NCBI GenBank assembly: GCA_965221735.1
Contig: OZ244910.1
Coordinates: 1,753,760-1,817,759, forward strand
Length of the DNA: 64,000 nt
Direction of reading: 5' to 3'
From: Tepidiformaceae bacterium
GTDB lineage: Bacteria; Chloroflexota; Dehalococcoidia; Tepidiformales; Tepidiformaceae
Below, piece after piece: positions 1-64,000 of this stretch; positions within the stretch are counted from its first letter, which is position 1, and each line of letters opens with the position of its first letter. Both the position numbers and the translations under genes were made by a program. The notes below the pieces were generated by a model. The model had not been told where the DNA came from, searched no databases, and worked only from the letters and a program-made list of their open reading frames with translations.

Positions 1-595
1 TTGAACGTCGAGCAGACGGCCGATCAGCAGTGGCCTACCGTCGAGCCCGGGGATCAGTTCTCCCTCTTGCGCTGATCCGTCCGAAGGGGCGTCAGGCGAA
101 CCTGACTCCATTGCGGTGCTCCTATCCGGCTACGAGTGGAAATTCTTTACCTGCTGTCCTGAATCGTACCGGAAAGCAGGACCATGGCTTGTATGCGTCC
201 CTACGGTGGAACACCAGCGCACCGCGATAGATTTGGGGCGTTCCTGGTAACTATGGCCATGGATCTGGAAGTGGTTCCCGTGTCACACGCATCCTCCCGG
301 CCGGGATGCCGTGAGGAAAGCGGGCGCAACGGGGCGGGGGAGGAGACGCGGCGGTCGCGCCGTGCGCTACTATTCCGTACACGATGGAGTCTCCCGAACG
401 CCGGTACGGACGCGCCGGATACGGGCAGTGGCGCCACAAGAGCGCGGGAGGTAGAAGCACCGTTGTGGACCAGCCCCGACGGAAGCGAGGAACCGAATCA
501 GGGGAAGCACGCCCTGATCTCGCGCGGAACAGCGGTCCACAGACCCACGACGACAGTTCGAGGCGCCGCGCCACGCGCACAACGCATCCGGGATC

Positions 596-3098
596 ATGAA
601 CCGATTTCTTGACTCGATGAGCAGGGTGGTCACGGCCCGGCCCTATCTCACGATAGCCGTGCTCGTCGTCATCACGATCGTGCTGGGCGCAGGCGTGACG
701 CTACGCGCCGAGCTCGACGAGACGGACGGGTACTTCCCCCGCGACAGCGCCGTCGCCAGGGCGCTGGATGAGATCGATCAGCTCTTCGGGGAGTCGGGCG
801 AGATCAGCATCGTCACGCTGCTCTTCCGGGGAGAGGCCCTGACCCCTGAGGGACTCTCGCAGATGTCCGGACTGCTCGATGAGATTGCAGGCGACCCCGA
901 GCTGGCGGCGCTCCTGACGCCGACCGCTCCGATCGCCGCGCCCTCACTGTTCATCGGGGCCGCGCTCCAGACGGACAGCTTCGAGTCGCTCTCGCAGGAA
1001 CAGGCTCGACGCCGTGCGCGGCGTTCCCGAGGTCCAGGCCGCTCTCGCGGCGATGACGGGAACCGACAGCGACGGCACACCGGTGGCGATCGCCACGCTG
1101 CGCCTTCGAGACACCGGGGACGGGCGAATAGCGGACGCGGAACGCCAGGTGTACGACCTCGCGGCCGGCGCCGACGGCCCCCTGCGCGTGAGCAGTGTGT
1201 CGAAGGCGGTGATCGAGGATGAGTATCAGCGGTCGTACCGGGAGGACATCACCCCGCTGATTGGGGCAGCCTTCGTGCTGATCGCGGGCCTGATATTCCT
1301 CCTGCTGCGGTCGCCATCCGACCTGGTGCTCTCGCTGGCAGGCCTGTTGATGGCCATCGTGTGGATCGTCGGCACGGAGGGCTGGTTGGGGCCGAACGGG
1401 CTGGGCCTCCTGGGACGGCCGAGCGGGATATCGGTGATTATCCCGATAGTCATCATCAGTCTCACGGTGGACTACGCCATTCAGGTGGCGCTGCACTACC
1501 GGGAAGCGCGAGCCAACGACACGTCGGTGCGAGCAGCCTGCGGGACAGGGCTGCGAACGGTGACCGTTCCGGTCGGCCTGGCGGCGCTCACCACGATCGC
1601 CAGCTTCATGGTCGGGTTGTTCTCCCCCATCCCCGCGATCGGCGACTTCGGCGTCGTAGCCGGAGTGGGCGTTGGGATGAGCATGATCGTGATGCTGACG
1701 CTCTTGCCGGCTGGCCGGCTCATCATCGACCGGCGGCACGAGTCGCGCGGCCGGCTGGCTCCGCCCCGGTCGGTCTCCAAGGGGTTGCCGGGCATCGAGC
1801 GCGGTGCGGAGCTGCTGGGGAGAAGTGTCGCTCGCACGCCCGCGTTCTATCTCGTCGTCATCCTGCTGGTGTCGATCGGTCTCGGCATCGCCTCCACGCG
1901 AATCGAGTCCAGGTTCAGCGTGCTGGACATTCTGCCCCGGGGCGGGAGTGTCACGAATGACCTCGAGACGCTGAATGCCGCCGTGGGCGGTTCACCGGAA
2001 CTGGCCAACGTGCTCGTTCACGCGGAGGCCACGGAGACCCACACACTTGTGAGCCTGCACGCGCTGACGGCCGCCTTCCTGGACGAGGGGCAACGACCGC
2101 AGGCTGCGGCGGGACCGATTCTGGCGTCGTTCGAGCTCCTCGCGCAGGACTGGACGAATGACAGCGGCGAGCCCGGGGACAACTACGACCCGGAACTGGC
2201 CGCGCTCTTCGAGGAAGCCACGGCGGGGGTGCGTTTCGACCCAGCGTTGATACAGGAGTTCCTGGAGAAGCTGGCGGCGCGGGAGCCTGCCATCTCGAGC
2301 TTGATCGTCAACGATCCAGACGGCATCGATGCCATCCTCCTCCAGTTTCCAACCTTCACGAACGACCCGGACAAGACGAAGGTCCTGCAGGAGGAAGTCG
2401 AGCGGATCTGGTTCGGCGAAGACGACGCCATCACGGTGACTTCCGAGAGCGTGACCTCCGTGACGTTGACGGAGGAAATGACGAGCAGTCAGACAGAAGC
2501 GATCATCACCGCGGTTGCCGCGGCTCTCGGCATCCTGTTCGTGTTCTACTGGATCACCCTTCGGCAGCCCCTGCTGGCCTTCATCGCCATCGGCCCGATC
2601 GTTCTCGTCCTGTTCTGGATCATCGGCACGATGGCCCTGCTGGGGATTCCCTACACCCTCGTAACGGCGACCATTACCGCGCTCTCTGTCGGAATCGGGG
2701 TGGATTACACGATCCACATCATCCATCGATACCGGGAGGAGTTCGCCCGCATCCGCGACCCCGAAATCTCGGCGGTCTACACCCTGAAGACGACCGGTTC
2801 CGCCCTCCTGGGTTCCGCTCTCACCACGGGTCTTGGGATAGGGATGTTGATCTTCTCGCCGGTGCCTGCGCTGCAACAGTTCGGCATCACGGCGGTGATT
2901 GCGATTGCCTATTCCCTGATAGTCTCCATGGTGCTGGTGCCACCGGCGATGACGCTCTGGGGCGCGTACCAGGACATGCGGCTACGTTCGGCGGCGCAGG
3001 ACTGGTCGAGTGAGCTCCGTGATCTCGACGACGCCATCGAGGCGATACACCGGCGCCACGCCGAGCAAGAAGGGGGTTCTTCCGGCCATGCTCCCTAG
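596..3098 (+). pseudogene. MMPL/RND-superfamily membrane transporter with an apparent +1 frameshift near 1004
   Basis: The N-terminal ~135 codons (MNRFLDSMSRVVTARPYLTIAVLVV..., TM1 plus an extracytoplasmic loop) read in the frame of 596. The rest reads in the frame of 1014 and has two TM bundles, each followed by an MMPL-type motif (TVDYAIQVALHYREA and GVDYTIHIIHRYREE). Removing one G at caGGct (about 1003-1004) joins the frames as ...SLSQEQ|LDAVRGVPEVQAAL... Confidence 0.7.
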
Positions 3099-3173
3099 CG
3101 ACAAACAGCTGACCGTCTCCCCGCATGCGGCGCCATCCCGGGCTTCCGGGCCCGTTGCAAGGACCTTCCCGGC

Positions 3174-5192
3174 ATGACAAACCCAGCCGAAGCGAACAGC
3201 GCCACGCTCTCCCTGCCCGAGGAGCTGCTGCTGATGCTCCTCAACGAGGAGAGCGGGTACTTCCACCACGTGCCGGGGTGGACCCTGAACTGCACCCTCA
3301 TCGGCGCCGTGCTGGCGGAGCTTGCCTTCCGGTACCGCATCGACTCCGACCTCGAGTCCCTGTTCATCGTCGACGACACACCAACCGGCATTGCCACGCT
3401 GGACCCCTTCCTGGCGGAAATCGCCGGGGAGCCGGAGCAACACGGCACGGAATACTGGATCGAGCGGCTCGCTCCGCGTGCGGAGGGAATCATCGACCTG
3501 GTGCTCGGCAACCTGGTTGAACGGGAGATCCTGCGCCATCACGAGGGCGATTTCTGGACCCTGTCGCGCTCGGTCTGGCAAGCGCAGTCCGACCGCCAGG
3601 ACGGGATAGCGGGCGACTTCGTGAAAACGCGCATCCCGACGATCATCCTGTCGGATGCGATTCCCGCCCCGCGCGACGTCATCACCATCGCGCTCCTGAA
3701 CGCCTGCAACGTGCTGCACTATCTCATGCCCTTCGACGAGGAGGCCGAGCAGCGCGTCGATGTCATCTGCCGGGTCGACATCATCGGCCGGTCCATCGCC
3801 GATGCGGTGAGCAGCAACATCGCCAGGCCGCAACTGCATTCGGCCCTCACCAAGGAGATACCGCGCCTTTCACTGCGCAAGCTGCTGTTCAATCCCCACC
3901 TGCGCTCCGGCAACCTCGCGGCGCTCTTTGCCGACCTCGCGAGGGAATACGGCCCGGTGTTCGAACTGCGCCCGCCGTTCGCAAAGGAGCCGTACATCTT
4001 CCTCGCAGGCCCGGAAATCAACCGCTGGGTGCAGAAGCATGGCCGCTTGTTCCTGCGCTCCAAGGAGTACCTGGCCAGCACCGAGGCGGCCCATGGCAGC
4101 TCCCGGACCATCCACAGCATGGACGGGGCCGATCACTTCCGTTTTCGCAAGGCGTTGCAGCCCTCACACGCACCGGAAACCTTCACCCGCCGGATCGACG
4201 AGGTCTATCGCATCGCACGGCAGCAGGCGTCGTCGTGGAAGGTGGGCGACATCGCTCCCGCCGAGTCCTTGTTCCGGCGGTACCTGAACGCGCAGATGTC
4301 CCCGCTCCTGATAAGCCTCGACACCCAGGACGAGTTTGAGGACATCTTCCTGTTCAACCGACGCCTGCTCTTCACCTACCTCACGGGGATCGTTCCCAAG
4401 TTCCTGTTGAACACACCGGGCATGAGGCGCAGCGCCAGGGTCGTCGCCGACCTGGCCGAACGGATCAGGACCAGCCACACCCCGGCCCAGCGGGCCGGCC
4501 AGCCCCCGGACGTCATCGACGGCTACCTCTCCGTCCATGCCAACGACGAGCAGTTTCTGCCCGAGACCGACCTCGGCTTCCCGCTCAACGCATTGACGCT
4601 GACGGGCCAGTACCTCGGGGATCTGACCAGCTTTATCTTCTACCACCTGGCGTCGAATCCCGACATCTACAGGCGCGTGCAGGCCGAAGCCGACGCACTG
4701 TTCGCCAACGGCGACCCCACCGGCGAAGACCTGACGCCGGCCAACCTCGACGTCACGCATCGCGTGCTGCTGGAGGCCCTGCGGCTGACGCCCAATGTCA
4801 ATCTCTCCATGCGCCACGTGATGAACTCGTGCGTGGTCGAGGGTTATCAACTGCCCTTGCGCGCGCCTGTCGTCATCGCCCAGACCGCTCCCCACTACAT
4901 GGAGGAAGTGTTTCCGGACCCCCTCACGTTCGACATCGACCGCTACCGGCCGCCGCGCAACGAGCACCTCACCCCGGGGTTTGCGCCTTTTGGCCTGGGC
5001 ACGCACCGGTGCATGGGCAGCCAGTGGGCCGAGAAGCAGGTCGCCCTCAACGTGATCTTGCTGGCGCACCACTTCACGTTCGAGCTGTCGCCACCGGACA
5101 CCGAGCTGCGCACCAGCCCCTTCCCGACGCAGTCGCTCAGCAACAAGATCAAGCTCGTCATCAAGGAAAAGCGGCACGAACTGCCCGCCTGA
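3174..5192 (+). CDS. GPP34/GOLPH3-like domain fused to a cytochrome P450
   Basis: 672 aa. Residues ~12-225 (LSLPEELLLMLLNEESGYFHHVPGW...) look like the GPP34 family. Residues ~240-672 are a P450, with ExxR (LLEALRL) and the heme-thiolate loop FAPFGLGTHRCMGSQWA. Confidence 0.75.
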   Translation: MTNPAEANSATLSLPEELLLMLLNEESGYFHHVPGWTLNCTLIGAVLAELAFRYRIDSDLESLFIVDDTPTGIATLDPFLAEIAGEPEQHGTEYWIERLAPRAEGIIDLVLGNLVEREILRHHEGDFWTLSRSVWQAQSDRQDGIAGDFVKTRIPTIILSDAIPAPRDVITIALLNACNVLHYLMPFDEEAEQRVDVICRVDIIGRSIADAVSSNIARPQLHSALTKEIPRLSLRKLLFNPHLRSGNLAALFADLAREYGPVFELRPPFAKEPYIFLAGPEINRWVQKHGRLFLRSKEYLASTEAAHGSSRTIHSMDGADHFRFRKALQPSHAPETFTRRIDEVYRIARQQASSWKVGDIAPAESLFRRYLNAQMSPLLISLDTQDEFEDIFLFNRRLLFTYLTGIVPKFLLNTPGMRRSARVVADLAERIRTSHTPAQRAGQPPDVIDGYLSVHANDEQFLPETDLGFPLNALTLTGQYLGDLTSFIFYHLASNPDIYRRVQAEADALFANGDPTGEDLTPANLDVTHRVLLEALRLTPNVNLSMRHVMNSCVVEGYQLPLRAPVVIAQTAPHYMEEVFPDPLTFDIDRYRPPRNEHLTPGFAPFGLGTHRCMGSQWAEKQVALNVILLAHHFTFELSPPDTELRTSPFPTQSLSNKIKLVIKEKRHELPA

Positions 5193-5202
5193 GAGTCAGC
5201 GG

Positions 5203-5230
5203 CGGACGGTGGCCAGCAGACCACCGTCCG
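5203..5230. terminator. Perfect 10-bp hairpin between the P450 stop and the tRNA-Asn 3' end (possible bidirectional terminator)
   Basis: cggacggtgg / ccagcaga / ccaccgtccg. No clear U-tract. Confidence 0.4.
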
Positions 5231-5282
5231 GGCCTGTCTCCATCGCGCGCCGAGGCGGGGGCAGGGTTCCCGATGGCGGGGG

Positions 5283-5357
5283 TGGCTCCCCGGCGAGGAT
5301 TCGAACCTCGAACCTAGCGGTTAACAGCCGCTCGCTCTACCGTTGAGCTACCGGGGA
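5283..5357 (-). tRNA. tRNA-Asn (anticodon GTT), CCA encoded
   Basis: The reverse complement folds as a 75-nt cloverleaf: TCCCCGG TA GCTC AACGGTA GAGC G AGCGG CTGTTAA CCGCT AGGTT CGAGG TTCGAAT CCTCG CCGGGGA G CCA. Confidence 0.95.
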
Positions 5358-5458
5358 ACGGGCTCCCAGTTTCCGGCGGGGCGGGGGAACGGGCAACAGG
5401 CGAAGCCCTCCCGATTGGCCCGACCAGCCCTTATCGGCGGCTCTGCTACAGTGGCTTC

Positions 5459-6799
5459 ATGGCCAGGATTCACACGGGTCTCCAACCCCTTCCCTGGCCC
5501 CGACGAATCTGGCGGTTCTGCCTCGTCGCCTGGAACTTCGTCGTCCTCTACCTGGGCTACAAGCGCATCCAGAAGACGCCCGGTCTGAGCGAGGCGGAGC
5601 GCAAGGCGCGCTACCGCGAGCAGCACCGCGCGACGGGCGAGCGGCTCTACCGGCTGGCGATCCGGATGCAGGGCCTGCTGATCAAGTCGTGCCAGTTCCT
5701 GAGCAGTCGGGCGGACGTGGCGCCGCCGGAGCTGGTGGCGGTGCTGAGCCGTCTGCAGGACTCGGTGCCGCCACGGTCGTACGAGGAGATCGCGGGGCAG
5801 GTGCGGCGGGAGCTGGGGGCAGCGCCGGAGGAGGCGTTCGCGAGCTTCGAGCGCGAGCCGATCGCGGCGGCATCGCTGGCGCAGGTGCATCGGGCGGTGA
5901 CGCACGAGGGTCGCGAGGTGGCGGTGAAGGTGCAGTACCCGGGCATCTCGCGGGTGGTGGAGACGGACCTCCGCAGCATCAGCATGCTCATCGAGATCCT
6001 GGCGCGCATCGAGCGGCGGTGGGACTTCCGCATGCTGATCGCGGAGATCGCGGACTACACGCCGCGGGAGCTGGACTTCGTCGCGGAGGGGCGGAGCGCA
6101 GAGCGGGTGGCGCGGGAGCTGTCGCACCGGCCGGACGTGCGCGTCCCGGAGATCGTCTGGGAGCACACGGCACAGCGGGTGCTGACGATGGAGTACATCG
6201 ACGGCATCAAGATCTCGGCGACGGACGAGCTGGTGGCGGCGGGGATCGACCCGGACGTGGTGGCCCGGATCATGATGGAGGCGTACTGCGAGCAGATCCT
6301 CGTGAACGGCTTCTTCCACGCCGACCCGCACCCGGGGAACCTGCTGGTGCTGCCGGGTCCGGTGGTGGTGTTCCTCGACTTCGGGATGAGCAAGCACCTG
6401 CCGGACGACTTCCGCAAGACGTACAACCGCTTCACGCTGGCGGTGCTCAGCCAGAACGACGCGGGCATGCTCAAGGGGTTCCAGGACCTCGGGTTCCGGA
6501 CGCGTTATGACGACCCGGAGATGCTGGTGGCGCTGGGGCGCTCGTTCTTCGAGTCGGCGGGGCCCGAGCAGCGTCCCTACGCCGATGCCGAGGTGATCGG
6601 CGAGGTGAACGAGCGGCTCGCGAGGCTGCTGTCGGAGAACCCGGTGACGGAGATGCCTCCCGACATCCTGCTGATCCTGCGGGTGCTGGGCCTGATGAGC
6701 GGCCTGCAGAAGCGGCTCGACAGCACGGTGGACGTGGCGGAGACGATCACGCCCTTCGCGGAGGCGCAGATCGCGGGCGAGGCGGCGGCCGGAAGCTAG
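5459..6799 (+). CDS. ABC1/UbiB-family atypical protein kinase
   Basis: 446 aa. Typical ABC1 block: FASFEREPIAAASLAQVHRAVTHEGREVAVKVQYPGI ... FFHADPHPGNLLV. Confidence 0.85.
   Translation: MARIHTGLQPLPWPRRIWRFCLVAWNFVVLYLGYKRIQKTPGLSEAERKARYREQHRATGERLYRLAIRMQGLLIKSCQFLSSRADVAPPELVAVLSRLQDSVPPRSYEEIAGQVRRELGAAPEEAFASFEREPIAAASLAQVHRAVTHEGREVAVKVQYPGISRVVETDLRSISMLIEILARIERRWDFRMLIAEIADYTPRELDFVAEGRSAERVARELSHRPDVRVPEIVWEHTAQRVLTMEYIDGIKISATDELVAAGIDPDVVARIMMEAYCEQILVNGFFHADPHPGNLLVLPGPVVVFLDFGMSKHLPDDFRKTYNRFTLAVLSQNDAGMLKGFQDLGFRTRYDDPEMLVALGRSFFESAGPEQRPYADAEVIGEVNERLARLLSENPVTEMPPDILLILRVLGLMSGLQKRLDSTVDVAETITPFAEAQIAGEAAAGS
6776..6799 (+). repeat. Direct repeat, left copy (3' end of the ABC1 kinase CDS including the stop)
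   Basis: 23/24 identity with 7511-7534. Confidence 0.85.
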
Positions 6800-6909
6800 G
6801 GGGCTGAGCAGCTATTGGTTAGCTGCCTACTCAGATATGCTAGATTAGCGTGTCTATTCGGTAGAATGGGAGGGATGGGGCGATTGTCCCCGCGGGAGGA
6901 GGAAGCACA

Positions 6910-7485
6910 GTGACTGAACTGATCATGGCGTCGTTCATTGGAACCTCGCTAGCGCTTCTGCTGGCGTATTTCACCAAGCTCGCGAAGAACGGCGCGTGGA
7001 CAGTGTTTCGGAGAGCAAGGTCTCAGTGGCTCGCCTTCAGGGGAGAGCGGCGGCGCAAGCGGAGGATGAAGTGGGTCAGGGAGCAGCAGTTTCACATGAC
7101 TCACCTTGCCCATCTTGCGAATACAGCGGAGGACTATCGACTACGGCACCCCGATTGCTGGACTCACCCCATGTGGCACGCGTTTTGGGGTGCTACTCGT
7201 GAACTCGGGGAAAGGAACATCACGGAGGAGCTGCACTACCCAGGCTCCGATACTCATGTCCAGTTGGTGTCAGGACGCGACTTCGGATTGAGGATGCGAG
7301 GGGGAACAGGCGAAGACAGTTGGCACGTCGAGCACCACGCCGCAGGCGACACATGCGGCGGAGGCTCCGGCAATGCACCGGAGTACTGTGTCTGCGGTCA
7401 GCACTACTACGACCACAACCCCTTCCACTGGTCCAGCACGTGCCTTGGTCCGTTTCTCCCCCAGGCAGGTACCATCGCAGCCTAG
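6910..7485 (+). CDS. Orphan hypothetical protein with an N-terminal TM helix and a Cys/His-rich C-terminus
   Basis: 191 aa with a GTG start 7 nt after GGAGGAGG. N-terminus IMASFIGTSLALLLAYF. Basic stretch RGERRRKRRMKW. C-terminus HVEHHAAGDTCGGGSGNAPEYCVCGQHYYDHNPFHWSSTC. No family recognised. Codon composition differs from the neighbouring genes. Confidence 0.5.
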   Translation: MTELIMASFIGTSLALLLAYFTKLAKNGAWTVFRRARSQWLAFRGERRRKRRMKWVREQQFHMTHLAHLANTAEDYRLRHPDCWTHPMWHAFWGATRELGERNITEELHYPGSDTHVQLVSGRDFGLRMRGGTGEDSWHVEHHAAGDTCGGGSGNAPEYCVCGQHYYDHNPFHWSSTCLGPFLPQAGTIAA

Positions 7486-7510
7486 CGGCGGGCCCGCCTT
7501 GCCACCGAAA

Positions 7511-7534
7511 GGCGAGGCGGCGGCGGGAAGCTAG
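7511..7534 (+). repeat. Direct repeat, right copy
   Basis: Reads KGEAAAGS-stop in frame, the same peptide end as the kinase gene. Confidence 0.85.
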
Positions 7535-7581
7535 ACGCTTCTCGCTAGCGTTATACGGGGACATTCGCTAGTCTTGGTTAG

Positions 7582-7614
7582 CCCTTTAAGGCGGTCCCGA
7601 GAGGCTGCCAAGGG
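7582..7614 (+). promoter_or_regulatory. PyrR-binding hairpin in the pyr leader
   Basis: CCCUU-uaa-GGCGG-[UCCCGAGAGG]-CUGCC-AAGGG. The terminal loop matches the conserved PyrR recognition loop (UCC.GAGAGG). The 3' arm overlaps the GGAGG at 7613-7617. Confidence 0.7.
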
Positions 7615-7627
7615 AGGAGGCGCCGCC

Positions 7628-7690
7628 ATGAGCGGCTGGCCCTGCGCAGGCCCGAACACCCCCCACCTGACCAGGTCGTTTCCGCGATGA
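7628..7690 (+). CDS. Possible 20-codon leader ORF translationally coupled to pyrR
   Basis: ATG 8 nt after GGAGGAGG. Peptide [20 protein letters not shown]. Its TGA overlaps the pyrR ATG (ATGA at 7687-7690). Confidence 0.35.
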
Positions 7691-8241
7691 GTCCCGTTGA
7701 GCTGCAGCGGGGCCAGGAAGTCGCGCGCACGATCCGGCGGCTCGCGCACGAGATCGTCGAGAGCAACGGCGGCGCGGAGAACCTCGTGCTGGTCGGATTG
7801 CTGACGCGGGGCGCGCCGCTGGCGGGGCGGCTGGCCTCGGCGATCGAGGCGTTCGAGGGGGCGTGCCCGCCGGTGGGGCGGCTGGACGTGGGGCTGTACC
7901 GCGACGACGTGGCGCAACGCGACCCGCCTCCTCCCGTACGGCCCAGCGACATCCCCCTCGGGGTCGACGGCGCGACGGTGGTGCTCGTCGACGACGTGCT
8001 CTTCACGGGGCGCACGATCCGGGCGGCGATGGACGCAATCATGGACTTCGGGCGGCCGGCGCGGGTGCGCCTGGCGGTGATGGTGGACCGCGGCCACCGC
8101 GAGCTGCCGATTCGCCCCGACTTCGTTGGCCGCAACATTCCGACGGCGCCCTCGCAAACGGTCGAGGTGCGGCTGGCGGAAACCGACGGCGAGGACGCGA
8201 TCTACCTGATGGAGGGAGCCGACAGTCATGGTGAGCATTGA
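7687..8241 (+). CDS. pyrR: Bifunctional pyrimidine operon regulator / uracil phosphoribosyltransferase PyrR
   Basis: 184 aa. PRPP loop [16 protein letters not shown], then [18 protein letters not shown]. Confidence 0.93.
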
Positions 8242-9253
8242 ACCGGCCACCCCGACCGCCACCGAACCGGAACCGCAGCCGGCAGAGGCCGTCACGGAGG
8301 ATCCCGCCGTCTGGGTGCGGAAGGACCTGCTCGACACGGACACCCTCTCGGCCGAGGAGATCGACCTCGTGCTGGAGACGGCGGACGCGATGGCGGAGGT
8401 GCGGGAGCGGCCGGTGGGGCGGGTCGCGACGCTGCGGGGGACGACGGTCGTGACCCTCTTCTACGAGAACAGCACGCGCACACGCGCCAGCTTCGAGATC
8501 GCGGCGAAGGCGATGGGCGCCGACGTCATCAATTTGGCGGCGACGGGTAGCAGCGTGGGCAAGGGCGAGTCGCTGGTCGACACGGTGCGCACAATCGAGG
8601 CGGTGGGGGCGGACATCGTGGTGATACGCCACGCGAGCTCGGGGGCGGCGGCGCTGGCGGCGCGACACACGAGCGCGGGCGTCGTGAACGGCGGCGACGG
8701 GTCGCACGCCCACCCGACGCAGGCATTGCTCGACCTGTACACGATGCGGCGGCACGTGGGCAAGCTGGAGGGGCGAAAGGTCGTCATCGTGGGCGACATC
8801 CTGCACAGCCGCGTGGCGCGCTCGAACCTGTGGGCGCTGCGGGCGGCGGGGGCGCAGGTGACCCTCTGCGGCCCGGCGACGCTGCTGCCGCGGTCGCTGG
8901 GCTCGCTGCCGGGGTACGAGGGGCCGGGGGGCTGCGAGGTCACGACGGACCTCGAGGGGGCGCTGACGGGGGCGGACGTGGTGATGGCGCTCCGCCTCCA
9001 GCGGGAGCGGCAGGACCAGGGTCTGCTGCCCTCCCTGCGCGAGTACATCCGGCAGTACCAGGTCACGGAGGAGCGGCTGGCGCGGGCGAATCCGGGGGCG
9101 CTGGTGATGCACCCCGGCCCGATGAACGAGGGCGTCGAGATCGCGCCGGAAGTGGCACACGGGCTGCGCTCGGTGGTCGAAGAGCAGGTCACGAACGGGG
9201 TGGCGGTGCGCATGGCCATCCTCTACCTGATGGCGACAGCGAGGCGACGATGA
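8228..9253 (+). CDS. pyrB: Aspartate carbamoyltransferase catalytic subunit
   Basis: [17 protein letters not shown] and HPTQALLD motifs. The start is uncertain (Pro/Glu-rich N-terminal extension). Confidence 0.92.
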
Positions 9254-10572
9254 ACAGACTGCTGATACGAGGCGGACGGCTCATCGACCCGGCGACGGGT
9301 CGCGACGAGCAGGGCGACGTGCTTGTCGAGAACGGACGCGTGCGCGCGACCGGCGGAAGCCTGTCCGCGGACGGGGCGGAGGTGGTGGACGCGGCGGGGT
9401 GCATCGTGACGCCGGGGTTCATCGACCTGCACGCGCACCTGCGCGAACCCGGCTTCGAGCAGAAAGGCACGCTCGCGACGGAGACGGAGGCGGCGCTGCG
9501 AGGCGGCTTCACGACCGTCTGCGCGATGCCGAACACGGAGCCGGCGCCGGACAGCGCGCCGGCGGTCGAGGGGTTCCTGAAGTTGGTGGCGCAGAACGCG
9601 CGCGTTCGGGTGCTGCCCGTGGGGTCGACGACGGTGGGGCGGGCCGGGGAGCGGCTGGCGGCGCTGAGCGAGCTGGCGGAGTCGGGGTGCGTGGCGGTGA
9701 GCGACGACGGCGGGCCGGTCATCGGCGGCAACCTCATGCGGAACGCGCTCATGCTGGCGGAGGCGCTGGGGCTTGTGGTGGCGGAGCACTGCGACGAGCC
9801 CTCGTTGAGCCGGGACGGCTCGATGCACGAGGGCGCGGTGAGCGAGCGGCTCGGCCTGGCGGGGCAGCCGACAGCCGCCGAGACGGCCGCGATAGCCCGA
9901 AACATCGAACTCTGCGAGCTTACGCGCGGACGGCTGCACATCATGCACGTGACGACGGCGAGGGGCGTTGAGATGGTCGAGCGGGCGAAGGAGCGCGGGC
10001 TGCCGGTGACGTGCGAGGTCACCCCGAGCCACCTCTTCCTGACGGACGAGGCGGTGGCGGGGAGCGACCCTACTCCCGCCTACAACACCTCGGCCAAGGT
10101 CAACCCGCCGCTGCGCACGGAGGCGGACCGGCTGGCGCTGCTCGCGGGCGTGAACTCGGGCGTGATCGACGCGATCGCGACGGACCACGCGCCGCACGCG
10201 CCGGAGGAGAAGCTGTGGGAGTTCGACCGCGCGCCGTTCGGCATCAGCTGCGTCGAGACCGCCCTCGCGACGGTGACGACGCTCGTGGCGCGGGGCGAGC
10301 TGGAGCTGGGCGCAGCGCTGCGGGCGCTGACGCAGGGTCCGGTGGAGACGTTCTCGCTCAGCGAGCACATTTCCGGAATCGGGACGCTCGCGGTGGGGGC
10401 GCCCGGCGACGTGACCGTGTTCGACCCCGAGGAGCGCTGGACCATCGACCCGGCGACGTTCGCCTCGAAGGGGAAGAACACGCCGCTCGCGGGGCTCGAA
10501 CTGCGGGGCCGGGTGCGGGCGGTGGCGGTCGGAGGCGAGCTGCGCAATGCGGTGGAGGCGGCGCATGTCTAG
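9250..10572 (+). CDS. pyrC: Dihydroorotase
   Basis: [14 protein letters not shown]..., GFIDLHAHLREPG, ATDHAPH. The ATG overlaps the pyrB TGA. The longer track ORF starting at 8830 is an in-frame upstream extension inside pyrB. Confidence 0.9.
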   Translation: MNRLLIRGGRLIDPATGRDEQGDVLVENGRVRATGGSLSADGAEVVDAAGCIVTPGFIDLHAHLREPGFEQKGTLATETEAALRGGFTTVCAMPNTEPAPDSAPAVEGFLKLVAQNARVRVLPVGSTTVGRAGERLAALSELAESGCVAVSDDGGPVIGGNLMRNALMLAEALGLVVAEHCDEPSLSRDGSMHEGAVSERLGLAGQPTAAETAAIARNIELCELTRGRLHIMHVTTARGVEMVERAKERGLPVTCEVTPSHLFLTDEAVAGSDPTPAYNTSAKVNPPLRTEADRLALLAGVNSGVIDAIATDHAPHAPEEKLWEFDRAPFGISCVETALATVTTLVARGELELGAALRALTQGPVETFSLSEHISGIGTLAVGAPGDVTVFDPEERWTIDPATFASKGKNTPLAGLELRGRVRAVAVGGELRNAVEAAHV

Positions 10573-11731
10573 CGCGAGGCTGGTGCTCGCCGACGGGAGC
10601 GTGTTCGAGGGCCGCGCGGTGGGCGCGATCGGGTCGGTGGGCGGCGAGGTGGTGTTCAACACGTCGATGACGGGCTACCAGGAGATGCTGACGGACCCCT
10701 CCTACGCGGGGCAGCTGCTCACGCTGACCTACCCGATGATCGGGAACTACGGCGTCGACACGGCCGTGGAGGAGTCGGGGCAGATCCAGCCGCGGGGGCT
10801 GATCGTGCGCGAGGTGGCGCCGGTTTCGAGCCATCCGCTCTCGACCAGCGACCTCGCGACGTTCCTGGCCGAGCGGGAGGTCGTCGCCATCGACGGCGTG
10901 GACACGCGCGCGATCACGCGGCGCATCCGGCGCCACGGCGTCATGCTGGGGGTGATCACGGACGAACCGGCAGCGGAGGCGCTGGAGCGCGTCCGCGCGC
11001 TGCCCGGGTACGACGGCATCGACTGGGCGTCGCAGGTTTCGACGGACCAGCAGTACGGCTGGGAGCCGTTCGCGGAGAAGCACAAGCTCCGGCCGGCGAT
11101 GGAGTCACGGGCGAACAAGGCCATGGTTAAGCCCGCGAATTCAGGGGCGTCGGGGCGGCCGAAGCGAGTGGCGCTCATCGACGGCGGGGTGAAGCGCAAC
11201 ATCATGCGCTCGCTCGTCGCGCGGAACTGCGAAGTGACCGTTCTACCCATCGACGCGAGCTCGGAGGACGTGCTCGCGCTCAGGCCCGACGGCGTGCTGT
11301 GGTCGCCGGGGCCGGGCGACCCGCAGGTGCAGAACGCGCAGGTCGAGGAGACGCGCAAGCTGATCGGGACGGTTCCGCTGTTCGGCATCTGCCTGGGGCA
11401 CCAGGTGATCGCGCGGGCGCTGGGGGCGGGCACGTTCAAGCTGCCGTTCGGGCACCGGGGCGGGAACCATCCCGTTCGCGACGAGCGGACAGGCACGGTG
11501 ACGATCACGGCGCAGAACCACGGCTACGCCGTCGACCCCGAGGGGCTGGCGGCTACGGCGGAGGTCAGCCACGTGAACCTGAACGACGGCACGGTCGAAG
11601 GGCTCACCATGCGCGACGAGCCGGTGATGACGATCCAGTACCACTCGGAGGCGAGCCCGGGGCCGCTCGACAGCATGGGGATGTTCGACCGCTTCGTACA
11701 GATGATGGATTCGGCGGGAGGCAGGCAATGA
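10565..11731 (+). CDS. carA: Carbamoyl-phosphate synthase small (glutaminase) subunit
   Basis: VFNTSMTGYQEMLTDPSY and the GICLGHQ catalytic Cys motif. The start could be 10547 or 10565. Confidence 0.92.
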   Translation: MSSARLVLADGSVFEGRAVGAIGSVGGEVVFNTSMTGYQEMLTDPSYAGQLLTLTYPMIGNYGVDTAVEESGQIQPRGLIVREVAPVSSHPLSTSDLATFLAEREVVAIDGVDTRAITRRIRRHGVMLGVITDEPAAEALERVRALPGYDGIDWASQVSTDQQYGWEPFAEKHKLRPAMESRANKAMVKPANSGASGRPKRVALIDGGVKRNIMRSLVARNCEVTVLPIDASSEDVLALRPDGVLWSPGPGDPQVQNAQVEETRKLIGTVPLFGICLGHQVIARALGAGTFKLPFGHRGGNHPVRDERTGTVTITAQNHGYAVDPEGLAATAEVSHVNLNDGTVEGLTMRDEPVMTIQYHSEASPGPLDSMGMFDRFVQMMDSAGGRQ

Positions 11732-12180
11732 CGCGCACGACAGCGATGCGCCAGGCAACCACGGACGACGCGGCAGCGGTGGCTTCGATCGCGCATGCCC
11801 TTCGCGAGGAGGCGAACACGAGCCTTCCACCCGACCTCGACACCGAGATGGCGCGTGGCTGGCTGACGCGCATCGGGGAGCACGGGGCGGCGGCGATTGC
11901 GCTGGACGGGTCGATCCCGGTCGCCTTCGGGATGGTCGAGGCGAGCCCCGATGAGCCGGAAACGGCGGAGCTCGGGGTCTGGGTGCTGCCAGACCACCGA
12001 CAGCGGGGCATCGCCACGCAGCTCGCGGAGGAGCTGCTGGCGCTCGCGCGCGAGCGCGGGCTGCGTCGTATCCGCGGGCGGCTGCCGGAAGGCAACGAGC
12101 CCGCTCTCAGCTTTCTCTCATCCATCGGGGGGATGGTTCCCCTGCGCAACCCCGACATGACGTTCGAGCTGCCCCTCTAG
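11728..12180 (+). CDS. GNAT-family N-acetyltransferase inserted between carA and carB
   Basis: 150 aa. Acetyl-CoA motif A: [26 protein letters not shown]. The ATG overlaps the carA TGA. Confidence 0.75.
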
Positions 12181-12660
12181 ATGACAACGATGACGACACC
12201 GCGACGCCCCCTGCCGCCACGCGCCCGTGGCGGCGCCATCCGCCGCGACGCGACGCCTCAGGCCGCGAGCTGGACGGACGTGCTCATCGCGCTGGCCGCG
12301 ACGGCACTCGCGATGGCCGTGTTCGTGCTCGTCGCGACGTTCGCGGGCGAGAACGTGGCCGGGGACGAGGCGGGGCGGTTCTGGGCGCTGCTGTTCGCGG
12401 CGGGGCTCGGCTTGTCGGGGCTGTTCCTGGGGATGCTGGGGCTGGTGCTGCAGGGCGAAGGGGCTCGCGAGCGAGGCCGCTACCTGGTTCCGGTCGCAAC
12501 CGGTATCGCGACGGGGGCGATCGTGGGGGCGCTGGTGCTGGACGGAGCGAGCCGCGGAGCGGTGCTGGCGCCGCTGCTGCTGCTCCTGCTCGCGACACCA
12601 CCATTGCGGGAAGGGCTGGGGTGGCTCATGCGGCGCGGGACCGGAGGGAGGGCGCGATGA
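12181..12660 (+). CDS. Hypothetical integral membrane protein (about 4 TM)
   Basis: 159 aa. It starts immediately after the GNAT stop, and its TGA overlaps the carB ATG. Hydrophobic segments include [17 protein letters not shown] and [21 protein letters not shown]. Confidence 0.55.
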
Positions 12661-15600
12661 CGAAGCCGGAGAGCGTCCTCATCATCGGGTCCGGGGCGAT
12701 CGTCATCGGGCAGGCGGCGGAGTTCGACTACGCCGGCACGCAGGCCTGCAAGGCCGTGCGCGAGGAGGGGGTGCGCAGCATCCTCGTGAACTCGAACCCG
12801 GCGACGATCATGACCGACCTCGACGTGGCCGACGCCGTCTACATCGAGCCGCTCACGGTGCCGACGATCGAGCGCATCATCGCGCGGGAGCGGCCGGACG
12901 GCCTGCTGCCGACGCTCGGGGGACAGACGGGCCTCAACCTCGCGGTGGACCTCGCGAACGCGGGGATCCTCGAGAAGTACGACGTGAAGCTGCTGGGCAC
13001 GCCGCTGGAGTCGATCCGGCGGGCGGAGGACCGGGAGCTGTTCAACGACCTGCTGGCGAAGATCGGCGAGCCCGTGCTCGAGAGCGAGCCCTGCGAGACG
13101 GTCGAGGCGTGCGAGGCGGCGGCGGAGCGGATCGGGCTGCCGGTCGTCATCCGGCCCGCGTACACGCTCGGCGGCACGGGCGGGGGCATCGCCTTCACGC
13201 CCGAGGAGCTGCGCACGATTGCGACGAGCGGGCTGTCCGCGAGCCCGATCACGCAGGTGCTGATCGAGCGGTACCTCGGGGGCTGGAAAGAGGTCGAGTA
13301 CGAGGTGATGCGGGACGGCGCGGGCAACTGCGTGACGATCTGCAACATGGAGAACCTCGACCCGATGGGCGTCCATACGGGCGATTCGATCGTCGTGGCG
13401 CCCTCGCAGACGCTGACGGACAAGGACTACCAGATGCTGCGCTCGGCGGCGCTGCGCATCATCGACGAGCTCGGCATCGAGGGCGGCTGCAACATCCAGT
13501 TCTCAATGGCGCCGCGCAAGGACGTGCGCGACTGGGAGGGCGACCCGAACGAGCCGCTTCCCTATTTCGTGATCGAGGTCAACCCGCGCGTCTCGCGCTC
13601 CTCGGCGCTGGCCTCGAAGGCGACGGGGTACCCGATCGCGCGGGTGGCAGCGAAGATCGCCTGCGGCAAGACGCTCGACGAGATCCCGAACGCGGTCACG
13701 CAGCGCACGACGGCGGCGTTCGAGCCGGCGCTCGATTACTGCGTCGTCAAGATTCCGCGCTGGCCGTTCGACAAGTTCGCCCTGGGCGACCGGGGTCTGG
13801 GCACGCAGATGAAGGCGACCGGCGAGGTGATGGCGATCGACCGCACCTTCGAGGGGGCGCTGAACAAGGCGGTGCGCTCGCTCGAGTTCGGACGGCGGAC
13901 GCTGCTCTGGGAGGATCCCGCCTGGCGCGATGCGAAGGCGATCAACCTGAGCGCTACGGACACCCGGCTCTGGGCGCTGATGGCGGCGCTGCGGCGGGAC
14001 ATGCCGATCGCCGACCTCGCGACGGAGACGGGCGTCGACCCGTGGTTCCTGGAACGGCTGCAGCGGATCGTGGCGGTCGAGCGGCGGCTGCTCTCGGAGC
14101 CGCTCGACGGCGAGCTGCTACTGGAAGCGAAGCAGATGGGGTTCAGCGACGAGATGGTGGGGCAACTCGCCGACCGGCTGGCGGAGCACGTGCGGGAGCT
14201 ACGCCTCCAGCTCGGGATGCGGCCCGTCTACAAGATGGTCGACACCTGCGCGGCCGAGTTCGATGCGTTCACGCCGTACTTCTATTCGACCTACGAGCAG
14301 GAGAACGAAGCGACGCCGGAGCCGGGCGTCTCGACGGTGGTGCTGGGGAGCGGACCGATCCGCATCGGGCAGGGAATCGAGTTCGACTACGCGAGCGTTC
14401 ACGCCGCCTGGGCGCTCCAGGACGCGGGCCGTCGCGCCATTCTCGTGAACTCGAACCCGGAGACGGTCTCGACGGACTTCGACACGAGCGACCGGCTCTA
14501 CTTCGAACCGCTGGACGAGGAGGCGGTTCGCAACATCCTCGAGAACGAGGCGGGGGAGACAGGGGAGACGCCGACCAGCATCGTGCAGTTCGGGGGGCAG
14601 ACGGCGGTGAACCTGGCGGAACCGCTCTGGCGCGCGGGGCAGGGGATCATCGGGTCGAGCGCGGAGGCGATCGACACGGCCGAGGACCGCGAGCTGTTCG
14701 AGCGGTTCCTGCAGAACCTCGGCATTCCCCAGCCTCCGGGGGCGGCGGTGCGCACGCTGGAGGAGGGGCTGAAGACGGCGCAGACGATCGGCTACCCGGT
14801 GCTCGTGCGGCCCTCGTACGTGCTCGGGGGGCGGGCGATGGAGATCGTGCAGAACCCGCGCGAGATGGTCGGGTTCCTGGCGCAGGCGGCGGAGGCGGCG
14901 GAGGGGCGGCCGATCCTGATCGACAAGTACCTGGAGGGCCGGGAGGTGGAGGTGGACGCGATCTGCGACGGCGAGCGCGTCCTCATCCCCGGGATCATGG
15001 AGCACATCGAGCGGGCCGGGGTGCACTCGGGCGACTCGATGGCGGTCTACCCGCCGGTCCACCTCGACGACGAGGAGCGGGAGACGATCTGTCGCCACAC
15101 AGAGCAAATCGTGCTCGGCATGGGCGCCATCGGGCTCACGAACATCCAGTACGTGGTGCTCCCGCGGGACGCTTCGGGCCAGCCGCAGGTGTACGTGATC
15201 GAGGTGAACCCTCGGGCGAGCCGCACGGTGCCGTTTATCTCGAAAGTGACCGGCGTGCCGATGGTGCAGCTGGCGGTTCGGGCGATGTGCGGCGAGTCGC
15301 TGGAGAGCCAGGGATACGAAGGCGGCCTCTGGCCGGAGAAGAACCTCGTGGCGGTGAAAGCGCCGGTCTTCTCGATGTCGAAGCTGGCGGAGGTCGATAC
15401 GTACCTCGGGCCGGAGATGAAGAGCACGGGCGAGGTGATGGGCATCGACAGCGCCTACGAACCGGCGCTGGCGAAGGCGCTCCTCGCCTCGGACCTGGCC
15501 GTGGAGCCCGGCACGCCGGTGCTCCTCTCCCTGAGCGACCGGACGAAGGCGGAGGCGCTGCCGCTCGTGCACGCGCTGCATGACGCAGGCTGCGACCTCT

Positions 15601-15911
15601 ACGCCACGGAGGGCACGGGGGCGATGTTGGACGCACTCGGCATCCCTTCGACGGTGGTGACGAAGGTGCTGAGCGGCACCCACCCGAACGTGGTGGACGT
15701 GATCGAGGACGGCACCGTTCGCTGCGTGCTGAACACGCCGGAGGGACGCCTGACGGGATCGCTCCGGGACGGCTTCCACATCCGGCGGGCAGCGGCGGAG
15801 AAGCGCATCCCCTGCTTCACATCGATCGACACGGCGCGGGCGGCCATCGAGACGATGCGCGGGACCGTGACGCCGGAGGTCGCGCGGCTGGACGAGTACG
15901 TGGCGCGATGA
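12657..15911 (+). CDS. carB: Carbamoyl-phosphate synthase large subunit
   Basis: [29 protein letters not shown]. Duplicated ATP-grasp halves (second half: [18 protein letters not shown]). Confidence 0.95.
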
Positions 15912-16672
15912 TCCACGAAGAGGCGACGGTCCTCTCGAACGAGCCGTGCTACGAAGGCGGCTACGTCATCTGGCTCGATGCACCCAACCTGGCGGCGGCG
16001 GGACACGCACCCGGACAGTTCGTGATGGTGCGCTGCGCTCCCGAGGGCGGGGATCCCGAGTTCTCGCGGGCGTTCAGCTACCACCGGGCGGAGGAGGGGC
16101 GGATCGCGCTGCTCTACGCGGTCGCGGGGCGGGGGACGGCGTGGCTGGCGGCACGGCGTCGGGGGGACACGGTGTCGCTCTACGGCCCGCTGGGGAACGG
16201 CTTCCGGCTTCCCGGCGGCTCCGGGAACCTGCTGCTGGTGGCAGGAGGCGTGGGCGTCGCACCGATGGTCGACCTGGCCGAGGTGGCGCTGGCGCAAGGC
16301 CACCAGGTGACGGCGATAATGGGCGCGCGGACAGCCTCGCAGCTGCTGCCGGCCTCGGCCTGGCCGAGCGAGGTCGAGTACGTGGTGGTGACGGAAGACG
16401 GGTCGCAGGGGTTGCGGGGGCGGGTCACGGAACACCTCGACGAGTACGTGGCGTGGTCGAGCAAGCTGTACGCGTGCGGTCCGAACCCGATGTTCGCGTC
16501 GATGGCGGAGGCGCTCCGGCAGAACGGCAGGCGGCAGACTCCGGAGATCCTGATGGAAGAGAACATGCCCTGCGGGTGGGGTCTCTGCTACGGGTGCGCG
16601 ATCTTCACCCGGCACGGTGTTCGGCTGTGCTGCAAGGACGGGCCCCGCTTCAACCTGTTCGACGTTTTCTAG
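15908..16672 (+). CDS. pyrK: Dihydroorotate dehydrogenase electron-transfer subunit (PyrK-type)
   Basis: FAD motif RAFS, NAD-like GGVGVAPM, and a C-terminal 2Fe-2S motif [11 protein letters not shown]...CCKDGP. The ATG overlaps the carB TGA. Confidence 0.85.
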
Positions 16673-16693
16673 ACGCGAACGGCACGTTTGGGG

Positions 16694-16723
16694 TTTACAA
16701 GCGCCTGGGGAATGCACTACACT
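16694..16723 (+). promoter_or_regulatory. Sigma-70-like promoter (TTTACA, 18 nt, TACACT)
   Basis: Hexamers read directly. Lies 26 nt upstream of the 16749 ATG. Confidence 0.4.
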
Positions 16724-16748
16724 CTTGCGGACAGCAAACGGTGCAGGG

Positions 16749-17156
16749 ATGGCAATGGCATCGGCGGAGCAGTCAGGCGAACCCCTGCGGGACTTCAGCA
16801 GCCCGGCAACGTGGGGCGATGTCGAACGGGTGCGGACCTCGCTGGAGACGAAGATCGACTCGGGCATTGCCGAAGTGAAAGTCCAGCTCAGCGAGGTTCA
16901 GGCACAGGTGGCGGAAGTGCGGACGGAGATGGCCAGGCTGGAGACACGGCTGGAGCGACGTATCGGCGGGCTGGAAGGGCAGCTTGAGACCCAAGGCAGC
17001 CAACTCAACAGCCGGATCGATGGACTCGAGGGTCGGGTGGACACAGCGATCGCCGGGCTGGAGACGCGGCTACTCCGCTGGTCCGCTGGTCTCGCAGTGG
17101 CAGCCGGAGTCTCAGTCATTGGCTTCCTTGTCGGCATCCTCCAGACGGTTGACTGA
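16749..17156 (+). CDS. Coiled-coil protein with a C-terminal TM anchor
   Basis: 135 aa. Repetitive GLEG/LETR heptad-like region (RLETRLERRIGGLEGQLETQGSQLNSRIDGLEGRVDTAIAGLETRLL), then AGLAVAAGVSVIGFLVGIL. Confidence 0.55.
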   Translation: MAMASAEQSGEPLRDFSSPATWGDVERVRTSLETKIDSGIAEVKVQLSEVQAQVAEVRTEMARLETRLERRIGGLEGQLETQGSQLNSRIDGLEGRVDTAIAGLETRLLRWSAGLAVAAGVSVIGFLVGILQTVD

Positions 17157-17236
17157 GGGGCGCGGCATGCCAGAAGCCACCACGGTGTTTGCGGGCGGTG
17201 TCGGACCCTCTCAGGGCTGACGGGCAGGTCGAAGCG

Positions 17237-17261
17237 GAACAGGGGTTGCGAACGGGTGTTC
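17237..17261. promoter_or_regulatory. LexA (Cheo-type) SOS box pair overlapping the recA promoter
   Basis: GAAC-GGGT-GTTC at 17250-17261 is a perfect GAAC-N4-GTTC. A degenerate GAAC-AGGG-GTTG lies at 17237-17248. They overlap TTGCGA (17246-17251) / 18 nt / TACGAT (17270-17275), upstream of the recA ATG at 17305. Confidence 0.7.
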
Positions 17262-17304
17262 TAGTCCCTTACGATGGCGTCAACACGAGACGGGGAGCCC
17301 CACC

Positions 17305-18384
17305 ATGGCCCAGACGGCGAAACAGGAAGCGGATCGGAAGCGCGCGCTGGACCTGGCGCTGAGCCAGATCGAGAAGCAGTACGGCAGCGGCGCCATCATG
17401 AAGATGGGGGACGCAACCGCCAATATGACGGTGGGCGCTATCTCCACGGGATCGCTCTCGCTGGACATCGCCCTCGGCATCGGGGGACTCCCCCGCGGGC
17501 GCGTCACCGAGATCTACGGGCCGGAGTCGGCGGGCAAGAGCACCCTGGCGCAGCACGTGATCGCGCAGGCGCAGAAGAGCGGCGGGGCCGTCGCCTACAT
17601 CGACGTGGAGCACGCGCTCGACCCCTCCTACGCCCAGGACCTCGGCATCAACACGGAGGACCTCCTCATCAGCCAGCCGGACACCGGCGAGCAGGCGCTC
17701 GAGATCTGCGAGGCGCTCGTGCGTTCCAACGCGATCGACTGCATCGTCATCGACTCGGTGGCGGCGCTCGTGCCCCGCGCCGAGATCGAGGGCGAGATGG
17801 GCGACGCGCACGTCGGGCTGCAGGCGCGGCTGATGTCGCAGGCGCTCCGCAAGCTGACGGCGACGATCTCGCGAACGAGCACGGCGGTCATCTTCATCAA
17901 CCAGCTCCGGGAGAAGGTCGGCGTGGTGTTCGGGAACCCGGAGGTAACGCCGGGCGGGCGGGCGCTCAAGTTCTACTCGTCCGTGCGCATCGAGCTGCGC
18001 GGCATCGAGAGCATCAAGAAGGGCACGACCGTCATCGGGCGGCGGGTGCGAGCCAAGATCGTGAAGAACAAGGTGGCGGCGCCGTTCCGCACGGCCGAGT
18101 TCGACATTATGTTCACGGCGCCGCGGGGCATCAGCCGCACGGCGGACGTTGTCGACCTGGGCGCGGAGTCCGGCATTCTCACGAAGTCGGGGGCGTTCTA
18201 CAGCTACGGCGACCTGCGCATCGGGCAGGGCCGCGAGGCGGCGAAGGCGTTCCTGCACGAGAACCTGGACATCCTCGAAGCGGTCGAGCGGGAGCTGCGG
18301 ATCGAGGCAGGCCTGCCCGTGGCGGACGAGGGCGAGGACGGTAGCGAGGCCGTCGACACGGCGATGGCGGCCGGAGGTTCCTGA
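17305..18384 (+). CDS. recA: Recombinase A
   Basis: [14 protein letters not shown] Walker A and the full-length RecA pattern. Confidence 0.98.
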
Positions 18385-18391
18385 GGGTTCC

Positions 18392-19051
18392 ATGGCCTCC
18401 GAGGAACCGGATGGGCGAGCCCGGATAGCGGCCATCAAGAGCCGTCCGGACGGGCGCGCGGTGATCACGACGAGTGACGACGAGACGCTCATCGTCCACG
18501 CGGAAGCCCTCCATATCACGGGGCTTCGCGAGGGTGACGTCTTCGACACCAGGGCGCGGAAGCGCCTCGACCTCGAAGGGTCCCGCCGGACCGCGCATGA
18601 GGGAGCGCTACGCCTGCTCACTCGCCGGCCCCGGAGCGAGCGAGAGATACGCCATCGGCTGAGGCAGCGGGAGCTTCCGGCGGACGTGGTCGAGCAGGAG
18701 GTTGAGCGGCTGCGGGAGTCAGGGCTACTCGACGACGAAGCCTTTGCACAGGCATGGGTGGGGGAGCGGCAGGCGAAGACGCCGCGGGGTCAGCGCCTCT
18801 TGCGCAGCGAACTACTCGGACATGGGGTTCGCTCCGAGATCGCGGACGAGGCGGTCCTCTCGGTCGACGACCGCACGGCTGCGCTGGCGGTGGCGAGGGG
18901 ACGGGCGCACCGGCTGGAGGGCCTCGAGTTTCGCGTATTCAGCCAGCGGCTCGGGGGCTTTCTGCGGCGTCGCGGGTTCGCCTACGACGACATCCAGGAG
19001 GCGGTGCGAACGGTCTGGAACGAGAACGCGCCGGAGTCTGAGCGGCGATAG
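18392..19051 (+). CDS. recX: RecA regulator RecX
   Basis: 219 aa directly after recA. Helical-repeat pattern: ALRLLTRRPRSEREIRHRL...GLLDDEAFAQAWV... Confidence 0.8.
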   Translation: MASEEPDGRARIAAIKSRPDGRAVITTSDDETLIVHAEALHITGLREGDVFDTRARKRLDLEGSRRTAHEGALRLLTRRPRSEREIRHRLRQRELPADVVEQEVERLRESGLLDDEAFAQAWVGERQAKTPRGQRLLRSELLGHGVRSEIADEAVLSVDDRTAALAVARGRAHRLEGLEFRVFSQRLGGFLRRRGFAYDDIQEAVRTVWNENAPESERR

Positions 19052-19091
19052 GGGAACGTCCGCGGGTGGCGCTCCTTGCATGGCAAAAGTT

Positions 19092-19121
19092 TTGACGGGC
19101 ACTCGGGGTGACCCGTACCAT
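19092..19121 (+). promoter_or_regulatory. Candidate promoter for rny (TTGACG, 18 nt, TACCAT)
   Basis: Hexamers read directly. Confidence 0.3.
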
Positions 19122-19192
19122 CGCCCGAAGAGCGGCGTACCGCCGCTTTGGGAACACAATGTCGCAACCTGCGATTCACCTGGAGCACAACC

Positions 19193-20722
19193 ATGCCGGC
19201 GATCATTGCCGTTATCGCCGGCCTCGTGGGCATTCTGATCGGGATCGGCGTGGGCTACGTCCTGCGCCGCCGCTCTGCGCAGCACTCATTGCAGCAGGCG
19301 GAGGAGGACGCCCGGCAGATACTCTCTGAGGCCGAAACCAAGAGCCGCGAGCTTGAGCTGGAGACGAAGGAGGAGGCGCTCAAGCTCCGAAACGAAGCAG
19401 AAGCCGATATCCGCGAGTGGCGTTCGGAACTCTCGCGGACGGAAAACCGCCTCTCCCAGCGCGAGGAGAACCTCGACCGCAAGGCCGAGAGCATCGATTC
19501 GCGGGAAATCGCCCTGCAGGACCGCTCGGAGGCGCTGCGCGCTTCCGAGGAAGCGATCGCCGAACTGCGTGCCGAACAGGAGCGCGCCATCGAGCGAGCC
19601 AGCGGGCTGAGCCGCGAGGAGGCGCGCGAGCAGTTGCTCGCTGCCGTGGACGACGAGATCCGCGACGAGGCCGGACGGCGCGTGCGCGAGATGGAGCGGG
19701 AGGCGGAGCAGACCGCGGCGGCGCGCGCCCGCGACGTCATCGCGACGGCTATCCAGCGGTACGCCGGCGAGGTGACCGCGGAGACGACCGTCTCCGTCGT
19801 GCCAATCGGCAGCGATGACATGAAGGGGCGCATCATCGGGCGCGAGGGGCGCAACATCCGCGCCATCGAAGCCGCCACGGGCGTCGACCTGATCATCGAC
19901 GACACGCCCGACGCGGTGACTGTTAGCTCCTTCGATCCGGTTCGGCGCGAGGTGGCGCGGGTAGCGCTGGCCGGCCTCGTCCAGGACGGGCGCATCCACC
20001 CGACGCGCATCGAGGAGGCGGTCTCGAAAGCGCAGAGCAACGTCGACACGACGATGGCGGAATCCGCGGAGGCGGCGGCGGCAGAGGCCGACGTGCTCAA
20101 CCTCCACCCCGAGGTGATGAAGATCTTCGGGCGGCTGCGGTACCGCACGAGCTACGGCCAGAACGTGATGCGCCACTCCGTGGAGACGGCGCACATCGCC
20201 GCGATGATCGCGCGGGAGGTGGGCGCGGACGAGGACATCGCCCGTGCGGGCGGCTTCCTGCACGACCTCGGCAAGGCCGTCGACCACGAGGTCGAGGGGA
20301 CGCACGCGTTGATCGGGGCCGACATCGCGCGGCGCTACCGCGTACGCGAGGAGGTCGCGCACTGCATCGAGGCGCACCACGAGGAGGTCGAGCTCGGCAC
20401 CGTGGAGGCGGTGATCGTGCAGATGGCGGACGCCATCAGCGGCGGGCGCCCCGGCGCGCGGCGCGAGTCGCTCGACAGCTACGTGAAGCGGCTCGAGACG
20501 CTGGAGCAGATCGCGAAGGACCGGAAGGGCGTGGAGCAGGCGTTCGCCATCCAGGCGGGACGCGAGCTCCGCATCGTGGTCAGCCCCGAGCAGGTCGACG
20601 ACCTCGAGTCGATGCGGATCGCGCGGGACGTGAGCCAGAAGATCGAGGAGAGCGTCGACTATCCGGGACAGATCAAGGTGACCGTCGTGCGGGAGACGCG
20701 CGCGACCGAGTACGCGCGCTAG
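19193..20722 (+). CDS. rny: Ribonuclease Y
   Basis: N-terminal TM (MPAIIAVIAGLVGILIGIGVGYVL), coiled coil, KH domain (MKGRIIGREGRNIRAIE), HD domain (HSVETAHIAAMIA...FLHDLGK). Confidence 0.92.
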   Translation: MPAIIAVIAGLVGILIGIGVGYVLRRRSAQHSLQQAEEDARQILSEAETKSRELELETKEEALKLRNEAEADIREWRSELSRTENRLSQREENLDRKAESIDSREIALQDRSEALRASEEAIAELRAEQERAIERASGLSREEAREQLLAAVDDEIRDEAGRRVREMEREAEQTAAARARDVIATAIQRYAGEVTAETTVSVVPIGSDDMKGRIIGREGRNIRAIEAATGVDLIIDDTPDAVTVSSFDPVRREVARVALAGLVQDGRIHPTRIEEAVSKAQSNVDTTMAESAEAAAAEADVLNLHPEVMKIFGRLRYRTSYGQNVMRHSVETAHIAAMIAREVGADEDIARAGGFLHDLGKAVDHEVEGTHALIGADIARRYRVREEVAHCIEAHHEEVELGTVEAVIVQMADAISGGRPGARRESLDSYVKRLETLEQIAKDRKGVEQAFAIQAGRELRIVVSPEQVDDLESMRIARDVSQKIEESVDYPGQIKVTVVRETRATEYAR

Positions 20723-20730
20723 GCGACGAC

Positions 20731-21594
20731 GTGGCGATCGGCGACTTCCACCTGCACAGCACCGCCTCCGACGGCGTACGCAGCCCTACGTGGGTGATGG
20801 AGACGGCGGCCGCGAACGGGGTGCGCACGCTGGCGCTGACCGACCACGACACGACCGAGGGGCTCCCTGAGGCGCGAGCGGCCGCGGAGGCGGGGGGGCT
20901 GCGCCTCATCTCGGGCATCGAGCTGAGCGTCGACCTCGACGGGGCGGATGCGCACCTGCTCGGGTTCGGCTTCGACACCAGGCACGCGCCGCTGCAGGCG
21001 TACCTGAGCGAGCAGCGCGAAGGCCGCGTGGGGCGGATGAAGCGGATGGTGCGCGTGCTCGGGGAACACGGCGTGACGATCGATGTGGAGCGCGTGCAGG
21101 CGATCGCCGGTGATGCCAGCGTGGGGCGGCCGCACGTCGCGCGTGCGCTCGTCGAAGCGGGATACGTCGAGAGCGTTGCGGAAGCGTTCGGTACGTGGCT
21201 TGGGGACGGCAAGCCGGCGCACATCACGCGCGACCGGTTGACCCCGGCGGAAGCGATCGCGCTGCTGCACGAGGCCGGCGGGGTGGCTTTCATCGCACAC
21301 CCCATCTACCTCGGGGACGACTACGAAGCGAAGGTGCGCGACCTCGCCGGGATGGGGCTCGACGGCCTGGAGACGTACTACAAGTTCTACGACGCCGAGA
21401 CCGTGGCGGCGCACGAGGCGCTCTCGGCGAAGCTCGGGCTGGCCCGCTCGGGCGGGAGCGATTACCACAGTCTGGGCAACGCCAACGACCGCGAGATCGG
21501 CGACATCCCCTTCGAGGACAGCGCCGTCGCGGAGTTCGTGGCCTTCCTCGAGGAGCGCGCGGTCCCCGGACTGGCGCAGGCGGGAGCATTCTGA
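20731..21594 (+). CDS. PHP-domain metal-dependent phosphoesterase (TrpH/YciV-like)
   Basis: GDFHLHSTASDG, LALTDHDT, AHP, GGSDYHS motifs. GTG start. Confidence 0.8.
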   Translation: MAIGDFHLHSTASDGVRSPTWVMETAAANGVRTLALTDHDTTEGLPEARAAAEAGGLRLISGIELSVDLDGADAHLLGFGFDTRHAPLQAYLSEQREGRVGRMKRMVRVLGEHGVTIDVERVQAIAGDASVGRPHVARALVEAGYVESVAEAFGTWLGDGKPAHITRDRLTPAEAIALLHEAGGVAFIAHPIYLGDDYEAKVRDLAGMGLDGLETYYKFYDAETVAAHEALSAKLGLARSGGSDYHSLGNANDREIGDIPFEDSAVAEFVAFLEERAVPGLAQAGAF

Positions 21595-22043
21595 TGGACG
21601 TGAACCTGGGCGCGGACGAGATCGAGCGGATCATCCCGCACCGCTATCCGATGCTGCTGGTCGACCGGATGGTCGAGATCGAGGACGGAGCGCGCGGGGT
21701 CGGCATCAAGAACGTGACGGCGAACGAGTGGTTCTTCGAGGGGCACTTCCCCGGGAACCGGGTGATGCCGGGCGTGCTGATCGTGGAGGCGCTGGCGCAG
21801 GTGGCGGCGATCACGCTGCTGCGGGACGTGGACCAGGCGGGGAAGATCCCGATGTTCGGGGGCATCGAGAAGATGCGCTTTCGGCGTCCGGTGACGCCGG
21901 GGGATCAGTTGCGGCTGGAGTTCACGCTGGAGCGGATGCGGGGGCCGGTGGGACGCGGGGCGGTGGAGGCGAGCGTCGACGGGCAGGTGATGGCGGACGG
22001 CACCATCTCGTTCGCGCTGGTGGAGAACCCGACCGGCCAGTAG
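21594..22043 (+). CDS. fabZ: 3-hydroxyacyl-ACP dehydratase FabZ
   Basis: IIPHRYPMLLVDR...FFEGHFPGNRVMPGVLIVEALAQ. Confidence 0.9.
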   Translation: MDVNLGADEIERIIPHRYPMLLVDRMVEIEDGARGVGIKNVTANEWFFEGHFPGNRVMPGVLIVEALAQVAAITLLRDVDQAGKIPMFGGIEKMRFRRPVTPGDQLRLEFTLERMRGPVGRGAVEASVDGQVMADGTISFALVENPTGQ

Positions 22044-22097
22044 CGGCGGCGGAGCCCTCGCAACCCGTTACCGGAGGCTTCGGGGGCGTCTGCTAGC

Positions 22098-22589
22098 ATG
22101 GCTTTGATGCCCGAAACGGTGGAATGCGCCCGCCATGCCGGTGTCGAGACCGCCCTGCGCTGCAGCCGCTGCGAAGCCCCGATCTGTCCGTCCTGCCTGA
22201 TCCAGTCGCCCGTGGGGGCGCGCTGCCCGGACTGCGCGCGCGTCGTTCGCGCGCCCATGTACGTGCTCTCCGGTCAGACCATGTTGCGGGCGGGGGTGGC
22301 GTCGGTGGTGGGCGGGGTGGTGATGGGGCTGCTGTGGCGGCTGATCCTGCTGCCGTTCACGCGAGGGTTCTTCGCACTGCTGGTGGGGGTGGCGCTGGGG
22401 TACGCGTTCACGCGGCTGCTGGAGTTCGCGACGGGCGGGAAGCGGGGGCCGGGGATGGTGGGGTTCGCGATCGGCGGGATCGTGCTGGCGTGGGCGGTGC
22501 TGGTGGTGCTGGGGGGAACGGCGTTCGCGCTGTGGGGGCTGGTGGCGGCGGGGATCGGGGTGTGGTTCGCGTACCAGAATCTGCGCTAG
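22098..22589 (+). CDS. Membrane protein with an N-terminal Cys-rich zinc-ribbon/B-box-like domain
   Basis: CARHAGVETALRCSRCEAPICPSCLIQSPVGARCPDC followed by about 4 TM helices. Confidence 0.6.
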   Translation: MALMPETVECARHAGVETALRCSRCEAPICPSCLIQSPVGARCPDCARVVRAPMYVLSGQTMLRAGVASVVGGVVMGLLWRLILLPFTRGFFALLVGVALGYAFTRLLEFATGGKRGPGMVGFAIGGIVLAWAVLVVLGGTAFALWGLVAAGIGVWFAYQNLR

Positions 22590-22645
22590 GGACTGCGCGG
22601 CAAAGGCGGGACCACCGGCGGGGCCGCTCGCCTACAATCCGAAGC

Positions 22646-22948
22646 ATGTCCGAGGCGGTCACCAGCGCCAGCGAGCCACGCATGACGCCGCCGGTGGTCG
22701 CGACCGTGGCGTTTGCCGTGGGCGCCCTCCGTGCGGTCGTCGCCGCCCTGCTCCTGATGGTTATCCCCTGGACGACGGTGGGCACTTTCGCGGTGGTACT
22801 CGGGGCGACGTCGCTCGGGGTGGCGCTGCCACGCCTGGTCGAGCGGATCTCGGGCCGGAAGCATGACCCATTCATCCTGGCCTTCTACGGGACCGGGCTT
22901 CTCAAGGCCGGGGTCGTGACGATCGTGGTGTACTTGCTGCTCCAGTAG
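22646..22948 (+). CDS. Small hypothetical membrane protein
   Basis: 100 aa with 3 hydrophobic segments. TACAAT (22633-22638) lies 7 nt before the ATG. Confidence 0.45.
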   Translation: MSEAVTSASEPRMTPPVVATVAFAVGALRAVVAALLLMVIPWTTVGTFAVVLGATSLGVALPRLVERISGRKHDPFILAFYGTGLLKAGVVTIVVYLLLQ

Positions 22949-22967
22949 GGGCAGTCCGAACGGCCGC

Positions 22968-23210
22968 TCAGGCGATGGCGGCAGCCACCAGCACGAAGGC
23001 GAGCGTAATCACGCTAACGACGGCGACGGCGACGAGGTCGCGGCGGACGTAGCGGTAGTCGGTGGCGACGTGGTGCTCGCGGGGCGTCTGGTCGGGAATG
23101 CGGGCCGCGGCCTCGGCGGTGGGCTGGGGCGCGGGGGTCGCGCCGGGACGCGGGAGGGTCGAGGCGCGCTCGCGACGGCGGCGCTGGCGTCGGGGTCGGC
23201 GGGAGCTCAT
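22968..23210 (-). CDS. Possible small tail-anchored protein with an Arg-rich N-terminus
   Basis: 80 aa: MSSRRPRRQRRRRERAST...DLVAVAVVSVITLAFVLVAAAIA. Only the terminal part of the long antisense ORF 22968..25004 lies outside acs. Confidence 0.35.
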   Translation of the reverse strand: MSSRRPRRQRRRRERASTLPRPGATPAPQPTAEAAARIPDQTPREHHVATDYRYVRRDLVAVAVVSVITLAFVLVAAAIA

Positions 23211-23321
23211 CGACGGCGATCGTACCGCGAGGCCCGGTGGCGCGATAGCCGGGGCCGTATCGGTAGAATCCCGCGCACGGACTGAAACGCGGGGCGCCGG
23301 CGAGCGCGCAGGAGGCCAGAC

Positions 23322-25288
<1,967 letters not shown>

Positions 25289-25292
<4 letters not shown>

Positions 25293-25660
25293 GGGGCGTC
25301 CGGGTTCAGCGGCAGGCGGAGCTGGTCGCGCTCCGGGGCGCTGCCGGCGAGCAGCAGCTCGACGGCGGCGACCGCGGCCTCGCGCTGGTCGCGCGCTTCG
25401 GCACGGTCGAGGAGGAGCGGCGCCAGCGCCTCGATGGCGCGGGCGAGCTCGGGGTCCTCGGCGCAGAGGCGCTCGTGCGCCTCGGCGGCGCTGAGGCCCT
25501 CGGCCCAGTAGCGGCGCACGGCCGCGGCCACGAACGCTCCGCCCAGGACATCAACGCAGTCGCCCGCCTCGTAGCCGGCTTCGACCAGCGCGCGCTGGAC
25601 GATCTCGATGGCTTCGTTGCGGTCGCGGCCGCGCAGGTCGAGGCGGCGGTCCTCGGTCAT
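25289..25660 (-). CDS. Hypothetical protein translationally coupled to ligD
   Basis: 123 aa (MTEDRRLDLRGRDRNEAIEIVQRALVEAGYEAGD...). The ATG overlaps the ligD TGA. No family recognised. Confidence 0.45.
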
Positions 25661-28377
25661 GCGTCGATCCCGAGAAGGGCGGTCAGGTCCTGCTTGGCGT
25701 CGAGGATGCCGGCCCAGAGGTCGCCGGTTTCGGCGAAGCGGTCGGGGGCGGTGAGCACGGTGAAGTCGGTCGGGTAGAGGTCGTCGAGCTCGTCCCAGCG
25801 GACGGGGACGGATACGGGGGCGCCGGGCCTGGCGCGGGGCGAGAAGACGGCGGCGACGTTCTTGGAGCGGGCGTTCTGGTTCACGTCGAGGAAGATCTTG
25901 CCGGTGCGTTTCTCCGAGGCCCACTCCAGGGTGACGTCGCGGGGCATGCGGGCAAGCAGCTCGCCGCTGACGGTCTCGCAGAGGGAGCGGATGACGGGGT
26001 AGGGGAACTGGCGGAGCACGGGGACGTAGATGTGCAGGCCGGTCGCGCCCGATGTCTTCACGTAGGAGGGGAGAGCGGCGGCATCGAGGATCTCCTTGAA
26101 GGCGCGGGCCACCTCGACCGTCTTGGCGAAGGCCTTGCGGTTGAGCTGGGGTTCCTCGCCGGCCGCCTCGTCGCCCCGGTAGATGTAGGGGTCGAGGTCG
26201 AAGAGGAGGAAGTCCGGGTAGTTGAGGACGGACGCCTCGACGTTGTCGCGGGAGGCGGTGAAGTCACGCGGGAGGCCGTGCGCGTCGGGCCCGGGGGAGA
26301 CGCGGGCCATGGTCGCGTGGAACTCGAGGTTGGCGAGCTGCCCAAGCCAGAGCAGGGTCGGGAGGTTGTTGCAGAGGAGGAAGTCGCGGTCGCCGCTCGC
26401 GCCCTCGGAGTGGACGGGCACGGTCTCGACGAATTCGGGGGGCGGCCCTTCGGAGTGCTTCTGGTAGAAGTGCAGGTCGCCGATGCCGTTGGGGTAGCGG
26501 GTGAGGGTGATGAGGCGGTCGCGGAGGTGGGGCAGCATCATCGGGGCGACGGTAGCGAGGTAGCGCAGCAGGTCGCGCTTGGTGACGGCGCGCTGGGCGC
26601 CGTGCTCGGGCCAGAGCGCTTTTTCGAGATTCGTGACGGGTATCTCGTGGCCATCGACATTGAGGCGTAGCTCCTCGTGACTGTCGTCCAGCTGGGCGAG
26701 CACCGAGGCAACCTGGCTCGCAGGCGACGGGGCGATGGGAGGCGCAGGGGCAGGGGAGGGCTGCGTCACGAGGAAGACGGCGTCCTCGGGGGCGACGTCG
26801 GGGCGGAGGCGCTTGAAGACGGGAGCGCGCAGGAGGCCCTGCGACGTCACCTCCGTGTACTCGACCTCGACGACGAGCTCGGGGCGGACGAAGGTCGCGC
26901 CCTGGGCCTCGGGCGGGGTTTCGGGGAAGGGGGAGGCGTCGGTGGCGAGGGAGTCGAGTTGCGCGCGGAGGTCGACGAGCATGGCGTCGGTGAAGCCACC
27001 GCCGGCGCGGCCCCGGTAGGTCAGGGCGCCGTCTTCCTCGAGGGCAGCGAGCAGGAGGGCTCCGAACGTCGGCTCGCGGAGGCCCTCGCCGGGGGTGAAG
27101 CCGGCGACGACGAACTCGGCGGTCTGGCGCGCCTTGATCTTGGCCCAGGAGTCGGAGCGCTTGCCGGGCAGGTAGCGGCTGCCCCGGCGCTTGGCGACGA
27201 CGCCCTCCAGGCCAAGCGCGACGGCTCCCTCGTAGGCCTCTGTGCCCTCGGCCTGGAAGTGCTCGACAAGGGCGACGGGACCGACCGGCATGAGGACGCG
27301 AGCGAGCGCTTCCTTGCGCTCTTCGAGGATGACGCCGGTGAGGTCGAAGCCGTCGAGGTGGAGCAGGTCGAAGGCCATGTAGGTCACGGGCACGCGCGCC
27401 TCGGCGGAGGCGATGTCGATCTCGCCGGCGAGGTTCATGCGCTGCTGGAGGAGTTCGAAGGAGGGGACGCCACGCTCATCGAAGGCGCAGATCTCGCCAT
27501 CGAAGACAGCCTCGGCGACGGGCTGGGCGGCGAGGGCGGCGACAAGGCCGGGGTAGGTGGCGGTGAGGTCGGTGCCGCGACGGGAGTAGAGGCGCGCCTC
27601 GCCCCCGGAGACGTGAGCGACGGCGCGGATGCCGTCGAGCTTGGGCTCGAAGAGCCAGTCGGGATGGGAAAAGGGGTCGCGGACGCTCGCCATCATCGGG
27701 GGGAGGGTGTCGGGGAAGGGCGCGGCGCTCGAGCCGTTGAGGGCGTCGGGGGTGTAGTCGGAGGGCGCCTTGCGGTGGCGGGGGAGGCGGCCGTCGCGGA
27801 TGTCGTCGAGCGAGAGACCGGAGACGACGGAGCGGTCGAGGGCGGTGAGGTCGGCGTCGGAATCGGCGAGGGGGTCGTCGTGCTTGAGCAGGAGCCAGTC
27901 GGTCGAAGTCTTGACCAGCGACCAGGAGCCTTTCAGCTTGCGGCCGCGCATCTGGACCGAGATCTTGCCGGCTGCGATGGCGGCCTCCATCGCGGTCTCG
28001 GCCTCCTCGCGGGAGGAGAAGTCGTAGACGCGCTCGTGTTCGGGGGCGTAGGTGCCGGCGTCCCAGACGATGACCTGGCCGGCGCCGTATTGCCCCTTCG
28101 GGATGACGCCCTCGAAGGCGGAGTAGGCGATGGGGTGGTCCTCGGTCATGACGGCGTGGCGGCGGACGGCGGGGTCGGTGGAGGGGCCGCGGGGCACGGC
28201 CCAGGACTTCATCACGCCGCCGACCTCAAGGCGAACGTCGTAGTGGAGGCGGGTGGCGTCGTGCTTCTGGACGACGAAGGTGAGCGGTCCAGCGCGCCCC
28301 TCGGGGACGGCGTCGGGGGGCTCGGGGGTGGCCGCGAAGTCGCGCTTCTCGCGGTATTGGTCGAGGGGCTCGGTCAT
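25657..28377 (-). CDS. ligD: Multidomain ATP-dependent DNA ligase D (phosphoesterase, ligase, polymerase/primase)
   Basis: 906 aa. N-terminal PE domain (FVVQKHDATRLHYDVRLE), central ligase (EPKLDGIRAV), C-terminal LigD polymerase domain. Confidence 0.92.
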   Translation of the reverse strand: MTEPLDQYREKRDFAATPEPPDAVPEGRAGPLTFVVQKHDATRLHYDVRLEVGGVMKSWAVPRGPSTDPAVRRHAVMTEDHPIAYSAFEGVIPKGQYGAGQVIVWDAGTYAPEHERVYDFSSREEAETAMEAAIAAGKISVQMRGRKLKGSWSLVKTSTDWLLLKHDDPLADSDADLTALDRSVVSGLSLDDIRDGRLPRHRKAPSDYTPDALNGSSAAPFPDTLPPMMASVRDPFSHPDWLFEPKLDGIRAVAHVSGGEARLYSRRGTDLTATYPGLVAALAAQPVAEAVFDGEICAFDERGVPSFELLQQRMNLAGEIDIASAEARVPVTYMAFDLLHLDGFDLTGVILEERKEALARVLMPVGPVALVEHFQAEGTEAYEGAVALGLEGVVAKRRGSRYLPGKRSDSWAKIKARQTAEFVVAGFTPGEGLREPTFGALLLAALEEDGALTYRGRAGGGFTDAMLVDLRAQLDSLATDASPFPETPPEAQGATFVRPELVVEVEYTEVTSQGLLRAPVFKRLRPDVAPEDAVFLVTQPSPAPAPPIAPSPASQVASVLAQLDDSHEELRLNVDGHEIPVTNLEKALWPEHGAQRAVTKRDLLRYLATVAPMMLPHLRDRLITLTRYPNGIGDLHFYQKHSEGPPPEFVETVPVHSEGASGDRDFLLCNNLPTLLWLGQLANLEFHATMARVSPGPDAHGLPRDFTASRDNVEASVLNYPDFLLFDLDPYIYRGDEAAGEEPQLNRKAFAKTVEVARAFKEILDAAALPSYVKTSGATGLHIYVPVLRQFPYPVIRSLCETVSGELLARMPRDVTLEWASEKRTGKIFLDVNQNARSKNVAAVFSPRARPGAPVSVPVRWDELDDLYPTDFTVLTAPDRFAETGDLWAGILDAKQDLTALLGIDA

Positions 28378-28508
28378 GACGCGCTCCGGCGCCGAGAAGC
28401 CACTAGGGCGGCGGGGCAGGCGACAGCGAGTGCATTCACGGTGCGATTATCGGGCATAGGGGGCGGGGTCACGACGCAACCGCTGCTGAACCGAGTAGTC
28501 GAGCCGGT

Positions 28509-28718
28509 TCACGAAGTGAGGTACACCGCCAGCACAAAGATCCCGAACAGGCCAACCAGCACAAGCACCACGAACCCGGCGAAGCTCAATGCCCGAGCCC
28601 GACCCAGCCTCCTCTGGATGCGAAGGGTTTCCTGGCAGGAACCGCAGATGGCCTCAGCGTCCATGGCCTTCGGCCCCCCGCATTTGGAACACTCGCCGTA
28701 AACCCGTGGACTACTCAT
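28509..28718 (-). CDS. Small zinc-ribbon protein with a C-terminal TM helix, between ku and ligD
   Basis: 69 aa. CSKCGG...CGSC, then FAGFVVLVLVGLFGIFVLAVYL. Confidence 0.5.
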   Translation of the reverse strand: MSSPRVYGECSKCGGPKAMDAEAICGSCQETLRIQRRLGRARALSFAGFVVLVLVGLFGIFVLAVYLTS

Positions 28719-28758
28719 GCCCGTGCTCCCCGACAGGACGCTTCCCTGACCGCCGCCC

Positions 28759-29592
28759 CTAGTCGGCGGCGACGGCGGCCTTCTCGGCTGCGGTCGCGCC
28801 GTTGTCGCCGGTGGCCTCGCCCTCCTTGCGGGCCCTGGCGGCCTCGACGCTCGCGCGGAGGGCGGCCATCAGGTCGACGGCGGGCTGCGGCGCGGCGGCC
28901 TCGGGGGTCGCGACCTCCTGGCCCTCCAGCTTGGCCTCAATGATGGTCATCAGGGCTTCGCGGTACTGGTCCTTGTACTTCTCCGGGTCGAAGGGCTCCT
29001 CGAGCATCTCGATGAGGGCGCGGGCCATCTCCATCTCCTCCTCGGAGACCTCGTCGACGGCGGCGGCCTCACCGGGGTCGCGGATCTCGTCGGGGTAGAA
29101 GAGGGTCTCGAGGATGAGCTGGTCGCCGCGGGCGCGGAGGGCGCAGAGGCGCTCCTTCGTGCGGATGGCGACCTTGGCGATGGCGATGAGCCCCTTCGCC
29201 TGCATCGCGCGAATGAGGAGGGAGTAGGGCTTGATGCCGGCGTCGTCCGGGGCGAGGTAGTAGGACTTCTCGTAGTGAACCGGGTCGATCTCGGCCTCCT
29301 CGACGAAGGCGGTGAGCTCGATGGTGTGCTTGGTGGGGAGGGGGAGCTTCTCCAGGTCCTCGTCGTCGAGGACGACGTAGCGGTCCTTGGCGTACTCGTA
29401 GCCCTTTACGATCTCGTCGTAGGGCACTTCCTGCTCCTCGACGGGATCCCAGCGGAGCATGCGGACACGGGTGTTGGTATCGCGCCGGAGCTGGCGGAAG
29501 CCGATGTCCTTGCTCTCGGTGGCGGGGAAGAGGCGGATGGGGATGCTCACCATGCCGAAGCTGATGACACCCTTCCAGATCGCTCGGGGCAT
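28759..29592 (-). CDS. ku: Ku DNA end-binding protein
   Basis: MPRAIWKGVISFGMVSIPIRLFPAT... The start is taken at the internal ATG of ORF 28759..29673. Confidence 0.92.
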   Translation of the reverse strand: MPRAIWKGVISFGMVSIPIRLFPATESKDIGFRQLRRDTNTRVRMLRWDPVEEQEVPYDEIVKGYEYAKDRYVVLDDEDLEKLPLPTKHTIELTAFVEEAEIDPVHYEKSYYLAPDDAGIKPYSLLIRAMQAKGLIAIAKVAIRTKERLCALRARGDQLILETLFYPDEIRDPGEAAAVDEVSEEEMEMARALIEMLEEPFDPEKYKDQYREALMTIIEAKLEGQEVATPEAAAPQPAVDLMAALRASVEAARARKEGEATGDNGATAAEKAAVAAD

Positions 29593-29724
29593 GACGCGCC
29601 TCCGGATAGCGCCAACGTATGTTGGCGGCACCCATGAGTGTACGACCAGCGGCACGGCTGCGTCAGGTCGCACACAGGGGGAGCCGGGCAGGGGTGCTAA
29701 ACTGTAAAGGCCGAGTTCCCGCGG

Positions 29725-29845
29725 ATCCGTCGATTCGCCGGGGAGCGGGGGAACCCTTTGTTGGGGTGAATTGCGCGAGAGCGCATAGGCGATCTCCGAC
29801 GCCGAACCCGTCAGCTAACCCCGCAGGCGTTCGGAGGCTCGCGAT
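29725..29845 (+). promoter_or_regulatory. ydaO/yuaA-class (c-di-AMP) riboswitch, boundaries approximate
   Basis: The + strand carries the three conserved blocks of the class: AGCGGGGGAACCC (29744-29756), UUGGGGUGAAUU (29761-29772) and CCGAACCCGUCAGCUAACCCCGCAGGCGUUCGG (29802-29834). Flanking pairing: CGUCG 29729-29733 with CGACG 29796-29800. It lies 94 nt upstream of the KamA-family ATG. Confidence 0.75.
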
Positions 29846-29938
29846 TACGCGACCAGCCTCCCAGCCGGGCGGTTTCGAACAGAGACCGCCACTTCCGCCA
29901 ACACGGCGGGTATACAGTAGCCAGAGGAGGCATCCCTT

Positions 29939-31312
29939 ATGACGAGCACCGTAGTTGACCTCTCCGAGGAGTCCCCGGAGCGCGCCAAGTACCGCGCGAT
30001 CACCCTGCACAACATCGCGGGACTGCCCCAGGCCGAGCGGCTGAGCAAGGATCAGCGCTTCGCCATCGACGTGGTGTCGCGGGTGCTGCCGTTCAAGACG
30101 AACAATTATGTCGTGGACGAGCTGATCAACTGGGACGATGTTCCCAACGACCCGATCTTCACGCTGACGTTCCCGCAGCAGCACATGCTGCAGGACGAGC
30201 ACTTCGACGAGGTGGCGACGCTGGTCTCGCGGGAGGCCTCGCGGGCCGAGATCGACGAGGCGGCGAACCGCATTCGCATGACGCTCAACCCGCACCCGGC
30301 GGGGCAGCTCGAGCACAACGTGCCGGTCCTCTACGAGGAGACGGTCGAGGGGCTGCAGCACAAGTACGAGGAGACGGTTCTGCTCTTCCCGAGCAACGGG
30401 CAGACGTGCCATGCGTACTGCACGTTCTGCTTCCGCTGGCCGCAGTTCGTCGGGCTCGACGACCTGAAGTTCGCGACGAAGCAGGCCAACGGGCTGGTCG
30501 CCTACCTGCGCGAGCGCCCGCGGGTGAGCGACGTGCTCATCACCGGGGGCGACCCGATGGTGATGAAGACGCGGCGCTTCAAGCAGTACATCGACCCGAT
30601 CCTGGAAGACGATCCGCCGAACCTGCGGACGATCCGCATCGGCACGAAGGCGCTGGGGTACTGGCCGTACCGGTTCACGACGGACGACGACGCGGAGGAG
30701 ATGCTGGACATCTTCCGGCGCATCACGGCGACCGGGCGGCACCTCTCCATCATGGCGCACTTCAACCACCCGCGTGAGCTGAGCACGCCGGCGGTGCGCG
30801 AGGCGACGGAGCGCATCCGCGAGACGGGCGCGCAGATCCGGACGCAGTCGCCGATCATGCGGAACATCAACGACAACTCGGACGCATGGGCGGAGATGTG
30901 GCGCGAGCAGGTGCGGATCGGGATGATCCCGTACTACATGTTCGTGGCGCGCGACACGGGCGCGAAGCACTTTTTCGAGATCCCGCTGGTGCGGGCCTGG
31001 GAGATCTTCCGCGGCGCCTACAACCAGGTCAGCGGTCTGGCGCGGACGGTGCGCGGGCCGAGCATGTCGGCGGAGCCCGGCAAGGTGGCCGTCTCGGGGC
31101 CGGCAGAGGTCGCGGGCCAGAAGGTGCTCACGCTGAACTTCCTGCAGGGCCGCGACCCGGACTGGGTCGGGCGTCCGTTCTTCGCCCAGTACGACGAGTC
31201 GGCGACCTGGCTGAACGAGCTTCGCCCGGCCTTCGGGGAGGAGAAGTTCTTCTTCGAGGACGAGCTGGCGCACCGCTACGAGGCAGGCATCGCCGCCGGT
31301 ACGGAAGCCTAG
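29939..31312 (+). CDS. KamA-family radical-SAM aminomutase-like protein
   Basis: 457 aa. Radical-SAM cluster motif CHAYCTFCFRW. Lysine-2,3-aminomutase-like layout with a long N-terminal extension. Confidence 0.8.
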   Translation: MTSTVVDLSEESPERAKYRAITLHNIAGLPQAERLSKDQRFAIDVVSRVLPFKTNNYVVDELINWDDVPNDPIFTLTFPQQHMLQDEHFDEVATLVSREASRAEIDEAANRIRMTLNPHPAGQLEHNVPVLYEETVEGLQHKYEETVLLFPSNGQTCHAYCTFCFRWPQFVGLDDLKFATKQANGLVAYLRERPRVSDVLITGGDPMVMKTRRFKQYIDPILEDDPPNLRTIRIGTKALGYWPYRFTTDDDAEEMLDIFRRITATGRHLSIMAHFNHPRELSTPAVREATERIRETGAQIRTQSPIMRNINDNSDAWAEMWREQVRIGMIPYYMFVARDTGAKHFFEIPLVRAWEIFRGAYNQVSGLARTVRGPSMSAEPGKVAVSGPAEVAGQKVLTLNFLQGRDPDWVGRPFFAQYDESATWLNELRPAFGEEKFFFEDELAHRYEAGIAAGTEA

Positions 31313-31339
31313 CCCGCCGGCGAACCGGCACGACGCCAG

Positions 31340-31367
31340 ACGGGGCCCGTTCGACGGGCCCCGTTTT
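31340..31367 (+). terminator. Rho-independent terminator after the KamA-family gene
   Basis: Perfect 11-bp arms ACGGGGCCCGU / ACGGGCCCCGU with a 3-nt loop, followed by UUU. Confidence 0.75.
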
Positions 31368-31415
31368 CGTGTCCGGGCCAGCAGGGCAACGGCGGGCGGG
31401 CGGGGCGGCTATCCT

Positions 31416-31817
31416 TTGCGCGTGGCAGACCCGGGAACGCACACGGAAGCGGAGCAGGAAGCGCTCCTCGCGAACGAGGGGTTCTACCGCGCGCTGGGCA
31501 ACTCGGACATGGGCGCGATGGAGAACGTGTGGGCGCGCCTTGCGCCGGTGACGTGCCTGCACCCCGGCTGGACGCTCCTGGCCGGCCGGGAGGACGTGCT
31601 GGAGAGCTGGCGAACGATCCTCGCGAACCCGAACCAGCCCCGCATCGTCGGCGGCGGCGCGAGCGTGACCGTGGTCGGGAACGCGGCGGTCGTGCTGTGC
31701 CGGGAGGTCGTCTCAGGCAGCCCGCTCTACGCGACGAACATCTTCGTGCGCGAGGAGGGGTCGTGGCGCATGACACACCACCACTCGGGACCGGTGATGG
31801 TTCACCGACCGGAGTAG
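31416..31817 (+). CDS. SnoaL/NTF2-like (DUF4440-like) protein
   Basis: EGFYRALGNSDMGAMENVWA...ATNIFVREEGSWRMTHHH. TTG start, or GTG at 31422. Confidence 0.6.
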   Translation: MRVADPGTHTEAEQEALLANEGFYRALGNSDMGAMENVWARLAPVTCLHPGWTLLAGREDVLESWRTILANPNQPRIVGGGASVTVVGNAAVVLCREVVSGSPLYATNIFVREEGSWRMTHHHSGPVMVHRPE

Positions 31818-31819
31818 TT

Positions 31820-31861
31820 GGTCGGTGGTCGGTGGTCGGTGGTCGGTGGTCGGTGGTCGGT
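31820..31861 (+). repeat. Six perfect tandem copies of GGTCGGT
   Basis: Read directly. Begins 2 nt after the TAG stop at 31815-31817. Confidence 0.95.
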
Positions 31862-31868
31862 GAAGGAA

Positions 31869-31901
31869 CACCAGCCACTACTCACCAGCCACTATTCACT
31901 A
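31869..31901 (+). repeat. 14-nt tandem repeat CACCAGCCACTA(C/T)T, about 2.4 copies
   Basis: Read directly. The last partial copy overlaps the stop codon of the convergent crotonase gene. Confidence 0.85.
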
Positions 31902-32750
31902 TGGGCGGAAGCCTTCGCGGTTGAAGGGCTCGTCGCGCCATGAGAGGGCGGCGCGGAGGCCTTCGGCGTTGGAGATGCGGCCGAACTCGCCGGCGCCGGG
32001 ACGCATGCGTCCGCTGAGGGCGTGCCACTGGGGGCCGGTGTTGAGGGCGGTGCGGATGCCCTGGATCTCGTAGGTCTGGTTGATGGCAAGCTTGTTCGCG
32101 GCGAGCAGGTCGGGGGCGATGCTGGAGAGGGCGCGCACTTCCTTCATGACCTCCTCCTCAAGAGAGTCGGCGGGGAAGCTCTTCGCGATCCAGCCCCACT
32201 CGGCGGCCTCCTTGCCGGTCAGGCTGTTGCCGCTGAGCTGGAGGTACTTGGCGCGGCCCATCTGGAGCTTCCAGGGGAAGTAGATGACGTCGGGCGTGGT
32301 CATGCCGCGCATGGGCGGGTAGCCGATCTTGCAGTCGTCGGAGGCGAAGGCGATGTCGCACATCGACATGAGCTCGGAGCCGCCGGCGAGGCAGTAGCCG
32401 TGGACCATGGCGACGACGGGCTTGAGCAGGTCCCAGATGGTCATCCAGTCGCGGACACAGCTGCGGGCGAAAGGGTCGGTCCAGGTGTCGAAGTGCTTCT
32501 CCGAGACGAGGATGCCGGCGCGGGCGTCGGCGGGCTGGTTGGGGGTGATGTCGTACCCCGCGCAGAAGGCGCGTCCGGCGCCGCGCACGAGGATGACGGT
32601 CACGTCGTCGTCGCGTTCGGCGACCTTGAGGGCGTCGACGAACTCACCGCGGAGGTCGCGGTTGAGCGCGTTCAGCTTCTCCGGGCGGTTGAGGGTGATC
32701 GTGGCGATCTTGTCTTCGGTGGAGTAGAGGATGTTCTCGTACTCGGGCAT
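31899..32750 (-). CDS. Enoyl-CoA hydratase/isomerase (crotonase) family protein
   Basis: MPEYENILYSTEDKIATITLNRPEKLNAL...GAGRAFCAGYD...GYCLAGGSELMSMCD. Confidence 0.85.
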   Translation of the reverse strand: MPEYENILYSTEDKIATITLNRPEKLNALNRDLRGEFVDALKVAERDDDVTVILVRGAGRAFCAGYDITPNQPADARAGILVSEKHFDTWTDPFARSCVRDWMTIWDLLKPVVAMVHGYCLAGGSELMSMCDIAFASDDCKIGYPPMRGMTTPDVIYFPWKLQMGRAKYLQLSGNSLTGKEAAEWGWIAKSFPADSLEEEVMKEVRALSSIAPDLLAANKLAINQTYEIQGIRTALNTGPQWHALSGRMRPGAGEFGRISNAEGLRAALSWRDEPFNREGFRP

Positions 32751-32787
32751 TTGAAAGGCCTCCTGCAGGTTGCGGGATTGTAGGGGG

Positions 32788-35148
32788 TCAGGGCGTGGTG
32801 AGGGGGGCGACCATGAAGGGCGGAGCGGGGACAGCGGGCTCGTGGGCGGTGGCGCCCACCTCGTAGAGGCGGGCGATGGCCCCGGCGTCGAGGCCGAGCA
32901 GCTCACCGAAGACGTAGTCGTTGGCCTCGGCGAAGCGGGGGGCGTGACTGCGGACGGCCGGCGCCGTCTTCGAGAAGCGCCACATGAAACCGGGATAGGG
33001 GTAGACGCCGGTGTCGGGGTGCTCGATGTCGACCCAGGCGCCGCGCGCGTGGAAGTGGGGATCGGCGTGGAGCTGCCAGTTGTGGAGGATGGAGGCGGCG
33101 GGGACTCTCACCGCCTGCAGCTCACGCACGGCCTCGAAGCGGGTGAGGGGTTGCGTCCAGGCAGAGAGGCGCTCGTCGATCTCCTGGCGGCGGGCGACGC
33201 GGGCGGGGCCGTCGAGCGCGGCGAGGTCGTCGAGGCCGGCGACCCCGCAGAGGGCGCGCCACTGCTCGTCGGTGCGGACGGCGACGGCGACCCAGTCGTC
33301 GCGGCCTTCGACGGGGTAGGCGCCGGTGGGGGCGTCGGCGGGTTCGATGTTGCCCTGGCGGGGCATGGGCGCGCCGTGCTCGTGGACGTGGGCGAAGGCG
33401 GCGACCATGAAGGTCATGGCGGACTCGGTCAGGGCCATGTCGACGTGCGAGCCGCGACCGGTGCGTTCGAGCCGCTCGAGCCCGGCGGCAGCGGCGATGG
33501 CGGCGTGGGCCCCGGCGATCGGGTCGGCAATGAAGGAGCCGGTGCGGTAGGGGCGCTCGTCTCCGGGGTAGCCGGTAGTCGAGGCGAGGCCGCTGGCGGC
33601 CTCGATGTTCGAGCCGTAGGCGATCCAGTCGCGGCGCTTGCCGGTGGCGCCGAATCCACTGATCGAGACCATCACGAGGCGGGGATTGACCTCGGCCAGC
33701 TTCTCGTAGGCGAGGCCGAGGTTGGGCATCACGCGGGCGCTGTTGTTCTCGATGACGACGTCGGCCTTCGCGGCGAGGTCGAGGAAGACCTGGCGGCCCT
33801 CGTCCGTGGCCATGTTGAGGGCGATGTCGCGCTTGTTGCGGTTCATCTGGTTGAAGTAGCCGGAGCGGTTGTAGTGGTACTTGCCGGGGTCGAGGCCGGC
33901 GTAGTGGCTGCCGCGGGTGGCGGGCCGCGTGGCCAGCTCGACCTTGATGACCTCGGCGCCGAGGTCGGCGAGGTGGCGGCAGGCGATGGGTCCGGCCCAG
34001 TTGTTCGTGACCTCGATGACGCGCAGTCCCTCAAAGGGGGAGGCCGAGGGGGTTCGCTGGCCGGCGGAGTCCGGCGGGGCATCGCCGGCGAGGGCTCGGG
34101 CGAGGGTGTCGGGCGGGCCGACTTCCGGCCAGGGGTCGGTCCAGCGGTAGGGGCGGCCGGGCATGGGCTTGCCGCGGCAATCGCGGAAGTACTCGCGGTC
34201 GGCGAGGTGGTCGTCGGCGAGGAGCCCGGGGGCGTCGGCCATGAAGACGACGGGGACGCGCAGGGACTGCCCCTTCTCGGCGATCTCCTTCACGGTATGG
34301 GCCGCGCACCACTCGCGGACGATGGGCTCGATCTCGTCGATGCGGTCGCGGCGCCCGAGGATGGACTGGTAGTCCTCTTGGTTCGCGAGGTCGGGGCGGC
34401 CGCAGAGGAGGAGGACGTTCTGGTGGACGATGAAAGAGAAGAAATGGACCCAGCCGTCCTTCGCGCGGACGAGGTCGGAGCCGGTGCGCATGAAGACGCG
34501 GCCCTCGTGGGTCCAGGCGACGGTGGTGCTCCAGTGGGCGCCGAGCATGGCCTCGGCGGCGCTGACCTCGATCTCCTGGCCTTCACCCGTGCGGCGGGCG
34601 TGGCGGAGGGCGGCGAGCGAGGCGAAGGCGAGCTGCAGTCCGGCGTGGAACTGGGCCTGGTGGCCGGGAACCCGGAGGGGCACGCGCTCGGGGTGGCCGG
34701 CGATCGACCAGTACCCGCCGAGGGCGTAGTCGGTCAGCTCGTCGCCGGCCCAGCGGGCGTAGGGGCCGCTGCGGCCGTAGTGGTCGGCGTTGGCGACGAC
34801 GATGGCGGGGTTGGCGGGGCGGAGGAGCTCGAAGAGCGCGTCCTGCTCGAGCTCGGGCAGGGCAAAGTCGGTCAGGACGAGGTCGAAGTGGGGAGCGAGG
34901 GCGGGGAGGGCGGCAAGGAGCGCGTCGCGGTCGAGGCGCTCGTCGTGGAGCTCGACGCCGTCCTCGAAGTAGGCGTACATGAGGTCGTTGGGGGGCCAGT
35001 CCCCGGGGCGGGCGTCGGTCCAGCGCCACCATGAGCAGCGCGCGCCGAGGTCGGCGAGGAGGCGGGTGGCGTAGGCGCCGGCGACGCCGCGGGCGAGGTT
35101 GAGCACGCGGAAGTCGATCGGGACGGTCCCGTTGGGCATGCGGGGCAC
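32788..35148 (-). CDS. Tandem fusion of two family-III (CaiB/BaiF) CoA-transferase domains
   Basis: 786 aa. The N-terminal half is divergent (FRVLNLARGVAGAYATRLLADLGA...). The C-terminal half is canonical (LRVIEVTNNWAGPIACRHLADLGAEVIKVE). Pro/Ser-rich linker ...GDAPPDSAGQRTPSASP... Confidence 0.8.
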   Translation of the reverse strand: MPRMPNGTVPIDFRVLNLARGVAGAYATRLLADLGARCSWWRWTDARPGDWPPNDLMYAYFEDGVELHDERLDRDALLAALPALAPHFDLVLTDFALPELEQDALFELLRPANPAIVVANADHYGRSGPYARWAGDELTDYALGGYWSIAGHPERVPLRVPGHQAQFHAGLQLAFASLAALRHARRTGEGQEIEVSAAEAMLGAHWSTTVAWTHEGRVFMRTGSDLVRAKDGWVHFFSFIVHQNVLLLCGRPDLANQEDYQSILGRRDRIDEIEPIVREWCAAHTVKEIAEKGQSLRVPVVFMADAPGLLADDHLADREYFRDCRGKPMPGRPYRWTDPWPEVGPPDTLARALAGDAPPDSAGQRTPSASPFEGLRVIEVTNNWAGPIACRHLADLGAEVIKVELATRPATRGSHYAGLDPGKYHYNRSGYFNQMNRNKRDIALNMATDEGRQVFLDLAAKADVVIENNSARVMPNLGLAYEKLAEVNPRLVMVSISGFGATGKRRDWIAYGSNIEAASGLASTTGYPGDERPYRTGSFIADPIAGAHAAIAAAAGLERLERTGRGSHVDMALTESAMTFMVAAFAHVHEHGAPMPRQGNIEPADAPTGAYPVEGRDDWVAVAVRTDEQWRALCGVAGLDDLAALDGPARVARRQEIDERLSAWTQPLTRFEAVRELQAVRVPAASILHNWQLHADPHFHARGAWVDIEHPDTGVYPYPGFMWRFSKTAPAVRSHAPRFAEANDYVFGELLGLDAGAIARLYEVGATAHEPAVPAPPFMVAPLTTP

Positions 35149-35184
35149 TCTACAACGCCGGGCGGGGCGTGAGGCGGGGCGGGG

Positions 35185-36117
35185 CTACCCGGGGACGACG
35201 GGGGGCCTGGGGCTGCGGTCCCAGTGCAAGCGGAAGACGTCGGGGCGGCTGTAGTGGCCGACGCCATCGACCCAGCGCTTCGCCTCGACGAGGTCGCCGG
35301 GGTCGATCTCGGCGTAGACGATGGTCTCCTCGTCGTAGACGGGCCCGGCGAGATACTTGCCGCCGGGGGCGATGACGGCGCTGCCGCCGTTCATCTCCCA
35401 CATGCGGGAATGCTCGGCGAAGGGCGTCCCGGGCGGGAGGCGGTCGGCGGACATGACCTCGCGGGCGACGACGACGGCGCAGGCGTTCTCGACGGCGAGC
35501 ATGCGGGTGGCGGCGTCGATGTTGGCGTGCAGGAAGGGGTAGCCGGGCCAGACCGAGGCATGCGCCTGCACATCGAGCCCGGCGAGGGCGTAGCGGGCGG
35601 GCGCCATGAAGTGCTCGTAGCAGATAAGGCCGCTGAGGCAGCCCGCAGGGGTGTCGTAGGCGTCGAGGTCGGAGCCGTCACCCATGCCCCAGACGGTGCG
35701 CTCGGAGAGGGTGGGCACGAGCTTGCGGTGGCTGCCGAGGAGGGCGCCGTCGGGGCCGAAGTAGCAGAGGGTGTTGTAGAGCGTGCCGCCGGCGCGCTCG
35801 GTCACGCCGATGACGACGGTCGCGTTCGCGTCCTTCGCGGCTTCGCCCAGCGCGGCGATCGCGGGGCCAGGAATCTCGACGCTGTTCTCGGTGAGTTCGC
35901 GGAAGAGCTGGCGGACAGCGCGATTGGGGCGCTGCTCGGTGCACCAGTAGGGGTAGCCGGGCAGCCACGCCTCGGGCAGGACGATGAGACTCGCGCCCTC
36001 GCGCGCCGCCTCGTCGATGGCGTCAACGGCGCGACCGACACCGGCGTGCAGGTCGCCCCAGGCGGGGGCGCGCTGCACGGCGGCGGCGACGTAGGGCTCG
36101 GGGAGGGCACCGGGCAT
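35185..36117 (-). CDS. Carbon-nitrogen hydrolase (nitrilase-family) protein
   Basis: 310 aa from the internal ATG. VAAAVQRAP..., LIVLPEAWLPGYP, HRKLVPT, GLICYEH (Glu-Lys-Cys triad context). Confidence 0.8.
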   Translation of the reverse strand: MPGALPEPYVAAAVQRAPAWGDLHAGVGRAVDAIDEAAREGASLIVLPEAWLPGYPYWCTEQRPNRAVRQLFRELTENSVEIPGPAIAALGEAAKDANATVVIGVTERAGGTLYNTLCYFGPDGALLGSHRKLVPTLSERTVWGMGDGSDLDAYDTPAGCLSGLICYEHFMAPARYALAGLDVQAHASVWPGYPFLHANIDAATRMLAVENACAVVVAREVMSADRLPPGTPFAEHSRMWEMNGGSAVIAPGGKYLAGPVYDEETIVYAEIDPGDLVEAKRWVDGVGHYSRPDVFRLHWDRSPRPPVVPG

Positions 36118-36195
36118 GCGATCACTGTACAGGGGTGGGAGGGGTGGAGAGTCCGCTAGACTACGACCAGCACCCAGCAGGGCAGGTGGCCTGAA

Positions 36196-36456
36196 ATGCC
36201 CAGGAGGCAGCGGACCAGCGAGGAACTCGACGCGGGGCTGCGCCAGATTGCTTACGGAGAGAAGCCCGAGCGAGTCGAGCCTGCGCCCCCCGGCCGCCTG
36301 GCGTCCGTCGGGAAGGCCCTCGGGGGTCTCCTCAGGGGAGTCGGGCGAGTGGCCAAGGCGATCGCGGACGCGATTCTGCCGCCAGACGACGAGACCGTCG
36401 AGGACGTCGAGAAGGCAGCACGCCAACGTCCATTCCGAGGGGGCCCCTTGCACTAG
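36196..36456 (+). CDS. Possible small hypothetical protein
   Basis: 86-aa ORF in the divergent gap between the nitrilase-family gene and cinA. No motif recognised. Confidence 0.2.
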   Translation: MPRRQRTSEELDAGLRQIAYGEKPERVEPAPPGRLASVGKALGGLLRGVGRVAKAIADAILPPDDETVEDVEKAARQRPFRGGPLH

Positions 36457-36584
36457 GCTCAACGCCGCCCTGGAACCGCGGACGCCCTACCGGCAGTACC
36501 GGAGGGGCCTCCCCCGGCATCGATCTCCTTTGATCGGCAAACGGCCTCGGCCCCTGTTTCGGACTGCCTGATAGACTCGCGCGC

Positions 36585-37778
36585 GTGAAGGCGGAGATTG
36601 TCGCGATCGGCACCGAGATCCTGCTTGGCGAGATCGTCGACACGAACAGCGCCTGGATTGCGCAGCAACTGCCCGCCCTCGGCATCGACCTGAACCACAC
36701 GAGCGTCGTGGGGGACAACCTCGAGCGCGTCACGGGCACGCTGCGGCGCGCCTGGGAGCGCTCGGACCTCGTGATCACGACGGGCGGGCTCGGGCCGACC
36801 GAGGACGACCTCACGCGCGAGTCGATCGCCAACCTGCTGGGCGAGGAGCCGCACGTCGTGCCCGAGCTGGAGGAGCGGCTGCGGTCGTTCTTCTCGCGGC
36901 GGGGCATCGAGATGCCGGAGACGAACATCAAGCAGGCGTGGCTCATCCCGAGCGCGCGCGTGATCGACAACCCGCGGGGGACGGCGCCGGGCTGGTGGAC
37001 GGAGCGGGACGGCCGCGTGATCGTCTCGATGCCCGGCGTTCCTCCCGAGATGGAGCGGATGTGGGTGCATGAGGTCTCACCGCAGCTCGAGGGGCGCTCA
37101 GGCTCGGTGCTCGTGACGCGCACGCTGAAGACGGCGGGCATCGGCGAGGGGACGGTCGACGAGATGGCGCGGCCGGTGTTCGACATGCCGGGGATCGGCG
37201 TGGGGACGTACGCCCGGGCGGACGGCGTCCACCTGCGCATCGGCGCGAAGGCGGCGACGCGCGAGGAGGCGCAGCGGCTCATCGAGCCGGTGGAGCGGGA
37301 GCTGGACGCGATCTTCGGGAACGCCATCTGGGGCCGCGACGAGGACACGCTCGAAGGGTTCATCGCGCGGACGCTGCGGGAGCGCAGGCAGACGGTCGGG
37401 ACGCTGGAGACGGCGACGGGCGGTCTGCTGGCGAGCACGCTCAGCGACGCGCCCGAGGCAGGCGGCTCGTTCGCGGGCGGGCTCGTGTCGCCGCGCTCGG
37501 CGGAGGAGTTCGCGGACGTCTCGGCGGAGGCGGCGGCGGCGATGGCCAGCGCCGCCCGCGAGCGGCTGGGGAGCGACTACGGGGTCGGCATCACGGCTGC
37601 CCTCGACGGGGACCCCACGGTCGAGCAGCCGGGCACGTTCTTCGTGGCCGTCGCTGCACCGGCGGGCGGCCGGCGCTCGATGAAGATGGTCATGGCCCAG
37701 GGGCGCGCGGCGACAAAGCGGCGCGCCATCACGACGGCATTGATGCTGCTGCGAACCAGCATCCTTGAAGAGGAGTAA
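36585..37778 (+). CDS. cinA: CinA-family protein (MoCF-like domain plus nicotinamide-nucleotide amidase domain)
   Basis: MKAEIVAIGTEILLGEIVDTNSAWIAQQL...TTGGLGPTEDDLT. GTG start. Confidence 0.85.
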   Translation: MKAEIVAIGTEILLGEIVDTNSAWIAQQLPALGIDLNHTSVVGDNLERVTGTLRRAWERSDLVITTGGLGPTEDDLTRESIANLLGEEPHVVPELEERLRSFFSRRGIEMPETNIKQAWLIPSARVIDNPRGTAPGWWTERDGRVIVSMPGVPPEMERMWVHEVSPQLEGRSGSVLVTRTLKTAGIGEGTVDEMARPVFDMPGIGVGTYARADGVHLRIGAKAATREEAQRLIEPVERELDAIFGNAIWGRDEDTLEGFIARTLRERRQTVGTLETATGGLLASTLSDAPEAGGSFAGGLVSPRSAEEFADVSAEAAAAMASAARERLGSDYGVGITAALDGDPTVEQPGTFFVAVAAPAGGRRSMKMVMAQGRAATKRRAITTALMLLRTSILEEE

Positions 37779-37783
37779 CCACC

Positions 37784-38161
37784 ATGGACAACGCCGAGAT
37801 CGTGCGGAACTTCTGCGCGGAGTGGGATGCGCCCGCTCCGGACGGGGACACGCTCGCCTCGTATTTCACCGAGGACGCGTTTTACCACAACATCCCGATG
37901 GACCCGATCAGCGGACGCGACAACATCAAGAACGCACTCGGGGGCATGGCCGGAGCGATGGTGAGCAAGGGCTGGGACGTCCTCAACATCGTGGCCGACG
38001 GCGACGTCGTGATGACGGAGCGGGTCGACAAGTTCGACGCGGGCGGCAACCAGGTGGCGCTGCCCGTGATGGGCGTGTTCGAGCTGCGGGACGGGAAGAT
38101 CGCGTCCTGGCGCGACTACTTCGACCTGGGGACGTTCCAGAAGCAGATGTCGGGCGGCTAG
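37784..38161 (+). CDS. Limonene-1,2-epoxide-hydrolase-like (SnoaL fold) protein
   Basis: 125 aa. FYHNIPMDPISGRDNI...MTERVDKF...FELRDGKIASWRDYFD. Confidence 0.6.
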   Translation: MDNAEIVRNFCAEWDAPAPDGDTLASYFTEDAFYHNIPMDPISGRDNIKNALGGMAGAMVSKGWDVLNIVADGDVVMTERVDKFDAGGNQVALPVMGVFELRDGKIASWRDYFDLGTFQKQMSGG

Positions 38162-38715
38162 GAGCCGGGCACTCCCGAATCCCCCGCGACCTCCTCGAGG
38201 ATGGGAAGGGCATCGGCGATGCGTTCGATGCGGTGGATGTTGTCGCGTTCGACGCCGCGGTTGCGGGGCCAGTCGACGAGAAAGACGTGGGGGATGCGTT
38301 CGGCCACGAGCAGGGCGGTGTTGGGGTCGTCCTCGAAGTGGGCGAGGGGCTGCAGCGGGGGGATGACGCGCGCCTTGAAGGCAGAGGAGCGTTCGCGCCA
38401 GGAGGAGCGCAGGCGCACCGGGGGGGAGGCCCCGAAGGTGCGGGCGAGCCAGTCCTCGGTGAGAGGGCGGGAGCCTTCGCCGCGGGCGGAGACGACGGCG
38501 CAATCGAAGCGCTCGGCGATGGCGTGGAACCCCTCGACGGCGCCCGGCATGGGCTTGCGGCGAAAGTAGAGCCAGCGCTCGAGGGGCCAGGTGGGGCGGG
38601 GAAAGCGGGAGGGGGAGGTGGCGTCGGCGCTCAGGCCGCCGGGATTGATACCGAGGGGGTTGCGGCAGAGGACGCCGTCCATGTCGAAGGTGACGAGGGG
38701 TCGGGAGCGGGCCAC
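38158..38715 (-). CDS. HAD-superfamily hydrolase
   Basis: Motif I FDMDGVL near the N-terminus when started at GTG 38715. The rest of ORF 38158..38949 upstream looks non-coding. Confidence 0.5.
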   Translation of the reverse strand: MARSRPLVTFDMDGVLCRNPLGINPGGLSADATSPSRFPRPTWPLERWLYFRRKPMPGAVEGFHAIAERFDCAVVSARGEGSRPLTEDWLARTFGASPPVRLRSSWRERSSAFKARVIPPLQPLAHFEDDPNTALLVAERIPHVFLVDWPRNRGVERDNIHRIERIADALPILEEVAGDSGVPGS

Positions 38716-38812
38716 AGGGTGAATGCTACGGCGGGTCCGCGTCTGGCGCTTCACGCCGCCCGTACGGTAGCCTTCCGGCATCACGCCGGGCGCAACGGGC
38801 CCGGAGCGGGGG

Positions 38813-39106
38813 GTGGCAGGAGTGCTCTTTTCGGTACGGCTGGTTTCGAGGCAGCCCGCGGACCTCGATGCGGAGGCCTGGCAGGGTGTCGTCGCCCAGC
38901 AGCTGGCGGCGACGAAAGCGCTCCGGGACGAGGGCAAGATCAAGGCCATCTACCGGGAGACTGGCATCGGCGTGCTGGCCATCTTCGACGTGGCGGATGC
39001 GGCGGAGATGGACCAGATCCTGGCCGGACTGCCGATGGGCCGCTACTTCAGCAGCGTCTCGGCGAACGCCATCTGGGACATGGGTCCCGCCCTTGAGAAT
39101 GCGTAA
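38813..39106 (+). CDS. Muconolactone delta-isomerase-like small protein
   Basis: 97 aa. ...ALRDEGKIKAIYRETGIGVLAIFDVADAAEMDQILAGLPM... resembles the MIase family pattern. Confidence 0.45.
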   Translation: MAGVLFSVRLVSRQPADLDAEAWQGVVAQQLAATKALRDEGKIKAIYRETGIGVLAIFDVADAAEMDQILAGLPMGRYFSSVSANAIWDMGPALENA

Positions 39107-39111
39107 CGCCG

Positions 39112-39597
39112 ATGTCGCCAGTTGATGCGGATACCTTCAAAGACGCACTCGCTTCCTGGGCCTCGGGCGTCACGGTCCTGACGACCGAGCACGAGGGGCA
39201 GGTCTACGGGATCACGGCCTCCAGCTTCTCGACGCTCTCGATGGACCCGCTGCTGGTGCTGGTGTGCATCCAGAACGGGAACCACCTGGAGCGGATGGTG
39301 CCGGCCTCGGGGAAGTTCGCGGTGAGCGTGCTGGCGACGGGCCAGGACGACGTTTCCAACCACTTCGCCATCTCGGGGCGCGACCCGGGACCGGACCTGG
39401 ACGGCTTCGAGACGTTCACCGACCAGACCGGCTGCCCGATCGTGTCCGGCGCCATTGCCCACCTCGACTGCGAGCTCGAAGCAGTGGTGCCCGGCGGGGA
39501 CCACGTGATCGCGCTGGGGCGCGTGGTCGGGGCCGCCTCCGACGCCGACAAGGAGCCGCTGATGTACTTCCGGCGCGGCTACCACGGGCTCGACTGA
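39112..39597 (+). CDS. Flavin reductase (FMN-binding split-barrel) domain protein
   Basis: FKDALASWASGVTVLTT...GITASSFSTLSMDPLLVLVCI. Confidence 0.8.
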   Translation: MSPVDADTFKDALASWASGVTVLTTEHEGQVYGITASSFSTLSMDPLLVLVCIQNGNHLERMVPASGKFAVSVLATGQDDVSNHFAISGRDPGPDLDGFETFTDQTGCPIVSGAIAHLDCELEAVVPGGDHVIALGRVVGAASDADKEPLMYFRRGYHGLD

Positions 39598-39625
39598 GGC
39601 CGGCGATCCGGGCGTTCGTGATACT

Positions 39626-39654
39626 TTGCACAGGCGCGGGCAGGCGCGTACGAT
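39626..39654 (+). promoter_or_regulatory. Sigma-70-like promoter (TTGCAC, 17 nt, TACGAT)
   Basis: Read directly, 22 nt upstream of the GTG at 39677. It has the same -10 hexamer as the recA promoter. Confidence 0.45.
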
Positions 39655-39676
39655 CCGCTTCCGGGGAGGGTAGGTC

Positions 39677-40348
39677 GTGTCGGTAGCGCTGGCGCTGGTC
39701 GGAGTCTCGGTCCTCGGGACGTGGGGGATCGCGACGATCGCCCTCATCGTGAGCGGGATCATCCTCATCGTTGCTCCGGGCGACGCCGAGACCGTATCGA
39801 GCGGCCTGGCGGTCGGCATCTTTCTGCTGATTGCGGGCCTGATCTCGGGCGGCTTGATGCAGATCGTGGCGATGCCGCTGATGGGCATCGATCCGCCGCT
39901 TCCCATCAAGGCGAGCAGCATCGTCCCGCACGACCGCATGAAGGAATGGGCGAACGCCGGTTCCCTCCGCAGCTTCCCCGACGGGATCGCCACGGAGGTG
40001 CGGTTGCGCAGCCTGCGCGTGGCGATCGTACGGCAGGGCGAAGAGGTAAGCGCGATGACGGCGCTGTGTCCCCATGCCCGGCTTCCGCTGGGCAGCTTCC
40101 CGGGCGCGCCGATCAAGGCGGAGCCGGTTCGCGACGGCTGCGTGATGTGCCCGTTCCACGGGGCGCGCTTCGACGTCTCGAACGGGAGCGTGGTTCGCCA
40201 GCCGTTCGCCAGCGAGTTCAACTCGAACCACCCGTTCCTCGGAGCATTCCAGTCGAAGCTGTTCTTCTGGAACAAGGGCGCCGAGGACATCCAGACCTAC
40301 CCCGTCCGCATCGAGAACGACGAGGTCCTGGTCGGGCTGCCCCGCTAG
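39677..40348 (+). CDS. Membrane-anchored Rieske [2Fe-2S] domain protein
   Basis: N-terminal hydrophobic helices, then CPHARLP...CPFHGARF (CxH...CxxH). Confidence 0.75.
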   Translation: MSVALALVGVSVLGTWGIATIALIVSGIILIVAPGDAETVSSGLAVGIFLLIAGLISGGLMQIVAMPLMGIDPPLPIKASSIVPHDRMKEWANAGSLRSFPDGIATEVRLRSLRVAIVRQGEEVSAMTALCPHARLPLGSFPGAPIKAEPVRDGCVMCPFHGARFDVSNGSVVRQPFASEFNSNHPFLGAFQSKLFFWNKGAEDIQTYPVRIENDEVLVGLPR

Positions 40349-40384
40349 CCCGGCCTTTCCGGCTCCGCGCCCCCACGGAGCAGC

Positions 40385-40861
40385 GTGCTATTCTCCCGCC
40401 GAGGAGCGACCGTGGCTGACGTAACCGAGAGCAAGATCACCGACGAACACCGCGCCATGATCGGGCAGCGGAGCGACCCCATCGAGGTCGTTCCGCACAC
40501 CGAAGACGCGCAGCGCATGCGCGACCTGCTGGGCGACACGGACCCGCGCTGGGCGGACGGGACGGGCATTGCGCCGCCGTACATCCTCGCGATGCTGGAG
40601 CCGCGGCTGCCAGCGGAGCTTTCGCCGCAGGTGCTGTCGAGCGGCATCCTGACGCAGACGGAGTGGAAGTTCAGCCAGCCGATCAAGCTGGAGGAGCCGC
40701 TGCAGGCGGTGACGCAGCTGATCGACGTGCGCGACCGGCTCGGGGGGCGCTACGGCTACAGCGTGCTCGTGATGTTCCAGACCTCGTACCTGAACGGAGA
40801 CGGCGAGGAGGCGGCCGCCTCGCTGCGCACGATCACGCAGTTCGACCGGCCGGAGTCCTAG
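40385..40861 (+). CDS. Hotdog-fold protein, N-terminal-type MaoC/FAS1-like dehydratase subunit
   Basis: 158 aa. ITDEHRAMIGQRSDPIEVV...LLGDTDPRW. Confidence 0.6.
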   Translation: MLFSRRGATVADVTESKITDEHRAMIGQRSDPIEVVPHTEDAQRMRDLLGDTDPRWADGTGIAPPYILAMLEPRLPAELSPQVLSSGILTQTEWKFSQPIKLEEPLQAVTQLIDVRDRLGGRYGYSVLVMFQTSYLNGDGEEAAASLRTITQFDRPES

Positions 40862-40863
40862 CC

Positions 40864-41289
40864 ATGAGCCAGCGTTACTTCGAGGACATCGCCACGGACG
40901 ACGAGCTGGAGCCGCGCGAGCAGCTCCCGACGGAAGACAAGGCAGTCGAGTTCTTCGGGCGCGACAACCCCACCAACCCCGCGTTCGGCGACGCCGAGGC
41001 GGGGCGGCGCATGGGGTTCAGCGGCGCGCTCGTGCCGGGCCTGCTCAAGCTCTCCTGGATCACGAACTACGTCGGCATGTGGGCGGGTTCGGAGGCGAAC
41101 CTGCGCAGCGTGCGCGTGGCATTCCGGCGCCCCGACATCGCGGGCAAGCCGCTGACGCTCGCGGGCCGCGTGGTCGACACGCGCCAGGAGGACGGCGTCA
41201 ACATCGTCGAGCTCGAGGTGGTGACGCTGGCGGACGACCAGCCCACCGTGCGCGGGAACGTGCAGGTCGAAATCCCCTCGCGACCGTAG
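40864..41289 (+). CDS. MaoC-like hotdog-fold protein (second subunit of a split pair)
   Basis: 141 aa, starting 2 nt after the previous stop. FFGRDNPTNPAFGDAEAGRRMGFSGALVPGLL... Confidence 0.6.
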   Translation: MSQRYFEDIATDDELEPREQLPTEDKAVEFFGRDNPTNPAFGDAEAGRRMGFSGALVPGLLKLSWITNYVGMWAGSEANLRSVRVAFRRPDIAGKPLTLAGRVVDTRQEDGVNIVELEVVTLADDQPTVRGNVQVEIPSRP

Positions 41290-41299
41290 GCGCGCCGGC

Positions 41300-42484
41300 A
41301 TGCCCCTCCCGCTGGAAGGCATCCGCGTGCTGGAGGTGGGCACGTTCGTCTCCGCACCCTACTGCGGGCGGCTGTTCGCGGGCTACGGGGCGGAGGTCAT
41401 CAAGGTGGAGCCGCCGGGGGGCGACATCGCCCGGGCGCACGGTCCCTTCAAGGACGGCGAACCGAACCCCGAGACGAGCGCGCTCTTCCTCTACCTGAAC
41501 ACGAGCAAGCGGTCGGTCGAGCTGGACCTAGGCTCGCAGGCAGGGCGCGACGCCTTCCTGCGGCTGGCGGCCGACGCCGACGTCATCATCGAGAACTACC
41601 GGCCGGGCGACGCCCGCGCCCTCGGGCTCGACTACGAGCGCCTGCGGGCGGTGAACCCACGGCTGGTGCTGGTCTCGATCACGGCGTACGGGCAGGAGGG
41701 TCCGTACGCGGAGTACCGCTCGAACAACCTGATCGCGTTCGCGATGGGCGGCCAGATGTTCCTGACGGGCGACCCGGACAAGCCGCCGGTCAAGAACGGC
41801 GGCTACCAGGCCGACTACCAGGGCGGGCTGAACGCCTTCTCGGCGGCGAACCTGGCCCTGCTGGCGGCGGAGCGTGACGGCGAGGGGCAGCACGTCGACA
41901 TCAGCGTGCAGCACTGCATGGCGCCGATCCTGGAAGCGGGCGTCCCCTTCTACTCGTACAACGGGCTCTGGCTGGGGCAGCGGCGGGGAAACCTGATGTC
42001 GAGCTTCATGGGGGTCTACCCGTGCCTCGACGGGCAGGTGGGGGTCCATGTGATGGCGCGCAACTGGCCGCCCTTCGCGGAGGCGACGGGCCACCCGGAG
42101 TGGCTCGATGACGAGCGCTTCGCGACGGCGGAGTCGCGGCGGGAACACGACGACGTGCTGATGGCGGAGGTGATCGCATGGGCGGCAGGTGTCACGAAGA
42201 AAGAGGCGTACGCTCTCGGCGGGGAGTTCCGCGCGCCGATCACCTTCATCCACACGATGGAGGACCTGCTGGAGAGCCCTCAGCTTGAGGCGCGCGGCTT
42301 CCTGCGGCGGATCGAGCACCCGGTCGCGGGGGAGGCGTCGTACCCGGGACCACCGTGGTGGATGGGTCCGGACGCGTGGCGGGACGGCCCCGCGCCCCTG
42401 CTCGGGGCGGACACGGAGGCGGTGCTGTCGGAGGCGGGGCTGTCCGGGGCGGAGATTGCGGCAGTAGCGGGAGCTCCGGCATGA
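41300..42484 (+). CDS. Family-III CoA-transferase
   Basis: LEGIRVLEVGTFVSAPYCGRLFAGYGAEVIKVEPPGGD. Confidence 0.88.
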   Translation: MPLPLEGIRVLEVGTFVSAPYCGRLFAGYGAEVIKVEPPGGDIARAHGPFKDGEPNPETSALFLYLNTSKRSVELDLGSQAGRDAFLRLAADADVIIENYRPGDARALGLDYERLRAVNPRLVLVSITAYGQEGPYAEYRSNNLIAFAMGGQMFLTGDPDKPPVKNGGYQADYQGGLNAFSAANLALLAAERDGEGQHVDISVQHCMAPILEAGVPFYSYNGLWLGQRRGNLMSSFMGVYPCLDGQVGVHVMARNWPPFAEATGHPEWLDDERFATAESRREHDDVLMAEVIAWAAGVTKKEAYALGGEFRAPITFIHTMEDLLESPQLEARGFLRRIEHPVAGEASYPGPPWWMGPDAWRDGPAPLLGADTEAVLSEAGLSGAEIAAVAGAPA

Positions 42485-42948
42485 GCGAACTGGCCCGGGC
42501 CGTGTCCTTCTTCGAGCAGTGCGACGACCCGGTGCTGCTGCACGAGCTGCTGGCGGTCGTGGCGCGGCGGACGAAGCGGTTCGTGGCGCAGGCGATGGCG
42601 CAGGGCGGGGAGGACGCCATCCCCGCGCCGACGGAGGAGCCCGCCCCGGCCTCGCCCGCCCGCGAGCGGGACGCTCGCCGGCTGGTGGAACGCACGAAGG
42701 ACTTCGCGGAGCTGCAGGCGCTCGCCCGCGCGATCGGCAGGCGCACGGAGACGCTGGAGATCGCGGCATCGGCGGAGTTCCCGGCGGGGGCGCGGATCAT
42801 GGTGCCGAAGCGCGTCGCCTTCCCGCCGCCGGACGACTGGGTGGCGGGCACGGTCGAGACGACGGGCACGATGCTTCGCGTCGAGCTCGACAGCGGGAAG
42901 CGCTGGGAAGGACCGCCCAGCCTCGCGCGGCCGGCGGGGTCGGCATGA
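42481..42948 (+). CDS. Hypothetical protein coupled between two CoA-transferase genes
   Basis: 155 aa with ATGA overlaps at both ends. No family recognised. Confidence 0.5.
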   Translation: MSELARAVSFFEQCDDPVLLHELLAVVARRTKRFVAQAMAQGGEDAIPAPTEEPAPASPARERDARRLVERTKDFAELQALARAIGRRTETLEIAASAEFPAGARIMVPKRVAFPPPDDWVAGTVETTGTMLRVELDSGKRWEGPPSLARPAGSA

Positions 42949-44186
42949 CGGCGCCGCTCGCGGGCATCCGCGTGGTCGACCTGACGATGGTGTGGGCGGG
43001 GCCCTTCGGCACGCGCCTGCTGGGGGACTACGGCGCCGAGGTCATCAAGGTCGAGGGACCGGGGCAGTGGGACCTGCTGCGCGGGCTGGGCGGCATCCCG
43101 CGCACGGTCGACCGCTGGTACAACCGCGCGGCCTACTTCAACCACAACAACCGGAACAAGTACTCGGCGGCGATCGACCTGCGCCAGGAGGCGGGGCGTG
43201 ACCTGCTGCTGCAACTGCTGGCGAAGAGCGATGTGCTGGTCGAGAACTACCGCGCGAACGTGATGGACAACCTCGGGCTGAGCTTCGAGGAGGTGCGGAC
43301 GGTGAACCCGCGCATCGTGTACGTGTCTATGCCGGGTCACGGCAAGACCGGCCCCGAGGCGCACTACGTGACCTACGGCACGAACGTCGAGCAGCTGGCG
43401 GGGCTCGTCTCCGTTTCCGGATACGAGGGCGGGGAGCCGCTGAAGACCGGCTTCAGCTACGGCGATCCGACGGCGGGGCTGGCGGTGCCGGCGGCGGTCG
43501 CGCTGGGGCTTCGCCAGCGCAACCGCACCGGCGAGGGCGTCCACATCGACCTCGCGCAGCGCGAGAACCTGACGGGATTCGTGGGTGAGTACCTGGTCGA
43601 CTACAGCATGAACCGTGAGCTGCGGGGGCCGGCGGGCAACACGCATCCGCATTACGCGCCGCACGGCGTCTACCCGAGCGGCGGCGAGGACCGCTGGCTC
43701 ACCATCGCCTGCGAAAACGACGAGCAGTTCGCGGGGCTCTGCCGGGCCATGCAGCGGGAAGAACTGGCGGAGGACGAGCGTTTCGCCACGATGGCGGCGC
43801 GGAAGGCGAACGAGCGGGAGCTGGACGCACTCATCGGGGAGTGGACGGCGAGGTGGGGTCACTACGAGGCGATGCACATCCTGCAGCGTCACGGGGCGCC
43901 GGCGGGGGCGGTGCTGACCATCCCCGAGGTAATGAGCGACCCGCAGCTGCGGGCGCGGGGGGCATGGTCGGAGCAGGTCCACCCGGATGCGGGCGCGTGG
44001 GAGGTGGAGACGCCACCCTGGAACCTGACGCGCACCCCCGGTCACGCACGCATCCCGGCGCCCGGGTTCGCCGAGCACAACGGCTACGTGTTCCGCGACC
44101 TGCTGGGGCTCGACGAGGAGACGATCGCGCGGCTCTACGCCGACGGGGTCACCGCCGACGAGCCGAACGTGCAGTCACACACCTAG
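42945..44186 (+). CDS. Family-III CoA-transferase
   Basis: LAGIRVVDLTMVWAGPFGTRLLGDYGAEVIKVEGPG. Confidence 0.88.
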   Translation: MTAPLAGIRVVDLTMVWAGPFGTRLLGDYGAEVIKVEGPGQWDLLRGLGGIPRTVDRWYNRAAYFNHNNRNKYSAAIDLRQEAGRDLLLQLLAKSDVLVENYRANVMDNLGLSFEEVRTVNPRIVYVSMPGHGKTGPEAHYVTYGTNVEQLAGLVSVSGYEGGEPLKTGFSYGDPTAGLAVPAAVALGLRQRNRTGEGVHIDLAQRENLTGFVGEYLVDYSMNRELRGPAGNTHPHYAPHGVYPSGGEDRWLTIACENDEQFAGLCRAMQREELAEDERFATMAARKANERELDALIGEWTARWGHYEAMHILQRHGAPAGAVLTIPEVMSDPQLRARGAWSEQVHPDAGAWEVETPPWNLTRTPGHARIPAPGFAEHNGYVFRDLLGLDEETIARLYADGVTADEPNVQSHT

Positions 44187-44608
44187 ACCGGCTCCACAAG
44201 CTCCAGGCGACCGGCGTAGCGGCGGAAGTCAGCGCCGTTGAAGGTGAGTAGGCGGCGTTCGCCGGCAGCGAGCATGGTCGCGACGATGTTGGCATCGTGG
44301 ACTTGCTTCCCCGCAACGGGCACTTCGCGGCAGAGGCCGACGAGCATGTCCGTGACGTGCGGTCCGTCTTCAAGGATCTCGAAGTCATCGCTGAATCGGG
44401 CAATGTCGTCAAGCGCTTCGTGCAGGGGAAGTGGCGGGCTCCATGCCTGCGGCCGGGTCACAGTGGCGAGGTACTCTCGCAGTATCTGGCGACTGATTGT
44501 CAGGCGCTCTCGTGACAATACCGCTTCGTCAAGCAGGGCCCGGGCCCGGTTGTGGGCAGGGGCGGCGGGCGCAAGCGCATACACGAGGACGTTCGTATCG
44601 ATGAACAT
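44183..44608 (-). CDS. vapC: PIN-domain toxin (VapC family)
   Basis: MFIDTNVLVYAL..., ISRQILREY, HDANIVATM, LTFNGADF. Confidence 0.85.
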   Translation of the reverse strand: MFIDTNVLVYALAPAAPAHNRARALLDEAVLSRERLTISRQILREYLATVTRPQAWSPPLPLHEALDDIARFSDDFEILEDGPHVTDMLVGLCREVPVAGKQVHDANIVATMLAAGERRLLTFNGADFRRYAGRLELVEPV

Positions 44609-44613
44609 GCCGC

Positions 44614-45027
44614 CTAGGCACGGTCCTCGTAGATTTGCTCGCGACTGACCGTGAAGCCCTCCGGCCAGGGGCCGAGGTCCCGGACGGGAATGAGCTCGTC
44701 GAGATTGATGGGAATCTGCGGTGCCCGCTCCCGCTCGGGGTCAAGCTCGAAGACGAGGGTTTCGGTGTCGAGGTTGACGGAGCGGGTTTTCCAACCGGCA
44801 AGCTGCCAGGCGAGGGCATGGCTGTGGCCGTTCCCTGTCTTCGGATTGGCCCACCAGGTGCGGTGACAGCGGGCGGACTTCGGCAGCTTGTAGCGCAGGA
44901 TCTCCTCGATGCGGCCGAACGACGTTCGCCACTCCGGCCCGGCCTGCCGCGTCAGGTAGCGGTAGAGGGGCGCGTACTTGCCGCGCTCGACGATCTCGCG
45001 CTCTCGACTGTCCCGGACGGCTTTCAT
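44614..45027 (-). CDS. Putative cognate antitoxin of atypical architecture
   Basis: 137 aa, 5 nt upstream of vapC. The N-terminal ~85 aa (KYAPLYRYLT...SFGRIEEILRYKLPKSARCHRTWWAN...ALAWQLAGW) matches a widespread uncharacterised small domain as I remember it. C-terminal tail PVRDLGPWPEGFTVSREQIYEDR. Confidence 0.5.
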   Translation of the reverse strand: MKAVRDSREREIVERGKYAPLYRYLTRQAGPEWRTSFGRIEEILRYKLPKSARCHRTWWANPKTGNGHSHALAWQLAGWKTRSVNLDTETLVFELDPERERAPQIPINLDELIPVRDLGPWPEGFTVSREQIYEDRA

Positions 45028-45031
45028 GCAT

Positions 45032-45049
45032 CCAGTATGGCGTTACTGG
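45032..45049. promoter_or_regulatory. Inverted repeat CCAGTA-N6-TACTGG overlapping the antitoxin promoter (candidate operator)
   Basis: On the minus strand: TTGTTG, 17 nt, CATACT, 6 nt, ATG. The palindrome spans the -10 hexamer. Confidence 0.4.
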
Positions 45050-45081
45050 TACACGGCAACAAGTCGCCGGGAGGCGCAGGC

Positions 45082-46014
45082 CTAGTTTTCTGGGTCCTCG
45101 GCCTCTTCGGCGCCGTCGCTCTCTTCGGACTCTCCGTCACCCTCGCCGTCTTCGCCGGCTTCTTCTTCGGGCTCGGGCTCGGGGGTGGGCGCGTCGGGGT
45201 TGGGGGCGCGGGTGATGGTGACCGACTCCATGACGTCGCCCTGGACGATGGCGTTGACGACATCCATCCCCTCGATGACGCGGCCGAAGGGGTAGAAGCT
45301 GTCGCGGTTTCCCGCATCGAAGTCGAGGGCGGGGTTGTCCTTCAGGTTGATGAAGAACTGGCTGCCGAAGTAGGGCTGTCCGGCGCCCTTCGCCATCGCG
45401 ACCGTGCCGGTCTCGTTGCGAACTTCGTTGGGCTCGTCGCCGGTGATGTAGCCGGGACTGCCGCGGCCGGTTCCGGTGGGGTCGCCGCCCTGGACGACGA
45501 AGTTCTCGACGACACGGTGGAAGACGAGGCCATCAAAGAAGCGGTTCTCGGCGAGGAAGACGAAGCTGTTGACGGTGTTCGGCGCGATGTCGGCGAACAG
45601 CTCGATGACGATGTCGCCCTTCGCCGTTGAGATGGTGGCGGTGTAGAGCTCGCCCTCGGGGTCGATGACGAATTCGGCGAACTCGTAGTTGCGCACGATG
45701 ACCTCGGCGGGGTCCTCGGCCTCGGTCGGCTCGGCGGCAACGGTCTCTTCCGCGGCGGGGGGAGTGGGCAGGTCGTCGATGTCGGCCTCGCCGCCCGTGT
45801 TGGGCAAGAACGCCGCGAGCGAGATGCCGGCGACCATGAGCACGACGCCAACCGCGGCGAACGTCGCGAGCGCCGCTCGGCCCGTGAACAGGTTCATGGG
45901 GAAGCCCGGCTTGTAGGACTGGCCCTGGCCGCCGCTGACGTAGCGCCGCTGACGGCGTTGACGCTGGCCCCGGTGCTGCTGGCTGCGTTGCTGGCGGCGT
46001 CGGTTAGGGGGCAA
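45082..46014 (-). CDS. Cyclophilin-type peptidyl-prolyl isomerase, membrane-anchored, acidic C-terminal tail
   Basis: FHRVVENFVVQGGDPTGTGRGSPGY. TM helix ALATFAAVGVVLMVAGISLAAF. The start may be the internal ATG (MNLFTG...). Confidence 0.88.
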   Translation of the reverse strand: MPPNRRRQQRSQQHRGQRQRRQRRYVSGGQGQSYKPGFPMNLFTGRAALATFAAVGVVLMVAGISLAAFLPNTGGEADIDDLPTPPAAEETVAAEPTEAEDPAEVIVRNYEFAEFVIDPEGELYTATISTAKGDIVIELFADIAPNTVNSFVFLAENRFFDGLVFHRVVENFVVQGGDPTGTGRGSPGYITGDEPNEVRNETGTVAMAKGAGQPYFGSQFFINLKDNPALDFDAGNRDSFYPFGRVIEGMDVVNAIVQGDVMESVTITRAPNPDAPTPEPEPEEEAGEDGEGDGESEESDGAEEAEDPEN

Positions 46015-46102
46015 GGCGGCCCTCGGTGTGCGGTCGTGTTGCTCGCGTCATGGCTGCGGCTGCGAGTATACGAAGGCGGGGGCTAGGCGAAACTTGCCCG
46101 CC

Positions 46103-47641
46103 TCAGGCGCCGGTGTGGCCGAGCTTCGCGAGCTCCTCGCGGGTAACCTCGCGGTCGTCCCAGGGGATGGATTCGCCGCCGAGCTCGATGGAGCGCTCGT
46201 GGCCCTTCCCGCAGATGACGATGCTGTCGCCGGGTTGGGCGCGGGCGAGGGCGGCGGCGATGGCCTCGCGCCGGTCCTCGACCTCAATGAAGTCACTGCC
46301 GCGGACGCGCCCGGCCTCCTCGGCGTGACGGCCGATCTCACGGACGATGGTCGCGGGGTCCTCGCCGCGCGGATCCTCGTTCGTGAACACGGCGAAGTCG
46401 GCGCCCTCGGCGGCGGCGCGCCCGACGCCGAAGCGGCGGCCGGGATCGCGCTCGCCCGCAGCGCCGGCCACGATGATGAGGTCGCGGTCGGCGAGCTCGC
46501 GCAGGACGGAGAGCACCTTGCGAACGGAGTCGCCCGTGTGGGCGTAGTCGACGACGACGCTGAAGGGCTGGCCCATGTCGATGCGCTCCATGCGGCCGGG
46601 CACGCCGTGGCAGGCGGCGATGCCGCGGCCTATGGCCTCGGGCTCGATGCCCAGGGCGAGGGCCGCTCCCGCGGCCGCGAGGGCGTTGGCAACGTTGAAG
46701 AGGGCGGGCATGCGGATCTCCGTGCCCACCTCCGCGCCGGGGAGGACGAGGCGGAAACGGCTGCCGTCGGCGTGCAGCTCGATGTGGCGGGCGGTGACAT
46801 CGACGCCGGGAGTCTCGAGGCCGTAGCGGATGGCGCGCTGCGAGGTGAGGCCGAGCAGGAAGCTGGTGGAGGGGTCGTCGGCGTTGGCGACGGCGGCGCG
46901 GCCGGGGGCGGCGGGGGGGTGGTCGAGGGCGGCGAAGAGCTGACCCTTCGCCTCGCGGTAGGCCTCGAAGCTCTCGTGGAAGTCGAGGTGGTCGCCGGTG
47001 AGGTTCGTGAGGACGGCGATGTCGAAGGCGACTTCGTCGAGGCGGTGGAGGGCGAGGCCGTGGCTGGTGGCCTCGACGATGGCGTACTCGCAGCCTGCCT
47101 CGACCATCTCGCGGAGGAGGCGCTGCACCTCGGGCGCTTCGGGGGTGGTCATGCGGTGGGTGTGGCTCTCGATGTCGGCGCCGGGCACGTAGGCGTCGAC
47201 GGTGCCGAGACGGCCGACGCGGGCGCCGGCGGCTTCGAGGATGGAGGTCAGGAGGTAGGCGGTGGTCGTCTTGCCGTCGGTGCCCGTGATACCGATGACG
47301 GTGAGCTCGCGGCCGGGGTGGCCGTGGAGGGCGGCGGCGGCCTGCGCGAGCGCCGCGCGGGTGTCCTCGACGGCGACGATGGGCTGGGCGCCGGGGAGGT
47401 GGCGCCAGGTGCCCCGGCGACCCCGCTCGACGACGACGGCAGCGGCGCCAGCATCGAGGGCATCGGTGAGGAAGGCGTGACCATCGACGGTGAAGCCCGG
47501 GACGGCGACGAAGAGGGCGCCGGTCTCGACGCGGCGGGAGTCGTGCTCAACGTGCTCGATGACGACGTCACCGTCGCCACGCACAAGCTCGGCGCCGGGA
47601 ATCTCCTCGATGAGGGAAGCAAGCACACGAGCTTCACTCAT
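46103..47641 (-). CDS. murE: UDP-N-acetylmuramoyl-tripeptide synthetase MurE
   Basis: GITGTDGKTTTAYLL, DYAHTGDS, and the C-terminal Mur ligase domain. Confidence 0.9.
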   Translation of the reverse strand: MSEARVLASLIEEIPGAELVRGDGDVVIEHVEHDSRRVETGALFVAVPGFTVDGHAFLTDALDAGAAAVVVERGRRGTWRHLPGAQPIVAVEDTRAALAQAAAALHGHPGRELTVIGITGTDGKTTTAYLLTSILEAAGARVGRLGTVDAYVPGADIESHTHRMTTPEAPEVQRLLREMVEAGCEYAIVEATSHGLALHRLDEVAFDIAVLTNLTGDHLDFHESFEAYREAKGQLFAALDHPPAAPGRAAVANADDPSTSFLLGLTSQRAIRYGLETPGVDVTARHIELHADGSRFRLVLPGAEVGTEIRMPALFNVANALAAAGAALALGIEPEAIGRGIAACHGVPGRMERIDMGQPFSVVVDYAHTGDSVRKVLSVLRELADRDLIIVAGAAGERDPGRRFGVGRAAAEGADFAVFTNEDPRGEDPATIVREIGRHAEEAGRVRGSDFIEVEDRREAIAAALARAQPGDSIVICGKGHERSIELGGESIPWDDREVTREELAKLGHTGA

Positions 47642-47665
47642 AGGTCGCGTCCGGCGCCGAGCGAG

Positions 47666-48310
47666 TCAGTCATCAAGGGTACGACACAGATCAAGGAAAT
47701 TCGTTAGCACGCGGGCGGTGGCGCCCCAGATCAGGTGCTCACCCCAGCGGTAGGACGGGAGGACGACGCGGCGGCCATCGATGTCGCGCACATCGTCGAC
47801 GAGGTTGGCGGGGTCGGTAAGGTGGTCGAGGGGCACCTCGAGGAGGGAGGCGACCTCCTCGGGAGCGAACACGAAGGTGTACGGCCACTCGCGCAACCAG
47901 CCGACGAAGGGACGGAGGCGGAAGTCGCTGCGCGTCCAGATCTCGTCGATCTCCCCAAGCAGGTCGACATCCTCGGGGGCGACGCCAACCTCCTCGTGGG
48001 TCTCGCGCAGGGCAGTGAAGGCAGCGTTGCCGTCACCCTCGTCGCGGGCGCCGCCCGGGAAGCTGATCTCGCCCTTGTGGTGTTCGACGAGGTGGGACCG
48101 TTCCTGGAAGAGCAGGTGAATGCCGTCGTCGCGTTCGTAGAGGAGGAGCAGGGCGGCGGCGGGCTTCGCCTCGCGACGGTCGGTGCGGCCCGGCTCGTAC
48201 GCGGCGAGGGCGTCGCGGAGCTGCTCCCGGAGCGAGGCGGCGGTGCGGTTCTGAAGGGCCATGCAGGTCGACTCGCGGGGCATGGTCAACGCGCCCGCGC
48301 GGGCTGTCAA
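47666..48310 (-). CDS. Nudix hydrolase (CoA-pyrophosphatase-like)
   Basis: Nudix box GEISFPGGARDEGDGNAAFTALRETHEEVGV. Confidence 0.8.
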   Translation of the reverse strand: MTARAGALTMPRESTCMALQNRTAASLREQLRDALAAYEPGRTDRREAKPAAALLLLYERDDGIHLLFQERSHLVEHHKGEISFPGGARDEGDGNAAFTALRETHEEVGVAPEDVDLLGEIDEIWTRSDFRLRPFVGWLREWPYTFVFAPEEVASLLEVPLDHLTDPANLVDDVRDIDGRRVVLPSYRWGEHLIWGATARVLTNFLDLCRTLDD

Positions 48311-48334
48311 ACGACGGCAAGCGAACGCGAAGGG

Positions 48335-48928
48335 CTAGAGCGCGCCCTTGGTGGAGGGGAGGTCGCCGCCGCGGCGCGGGTCGATGCGGGTGGCGGCGTC
48401 GAGGGCGCGGGCGAGCGCCTTGAAGCAGGCCTCGGCCTTGTGGTGGTCGTTGGCGCCGGCCAGGGTGCGGACGTGCAGGTTCGCGCCGAGGGAAGCGGCG
48501 AACGACTCGAGGAAGTGCGCGAGCAAGTCGGCGGGCAGCTCGCCCACGGTGCGGCCGAGCAGGCGCAGGTCGAGCTCCGCGTAGGGACGGCCGCTGAGGT
48601 CGACGGCGGCGAAGGCGAGAGCTTCGTCGAGGGGCATGTGCGCCGAACCGGCGCGCACGATGCCTGCCTTATCGCCGAGGGCCTCGCGGAAGGCTTCGCC
48701 GAGCGCGAGGGCGGTGTCCTCGACCGTGTGGTGGGCATCGACGTGCAGATCGCCTTCGGCCTTGATGGAGACGTCGAAGACGCCGTGCTTGGCGATGTGG
48801 CTGAGCATGTGGTCGAAGAAGCCGAGCCCGGTCGCAATCTCGAACTGGCCCGTGCCGTCGAGGTCGACGGTGACGGCGATGGTCGTTTCCGCGGTCTGGC
48901 GGCTGACGGTGGCGGCGCGGTCACTCAT
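48335..48928 (-). CDS. hisB: Imidazoleglycerol-phosphate dehydratase (monofunctional)
   Basis: GLGFFDHMLSHIAKHG...DAHHTVEDTALALG...ANDHHKAEA. Confidence 0.95.
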   Translation of the reverse strand: MSDRAATVSRQTAETTIAVTVDLDGTGQFEIATGLGFFDHMLSHIAKHGVFDVSIKAEGDLHVDAHHTVEDTALALGEAFREALGDKAGIVRAGSAHMPLDEALAFAAVDLSGRPYAELDLRLLGRTVGELPADLLAHFLESFAASLGANLHVRTLAGANDHHKAEACFKALARALDAATRIDPRRGGDLPSTKGAL

Positions 48929-50004
48929 CGGGGGGCGACCTCCTTGAGGGCTTCGAGCAGGCGGTCGGTGTCGCGGGGGCGTCCGGCGCTGATACGGAGC
49001 TTGTTCGCGAGGTCGGGACGGTCGTAGCGGCGCACGAGCACGCCACGCTGCCTGAGCGCGGCGGCGATCTCGCCGGAGTCGCCTCCGTTCACGTCGAAGA
49101 GCACGAAGTTGGCGTCGGAGAGGTGGGGGTCGAGCCAGCCGAGGGCGCCGACCTCCCGGGAGAGACGGTCCCGCTCGGCGACGATGGCGCGCACGTTCGC
49201 AAGCAGCTCGTCGCGGTGGACGAGCGCGGCGCGCGCGGCGGCGTCTCCGGCGGCGTTCACGTTGTAGGGCTGCTTGATGGCGAGCATCGGTTCCACAAGG
49301 TCAGCGTGCGCGACGGCGTAGCCAACGCGCAAGCCGGCGAGCCCGGCCCACTTGCTGAAGGTGCGCATGACGACGAGGTTGGGGTGGGCGTCGAGGAGGG
49401 GGATGGCGCTCGTGCCGGCGAACTCGGCGTACGCCTCGTCGACGACGATGAGGGCATCGAGCGCGCAGAGCGCCTCGATCTCCTCGAGGCCGGCCGCGTT
49501 CCCGGTCGGGTTGTTGGGCGAGGCGATGAAGACGACGCCGGCGCCGTCCTCGACGGCGGCGCGGAGGCCGGGGAGGTCGAGCGCGTACCCGGCCGTGCGG
49601 GGCACCTCGATGTGGCGGATGCCGGCCACGCCGCTGAGGAAGCTGTACATGCCGAAGGTCGGGGTGGCGGTGGCGGTCGCGGCGGGGAGGGTGAGGCGGA
49701 GGACGACGTCGAGGAGGTCGTCGGAGCCGGAGCCGGCGACGACGTTCTCGGGGCGGACGCCCAGGTACCCGGCGATGTCCGACCGAAGGCCGGCCTGGTC
49801 GGGGTCGGGGTAGATGTGGAGCGGGGCGGCGGCGGCGGCCTCGCGGACGGCCTCGGGGGCGCCGTAGAGGTTCTCGTTGGCGTCGAGCTTGACGATCTGG
49901 TCGACGGGCACGCCGATCTCGTCCGCGAGCACGTCGAGGGGCTGCACGGGCGCGTAATGCGCGAGATCGTCGATGTCGTCCCGGAGATAGCGGCGGAGGT
50001 CCAC
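48925..50004 (-). CDS. hisC: Histidinol-phosphate aminotransferase
   Basis: KLDANENLYG...TFSKWAGLAGLRVGY. Confidence 0.92.
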   Translation of the reverse strand: MDLRRYLRDDIDDLAHYAPVQPLDVLADEIGVPVDQIVKLDANENLYGAPEAVREAAAAAPLHIYPDPDQAGLRSDIAGYLGVRPENVVAGSGSDDLLDVVLRLTLPAATATATPTFGMYSFLSGVAGIRHIEVPRTAGYALDLPGLRAAVEDGAGVVFIASPNNPTGNAAGLEEIEALCALDALIVVDEAYAEFAGTSAIPLLDAHPNLVVMRTFSKWAGLAGLRVGYAVAHADLVEPMLAIKQPYNVNAAGDAAARAALVHRDELLANVRAIVAERDRLSREVGALGWLDPHLSDANFVLFDVNGGDSGEIAAALRQRGVLVRRYDRPDLANKLRISAGRPRDTDRLLEALKEVAPR

Positions 50005-50015
50005 GGTGCGGCTCG

Positions 50016-51341
50016 CTAGCGGCCCTGGAGGCGGCGCTCGACGGAGGCGGCGTGGCCGTCGAGCCCCTCGGCGCGGGCGATGACGCGGGCGGCTTCGGCA
50101 AGCTCCTCCACGTCCTCAGGGGGGATGTTCACGAGGCTGACGGTCTTGAGGAAGTCGCTCACGCCCAGGGGCGAGCTCCAGCGGGCGCTGCCACCGGTGG
50201 GCATGGTGTGGCTCGGTCCGGCCGTGTAGTCGCCGACCGCCTCGGGAGAGTTCTCGCCGAGGAAGAGGCCGCCGGCGTTCCGCACCTTCATGGCGTAGGC
50301 GGATGCGTTCTCGACGATGAGGCAGAGGTGCTCGGGGGCGTACTCGTTGGCCAGCTCGATGGCGTGGTCGATGTCGTTCACGAGGATGCAACCGCCGCGG
50401 GTCTCGATGGCTTCGTTCGCGATCTTGCTGCGGTCGAGGTCGCGCAGCTGGCGGCGGATGGCCCCTCCGACCTGCTCGGCGAGGTGGTGCGAGGGCGTCA
50501 GGAGGATGGGACTGGCGAGGCGGTCGTGCTCGGCCTGGGCGAGCAGGTCGGAGGCGACGAGCTCGGGGTCGGCGCTCTCGTCGGCGATGATCATGGTCTC
50601 GGTGGGGCCGTAGACGGCGTCGATGCCGACATCGCCGAACACCTGCTTCTTGGCGAGGGTGACGAAGAGGTTCCCGGGGCCGCAGATCTTGTCGACCCGC
50701 GGGATGGTCTCGGTGCCGTAGGCGAAGGCGGCGATGGCCTGGGCGCCGCCCGCCTTGAAGACGCCGTCGACGCCGGCGATCTCGGCGGCGACGAGCTTGA
50801 CGGGGGGCACGGAGCCGTCGGGCAGGACGGGACTGCCGAGGTAGACCTCGTCGACGCCGGCGATGCGGGCGGGTATGGCGCACATGAGCACGGTGCTGGG
50901 CAACGGCGCGGCGCTGCCGGGCACGTAGATGGCGGCGCGCTGGATGGCGCGTGTGAGCTGGCCGAGGCCGTTCAGCTGGAAGTCGACGAAAGCGCCCCGG
51001 AGCTGCTGCTCGTGGTAGGCGCGGATGCGTCCGGCGGCGAAGTTGAGCGCCTCGACGACCTCGGGGCCGACCTGGTCGCGGGCAGCGCGCATCTCCTCCT
51101 CGGAGACGCGCAGGTCCTCGACCTGGGCGCCATCGATGCGGCCGTTGTAGTAACGGATCGCGTTATCGCCGTCCTCGCGGACGTCGCGAATGATGCGCCG
51201 GACGACCTCGTCGGGCTCGAGCTCCTTGCCGAACGTGCGAAAGGTGGTCTCGCGCATCTCGAGCGGCAGGTCGTCGCCCTCGAGCGGGGCACGGGCGAGG
51301 AGCGTACGGCGACCTTCCTCGGCGTTCCGGACTATCCGCAT
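50016..51341 (-). CDS. hisD: Histidinol dehydrogenase
   Basis: 441 aa. [17 protein letters not shown], and the C-terminal HisD pattern. Confidence 0.93.
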
Positions 51342-52090
51342 TCGAGGTACCTCGCGACGGCGGCGGCGGCGGCTTCGGTGGAGCGCTCGATGAAGGCATC
51401 GACCTCCGCGCTCGTCACGTGGCCGATTGTCTCACCGAGCAGGTCGGGGAGCGAATCGAGGAAGCCGGCTAGCTCTCCCCCGGATTCGTCGACGCCGCTG
51501 CGGCGGAGGTGGTTCTCGATCATGCCACGGGCGCGATCCCAGTCCATGCCGCGGGCGGTGATGTCGCTGGCGACCTGCCGCCAGCGTTCGAGCGTCTCGG
51601 CATCGACGAAGCCGGCGTCGATGGTATCGATGGTGCAGGCGAGCGCATCGCAGATGTCGGTCCGGAGCTCCTCGTCGCCGTGGGCGCGCTCGAGGTCGAA
51701 CTGGAGGAGGCGGTCCATGACGTTGGCGCGAAGGGCGCCTCCCATCGTGTCGTGGGGGTAGAAGAAGCGGCGGTAGATGTTCGTTATGTACTGTTCATCG
51801 AGGACGAGATGGGTGAGGTACCCGGCCACGAAGGCGCGCGTCTCCTCGTTGAGGCGGGCGGGGTCGGCGAGGCGACCGTGCGCCTGGAAGAAGCCCGCGA
51901 CGGAGTCCTGGTGCTCGAACACGGAAAGGTCGAAGAAGTGGGTCGTGCGCCGGTCCGCGCGGGTGAGGATGCGGATGTCGGGGGCGGTGGCTCCCAGCAG
52001 GTAGTGCCCGGAATCCGCAGCGAGGGCATCTTCGGGGACCGTCTCGCCGAGCCTCCGGGCGAGGACCATGTGGAGGGTGATGGGGGGCAT
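51332..52090 (-). CDS. Unknown protein embedded in the his operon, possibly a metal-dependent hydrolase
   Basis: 252 aa. ITLHMVLARRL...LLGATAPDIR...THFFD...GYLTHLVLDEQY is a His/Asp pattern reminiscent of zinc-dependent phospholipase-C-like hydrolases (weak recall). It overlaps the hisG stop and the hisD start. Confidence 0.35.
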   Translation of the reverse strand: MPPITLHMVLARRLGETVPEDALAADSGHYLLGATAPDIRILTRADRRTTHFFDLSVFEHQDSVAGFFQAHGRLADPARLNEETRAFVAGYLTHLVLDEQYITNIYRRFFYPHDTMGGALRANVMDRLLQFDLERAHGDEELRTDICDALACTIDTIDAGFVDAETLERWRQVASDITARGMDWDRARGMIENHLRRSGVDESGGELAGFLDSLPDLLGETIGHVTSAEVDAFIERSTEAAAAAVARYLECG

Positions 52091-53556
52091 CAGGCGCCTC
52101 CCTGGGCCCCCTGCGCCACCGCTTCGGCCTCCCCGGCAGCGGTGGCGCGAACGCCATCGCGGAGCCGGTCGAGGAGCGTGTCGAGCAGGTCACGGCGGGA
52201 GGTCCGCGGGTTCGTGGCGGCGATGACGCAGTTCGTGGAGTCGAGGAAGGGGTCGAGCATGCGGAGGTTGTTCACGCGCAGGCTCGTGCCGGTCTCGGTG
52301 CCCTCGACGAGGATGTCGGCGTCTTCGGGCACGAACGCCTCGCTGGCGCCGGCGATGGGGATGATGGCGGTATGGGGGAGGCGCAGCTCGCGCGCCCACT
52401 CCTCGGCGAGGCCCGGGAACTCGCTGGCGATGCGGACCGGGCGACCGAGGCGCGACCAGATCGCGAGCGCTTCCTGCGTGGTCTCGGCAGGGAAGTCGTT
52501 GTGGACGACGGGACCGATGCGGTAGCGGCTGCGGCGCAGGTCGAGCGCCATCTCGACGGGGGAGCCGGGGAAGAAGGCGAGGTGTTCACGCAGCCGATCG
52601 ACGCCGCTGACGGCGATGTCGAAGGCGCCCATGGCGACAAGGGCGGGCATGTCCTGGGGGCGCACCACCTTCACCTCGATGCCCTCGATGGGCGACGTGG
52701 GGCGGCGAACGAAGTCGCGTTCGCCGTAGCCGTCAAAGGCGAGGCCCGCATCGGCGAGGGCGGCGAAGGTGTGGCGCTGGGCGTGCCCGTCCGGGAGGGC
52801 GAGGCGGAGCACGCTCGTATCGCGCGCGACGCGGCCGAGGGGCACGTCGGTGGCGTGTTCGGGCAGGGTCAGGGCCGCCTCGCTGGGGACGAAGGCGGGC
52901 GTGAGCGGCCCGACGACGGCGCTGCAATCCCGCGTGCGGAGGGAGCCGGCGTTCGCCACGATGGCGACGCCCCCGTGGAACAGACGGTGGAGGGGCACGA
53001 GCCCGAGCGCCTCAACACCGGCAGCATCGGGCGCAGCGACGACAGCGAGGTCGGCATCCTCGGGCGGATAGGCCTCGACCGAGCCGTAGAGGTCGAGGAG
53101 GGTGTAGCGGGGAAGGCGGAGGCGGGCGGCGAGGAGGTCGGTGAGGTTGGGGAGCTCGGTCGCGAGGCGGACGCCGTCGAGGGAACGGGGGTCGGGGACC
53201 TCGCCGGGGGCGAGGCCGGCGCCGGGGGCGGCGCACAGCCAGACCTCGGTCGCGGGTCCGGGCAGGGCGCCCACGCGCACGACCTGCTGCCCGGGGTAGC
53301 GAGCCTGGAGCTCGGCGACCCAGAGGTCGCTGCAGATGCCGAGGTCGTAGTTTCCGAGCGCGACCTGGATGGGGATATCACGTTCGCGGAAGACGCGGAA
53401 GCGGAAGCCGCGGTCGTTGACCTGGGAGCGCAGGAGGCGGGAACCGGACTCGTAGCCGTCCAGCACAAGACCACGCGCGGCAAGCAGGTCACCTACGGGC
53501 TCGCGCAGCGAACCGGTCGGCACGGCGAGGCCGAGCGGCACTCCGGGGCTGCTCAT
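52090..53556 (-). CDS. hisG: ATP phosphoribosyltransferase, tandem duplication of the short-form HisG catalytic unit
   Basis: 488 aa. Copy 1 is aa ~7-215 (LGLAVPTGSL...VFRERDIPIQVALGNYDLGI...GSVEAYPPEDADLAVVAAPDAAG). Copy 2 is aa ~249-460 (LRLALPDGHA...VVRPQDMPALVAMGAFDIAV...GASEAFVPEDADILVEGTETGTSLRVNNL). Only copy 2 keeps the E/D-x-TG-x-T-L PRPP loop. Confidence 0.75.
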   Translation of the reverse strand: MSSPGVPLGLAVPTGSLREPVGDLLAARGLVLDGYESGSRLLRSQVNDRGFRFRVFRERDIPIQVALGNYDLGICSDLWVAELQARYPGQQVVRVGALPGPATEVWLCAAPGAGLAPGEVPDPRSLDGVRLATELPNLTDLLAARLRLPRYTLLDLYGSVEAYPPEDADLAVVAAPDAAGVEALGLVPLHRLFHGGVAIVANAGSLRTRDCSAVVGPLTPAFVPSEAALTLPEHATDVPLGRVARDTSVLRLALPDGHAQRHTFAALADAGLAFDGYGERDFVRRPTSPIEGIEVKVVRPQDMPALVAMGAFDIAVSGVDRLREHLAFFPGSPVEMALDLRRSRYRIGPVVHNDFPAETTQEALAIWSRLGRPVRIASEFPGLAEEWARELRLPHTAIIPIAGASEAFVPEDADILVEGTETGTSLRVNNLRMLDPFLDSTNCVIAATNPRTSRRDLLDTLLDRLRDGVRATAAGEAEAVAQGAQGGA

Positions 53557-54770
53557 TTGTGCTGCAGCACGAACTGCACCACCTCATCGAGGGTGGCGCG
53601 GTCGAGGGAGGAGCCGGACGACGAAGCGGAGATGCCCTCCGGCCCGACGATGAGGCGGATGGAGGCGTCGCGCGCATCGCCGAGGGCAGCGGAGATACCG
53701 TGGCGATGGAGGGAGCTGGCCAGGCGGAGGGCGCCAGCAAGGCCGGCTTCGCGATCGGCCACGATGGCGACGGAAGCGCCGCGGGAAGGCGCATCAGCGA
53801 AGCGCCCCGAGAGCCGGTCGGCGTCGAGGGCGAAGCCGCAGGCGCTCTCGGGGGCTCCCGGGCCGGCGGGCTGGTAGCGGCCACCACGTCCCCAGGCGCC
53901 ACCCTCGCCACGCAACTCCCAGGTGACGCCGGAGTAGTAGTCGAAGTCGAAGGGGAGGGTGAAGTCGATGGCGACGGCACGGCCGGTCGCGACGAGCGCG
54001 GCGGCGACCTCTCGCAGCTCCTGCAAGGGGGCGGAGGCGCCGGGGAGGCCGGTCCTCGCGAGGGCGATCAGGTTGTCGACGAGGGCGAGCTCGCCCGAGC
54101 CGCCAAGCGCCGCCTGGACGAAGGCGAGAGCAGCAGGGTCGCCGGCAAAGGCGCCCTGGACGGCCGCGAGGCCGTTCCCGGCGACATCGTCGAGGAGGGC
54201 GCGGCGGGCGAGCACGTCGGTGAGGCCGGCGGCGTCGACGGCGGCGCGGGCAACGCCGGCGTGGGTGAGGCGGAGGTCGACGGGCAGGGAGAGCGCAGCG
54301 AACGTGTCGGCGGCGACGGCGAGCACTTCGAGGTCGCCTACGACGGGCGGGGCGCCGAGGTACTCGAGGCCGCACTGCCAGTCCTCGCCCTCGGCGCCCC
54401 GGAAGACGCTCTGGACGTACAGCAGCCGCGCGGGTGGCTCGATACCGGCATCGGCGGCGGCGCGGGCGACGGGGATGGTCGAGTCGTAGCGGAGCATGAC
54501 GCGTTCGCCGCTCCACCCGTCCCAGTCGAGGAAGGTGTAGGCGCCGGCGAGCATCTCCGGTGAGAGGGCGCCAGCAGAGGTGAAGAGGCTGTAGCTCTCG
54601 ACCGTGGGCGTGCGGATCTCCTCGTAGCCCCAGTGCCGGGCGACCTGGCGGAACGCGTCCTCGACGTGACGGAAGGCGCGCATCTGATCGGGGAGCAGAT
54701 CACGCATACCGCGGGCGCGTGGGACGGGGCCCGCGGAGGGGGTCGCGGCAGGCGTCAACTGGTCGGTCAT
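53553..54770 (-). CDS. hisZ: ATP phosphoribosyltransferase regulatory subunit HisZ (HisRS paralogue)
   Basis: GMRDLLPDQMRAFRHVEDAFRQVARHWGYEEIRTPTVE. The TGA overlaps the hisG ATG. Confidence 0.8.
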   Translation of the reverse strand: MTDQLTPAATPSAGPVPRARGMRDLLPDQMRAFRHVEDAFRQVARHWGYEEIRTPTVESYSLFTSAGALSPEMLAGAYTFLDWDGWSGERVMLRYDSTIPVARAAADAGIEPPARLLYVQSVFRGAEGEDWQCGLEYLGAPPVVGDLEVLAVAADTFAALSLPVDLRLTHAGVARAAVDAAGLTDVLARRALLDDVAGNGLAAVQGAFAGDPAALAFVQAALGGSGELALVDNLIALARTGLPGASAPLQELREVAAALVATGRAVAIDFTLPFDFDYYSGVTWELRGEGGAWGRGGRYQPAGPGAPESACGFALDADRLSGRFADAPSRGASVAIVADREAGLAGALRLASSLHRHGISAALGDARDASIRLIVGPEGISASSSGSSLDRATLDEVVQFVLQHK

Positions 54771-54831
54771 GGCTACTCGCCAGTGTAGCGGGTTCCCACG
54801 TAGCCGCCGCCAACGCACGCGGGCGCAAAGA

Positions 54832-54857
54832 GGGCCCCGGGGACGTCCCCGGGGCCC
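54832..54857 (-). terminator. 26-nt perfect GC palindrome, terminator after the ABC substrate-binding gene
   Basis: GGGCCCCGGGGAC/GUCCCCGGGGCCC, followed on the minus strand by CUCUUUG. Confidence 0.55.
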
Positions 54858-54891
54858 TCGGTCGGTTCCGGTGCTACCGGCGTGAGCCGGT

Positions 54892-56808
54892 TTAGGCGTC
54901 GTCCAGCCAGGCGGTCTCGCGACGTGGGGTGTTGTTGCCCGAGTAACCGTTGAACCAGTCGTCCTTGCCGTAGTCCCGCAGACGCGTGCTCACGGCAAGG
55001 TAGGACTCGGCGGCCATCGGCATCGTGAAGATGCCCCAGGCGCGGTCGAGGATCCAGCGCTGCAGGTCTGTGATGATCTGCACGCGGGTCTCGTGGTCCA
55101 ACTCCTGGGTCTGCGCGAGCATCTGCTCGCCGACGTGGGCCGAGCCTTCGGCGATCTCGGGGTGGGGCGAATCGGTGCGGAAGTTGAAGGCCACACTGCC
55201 GTACTGCTGAGGATCGAACCACGAGAGGTAGGACGCATCGGGGGCGCCATCGGTACCGCCGCCGACACCGGTGCCGCTCTGGAGCAGGCCCCAGGGCTTC
55301 ACGTCGTCGGTGTTGTCGTTGGCGGCGCTCACCCACGTCTGGATGTCCGCGCTGGACACCTCGAAGGTGGTGCCGAGCACCTCCGTGAGGTTCGTGGCGG
55401 CGAACTCGCTGATGGCGAGGTAGGCCGGCCCCTGGATGGTGTGGATGTCGACGTACTCGTAGATCGAGTCGTACTTCTCCTGGTCGGAGCTGCGGGAGGC
55501 AGCGTCGCTCTTGGCGGCCTCCCAGAGGGCCCGTGCCTCGTCCGGATCGTAGTTGTAGTAGGCAGCCAGATCCTCCTGGGAGAGGCGCTGGAATCGGGTG
55601 TTGATGATGGTCAGGGGCGCTTGCAACCTGGCGTTGCCGGCGTGGATGCTGTTGATGAAGGCCTGGTAGTTGAACGCGTTGCGGATTGCCTTCCGCGCCC
55701 GCTCGTCACGCCACTTGCCTCCGTCGAACCCGAGGACCGCCCAGCCGCCGGCGGGCGCGCCCTCGACGGCCACGTTCGGGTTGCCCTCCAGGCCCTCCGC
55801 CTCGAGGGCGTCGATGGAGCCATAGGCGTCAAGGTCGCCGCTTTCGAGGAGGGACCGCGCCGTCACGTTGTCGGCGACGATGCGGACGTCGTACTCGTCG
55901 ATGTAAGGCCCATCCTCGACGAAGCCGTCATCGGGGTTGGGATGGGCGTAGTAGTCCGGGTTGCGGACGAGGTGGGTGCCCTCGGCACTGCGCTCGGAGA
56001 GCATGTACGGCCCGGCGGCCATGCCGCGCACGTGCTCCTGGCCCGTCTGGTCGGGCTGGGCCAGCACCAGCTTCTTGTTGATCATGCCGAAGTACTGGCG
56101 GGAGCGATGGAGCAGGGCATCGGCGCGAGGCCCGGTCCAATTCTCCTGGACGTGCGTGGCGTCGACCGGCACGACGCTGTCGAAGTAGTTGTAGATGCTG
56201 GCGGGCACGTGGGTGGCGCCCAGCGAGGCGAGCAACTCGGGAGGCCGCTCGATGGTGAAGGCGACATCCTCGCTCGTGACGGGATCGCCGTTGTGGAACT
56301 GCATTCCGTCGCGCAAGGTCCAGACGAGGGTGGTGTCATCCACCTGCTCGTAGCCGACGACGCCATCAAGCGAGAACGTGCCCTTGCTCACCTGGAAGTC
56401 GAGCAGGTGGTTGAAGACCTGGTAGACGACCTCCTGGTTGTCGGTGTGGAAGACAGCGGGGTCCATGCCCATGTCTTCCGTGCGCTTCCAGGAGCGGTAC
56501 GTCCCACCGCGCTTCGGGCCGGCGGCAGGCTCTTCGGCCGCCGCGGCGGCAGCCTGCGTGGCTTCGGCCTCGGTGTCGGCGGCCGCGTCGTCGTCATCAG
56601 CGGCGGCCTGTGTCGCGGCGGCGGCCTGCGTGGCGGCGGCCTGCGTGGCAGCCGGGGCGGCAGCGTCGTCGTCGTCATCGTCGTCGTCGCCGCAGCCGGC
56701 GAGGATTGCCGCCGAACCGGCAGCAGCTACGCCGGTGCTCGCCAGGAAACGGCGGCGGCTCAGCCGTCGCCCGCGAAGGCGAAGCCAGTAGTTGTCTCGA
56801 TCGCGCAT
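54892..56808 (-). CDS. ABC transporter substrate-binding lipoprotein (peptide/nickel family 5), Tat-type signal
   Basis: RRLSRRRFLASTGVAAAGSAAILAGCG, then an Asp/Ala/Thr/Gln low-complexity linker, then the family-5 SBP body. Confidence 0.85.
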   Translation of the reverse strand: MRDRDNYWLRLRGRRLSRRRFLASTGVAAAGSAAILAGCGDDDDDDDDAAAPAATQAAATQAAAATQAAADDDDAAADTEAEATQAAAAAAEEPAAGPKRGGTYRSWKRTEDMGMDPAVFHTDNQEVVYQVFNHLLDFQVSKGTFSLDGVVGYEQVDDTTLVWTLRDGMQFHNGDPVTSEDVAFTIERPPELLASLGATHVPASIYNYFDSVVPVDATHVQENWTGPRADALLHRSRQYFGMINKKLVLAQPDQTGQEHVRGMAAGPYMLSERSAEGTHLVRNPDYYAHPNPDDGFVEDGPYIDEYDVRIVADNVTARSLLESGDLDAYGSIDALEAEGLEGNPNVAVEGAPAGGWAVLGFDGGKWRDERARKAIRNAFNYQAFINSIHAGNARLQAPLTIINTRFQRLSQEDLAAYYNYDPDEARALWEAAKSDAASRSSDQEKYDSIYEYVDIHTIQGPAYLAISEFAATNLTEVLGTTFEVSSADIQTWVSAANDNTDDVKPWGLLQSGTGVGGGTDGAPDASYLSWFDPQQYGSVAFNFRTDSPHPEIAEGSAHVGEQMLAQTQELDHETRVQIITDLQRWILDRAWGIFTMPMAAESYLAVSTRLRDYGKDDWFNGYSGNNTPRRETAWLDDA

Positions 56809-56923
56809 CTCAAAGCCCTCCCCGCTCCCGATAGCTTGCCGGGGCGTTCAGCCGATGCTGTGGCGCGCACAATAACCCGTGCGGGGATCGCGTTTCAACG
56901 GGGCAAGGGGACGAAGTTCGCGG

Positions 56924-57871
56924 CTAGATGCGCCCCCGCAGGCGGGGGTCCAGGGTGTCGCGGACGGAGTCGCCAAACATGTTGAAGGCGAACACCGTCA
57001 ACGCCAGGGCCGCTCCAGGGAAGATGGCGAGCCACGGCGCGCGCCTGAAGAACTGGCGTGAGTCCCCACTGAGCTCGGCCCCCCAGGACGGTGCGTCAGA
57101 CCCGAGCAGGAAGGAGAGCGTCGCCTCCGTGAGGATGGCGGCGGGCAGGCTGATGGTCGTGAGCACGATCATGAGGCCGGTGATATTGGGCAGGATGTGG
57201 CGCAGCATGATGCGGAACTGACCCGCGCCGATCAGCGTGGCCGCCTCCACATATTGCGCGCTGCGCTGCTCCAGCACCGATCCTCGCATGATGCGGAAAG
57301 CGCCCGGCATGAAGAAGAAGGCAATCGCCAGCACACGGGCCAACTCCTCCGCCGGCAGGGCGGGTAAGTCGGGCAGCTTATCCACCAGGACTATGTCCAT
57401 GATCATTGCTAAGAGGAGGGAGGGGACGGCGAAGAGCATGTCGGCCAAGCGGCTCAGGCCGAAGTCGACGGCGCCGGCGAGGAAGCCCGCGACAAGGGCG
57501 AGCAGCGTGCCTCCGACCGTCCCCACGAGCACGGTGGCCATACCGATCTTGAGAGAGATTCGGCCGCCGTAAAGCACGCTCGACCAGAGGTCCCTCCCCT
57601 GGCGATCGGTGCCGAAGTAGTAATCGCTGTTCGGCCCAACGAGGACATGGGGCGTGAACGACTCCAGCGTGTCGGGGTTCGTGGTGTTCAGGAGGGGGGC
57701 CGCGCCGGCCATGAAGCCAACGATGATGATGACGATGACGCCAAGGGCGCCTGCCGGCTCGCGGCGGGCCCAACGCAGCGGATTGAACCGCTGCTGCGGG
57801 GGAATCGCGTACTCCTGCTCCAGGAGCGTGCCCGATGCCGGCGTGGGGGCCGCTTCCGACGCGTCACTCAT
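56924..57871 (-). CDS. ABC transporter permease (DppC/OppC-like)
   Basis: Six TM pattern, EAA-like loop YVEAATLIGAGQFRIMLRHILPN. Confidence 0.85.
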   Translation of the reverse strand: MSDASEAAPTPASGTLLEQEYAIPPQQRFNPLRWARREPAGALGVIVIIIVGFMAGAAPLLNTTNPDTLESFTPHVLVGPNSDYYFGTDRQGRDLWSSVLYGGRISLKIGMATVLVGTVGGTLLALVAGFLAGAVDFGLSRLADMLFAVPSLLLAMIMDIVLVDKLPDLPALPAEELARVLAIAFFFMPGAFRIMRGSVLEQRSAQYVEAATLIGAGQFRIMLRHILPNITGLMIVLTTISLPAAILTEATLSFLLGSDAPSWGAELSGDSRQFFRRAPWLAIFPGAALALTVFAFNMFGDSVRDTLDPRLRGRI

Positions 57872-57873
57872 CG

Positions 57874-58818
57874 CTAGTACCTGATCCTCGGATCGACGTA
57901 GGTATAGAGGACATCAACCAGGAGCGTGATGACCATGAACAACGCGGCGAAGATCATGGTGATCATGAGGACGGCGGGGTAGTCCCGCGCGATGAGCCGC
58001 TCCAGCGCGAAGAGGCCCATCCCGGGGATGGCGAAAATCTGCTCGGCTACGATGGCGCCGCCGAGGATGGTCCCGAGCTGGAGGCCCACCACCGTCAGCA
58101 CCGGGATGAGGGCGCTCCGGAAGACGTGCCGGAAGATGACGACCCGCTCGCGCAGCCCCTTCGCGCGCGCCGTGCGCACGTGGTCCGAGTGGAGCACCTC
58201 GAGCATGGCCGAGCGCATGATGCGGGCCGTGTAGGCCGCCCCCGCGTAGGCCAGCACGCCTGCGGGGAAGATGACGATGGCGAGGTTCTTGAGGGGATCC
58301 TCGGTGAAGTCGACCCAGTCCTGGATCGGGTTCCACTCAAACCAGACAAAGGCGTAGATGATGATGAGCGTGCCCGTCCAGAAGTTGGGGACGGAGATGC
58401 CGAGGATCGTGCCGACCCGCAGCAGGTAGTCCTCGGGCTTGTTGCGCCTCACCGCTGAAATGACGCCCACGGGCACGCTGAGGGCCGCGGACAGGAGGAT
58501 CGTCAACAGGCCAACCTCAAGGGTCTTCGGCAGGCGCTCCTTGACGGAGCCCATGATGGAGTCGTGCGGAGGCGTCAACGATTCGCCGAGATCACCCTGG
58601 AAGATGCCCCCCAGCCAATCGAAGTACTGAACGTACCAGGGGCGATCCAGCCCCAGCCGTTCGCGGGCCACTTCGAGATTGGGGACATCCGAGATGCTCA
58701 GGGCGGCGGAAAAGGAGGCGTCGCCCGGCAGCGTCCAGATGAGCAGGAAGAGGACCAGGGAGAGGACCAGCAGCATGAGGGGAATGGCCATCAGGCGGCG
58801 GAGGATGTAGGTCCGCAT
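57874..58818 (-). CDS. ABC transporter permease (DppB/OppB-like)
   Basis: MRTYILRRLMAIPLMLL...DHVRTARAKGLRERVVIFRHVFR. Confidence 0.85.
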   Translation of the reverse strand: MRTYILRRLMAIPLMLLVLSLVLFLLIWTLPGDASFSAALSISDVPNLEVARERLGLDRPWYVQYFDWLGGIFQGDLGESLTPPHDSIMGSVKERLPKTLEVGLLTILLSAALSVPVGVISAVRRNKPEDYLLRVGTILGISVPNFWTGTLIIIYAFVWFEWNPIQDWVDFTEDPLKNLAIVIFPAGVLAYAGAAYTARIMRSAMLEVLHSDHVRTARAKGLRERVVIFRHVFRSALIPVLTVVGLQLGTILGGAIVAEQIFAIPGMGLFALERLIARDYPAVLMITMIFAALFMVITLLVDVLYTYVDPRIRY

Positions 58819-58913
58819 GTCTCCCCCTCACGCTCCCTGGCCGGGCGGCACCGACCACAGGCCGCGGCGATTCTGGCGGATGCGTATGCCGCTTGGCAAT
58901 ACGTGCGGAGGGG

Positions 58914-59321
58914 TTAGGCCCCTTCGCGGAGTGCCCTCCACCAGTCCTGAACGTCGGGCTGGAAGTTGGCGTGGTACTGCTTCTGCAGGTCGTTGGCGCC
59001 CTCGAAGAGGGGCTCGGTGTCGGTGGTGGCGAGGTCGGAGGCGCTGGGAACGGGGTCGATCCACTCGAGCTGGATGCCTTCGATCACCTCGCCGAGGCCG
59101 GAGTCCTCGTGGTGGGGGCTGGCCTGGTGCTCGATGAAGCCGTTGTAGCTGTTGAAGGAGAGCAGCCCGTAGTAACTGCCCTTCTCGGCGCCGCGCCAGA
59201 ACTCGTAGCGGCGGACGTTTGTCTCGTTCTCGTGGGTGTCGCGCCAGAGCTCGCCTTCGAGCTCCTCGAAGCGGGCTTCCTTGCCTTCCTTGATCTTGAT
59301 GTGCGCGAGAATCGTGGCCAT
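58914..59321 (-). CDS. Antibiotic-biosynthesis-monooxygenase (ABM)-like protein
   Basis: MATILAHIKIKEGKEARFEELEGELW...RYEFWRG. Confidence 0.6.
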   Translation of the reverse strand: MATILAHIKIKEGKEARFEELEGELWRDTHENETNVRRYEFWRGAEKGSYYGLLSFNSYNGFIEHQASPHHEDSGLGEVIEGIQLEWIDPVPSASDLATTDTEPLFEGANDLQKQYHANFQPDVQDWWRALREGA

Positions 59322-59500
59322 TTGTTCTCTGGGTCGGCTGGATTTGGCGGGTCCGTACGGCTGTCGCCGCGAGGGGAGCACGCCTGCGCCGGGGGCGCAT
59401 TCTAGGCGTTTTGGGGCGGCCGCGATCGTCGCGCGTTTCCGACCGGCGCGATCTCACCACTCGCGGCGAGAGCACCGGAGGGGGCCCAACGCCGGCGGGC

Positions 59501-60820
59501 TCAGGAAACGTCGAACTCAATCTCCAGGTGGGTGACGCCGCGGACGCCGCCCTTGCCCGGAGGCGGGAAGACAATGCCGTCGTTGGGGACGTCCTTGAGG
59601 CGCGGATTCTTGAGGACCTGGAGGAGCATCTTGCCGGCCATGACGGCCTCCTGGCGGGCCATGGCGTAGCCCATGCAGAAGTGGCGCTCCTGGCCGAAAC
59701 CGAGGTGGCTGGCGACGCCATCCTGCCAGTAGCCGACGCGCAGTTCCTTCCCGAAGTAGAGGTCGTCGCGGAAGATGTTGAACTGGTCGGGTTCCTTGAA
59801 GACGCGCTCATCGCGGTTGCCGGAGCCGAGGCAGAGGGCGACGTTGGCGCCGTAGGGGATGACGCGGTTGCCGAGCTCGGTCTCGCGGGTGGCGCGGCGG
59901 GGCTGGTAGTGGTTCGAGCCGTCGAAGCGGAGCATCTCGGTGAAGACGCGGTCCATCAGCTCGGGATCGTCGCGGACGGCTTCGTACTGCTCGTAGTTGT
60001 TGAGCAGGTTCCACCACATGGAGTCGATCGCCTTGTGGGTGGTGTCGCCGCCGCCGACGAGGAGGAGGGCGACAAACGACTTGATCTGGTGGTCGGTCAT
60101 CATCTCGCCGGACATCTCCGCCTCCACGAACTTGGAGATGAGGTCCTGCCTGGGGTTGGCGCGGCGGTCAGCGATGATGGGCGTGAGGTAGTCGTGCAGG
60201 GCGAACTTGGCCTTCTCGGCGGAGCGGAAGTAGGCGCGTCCGTAGCCCATGCCGGCGAAGAGGGTGTTGTAGATGCTCTCGAAGTAGTCGAAATCCTCGC
60301 GCGGCAGGCCGAGCATGCCGGCGATGACGCGGATGGGGAAGCGCTGGCTGAACTGCGTGACGAGGTCGATCTCGCCCTGCTTCGAGATGCCGGCGGCGAG
60401 ATCCTCGGCGGCCTCCCGGGAGAAATGCTCGATCATCTCGGCGGCGGTCTCCTCGATGACGGGGAGCCACGTGACCAGCTTCTTGCCGACGAACTCACCG
60501 GCGACGATGCCACGGCTCCAGCGGTGCTCGGGACCTTCGCCCATGTCGAGGATGGTCTCGCCGAGGGGGGACTCGGAGCCGAAGTCGTACTTCCCCTGCA
60601 TGTCGTACACGCCGCGGGTGAAGTCGCCGCCGGGACGGCTGCGTTTGTAGGCGTCCCAGATGTCCTCGTAGCGGCTGACGAAGAAGCGGTTCTGGAGGCG
60701 GTCGTGGTAGACGGGCTCCCAGTCGCGAATCTTCTTGTAGAGGGGGAAGGGGTTGAGCCGGTGATCCTCGGTGAGGAACTCGCCGGGTTCGATGATGGGG
60801 GCTTCGGTTGGGGCCGTCAT
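59501..60820 (-). CDS. Cytochrome P450
   Basis: 439 aa from the internal ATG. LLLVGGGDTTH (I-helix), EMLR (ExxR), FGQERHFCMGYAMA heme loop. Confidence 0.9.
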   Translation of the reverse strand: MTAPTEAPIIEPGEFLTEDHRLNPFPLYKKIRDWEPVYHDRLQNRFFVSRYEDIWDAYKRSRPGGDFTRGVYDMQGKYDFGSESPLGETILDMGEGPEHRWSRGIVAGEFVGKKLVTWLPVIEETAAEMIEHFSREAAEDLAAGISKQGEIDLVTQFSQRFPIRVIAGMLGLPREDFDYFESIYNTLFAGMGYGRAYFRSAEKAKFALHDYLTPIIADRRANPRQDLISKFVEAEMSGEMMTDHQIKSFVALLLVGGGDTTHKAIDSMWWNLLNNYEQYEAVRDDPELMDRVFTEMLRFDGSNHYQPRRATRETELGNRVIPYGANVALCLGSGNRDERVFKEPDQFNIFRDDLYFGKELRVGYWQDGVASHLGFGQERHFCMGYAMARQEAVMAGKMLLQVLKNPRLKDVPNDGIVFPPPGKGGVRGVTHLEIEFDVS

Positions 60821-60978
60821 AGTCGCCTCGCCGCCACGGGATGGGCTTGAGAGCGAGTCTAGGCCGCGCACGGGGCATGTCAACGCAAGAAGCAGGGATG
60901 GGGGGGCTTGCAGGGTCTTGCGAAGGATCTGCGCGGGGTCCATCCTCCCCCGACAACCAGAAACGGGAGCGAATTGCG

Positions 60979-61530
60979 ATGTCGGACGAGCTTGCGGAAC
61001 TGCGCGCGCGGGTCGCCCGCCTGGAGGCGGAGCGAGCGGTGATCAGCACCTTCAACGAGTACTTCTACAACATGGATATCGGCTACACGGACGGGATCCT
61101 GGACGTGTTCCACGAGGACGCGGTACTGGACGTGATCAACTTCCCGCCGGGGACGATGGACGACCTGCGATTCGAGGGCCGCGAGGCGATGCGGGAGCTG
61201 TACGGGCCGCACTCGAGCGCGGAGCCGACGCTCTCGGGCGGGCACCACTCGGCGAACGTGCAGGTGAACGTGGCGGAGGACTGCTCGAGCGCGGAGCTGA
61301 GCGCCTACTTCATGACGTCGGGCGGCCACGGCGGCCTGGGCGGGGGGCTCTACCAGGGCACGTTCGTGCCGGACGGGGACAAGTGGCGTATCTCGCACTA
61401 CCGCATCATCAGCAACTGGGGCTGGTCGCCGGACCAGTGGACGAAGCGGACGGAGTCGCTGCCGGCGAGCAAGGCGAAGCGGGGCGGCAAGCCGCCGGTG
61501 TACGAGTTCCCGAAGCAGCCGGTGGGGTAG
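60979..61530 (+). CDS. NTF2/SnoaL_4-like protein
   Basis: LRARVARLEAERAVISTFNEYFYNMD... is typical of SnoaL_4 N-termini. Confidence 0.55.
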   Translation: MSDELAELRARVARLEAERAVISTFNEYFYNMDIGYTDGILDVFHEDAVLDVINFPPGTMDDLRFEGREAMRELYGPHSSAEPTLSGGHHSANVQVNVAEDCSSAELSAYFMTSGGHGGLGGGLYQGTFVPDGDKWRISHYRIISNWGWSPDQWTKRTESLPASKAKRGGKPPVYEFPKQPVG

Positions 61531-61555
61531 GGGCGGCGGGCTGCGCCCGCCAGGA

Positions 61556-61739
61556 GAGCGCGTCGCTGAGTGGGGCTGAGGGGCGAGGAGAGCGGCGGGT
61601 TGGTTCCCGCGCTCGACTGCTTCGCGCTCGCGACGCCCGCCTGAGTGGAGCGCGTCGCTGACGCGCCGCTGAGGGACGATAAGCGGCGGGGTAGTTCCGG
61701 CGCTGGAATGCTTCGCCCTCGCGACGCCGTCCCAACAGC
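61556..61739. repeat. Two tandem copies of a ~92-nt GC-rich structured unit
   Basis: Units start at 61556 and 61648. Both open with GAGCGCGTCGCTGA and close with CTCGCGACGCC (outer stem GCGTCGC/GCGACGC). Roughly three-quarters identity by eye. Confidence 0.7.
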
Positions 61740-61773
61740 ACTCGCCCTCCTCAGGTTGTGTTCTCGGTCCACC

Positions 61774-62682
61774 CTACTCCTGGGGCACAGAAGCAAAGAG
61801 AGCGTCGAACACGGCGTTCACCCGCTCTGCCTCGCCCCCGGTGGCGCAGCCGGTGTCTCTCTCAATGACGACCATTTCAGACCAGCTCTCCAGTTCGCCA
61901 TCAGGGCCCTCCACGTAGTGGGTGTAGCTGCCAATCGTGATCGACGCCCCCGTGGGCTCATCCGAGATGGTCGTCGTGAGCCCCCAGTCATGCCAGACAT
62001 CGCCCGCCAAAAACTCGGCGGGTAGGTCGGGGTGGCCCTCGCCACCCGATTCCCAGGGATACGCCTGTAGCCGCACGCCCGCGGGAATGACGAACCTCAG
62101 ATCGCAACTCCCGCATTCTCCGATGGGTATGGCCCACTCCCGGCTGCCATCGCCCTCGGCAATCACGTCGGATTCCATCCTCAGAATGCCCGTCCCGTGC
62201 ACCCATGTTCCCACCCAGTCCGAGACAACTCCTTCCCCCTGCCCCTGGACCCCCCGCATCTGCACGAGGTAGCCCCCCGGCTCTACGCCTGTCAGGCGGT
62301 AGCTGCGCACACCACCACCGCCTGGTATGTCCGTGAAGTCACCTGCTTCGGTCCCGGCCACGCGGCGCTTCCAGTCCGTGCCTCTCCGGTCCCACTCTCG
62401 GGGGCTCACTTTCACTGTCACGGCGCGGTACTGCCACTTGTTGACCCCCTCGGACGCCCCACTCCACTCCAGCAGAAGCTCGCCGGGCTGCCCTTGACTG
62501 ATCAGACGGGGTTGCAGGTGGTCGGGGGCTTCGCGGCAGCTTTCGGGTGGCGTGCTCGACCCGCCGCCGCACGTGAGAGTGGCGCAGGCTGCCAGTAGGG
62601 CCACAACGACTAGGGCAATGCGGTGCGGCACAGTGACTACTCCCGCCAATTGCGGGGGCCGGCCACGACCTCTTCGCGTCAT
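61774..62682 (-). CDS. Hypothetical lipoprotein
   Basis: Lipobox-like ALLAACATLTCGG. Beta-rich body with a possible FN3-like stretch (LLLEWSGASEGVNKWQYR...SYRLTGVEPGGYLVQM). Lower GC than its surroundings. Confidence 0.5.
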   Translation of the reverse strand: MTRRGRGRPPQLAGVVTVPHRIALVVVALLAACATLTCGGGSSTPPESCREAPDHLQPRLISQGQPGELLLEWSGASEGVNKWQYRAVTVKVSPREWDRRGTDWKRRVAGTEAGDFTDIPGGGGVRSYRLTGVEPGGYLVQMRGVQGQGEGVVSDWVGTWVHGTGILRMESDVIAEGDGSREWAIPIGECGSCDLRFVIPAGVRLQAYPWESGGEGHPDLPAEFLAGDVWHDWGLTTTISDEPTGASITIGSYTHYVEGPDGELESWSEMVVIERDTGCATGGEAERVNAVFDALFASVPQE

Positions 62683-62771
62683 GGCGCGAGCGTAGCGCCT
62701 CCTTTGCCGAATTACCCTCCCCCCGCGCTACACTTGCGCGCGGCCCGATGGAGGCCGTGGAGGTGGTTCTG

Positions 62772-63215
62772 ATGCCGATGTCCCAAGAGGAGATGGATGC
62801 GTTCCTAGCGCAGCCGAGGAATGCGATTGTGGCGACCGTCAACCCGGACGGGTTTCCCCAGCTGACGCCGATCTGGTTTCACTGGGAGGACGGGACGGTC
62901 TACTTCAGCACGACGGCGCCGCGCCTGAAGACGAAGAACCTGGAGCGCGACGGGCGCGTCTCGATCTGCGTCGACGAGCCGGGGGACCCGGACCAGCGGA
63001 CGGTCGTGCTGGCGGCAGAGTCCTGCACGATCACGCCCGGCCTGGGAACGGTGACGGAGACGATCGCGCGCAAGTACGGCGGCGACAACTGGGAGAGCAG
63101 CTACGAGCACATCGCGAACACGCCGGACCGCGTGGTGGTGTCGTTCGTGCCGACGCGGGTCCTGACCTGGAGCTCCTCGGCGGACCGGCGGGTGCACGTC
63201 CAGAAGAACCGCTAG
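62772..63215 (+). CDS. Pyridoxamine-5'-phosphate-oxidase-family (possibly F420-dependent) protein
   Basis: EEMDAFLAQPRNAIVATVNPDGFPQLTPIWFHWEDGTVYFST. Confidence 0.7.
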   Translation: MPMSQEEMDAFLAQPRNAIVATVNPDGFPQLTPIWFHWEDGTVYFSTTAPRLKTKNLERDGRVSICVDEPGDPDQRTVVLAAESCTITPGLGTVTETIARKYGGDNWESSYEHIANTPDRVVVSFVPTRVLTWSSSADRRVHVQKNR

Positions 63216-63216
63216 T

Positions 63217-63258
63217 GACCGGTGGTTGGTGATCGGTGGTCGGTGGCCGGTAGCCGGC
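63217..63258 (+). repeat. Degenerate heptamer array related to GGTCGGT (six units)
   Basis: GACCGGT GGTTGGT GATCGGT GGTCGGT GGCCGGT AGCCGGC, starting 1 nt after the TAG at 63213-63215. Confidence 0.8.
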
Positions 63259-63349
63259 CGGCGACCATGCGAGGGCTCTTCGAGGCTCGTAGGATGCGCG
63301 TACATCGCGCTCCGTGATATGCAGGCGCGGGCGCAAACCGGAGGCTGTC

Positions 63350-64000
63350 ATGGGATTTCTTGACGGGAAGGTAGCGCTCGTGACGGGCGCCGCCGAGGGC
63401 GTCGGTGTCGCGTTCGCGAACGCGGTCGCGGCGGAGGGCGCGAACGTCGCGATCTGCGACATCCGCGACAACGTGGACGAGCGCGCGAGCCAGATCGGCG
63501 ACGCGCACGGGGTCGAAACGGCCTCGTTCCACGCGAACACGGGCGTACCGGAGGACTGCTGGCGCGTGGTCGACAGCACGATGGAGCGGTTCGGCCGGAT
63601 CGACGTGCTGATCAACAACGCGGGCACGATCGCGATGACCTCGCCGACGGACCCGTGGGAGAAGTCGGTCGCGGACTACGACCTGGTGATGAACGTGAAC
63701 AACCGCGCCTACTACCTGTTCGGCCGGGCGGTGTTCCCGATCATGCAGGAGCAGGGCGGGGGCGACATCGTCAATATCGCCACCGACCACATCTACACGC
63801 AGAAGAACCGGCCCTCGGGCGGCGGCTGGGTGATGGACACCTACGACGCCTCGAAGTGGGGGCTGAACGGGTTCCTGCTGAGCTGGTCGAAGGCGGGGGA
63901 GCCGCACAACATCCGCGTGAACGGGATCTGCCTGGGGGCCACGGACTCGCACATGCTGCGGGGGTTCACGGGCGAGGAGAACCTGACGCCGGAGATCATC
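63350..64000 (+). CDS. Short-chain dehydrogenase/reductase, 3' end outside the window
   Basis: My own translation: MGFLDGKVALVTGAAEGVGVAF... (TGxxxGxG), NNAG, YDASK (YxxxK). It is open to the window edge, so it is absent from the ORF track. Confidence 0.85.
   Translation, partial: MGFLDGKVALVTGAAEGVGVAFANAVAAEGANVAICDIRDNVDERASQIGDAHGVETASFHANTGVPEDCWRVVDSTMERFGRIDVLINNAGTIAMTSPTDPWEKSVADYDLVMNVNNRAYYLFGRAVFPIMQEQGGGDIVNIATDHIYTQKNRPSGGGWVMDTYDASKWGLNGFLLSWSKAGEPHNIRVNGICLGATDSHMLRGFTGEENLTPEII

Follow-up and report, generated by a model that had tools for sequence, protein, structure and literature searches.

Hotspots of gene exchange that are free of mobile elements and lie between core genes have been described previously (Oliveira et al. 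2017, PMC5635113). These hotspots combine a narrow interval and conserved flanking genes with many alternative accessory contents that turn over rapidly among close relatives, lack integrases and transposases, and show signs of recombination at or beside the flanks. The locus analyzed here, a slot between an ABC1 kinase gene and the pyr (pyrimidine) operon in a 64-kb window (the whole stretch of DNA under study) of an uncultured Chloroflexota bacterium, resembles them in these respects, though only tentatively in the last, and, judging from sequence comparison, appears to be a recombinase-free exchange hotspot of this already known kind. It differs from the described hotspots in being very small, with mostly single-gene inserts of 0.5-1 kb and a free gap of only ~12 nt between the kinase stop codon and the pyr promoter region, in showing a duplicated gene end at the right border in one clade, and in that the cassette types have a common promoter/leader module.

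Other systems resemble particular aspects of the locus. In the T6SS effector-immunity modules of Vibrio cholerae (PMC5361080) and in the Rhs C-terminal displacement cited there, as is probably the case at our locus, a module is anchored in a conserved upstream gene, and the old 3' end or neighbor is moved downstream and kept as a relic, with no recombinase present. Such sequential displacement leaving 3' remnants has been ascribed to homology-facilitated illegitimate recombination (PMC5361080). In contrast to these cases, the anchor gene here, that of the kinase, is functionally unrelated to the cargo, the putative relic consists of 9-27 nt of the anchor's own tail rather than of an immunity gene, and there are no arrays. 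In Dehalococcoides, a member of the same phylum (and of the same class by GTDB-style MAG names), a ~20-nt repeat of the 3' end of the single-copy ssrA gene flanks strain-specific cargo, CRISPR modules included, and some of these islands are integrase-less and 'cis-mobilizable' (McMurdie et al. 2011, PMC3146451). However, the ssrA islands span several kb or more and form tandem arrays, a CcrB-type serine recombinase module is found in about half of them, and neither their repeat nor their insertion point varies; none of this applies here. Integron cassettes are likewise small, mostly single-gene units swapped at one chromosomal point, but at our locus no attC-like imperfect inverted repeat is present at 7486-7534, there is no intI or attI nearby (the neighbors are the kinase and pyr genes), and the cassettes carry their own promoter-like leader and do not form arrays. 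Finally, phage 21 and the e14 element of Escherichia coli insert at the 3' end of icd, a protein gene, and supply a replacement end; elements of this type encode their own integrase and measure tens of kb. Here too, a protein-coding gene remains intact while a duplicate of its 3' end borders the insert, but the insert consists of one cargo gene with no recombinase.

The left flank of the slot is the conserved gene for an ABC1/UbiB-type atypical kinase (5459-6799, plus strand; Pfam ABC1, E = 2.4e-78), with homologs in 39 related loci at 64-98 % identity. The conserved right flank is the promoter/leader of the pyr operon (7535-7686, plus strand) with a PyrR-binding hairpin (7582-7614; Rfam RF00515, a match of 31.1 bits that is under the gathering score of 54 and covers the hairpin part only). 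It is followed by pyrR (7687-8241, plus strand; Pfam Pribosyltran, E = 1e-24) and, among the called neighboring genes, by pyrB (8228-9253) 3' of pyrR and then further pyr genes. A tRNA-Asn gene (GTT; 5283-5357, minus strand; ARAGORN; Rfam 70.9 bits) immediately precedes the kinase gene, as it does in all relatives, and shows 100 % conservation across nearly all the related loci. This tRNA gene borders a second variable region on its left, where the relatives also differ from each other.

The last seven codons and the stop codon of the kinase ORF, GGCGAGGCGGCGGCCGGAAGCTAG at 6776-6799 (plus strand), form the functional 3' end of the gene (GEAAAGS, stop) and recur as a non-coding copy at 7511-7534 (plus strand), 735 nt downstream start to start and with one mismatch (23 of 24 positions identical). 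On both sides, the similarity ends with the 24 nt. The 24-mer is rich in GC and includes a slippage-prone GGC run. The repeat had been noticed in a sequence-only reading of this DNA, which also listed, as an outcome that would count against it, that the 24-mer might be a low-complexity string scattered over the genome. This is not what we found: at three or fewer mismatches the 24-mer has exactly two matches in the 64 kb, with 0.01 expected from shuffles, and in ~600 kb of related sequence the 9-mer core GGAAGCTAG is confined to kinase tails and the right ends of cassettes. The composition of the repeat would be in keeping with a chance GC-rich match or an assembly artefact, and an ancient fixed arrangement is a related alternative, but the expectation of 0.01 matches, the presence of the same repeat-insert architecture in seven independent assemblies, including complete chromosomes, and the empty or alternative states of the slot in close relatives leave these explanations with a negligible probability. 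A 9-mer noted after each copy, TTGGTTAGC, was considered as a second repeat but is compatible with chance, an equal or higher score being reached by 213 of 2000 shuffles. The drop in GC content between the copies noted in the same reading was borne out. The segment 6800-7534 has a GC content of 0.604, against 0.692 on average in the window (sd 0.028 among stretches of 735 nt), and is the lowest-GC stretch of its size in the 64 kb (0.2 % of 735-nt windows are as low), with a GC3 of 0.70 for its ORF, denoted A, against 0.89-0.95 in the neighboring genes.

ORF A (6910-7485, plus strand) starts with GTG and encodes an orphan protein of 191 aa that has a hydrophobic helix at the N terminus and an Arg/Lys-rich stretch and is rich in Cys, His and Trp in its C-terminal part. 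With pairwise dN/dS values of 0.14-0.31, ORF A is a real gene under purifying selection. The family is tiny: 8 homologs turned up among 5.8 billion clusters, and among 1.84 billion there were 3 representative clusters, the same 3 being all that a profile search returned. A 1.3-kb contig (L036) carries a 48 % homolog behind the same leader. Comparison with Pfam yielded sub-threshold noise only (FixO, UPF0158), no match was obtained in PADLOC, PHROGs or a PDB profile search, and no homologs were detected in viral contigs. The AF2 model is poor (pLDDT 58.8) and produced no Foldseek match at E <= 0.001. A relationship to D1, the product of another cassette found at the slot, was considered and rejected, there being no homology between the two proteins.

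The region upstream of ORF A is a 5' module (6800-6909, plus strand). It includes a post-stop hairpin (6804-6834), a conserved motif, CTACTCAG (6827-6834), a -10-like hexamer, TAGAAT (6862-6867), a 5'-UTR hairpin, GGGGCGATTGTCCCC (6877-6891), and a Shine-Dalgarno sequence, GGGAGGAGG (6894-6902); the ORF, the Shine-Dalgarno sequence, the hexamer and the post-stop hairpin are all there, in agreement with the sequence-only reading. The motif, the hexamer and the hairpin are in register across type A and type D cassettes in the 11 aligned leaders. The hairpin folds at the same place in 9 of 9 variants, with GGGAAC/GTTCCC replacing GGGGC/GCCCC in one of the loci (L037). The first 60 nt are common to the two cassette types (82 % identity), in contrast to their ORFs, and a regular expression for the leader matches this slot only. 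Simple scans for sigma-70 promoters and terminators gave no match, with no sigma-70 consensus in the 5' module; Rfam gave no match inside the cassette, only to the downstream PyrR hairpin; and, taken over its full 121 nt, the leader does not exceed shuffled sequences in folding (z = -0.42). The spacer that separates the stop codon of ORF A from the second repeat copy, the cassette 3' UTR (7486-7510, plus strand), is homologous in the other A cassettes. With its -10-like element, 5'-UTR hairpin, strong Shine-Dalgarno sequence and one gene, cassette A looks like a self-contained expression unit.

We compared the locus with ~45 related Tepidiformaceae/Dehalococcoidia loci, including at least 20 complete chromosomes, among them OZ241899, OZ220695, CBDBNV01 and OZ241859. 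Exact empty sites with one tail copy are present in L001, L005, L008, L014, L017, L018, L019, L020, L029 and L040. In the first three, in which the kinase is 94-98 % identical to that of the window, a single copy of the 24-mer is directly followed by the same pyr leader, which is near-identical in empty-site relatives and there starts right after the kinase stop codon; this is the empty site that the sequence-only reading had proposed to look for. The opposite outcome, a fixed interior in all relatives, is contradicted by the empty and alternative states of close relatives. At least nine kinds of content occupy the same insertion point, namely cassette A with its 191-aa orphan gene, cassette B with a PaREP1/HEPN gene (8 loci; Pfam, 2.7e-12), cassette C, D1+D2, D1+E2, an LRR gene, an N6_N4 methylase-Mrr fusion (L023-25), Cas9+Cas1+Cas2 with a 36-nt repeat array (L031) and, in distant relatives, DnaJ/TetR genes. 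Recognized defense systems thus fill the slot in relatives, in the form of Cas9/Cas1/Cas2 with the array, the methylase-Mrr fusion and PaREP1/HEPN. Carriers of different cargo types intermingle on the kinase and pyrR trees, where the empty site L001 adjoins two cassette carriers, the window locus and L003. Neither the window insert nor any gap in the ~45 loci contains an integrase or transposase, and there is none among the called neighbors, in agreement with the earlier observation that a recombinase is missing. Further copies of the cassette genes, leader or tail were not found outside the slot in the window and ~600 kb of related loci. Taken together, the 735-bp segment appears to be a single-gene insert in a strain-variable slot, and because this slot is empty or otherwise filled in relatives, a recombinase-free gene-exchange hotspot is suggested rather than a self-mobile element. 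Since the other cargoes at the slot include HEPN genes, the methylase-Mrr fusion and CRISPR-Cas9, our best guess is that ORF A serves in phage or mobile-element conflict.

How long the right-hand tail copy is depends on the cassette, with 27 nt in B, 24 nt in A, 9 nt in D and ~8-10 nt in E2, and there is no repeat at all at the Cas9 locus or next to the methylase, the LRR gene and the HEPN gene of the distant clade. The native ends of the HEPN gene, in the distant-clade slot and at unrelated loci, are PLASPAP-stop, PLAHPPG-stop or similar, whereas in the close clade the B gene of L004 ends with PLA-GEAAAGS-stop, that is, in an in-frame fusion to the kinase-tail relic. L002, L006 and L009 have the same end but with a 12-nt GGC-slippage deletion. 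The switch point lies at ctggcg|ggc, compared with atcgcg|ggc in the kinase, so that the two sequences share a 3-nt GCG microhomology. The second copy in the window (7511-7534) exactly matches the HEPN-fused relic of L004. The copy is nearly intact in the window, and degenerate or altered by indels in the other A cassettes; a 'native' A cassette without a relic was not found among the related loci. Additional leftovers point in the same direction: in L030, the last 30 nt of B are kept behind a different gene, and L003 has the same architecture one gene further left, where an inserted ERG4/ERG24 gene separates the P450 stop codon from a degenerate relic of the P450 3' end. In each of these cases (the B-tail fusion at GCG, the B remnant in L030 and the P450 relic in L003) a displaced remnant is found downstream of the incoming module. 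The second tail copy in the window is most simply explained, on this comparative evidence, as a relic of a displaced kinase 3' end.

A direct repeat that flanks an insert at a gene 3' end could also be a target-site duplication, produced by a transposase- or casposase-like enzyme making staggered cuts 24 nt apart at the kinase tail. Cas1-type integrases are known to generate long target duplications. The cassette, however, has no terminal inverted repeats, and its ends are not inverted copies of each other; no transposase or Cas1 is encoded within or near it, the repeat is of unequal length between cassettes, and the B ORF is fused into it. We therefore consider target-site duplication very unlikely.

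The sequence-only reading had instead proposed site-specific insertion into the 3' end of the gene, with attL/attR-like tail copies and a decayed or non-autonomous element mobilized in trans. In such a scheme the kinase end would be the attB of an element of the cis-mobilizable type, moved by an integrase encoded elsewhere. Several observations speak for this scheme. The direct repeat of the gene end is precise and so is the empty site; several cassettes of unrelated content terminate in a tail-like sequence immediately ahead of one and the same base of the leader; the left boundaries of the A and B relics nearly coincide; the window relic is intact; and a short dyad, GAAGC-TAGAC-GCTTC, is centered on the junction in close-clade empty sites. 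There is also a precedent in the 20-bp ssrA 3' repeat that flanks Dehalococcoides islands, 15 of which have no integration module (PMC3146451). Against the scheme stand the absence of an integrase at the slot or among its called neighbors in the ~45 loci with at least 20 complete chromosomes, the absence of tandem arrays of intact cassettes split by repeat copies in the loci compared, and the variable length of the relic, which means that the crossover point is not constant across cassettes. Moreover, the large cargoes (the Cas9 locus, the methylase and the LRR gene) and the distant-clade B lack the repeat, the B ORF is joined to the relic through a microhomology, the more distant clade does not preserve the dyad, and the tail 21-mer is absent from 2.9 million viral contigs. 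A role of the kinase tail as a phage attP was considered separately and discarded: 12 matches to its 16-mer are at the chance level, none of them extends, and the best of them (L050) falls within a long phage ORF. What stands of the original proposal is the insertion relative to an empty site; its att interpretation is not matched by an integrase, arrays, a viral attP or a constant repeat, and appears unlikely. Because relic lengths vary, the B ORF is fused to the relic and some cargoes are free of repeats, displacement relics fit these data better than a dedicated site-specific system.

With moderate confidence, we favor the view that cassette A is one allele of a multi-allelic, recombinase-free exchange hotspot and that the tail copy is a displacement relic. 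The site would be the ~12-nt gap of Tepidiformaceae-like Chloroflexota. Incoming DNA would recombine homologously within the kinase gene on the left and join illegitimately on the right, at a short microhomology inside the resident kinase tail, displacing the old 3' end, in a process of homology-facilitated illegitimate recombination. We know of no published case in which such recombination gave a duplication instead of a deletion. Later cassettes would then have replaced earlier ones within this frame, trimming the relic from 27 to 24 to 9 nt, and some replacements may have left pieces of the predecessor cassette. Day-to-day turnover, including the return to the empty state, would proceed by homologous recombination in the conserved flanks and the shared 5' module; deletion between the two tail copies offers an alternative path to the empty state. 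The starts of the A relic (24 nt) and the B relic (27 nt) are no more than 3 nt apart, which would be an unlikely coincidence for independent illegitimate joins, so the displacement view additionally has to assume a replacement of B by A. Upstream of the cassette A relic, no trace of B is detectable; a candidate cassette B remnant there, a 5-nt 'gccac' match found by eye upstream of the window relic, was judged to be due to chance. The near-intact window relic also counts against displacement and could reflect recent regeneration by a repeat-dependent process.

Several comparisons are compatible with exchange by homologous recombination at the flanks. The cassettes of L010 and L035 are 99.2 % identical and their flanks 96.4-96.8 %, with a tract of low divergence that extends from ~50 nt inside the cassette through to the pyr leader, and for many pairs the dS of ORF A is 2-4 times that of the kinase. 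Carriers of the same cassette are no more similar in the kinase 3' region than carriers of different cassettes, so co-transfer of a cassette with the kinase end is not visible. These data also bear on a shuttle driven by the repeat without any enzyme, in which recombination or slippage between the tail copies would excise a circle, made up of the cassette and one copy of the tail, that re-enters an empty site by a Campbell-type single crossover in the 24-27-nt tail, much as in an integron lacking its integrase. Such a length is close to the minimum for RecA-dependent exchange. This shuttle would account for precise empty sites in sister lineages of carriers (L001 next to the window locus and L003), for the refreshed, near-perfect relic in the window, and for cassette alleles that are more alike than their flanks (L010/L035). 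However, the L010/L035 tract starts ~50 nt inside the cassette, not at the tail, and continues through the leader, most A-cassette relics could not provide homology, being too degenerate or, at 9 nt in L007 and L034, too short, and exchange via the long conserved flanks would be far more efficient, which makes the shuttle improbable. About equally doubtful is the bolder possibility that the kinase tail and its copy form a working recombination site at which a family of promoter-bearing single-gene cassettes, with a common 5' leader (-10 element and GGGGC...GCCCC hairpin) and a tail copy at the 3' end, are excised and re-inserted at one chromosomal point. If true, the agent would be a host recombinase encoded elsewhere or repeat-dependent recombination, and the locus would be an integron-like exchanger without an integrase on site, cycling small conflict and defense genes in uncultured Chloroflexota.

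A practical caution for annotation is that a duplicated gene end beside an insert does not, on its own, constitute evidence for an att site. The slot appears to represent a compact, well-resolved case of accessory-gene turnover without mobile-element machinery in uncultured Chloroflexota, in which the leftovers (the kinase-tail relic, the HEPN-tail fusion and the predecessor remnant) record the order and type of the recombination events. Because the slot concentrates CRISPR-Cas9, the methylase-nuclease fusion and HEPN genes, the small membrane proteins ORF A, D1/D2 and E2 are reasonable candidates for new defense or toxin-like functions.

The final 24 nt of the ABC1 kinase ORF (5459-6799, plus strand; Pfam ABC1, E = 2.4e-78), GGCGAGGCGGCGGCCGGAAGCTAG at 6776-6799, recur with a single mismatch at 7511-7534, and these two are the only matches at up to three mismatches in the 64-kb window, against 0.01 expected. 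The 735 bp between equivalent points of the two copies (cassette A) have a GC content of 0.604, compared with a window mean of 0.692 (sd 0.028); a value this low occurs in only 0.2 % of 735-nt windows. The hairpin, TAGAAT hexamer, SD and 191-aa ORF (ORF A, 6910-7485) that the sequence-only reading described in this interval are all present, and its observation is confirmed, except that the 9-mer TTGGTTAGC following each repeat is not significant as an additional repeat. The GC3 of ORF A is 0.70, versus 0.89-0.95 in the kinase, pyrR and pyrB. Downstream of the insert, a PyrR-binding hairpin is recognisable (7582-7614), and tRNA-Asn (5283-5357, minus strand) precedes the kinase gene.

A search of species-representative genomes with the kinase protein yielded 32 loci, all from Tepidiformaceae, Dehalococcoidia or Chloroflexota MAGs, of which many are complete chromosomes; a further 8 came from a metagenome scan, and others from look-ups of ORF homologs. 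The order tRNA-Asn, kinase, pyrR-pyrB is kept in all of these loci (given by L numbers), with 146 to 5474 nt separating the kinase stop from pyrR. The slot between the kinase stop and the pyr leader is empty (146-173 nt) in ten loci. In the closest of these (L001, L005 and L008), a single kinase tail directly abuts the same leader as the downstream repeat copy does in the window, so the window holds an insertion with a duplicated tail. The relatives do not share one fixed interior, and the 24-mer is not scattered. Other slots carry ORF A (L003, L010, L011, L033 and L034), the PaREP1/HEPN gene B (L002, L004, L006, L009, L016, L028 and L045), gene C, of 204 aa and weakly matching HEPN (L030), the small ORFs D1 and D2 (L007), D1 with E2 (L037-L039), an LRR gene (L015), a fusion of an N6_N4 methylase with Mrr (L023-L025), Cas9, Cas1 and Cas2 as a complete locus together with about ten 36-nt repeats (L031) or, in the most distant relatives, DnaJ-like and TetR genes. 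Decayed cassettes also occur: ORF A is frameshifted in L035 (3986-4557), despite the 99.2 % identity of this cassette to that of L010, and gene B is split by a frameshift in L013 (7348-7709). The type II CRISPR-Cas system spans L031:7342-12815 and encodes a Cas9 of 1042 aa; its array (about 10 copies of GTTTTGGTTGCCGACCGTTTCCTGATCTGATAAAAC at 66-nt spacing) begins approximately 30 nt past the kinase stop, and the tail repeat is absent. On neighbour-joining trees of both the kinase and pyrR, the slot states are interleaved; for example, empty L001 neighbours the window and L003, which both carry A, and L011 (A) neighbours L013 (B).

Three observations argue that the right-hand copy of the kinase tail is left over from a displaced kinase end and is not a working att site. 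First, the family of gene B is large (1905 hits), and in other Chloroflexota its members reside at unrelated loci, beside dnaN, a nucleotidyltransferase partner or DUF433. At these loci, and in the slot of the more distant clade, B ends in ...PLASPAP*, ...PLAHPPG* or similar, and the kinase-tail repeat is absent; in the close clade, the final codons are swapped for the kinase tail (...PLA-GEAAAGS* in L004), the switch point being ctggcg|ggc against atcgcg|ggc in the kinase. The fusion recurs in L002, L006 and L009, where the GGC run has lost 12 nt. Second, the relics vary, measuring 24 nt after A, 9 nt in L034 and after D2, and about 8-10 nt as the end of E2, with none after the Cas9, methylase and LRR cargoes; behind gene C in L030, the terminal 30 nt of B persist, its shortened tail among them. 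Third, the same architecture is seen one gene to the left in L003 (4100-5830), where an ERG4/ERG24 sterol-reductase-like gene is inserted past the P450 stop; behind it, beside tRNA-Asn, lies a degenerate copy of the P450 3' end that carries an internal deletion. The pattern at the locus, an incoming module together with a remnant of the resident 3' end, is the expected product of recombination that is anchored by homology and has an illegitimate second join, a process also put forward for Rhs loci and T6SS effector-immunity arrays (PMC5361080).

The sequence-only reading had gone beyond insertion to propose that the tail copies are attL/attR-like and that the cassette is either a decayed remnant or trans-mobilised. 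Both repeat and empty site are indeed precise, the A and B relics start no more than 3 nt apart, the window relic is almost perfect compared with the decayed ones in other A cassettes, and a small dyad, GAAGC-TAGAC-GCTTC, spans the junction at close-clade empty sites. However, neither an integrase nor a transposase was found in any slot gap or among called neighbours at about 45 loci, tandem arrays are absent, the repeat is of variable length and is missing next to some cargoes, the dyad is absent from the more distant clade, and the tail, as a candidate attP, was not found in viral contigs. This part of the proposal is unproven and appears unlikely, being less probable than displacement by recombination; a repeat-driven circle model is very improbable. 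The dyad in its longer form, GGAAGC-TAGAC-GCTTC(C), places the kinase stop in the loop at empty sites and the right junction (L001:7330-7350, L008:4900-4920, L004:7715-7735 and window 7524-7545), only in the close clade; it might form a terminator-like stem in the kinase transcript or be bound by a protein.

Upstream of the cassette ORFs, the motif YTACTCRG, a -10-like hexamer (TAGAAT, TACAAT, TAGGAT and variants) and a short hairpin immediately ahead of the SD line up in all A cassettes, in the 48 % homolog on contig L036 and in the unrelated D cassettes. The A and D cassettes have 82 % in common over the first 60 nt past the kinase stop, whereas their ORFs share nothing; the leader is thus a module common to different cassette types. 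The hairpin, GGGGC-N-GCCCC (6877-6891 in the window), keeps its position between hexamer and SD across unrelated ORFs (L003, L007, L010, L011, L033, L034, L036, L037 and L038), with a compensated variant, GGGAAC/GTTCCC, in L037; the hairpin might act as an operator or form a stem at the 5' end of the mRNA. In the D1-E2 loci L037 (7250-7330) and L038 (7560-7640), a different sequence replaces the stretch from the tail relic to the pyr leader; it holds two copies of a unit of about 25 nt with a consensus TTGACA, correctly spaced from the leader's -10-like GCTAAC, and looks like a rebuilt or duplicated pyr promoter.

The flanks of the L010 and L035 cassettes are 96.4-96.8 % identical, below the cassettes themselves, and the low-divergence tract runs from about 50 nt inside the cassette through the leader. 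In many pairs, ORF A is 2-4 times as divergent at synonymous sites as the kinase. Cassette alleles are thus exchanged, or older than their flanks.

To the left of tRNA-Asn lies a second variable region (1014-5282), with an MMPL/sterol-sensing-domain transporter (1014-3098) and a GPP34-cytochrome P450 fusion (3174-5192), both also in L001 and L003; in other relatives, this place is taken by peroxidase, acetyltransferase, PPDK/cadherin-like or thiolase genes. Together with the ERG4/ERG24 gene, the sterol-related trio in a Chloroflexota MAG may merit a separate look. Elsewhere in the window, a c-di-AMP riboswitch of the ydaO/yuaA type was detected at 29699-29844 (plus strand; Rfam RF00379, 78.7 bits).

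With a pairwise dN/dS of 0.14-0.31, ORF A is a real gene. Its family is tiny: a 5.8-billion-cluster collection holds eight such proteins, a profile search of 1.84 billion proteins gave three representative clusters, and all close homologs that could be placed reside in the same slot. ORF A has no match in Pfam, PADLOC, PHROG or PDB, and its poor AlphaFold model (pLDDT 58.8; a long N-terminal helix, a few helices, four strands and a Cys/His-rich tail left unmodelled) gave no Foldseek hit at E <= 0.001. The hydrophobic N-terminal helix followed by an Arg/Lys-rich stretch suggests a single-pass membrane anchor with the remainder cytoplasmic. Elsewhere in Chloroflexota, at L048 (3501-4277) and L049 (3225-3890), the HEPN/PaREP1 gene (about 70 % identical) adjoins an MNT-like nucleotidyltransferase or a DUF433 gene, a toxin–antitoxin-like pairing, and is solitary at the kinase slot. 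Given the CRISPR-Cas9, methylase-nuclease and HEPN cargoes, our best guess, by slot association only, is that ORF A and the small D and E membrane proteins function in conflicts with phages or mobile elements, a guess to which PADLOC lends no support. Hotspots that lack mobile-element genes and whose content is renewed by recombination in the core genes on either side are common (PMC5635113), and this locus is an unusually compact new example of that known kind, with displacement relics.

Follow-up and report, generated by a model that had tools for sequence, protein, structure and literature searches.

The ablA gene of Dehalobacter sp. CF is preceded by a tandem Na+-I / c-di-AMP riboswitch with two terminators (White et al. 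2022, PMC9337991). The c-di-AMP riboswitch of nlpC in C. glutamicum has no canonical terminator and, judging from reporters, represses at the level of translation (PMC9960051). In this leader, a CTCC element is proposed to have two alternative partners, an upstream GGAG when ligand is absent and the GGAG of the ribosome-binding site when it is present (PMC9960051). The crystallised 4QLM construct has a CUCCUUC loop that is complementary to its GAAGGAG tail (sequence in PMC5393176), and its pseudoknot has been called stable (PMC5393176). With respect to possible products, N. maritimus accumulates 730 mM beta-glutamate (PMC8269262), and no gene named for this pool was found in the literature that we searched. 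An osmolyte role has reportedly been proposed for MmarC7_1783 of M. maripaludis (Tunckanat et al. 2022).

We analysed a window of 64,000 nucleotides from a Tepidiformaceae bacterium (contig OZ244910.1), in which a c-di-AMP riboswitch is found in front of a radical-SAM aminomutase gene. Our main reading, to which we assign a probability of about 0.6, is that the riboswitch would repress translation of the aminomutase at high c-di-AMP, and that the enzyme most likely serves the synthesis of the osmolyte beta-glutamate from glutamate. The features of the locus are listed below in window coordinates.

29699-29844, + strand: c-di-AMP (ydaO/yuaA class) riboswitch aptamer, from the RF00379 match and RNAalifold covariation.
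29793-29799, + strand: 5' strand of the pseudoknot, UCUCCGA, in the loop of hairpin 29788-29803.
29831-29837, + strand: 3' strand of the pseudoknot, UCGGAGG, overlapping the Shine-Dalgarno (SD) mimic or anti-anti-SD GGAGGCU (29833-39).
29833-29861, + strand: hairpin 1, the predicted ON-state pairing of GGAGGCU (29833-39) with the anti-SD AGCCUCC (29855-61), from MFE folds.
29868-29910, + strand: two predicted spacer hairpins (29868-90 and 29894-29910), from MFE folds.
29926-29941, + strand: Shine-Dalgarno GGAGG (29926-30) and start codon ATG (29939-41), from the sequence.
29939-31312, + strand: open reading frame of a 457-aa radical-SAM/PLP aminomutase of a KamA-like clade, from profile, structure and alignment comparisons.
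31340-31372, + strand: intrinsic terminator, a 10-bp G+C stem followed by UUUUCGUG.

The c-di-AMP riboswitch before the aminomutase gene is genuine and an ordinary member of its class. A cmscan search against 4227 Rfam families matched RF00379 to window positions 29699-29844 on the + strand with 78.7 bits (E = 1.3e-16), about twice the gathering score of 38. The aptamer covers model positions 1-134 of 134 and is hence full-length, not truncated. The initial annotation had recognised the ydaO class by three motifs, which indeed occur on the + strand in the order claimed: AGCGGGGGAACCC (29744-56), TTGGGGTGAATT (29761-72) and CCGAACCCGTCAGCTAACCCCGCAGGCGTTCGG (29802-34). Its class assignment was correct, but not its start coordinate; because the RF00379 match begins at 29699, the aptamer starts about 26 nt upstream of 29725. 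No Na+ riboswitch element was detected in the window leader by cmscan with all Rfam families, and the riboswitch is single.

Helix P1 of the aptamer pairs 29710-12 with 29826-28. RNAalifold analysis of 15 related aptamers revealed compensatory changes in 17 of the 27 predicted consensus pairs, and this covariation backs the nested helices of the pseudo-symmetric fold that had been expected. Among the Chloroflexota, the orthologous gene is preceded by an RF00379 aptamer on the same strand in 12 of 14 loci; the orthologue in L002 (87% identity, shared synteny) has no riboswitch. In 51 bacterial loci from outside the Chloroflexota, the region in front of the orthologue yielded no riboswitch, whatever the class. 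We regard the aptamer and its conservation as established.

The two pseudoknot strands, 29793-99 and 29831-37, form a duplex of 7 bp. The complementarity between loop and tail covaries among lineages (CUCC/GGAG, CUAC/GUAG, CCC/GGG and GCCUU/AAGGC). Furthermore, the mean duplex energy of the loops was -9.4 kcal/mol with their own tail, compared to -6.8 kcal/mol with the tail of another sequence and -5.2 kcal/mol with shuffled tails.

CCUCC (29857-61), GGAGG (29926-30) and the ATG at 29939 are located where the initial annotation had placed them. The pairing of CCUCC with the SD that it suggested is retained here as the ligand-bound state, but this pairing has a competitor in the nearer GGAGGCU (29833-39). 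As the default fold it was rejected, as the unconstrained MFE structure pairs CCUCC with this nearer GGAGG. Since GGAGGCU also contributes to the 3' strand of the pseudoknot, there would be a ligand-dependent route to release of the anti-SD. The two leader pairings are mutually exclusive, and their duplex energies are nearly equal (-12.0 kcal/mol for hairpin 1, which encloses CGCG-AUUA-CGCG, versus -11.9 kcal/mol for anti-SD/SD). In the MFE folds, the spacer hairpins bring the anti-SD beside the SD. Both spacer hairpins are retained in L001 although their sequence has changed: a U-A pair is exchanged for C-G in hairpin 2, and hairpin 3 is wholly different.

Blocking the pseudoknot tail in silico lowered the probability that the SD of the window is unpaired from 0.50 to 0.00, with an accessibility of only 0.5 in the free state. 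Closure of the SD occurred with any 7-nt block inside 29829-29844; blocks elsewhere had no effect. The same folding test reduced the probability of an unpaired SD in 7 of 13 leaders, that of the window included, and did not affect the SD in the other 6. The values changed from 0.58 to 0.00 in L001, from 0.98 to 0.20 in L004, from 0.78 to 0.02 in L005, from 0.72 to 0.10 in L006, from 0.45 to 0.23 in L007 and from 0.69 to 0.36 in L008. The tails of L004-L008 and L017 have a distal GCCUCUCC anti-SD as their pairing partner, with GAGAC/GUCUC in L006 in place of the GAGGC/GCCUC of L005. On these predicted folds, the window leader resembles an OFF switch of three parts that acts on translation.

Without ligand, GGAGGCU (29833-39), directly 3' of P1, would be bound to the anti-SD AGCCUCC (29855-61), and the SD GGAGG (29926-30) would remain open. 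Binding of c-di-AMP would stabilise the pseudoknot 29793-99 / 29831-37 and withdraw GGAGG from the anti-SD. The freed anti-SD could then pair with the SD across the two spacer hairpins, and expression would be switched off. We infer this direction of regulation by c-di-AMP. The aminomutase most likely turns L-glutamate into beta-glutamate, an anionic compatible solute that would act as counter-ion of K+. At low c-di-AMP, as after an osmotic upshift with its demand for K+ and solutes, beta-glutamate synthesis would be switched on.

It is considerably less probable that control is transcriptional, by premature termination or in a Rho- or RNase-dependent manner, as in the B. subtilis prototype, instead of by sequestration of the SD. 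Transcription termination is used by all well-studied Firmicute members of the class (PMC9960051). In L004-L008 and L016, the aptamer is directly followed by a strong GC hairpin and then by a U-rich stretch, and transcriptional control may therefore operate in these relatives. In the window, however, no terminator-like site was found between aptamer and ATG by a simple scan that did not list the real hairpin at 31340-31364 either, which agrees with the earlier statement that an intrinsic terminator is lacking before the ATG. U tracts are likewise missing behind all three hairpins of the leader. A terminator as expression platform of the window was rejected on the negative scan. The transcriptional alternative is also countered by the canonical terminator that this organism uses downstream of the gene, and by the complementarity of pseudoknot tail, anti-SD and SD, which is specific in the window and recurrent in its relatives.

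The aminomutase gene is flanked by a divergent Ku gene upstream and a SnoaL-like gene downstream. The region 31313-31385 folds with -47.4 kcal/mol (z = -4.4) and contains a hairpin at 31340-31364 followed by UUUUCGUG; the strong terminator described initially is thus real, and the unit is monocistronic. An adjacent acetyltransferase, whose absence had been noted before, was not found among the window neighbours. All-against-all ORF clustering of 80 related loci likewise did not reveal an acetyltransferase, efp or epmA recurring beside the gene, nor a conserved operon partner, but only lineage-specific neighbours. In thaumarchaea, the gene has a divergently oriented MscS channel gene as its direct neighbour in 11 loci and a Na+/H+ exchanger nearby in 6 loci. 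The Nitrosopumilus orthologues, among them WP_014964110.1, are about 60% identical and adjoin the MscS channel. The gene was seen in N. koreensis AR1 (under a 'MULTISPECIES [Nitrosopumilus]' accession) and in other Nitrosopumilus, and the link with N. maritimus is by genus.

The best solved relative of the encoded protein is the lysine 2,3-aminomutase (LAM) 2a5h (phmmer, E = 1e-23; Foldseek, E = 4e-17 over 398 columns). Residues C157, C161 and C164 (CxxxCxxC), R166 and K382 align with C125/129/132, R134 and K337 of LAM, where R134 is the Arg that binds the alpha-carboxylate and K337 the PLP lysine, and all five are invariant in family alignment A2. By this alignment, the clade keeps the KamA-type aminomutase machinery. 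R338 is found at the position of LAM D293 and S375 at the position of D330, where the D330 and K337 correspondence comes from a MAFFT alignment with ungapped extension, the local HMMER and hhalign alignments ending at LAM 323-324. R338, S375 and K382 are invariant in sets of 28 and 43 family members; actinomycete homologues have V375 instead of S375.

Every curated KamA-subfamily cut-off exceeds the score of the window protein. It scored 122.9 bits against TIGR00238 (KamA family; cut-off 199.2) and remained below the equivalog level for TIGR03820 (AblA/KamA; 115.5 bits, cut-off 525.4), TIGR03821 (EpmB; 100.2 bits, cut-off 369.3) and TIGR04368 (Eam; 94.3 bits, cut-off 650). The initial assignment to the KamA family hence holds in a broad sense, but by NCBIfam criteria the protein is a relative and not a member, and both lysine-binding Asp are replaced. 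Because these epsilon-amine-binding residues have given way to the invariant Arg338 and Ser375, the protein is neither AblA nor EpmB. Its score of 94 versus 650 implies that it does not belong to the Eam family either. Over 8000 clusters at 90% identity match the protein, and sequences from Dehalococcoidia, Nitrosopumilaceae, Bacteroidota, Ignavibacteria and Burkholderiales are about 60% identical to each other. The best 150 representatives at 50% identity all fall within the extended clade, and no methanogens occur among the names of 20 distant representatives.

We infer both the substrate and the osmolyte role of the enzyme, which would make it a glutamate 2,3-aminomutase of a new kind. The initial annotation had proposed an osmolyte as product of the KamA-family enzyme and named beta-lysine and beta-glutamate; with both lysine-binding Asp replaced, beta-glutamate is favoured and beta-lysine disfavoured. 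An 'Eam-like' reading has only two grounds, the genomic context and the presence of a basic residue where LAM has D293.

We consider it rather improbable that, behind a real riboswitch, the enzyme operates in a catabolic or assimilatory CoA-dependent pathway instead of making a stored osmolyte. An example would be a route from glutamate via beta-glutamate to glutaconyl- or 3-hydroxyglutaryl-CoA, for which control by c-di-AMP would mirror the link that is already known between this messenger and glutamate/K+ homeostasis. Such a pathway is suggested by a block of SnoaL_3, crotonase and double CoA-transferase III genes that lies 3' of the aminomutase gene in the window and likewise in L002 and L003. 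This block is, however, convergent in the window and cut off from the gene by the strong terminator, and it is missing from most riboswitch-bearing loci. The gene cluster around the homologue of Amycolatopsis sp. AA4 also fits, with an amino-acid dehydrogenase, an aminotransferase, a CoA transferase, MaoC dehydratases, CoA-ester lyases and a GntR regulator as neighbours, but actinomycete homologues carry V375, not S375. In L006 and L017, moreover, an adjoining gene for a HemL-like class-III aminotransferase comes with a c-di-AMP aptamer of its own. On the other side, the archaeal MscS channel and Na+/H+ exchanger and the 730 mM beta-glutamate of N. maritimus suggest solute accumulation.

There is only a slight chance that the enzyme is a lysine 2,3-aminomutase (AblA/KamA) that makes beta-lysine for N-epsilon-acetyl-beta-lysine. 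This is the label in public annotations, and ablA is the only published aminomutase paired with a c-di-AMP riboswitch. Yet the TIGR03820 score is far below its cut-off, other, invariant residues occupy the places of the epsilon-amine ligands D293 and D330, a cationic side chain would presumably be repelled by an Arg in place of D293, and an ablB-type acetyltransferase is neither adjacent in the window nor recurrent in the 80 related loci. An EF-P-modifying enzyme of the EpmB type, for which the riboswitch would be unrelated to osmolytes, is extremely unlikely: similarity to TIGR03821 is present but weak (100 bits against 369), efp and epmA were not found near the gene in the window or related loci, and the same lysine-binding residues are missing, which places the protein outside EpmB, the cluster that the initial annotation had named as fatal to its osmolyte idea.

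Overall, the earlier interpretation is supported by the covariance-model score, the covariation and the separation from EpmB. Its idea of osmolyte synthesis under a c-di-AMP riboswitch is not new, since the Dehalobacter ablA case has been published (PMC9337991). The RNA itself is a textbook c-di-AMP riboswitch and therefore adds a member to the regulon, not a new principle. Its value is that of a functional pointer, which links a very widespread but unstudied clade of radical-SAM aminomutases to the osmotic/K+ regulon. The change from Asp to Arg in the pocket and the MscS neighbour in Nitrosopumilus agree with this osmotic link. The clade would be a concrete candidate beta-glutamate synthase for marine ammonia-oxidising archaea. 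We propose more tentatively, at somewhat less than even odds, that the Arg338/Ser375 clade represents a third kind of glutamate 2,3-aminomutase, so far unrecognised, and the source of the very large pools of beta-glutamate in marine ammonia-oxidising archaea and in many bacteria of other kinds, wired to c-di-AMP through a translational riboswitch in Dehalococcoidia. If true, c-di-AMP would be linked directly to the making of the anionic partner of K+. The leader would also offer a model, testable by mutation, of a ydaO pseudoknot driving a translational rather than a transcriptional platform.

Among known enzymes, LAM 2a5h of C. subterminale has the fold, the CxxxCxxC motif and the equivalents of R134 and the PLP lysine Lys337 in common with the window protein. 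It differs by an identity of about 21-28% and by the replacements D293 to R338, D330 to S375 and G256 to R301, and its C-terminal CxCxxC stretch, presumably a Zn site, has no aligned counterpart in the window protein. C. difficile Eam reportedly has Lys and Asn at the positions of LAM D293 and D330; the logic in common would be a basic residue in place of D293, whereas the window pair is Arg/Ser. The glutamate aminomutase of M. maripaludis is said to have an N-terminal extension of about 160 aa, which the window protein lacks. By description, the proposed reaction is shared with Eam of C. difficile (Ruzicka & Frey 2007) and with MmarC7_1783 of M. maripaludis (Tunckanat et al. 2022).

The window aptamer has the conserved GGGGUGAAU and CCGAACCCGUCAGCUAACC cores of the RF00379 class (structures 4QLM/4QLN), as well as its nested covarying helices and the pseudoknot between loop and 3' tail; the complementarity of 29793-99 and 29831-37 corresponds to that of loop and tail in the 4QLM construct. 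The expression platform differs, with predicted SD sequestration through an anti-SD and SD mimic instead of a terminator, and so does the host, a Dehalococcoidia bacterium with 69% G+C. The three-element logic of the window leader is the same as that of the C. glutamicum nlpC riboswitch. In the window, however, the upstream GGAG is the 3' strand of the pseudoknot, two spacer hairpins lie between anti-SD and SD, and the controlled gene encodes an aminomutase instead of a cell-wall peptidase. The product of Dehalobacter ablA is taken as a lysine 2,3-aminomutase, whereas the window enzyme belongs to a clade without the lysine-binding Asp; the former gene has two riboswitches and two terminators, the latter one riboswitch and a predicted translational platform. 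Both are KamA-superfamily aminomutase genes behind a c-di-AMP riboswitch, and ablA has likewise been interpreted as a gene for osmolyte synthesis.

When the full window was searched with all Rfam families, two matches emerged: a tRNA and a c-di-AMP riboswitch upstream of the aminomutase gene.

Features of the window around the aminomutase gene
5286-5357, - strand: tRNA, 70.9 bits
25657-28377, - strand: LigD, upstream, divergent
28759-29592, - strand: Ku, upstream, divergent
29699-29844, + strand: RF00379 c-di-AMP riboswitch (ydaO/yuaA leader), 78.7 bits against a gathering score of 38, E 1.3e-16
31416-31817, + strand: SnoaL_3-like ORF, downstream
31899-32906, - strand: crotonase, downstream

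The riboswitch match spans model positions 1-134 of 134 and is not truncated. The initial annotation had proposed a ydaO-class RNA from three motifs, which indeed lie on the + strand in the order described (29744-56, 29761-72 and 29802-34), and the covariance model, suggested there as a check, was passed by a wide margin. The aptamer starts ~26 nt 5' of the start originally assigned. CCTCC at 29857-61, GGAGG at 29926-30 and the ATG at 29939 were correctly placed. In agreement with the initial annotation, no terminator-like site was detected before the ATG, and the terminator reported downstream of the gene was recovered as a strong hairpin at 31340-31372 followed by UUUUCGUG (z = -4.4). The RNA is a regular RF00379 member, and we put the probability that it is a c-di-AMP riboswitch at about 97%.

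LigD (906 aa, with phosphoesterase, ligase and primase-polymerase domains) and Ku (277 aa) form a complete NHEJ pair divergent from the riboswitch. The start of Ku is separated from the aptamer by ~106 nt, which leaves space for two promoters, and a sigma-70 scan found no promoter in this gap. Further upstream, window 19148-25292 encodes RNase Y, a PHP-domain protein and an acetyl-CoA synthetase; together with the tRNA, this upstream context is ordinary housekeeping without osmotic-stress genes. None of the genes flanking the aminomutase gene encodes an acetyltransferase. The G+C content of the window is 69%.

The 457-aa product has relatives in the thousands, the nearest in Dehalococcoidia/Tepidiformaceae MAGs (98% identity at locus L001, 87% at L002). 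We fetched 80 loci encoding relatives, 14 of them archaeal, and the Rfam scan covered the other 66. RF00379 was found on the same strand directly 5' of the orthologue in 12 of the 14 Chloroflexota loci (58.6-96.8 bits). It was missing at L002, L070 and the unclassified L077, and the 51 loci of other bacterial phyla had neither RF00379 nor any other Rfam family. The Tepidiformaceae locus L002 keeps the divergent ku/KamA-like synteny, yet its 170-nt spacer (3830-4000) has no aptamer. Given this locus and the distribution across loci, the riboswitch before the aminomutase gene is lineage-specific and a recent gain or loss. RNAalifold of 15 aptamers (the window aptamer, 12 upstream aptamers and 2 extra divergent aptamers) recovered the nested helices, with 27 pairs, of which 17 showed compensatory changes.

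In the crystallised ydaO construct, the loop CUCCUUC is complementary to the 3' tail GAAGGAG, in a pseudoknot described as stable (PMC5393176). The window has its counterparts at 29793-99 (loop UCUCCGA) and 29831-37 (tail UCGGAGG), with a 7-bp pairing between them. Loop and tail change in step across the 15 aptamers, from CUCC/GGAG to CUAC/GUAG in L003, CCC/GGG in L052, L054 and L072, and GCCUU/AAGGC in the two divergent copies. The mean loop-tail duplex energy was -9.4 kcal/mol with the own tail, -6.8 kcal/mol with the tail of another sequence and -5.2 kcal/mol with shuffled tails.

The pseudoknot tail overlaps GGAGGCU (29833-39), which in the unconstrained fold pairs with AGCCUCC (29855-61), the anti-Shine-Dalgarno of the initial annotation. 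The Shine-Dalgarno region GGAGGC (29926-31) has the same sequence as this mimic, and the duplex energies of the anti-Shine-Dalgarno with the mimic (-12.0 kcal/mol) and with the Shine-Dalgarno (-11.9 kcal/mol) are nearly equal. Blocking the seven tail nucleotides, to mimic their sequestration in the pseudoknot, gave an MFE structure in which AGCCUCC pairs with the Shine-Dalgarno across two spacer hairpins, and the probability that the Shine-Dalgarno is unpaired fell from 0.50 to 0.00 in the window and from 0.58 to 0.00 in L001, where all three leader hairpins are kept despite sequence change. A sliding 7-nt block closed the Shine-Dalgarno only within 29829-29844, and left values of 0.34-0.53 elsewhere. 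The ligand-bound pseudoknot would thus take up the tail, allowing the anti-Shine-Dalgarno to pair with the Shine-Dalgarno and turn translation off. To our knowledge, all characterised c-di-AMP riboswitches of this class are OFF with ligand; from these members and the pseudoknot logic, we infer the same direction here.

Loci L004-L008 have a different layout, in which a distal GCCUCUCC adjoining the Shine-Dalgarno is the partner of the tail (GAGAC/GUCUC in L006 versus GAGGC/GCCUC in L005), and blocking the tail lowered Shine-Dalgarno accessibility in all five. In six other leaders, accessibility was unaffected by the block. The expression platform varies among relatives, since some carry hairpin-plus-U-rich elements in the leader. 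As a separate observation, the whole-leader MFE structure pairs ACUGUA (29701-29706), at the aptamer's 5' margin, with UACAGU (29913-29918) just 5' of the Shine-Dalgarno; 5 of the 6 bp are retained in L001, and the pairing may be either a long-range clamp or a chance match.

Pfam gave a sub-threshold radical-SAM match and nothing else, and the protein fell under the cut-off of every curated KamA model of NCBIfam.

NCBIfam scores of the 457-aa protein
Family TIGR00238: 122.9 bits, cut-off 199.2
AblA TIGR03820: 115.5 bits, cut-off 525.4
AblA-like-2 TIGR03822: 111.1 bits, cut-off 396.25
EpmB TIGR03821: 100.2 bits, cut-off 369.3
Arginine 2,3-aminomutase TIGR04468: 98 bits, cut-off 600
Glutamate 2,3-aminomutase TIGR04368: 94.3 bits, cut-off 650

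Lysine 2,3-aminomutase (LAM; 2a5h) was the sole solved relative by sequence (E 1e-23) and the best structural match of the AlphaFold model (pLDDT 84.6; E 4e-17, 398 columns), followed by generic radical-SAM folds at E ~1e-5. According to phmmer, profile HMM, hhalign and MAFFT alike, C157/C161/C164 correspond to LAM C125/C129/C132, R166 to R134 and R338 to D293. MAFFT and ungapped extension, with a LAM C-terminus that matched the PDB sequence, placed S375 at D330 and K382 at the PLP lysine K337. R338, S375 and K382 are invariant among 28 and 43 family members from bacteria and archaea; among 50%-identity representatives of the wider clade, Arg predominates at position 338, where Asp never occurs, and position 375 is Val or Ser. 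In LAM, D293 and D330 hold the lysine epsilon-ammonium (work of Frey and Ringe), and the C. difficile glutamate 2,3-aminomutase has Lys and Asn at these positions. Because the other aligned LAM residues are conserved while R338 and S375 replace D293 and D330, the alignments indicate that the aminomutase machinery is intact, that a cationic substrate is excluded and that an anionic side chain would be favoured. Aspartate is a degenerate case, as a 2,3-shift regenerates aspartate, which leaves glutamate as the simplest candidate substrate. Beta-lysine is disfavoured as product, and assignment as a beta-glutamate synthase is tentative, at nearly even odds. Some distant clade members, P0247 (882 aa), P0343, P0346 and P0353 (511-608 aa), are fusions or are extended at the N terminus by 100-440 aa; no link between any of them and the methanogen glutamate aminomutase could be established.

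No partner gene was universal across related loci. In 11 thaumarchaeal loci, the adjacent divergent gene encodes an MscS-type channel; in Nitrosopumilaceae (Nitrosopumilus L081, 3103-7872; L014, L023, L025-L028, L035, L036, L040, L047) this is a 579-aa protein. A class I/II aminotransferase adjoins the gene in 10 bacterial loci, with a Na+/H+ exchanger nearby in 6 loci and glutamine synthetase in 4, and in several Nitrosopumilaceae loci glutamine synthetase follows the orthologue on the same strand. L006 and L017 carry a divergent HemL-like class-III aminotransferase with its own c-di-AMP aptamer.

Second c-di-AMP aptamers
L006: 3226-3358, - strand, 56.9 bits
L017: 3392-3526, - strand, 60.9 bits

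These aptamers run opposite to the KamA-like leader and precede HemL/GntE-like aminotransferases of 425-430 aa, which fall under all NCBIfam cut-offs. By sequence, two genes for amino-group enzymes, each under a riboswitch of its own, thus stand back to back in these loci. At L007 (5616-6761), L008 (5602-6774) and L017 (5664-6809), a co-oriented LysM + M23 peptidase gene lies 270-323 nt downstream of the aminomutase gene. Genes for cell-wall hydrolases are among the classic targets of c-di-AMP riboswitches.

Other neighbours point away from pure osmolyte synthesis. A block of SnoaL_3-like, crotonase and 786-aa double CoA-transferase III genes lies beside the gene in the window (31416-35148), L003 (5302-8967) and L002 (5340-9087); it could reflect beta-amino-acid or C5-dicarboxylate CoA metabolism, or mere synteny. 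The homologue on an Amycolatopsis sp. AA4 plasmid (L083) sits in a CoA-transferase/MaoC/CoA-ester-lyase cluster with an amino-acid dehydrogenase and an aminotransferase, and that of Rhodococcus sp. DK176 pDK3 (L084) in an apparent small-molecule biosynthetic cluster with ATP-grasp, carrier-protein, N-hydroxylase and tRNA-ligase-like genes. Both homologues (49-57% identity) keep R338, but these actinomycete proteins have V375 instead of S375. Members of the wider clade probably act in several different pathways.

The orthologue occurs in many Nitrosopumilus genomes (e.g. WP_014964110.1, 'MULTISPECIES [Nitrosopumilus]'). Among the metabolites identified in N. maritimus SCM1, beta-glutamic acid was the most abundant (730 mM; Heal et al. 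2021; PMC8269262), and in the literature searched we found no paper naming a gene behind this pool. The finding would gain in interest if the enzyme proved to be the beta-glutamate synthase still sought in marine archaea and bacteria.

The observation of the initial annotation is confirmed, and its interpretation is supported with beta-lysine disfavoured and the novelty claim cut back: a c-di-AMP riboswitch on an osmolyte-synthesis aminomutase was already published for Dehalobacter sp. CF, where a tandem Na+/c-di-AMP riboswitch precedes ablA (PMC9337991). Glutamate 2,3-aminomutases for beta-glutamate are also known: C. difficile has one, and that of M. maripaludis is an osmolyte enzyme. The 457-aa protein falls below the cut-off of the TIGR04368 glutamate 2,3-aminomutase model. 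The predicted switch closely resembles that of the terminator-less nlpC c-di-AMP riboswitch of C. glutamicum, for which a CTCC/upstream GGAG/RBS GGAG scheme was proposed and reporter evidence indicates translational repression (PMC9960051). Because of the folding results and this precedent, a translational OFF switch is taken as the most likely mechanism, and we consider this prediction rather probable. What is new is the tie between the RF00379 class and a distinct, very widespread, uncharacterised KamA-like clade, together with a clear pseudoknot-coupled translational platform as predicted by the folding models.
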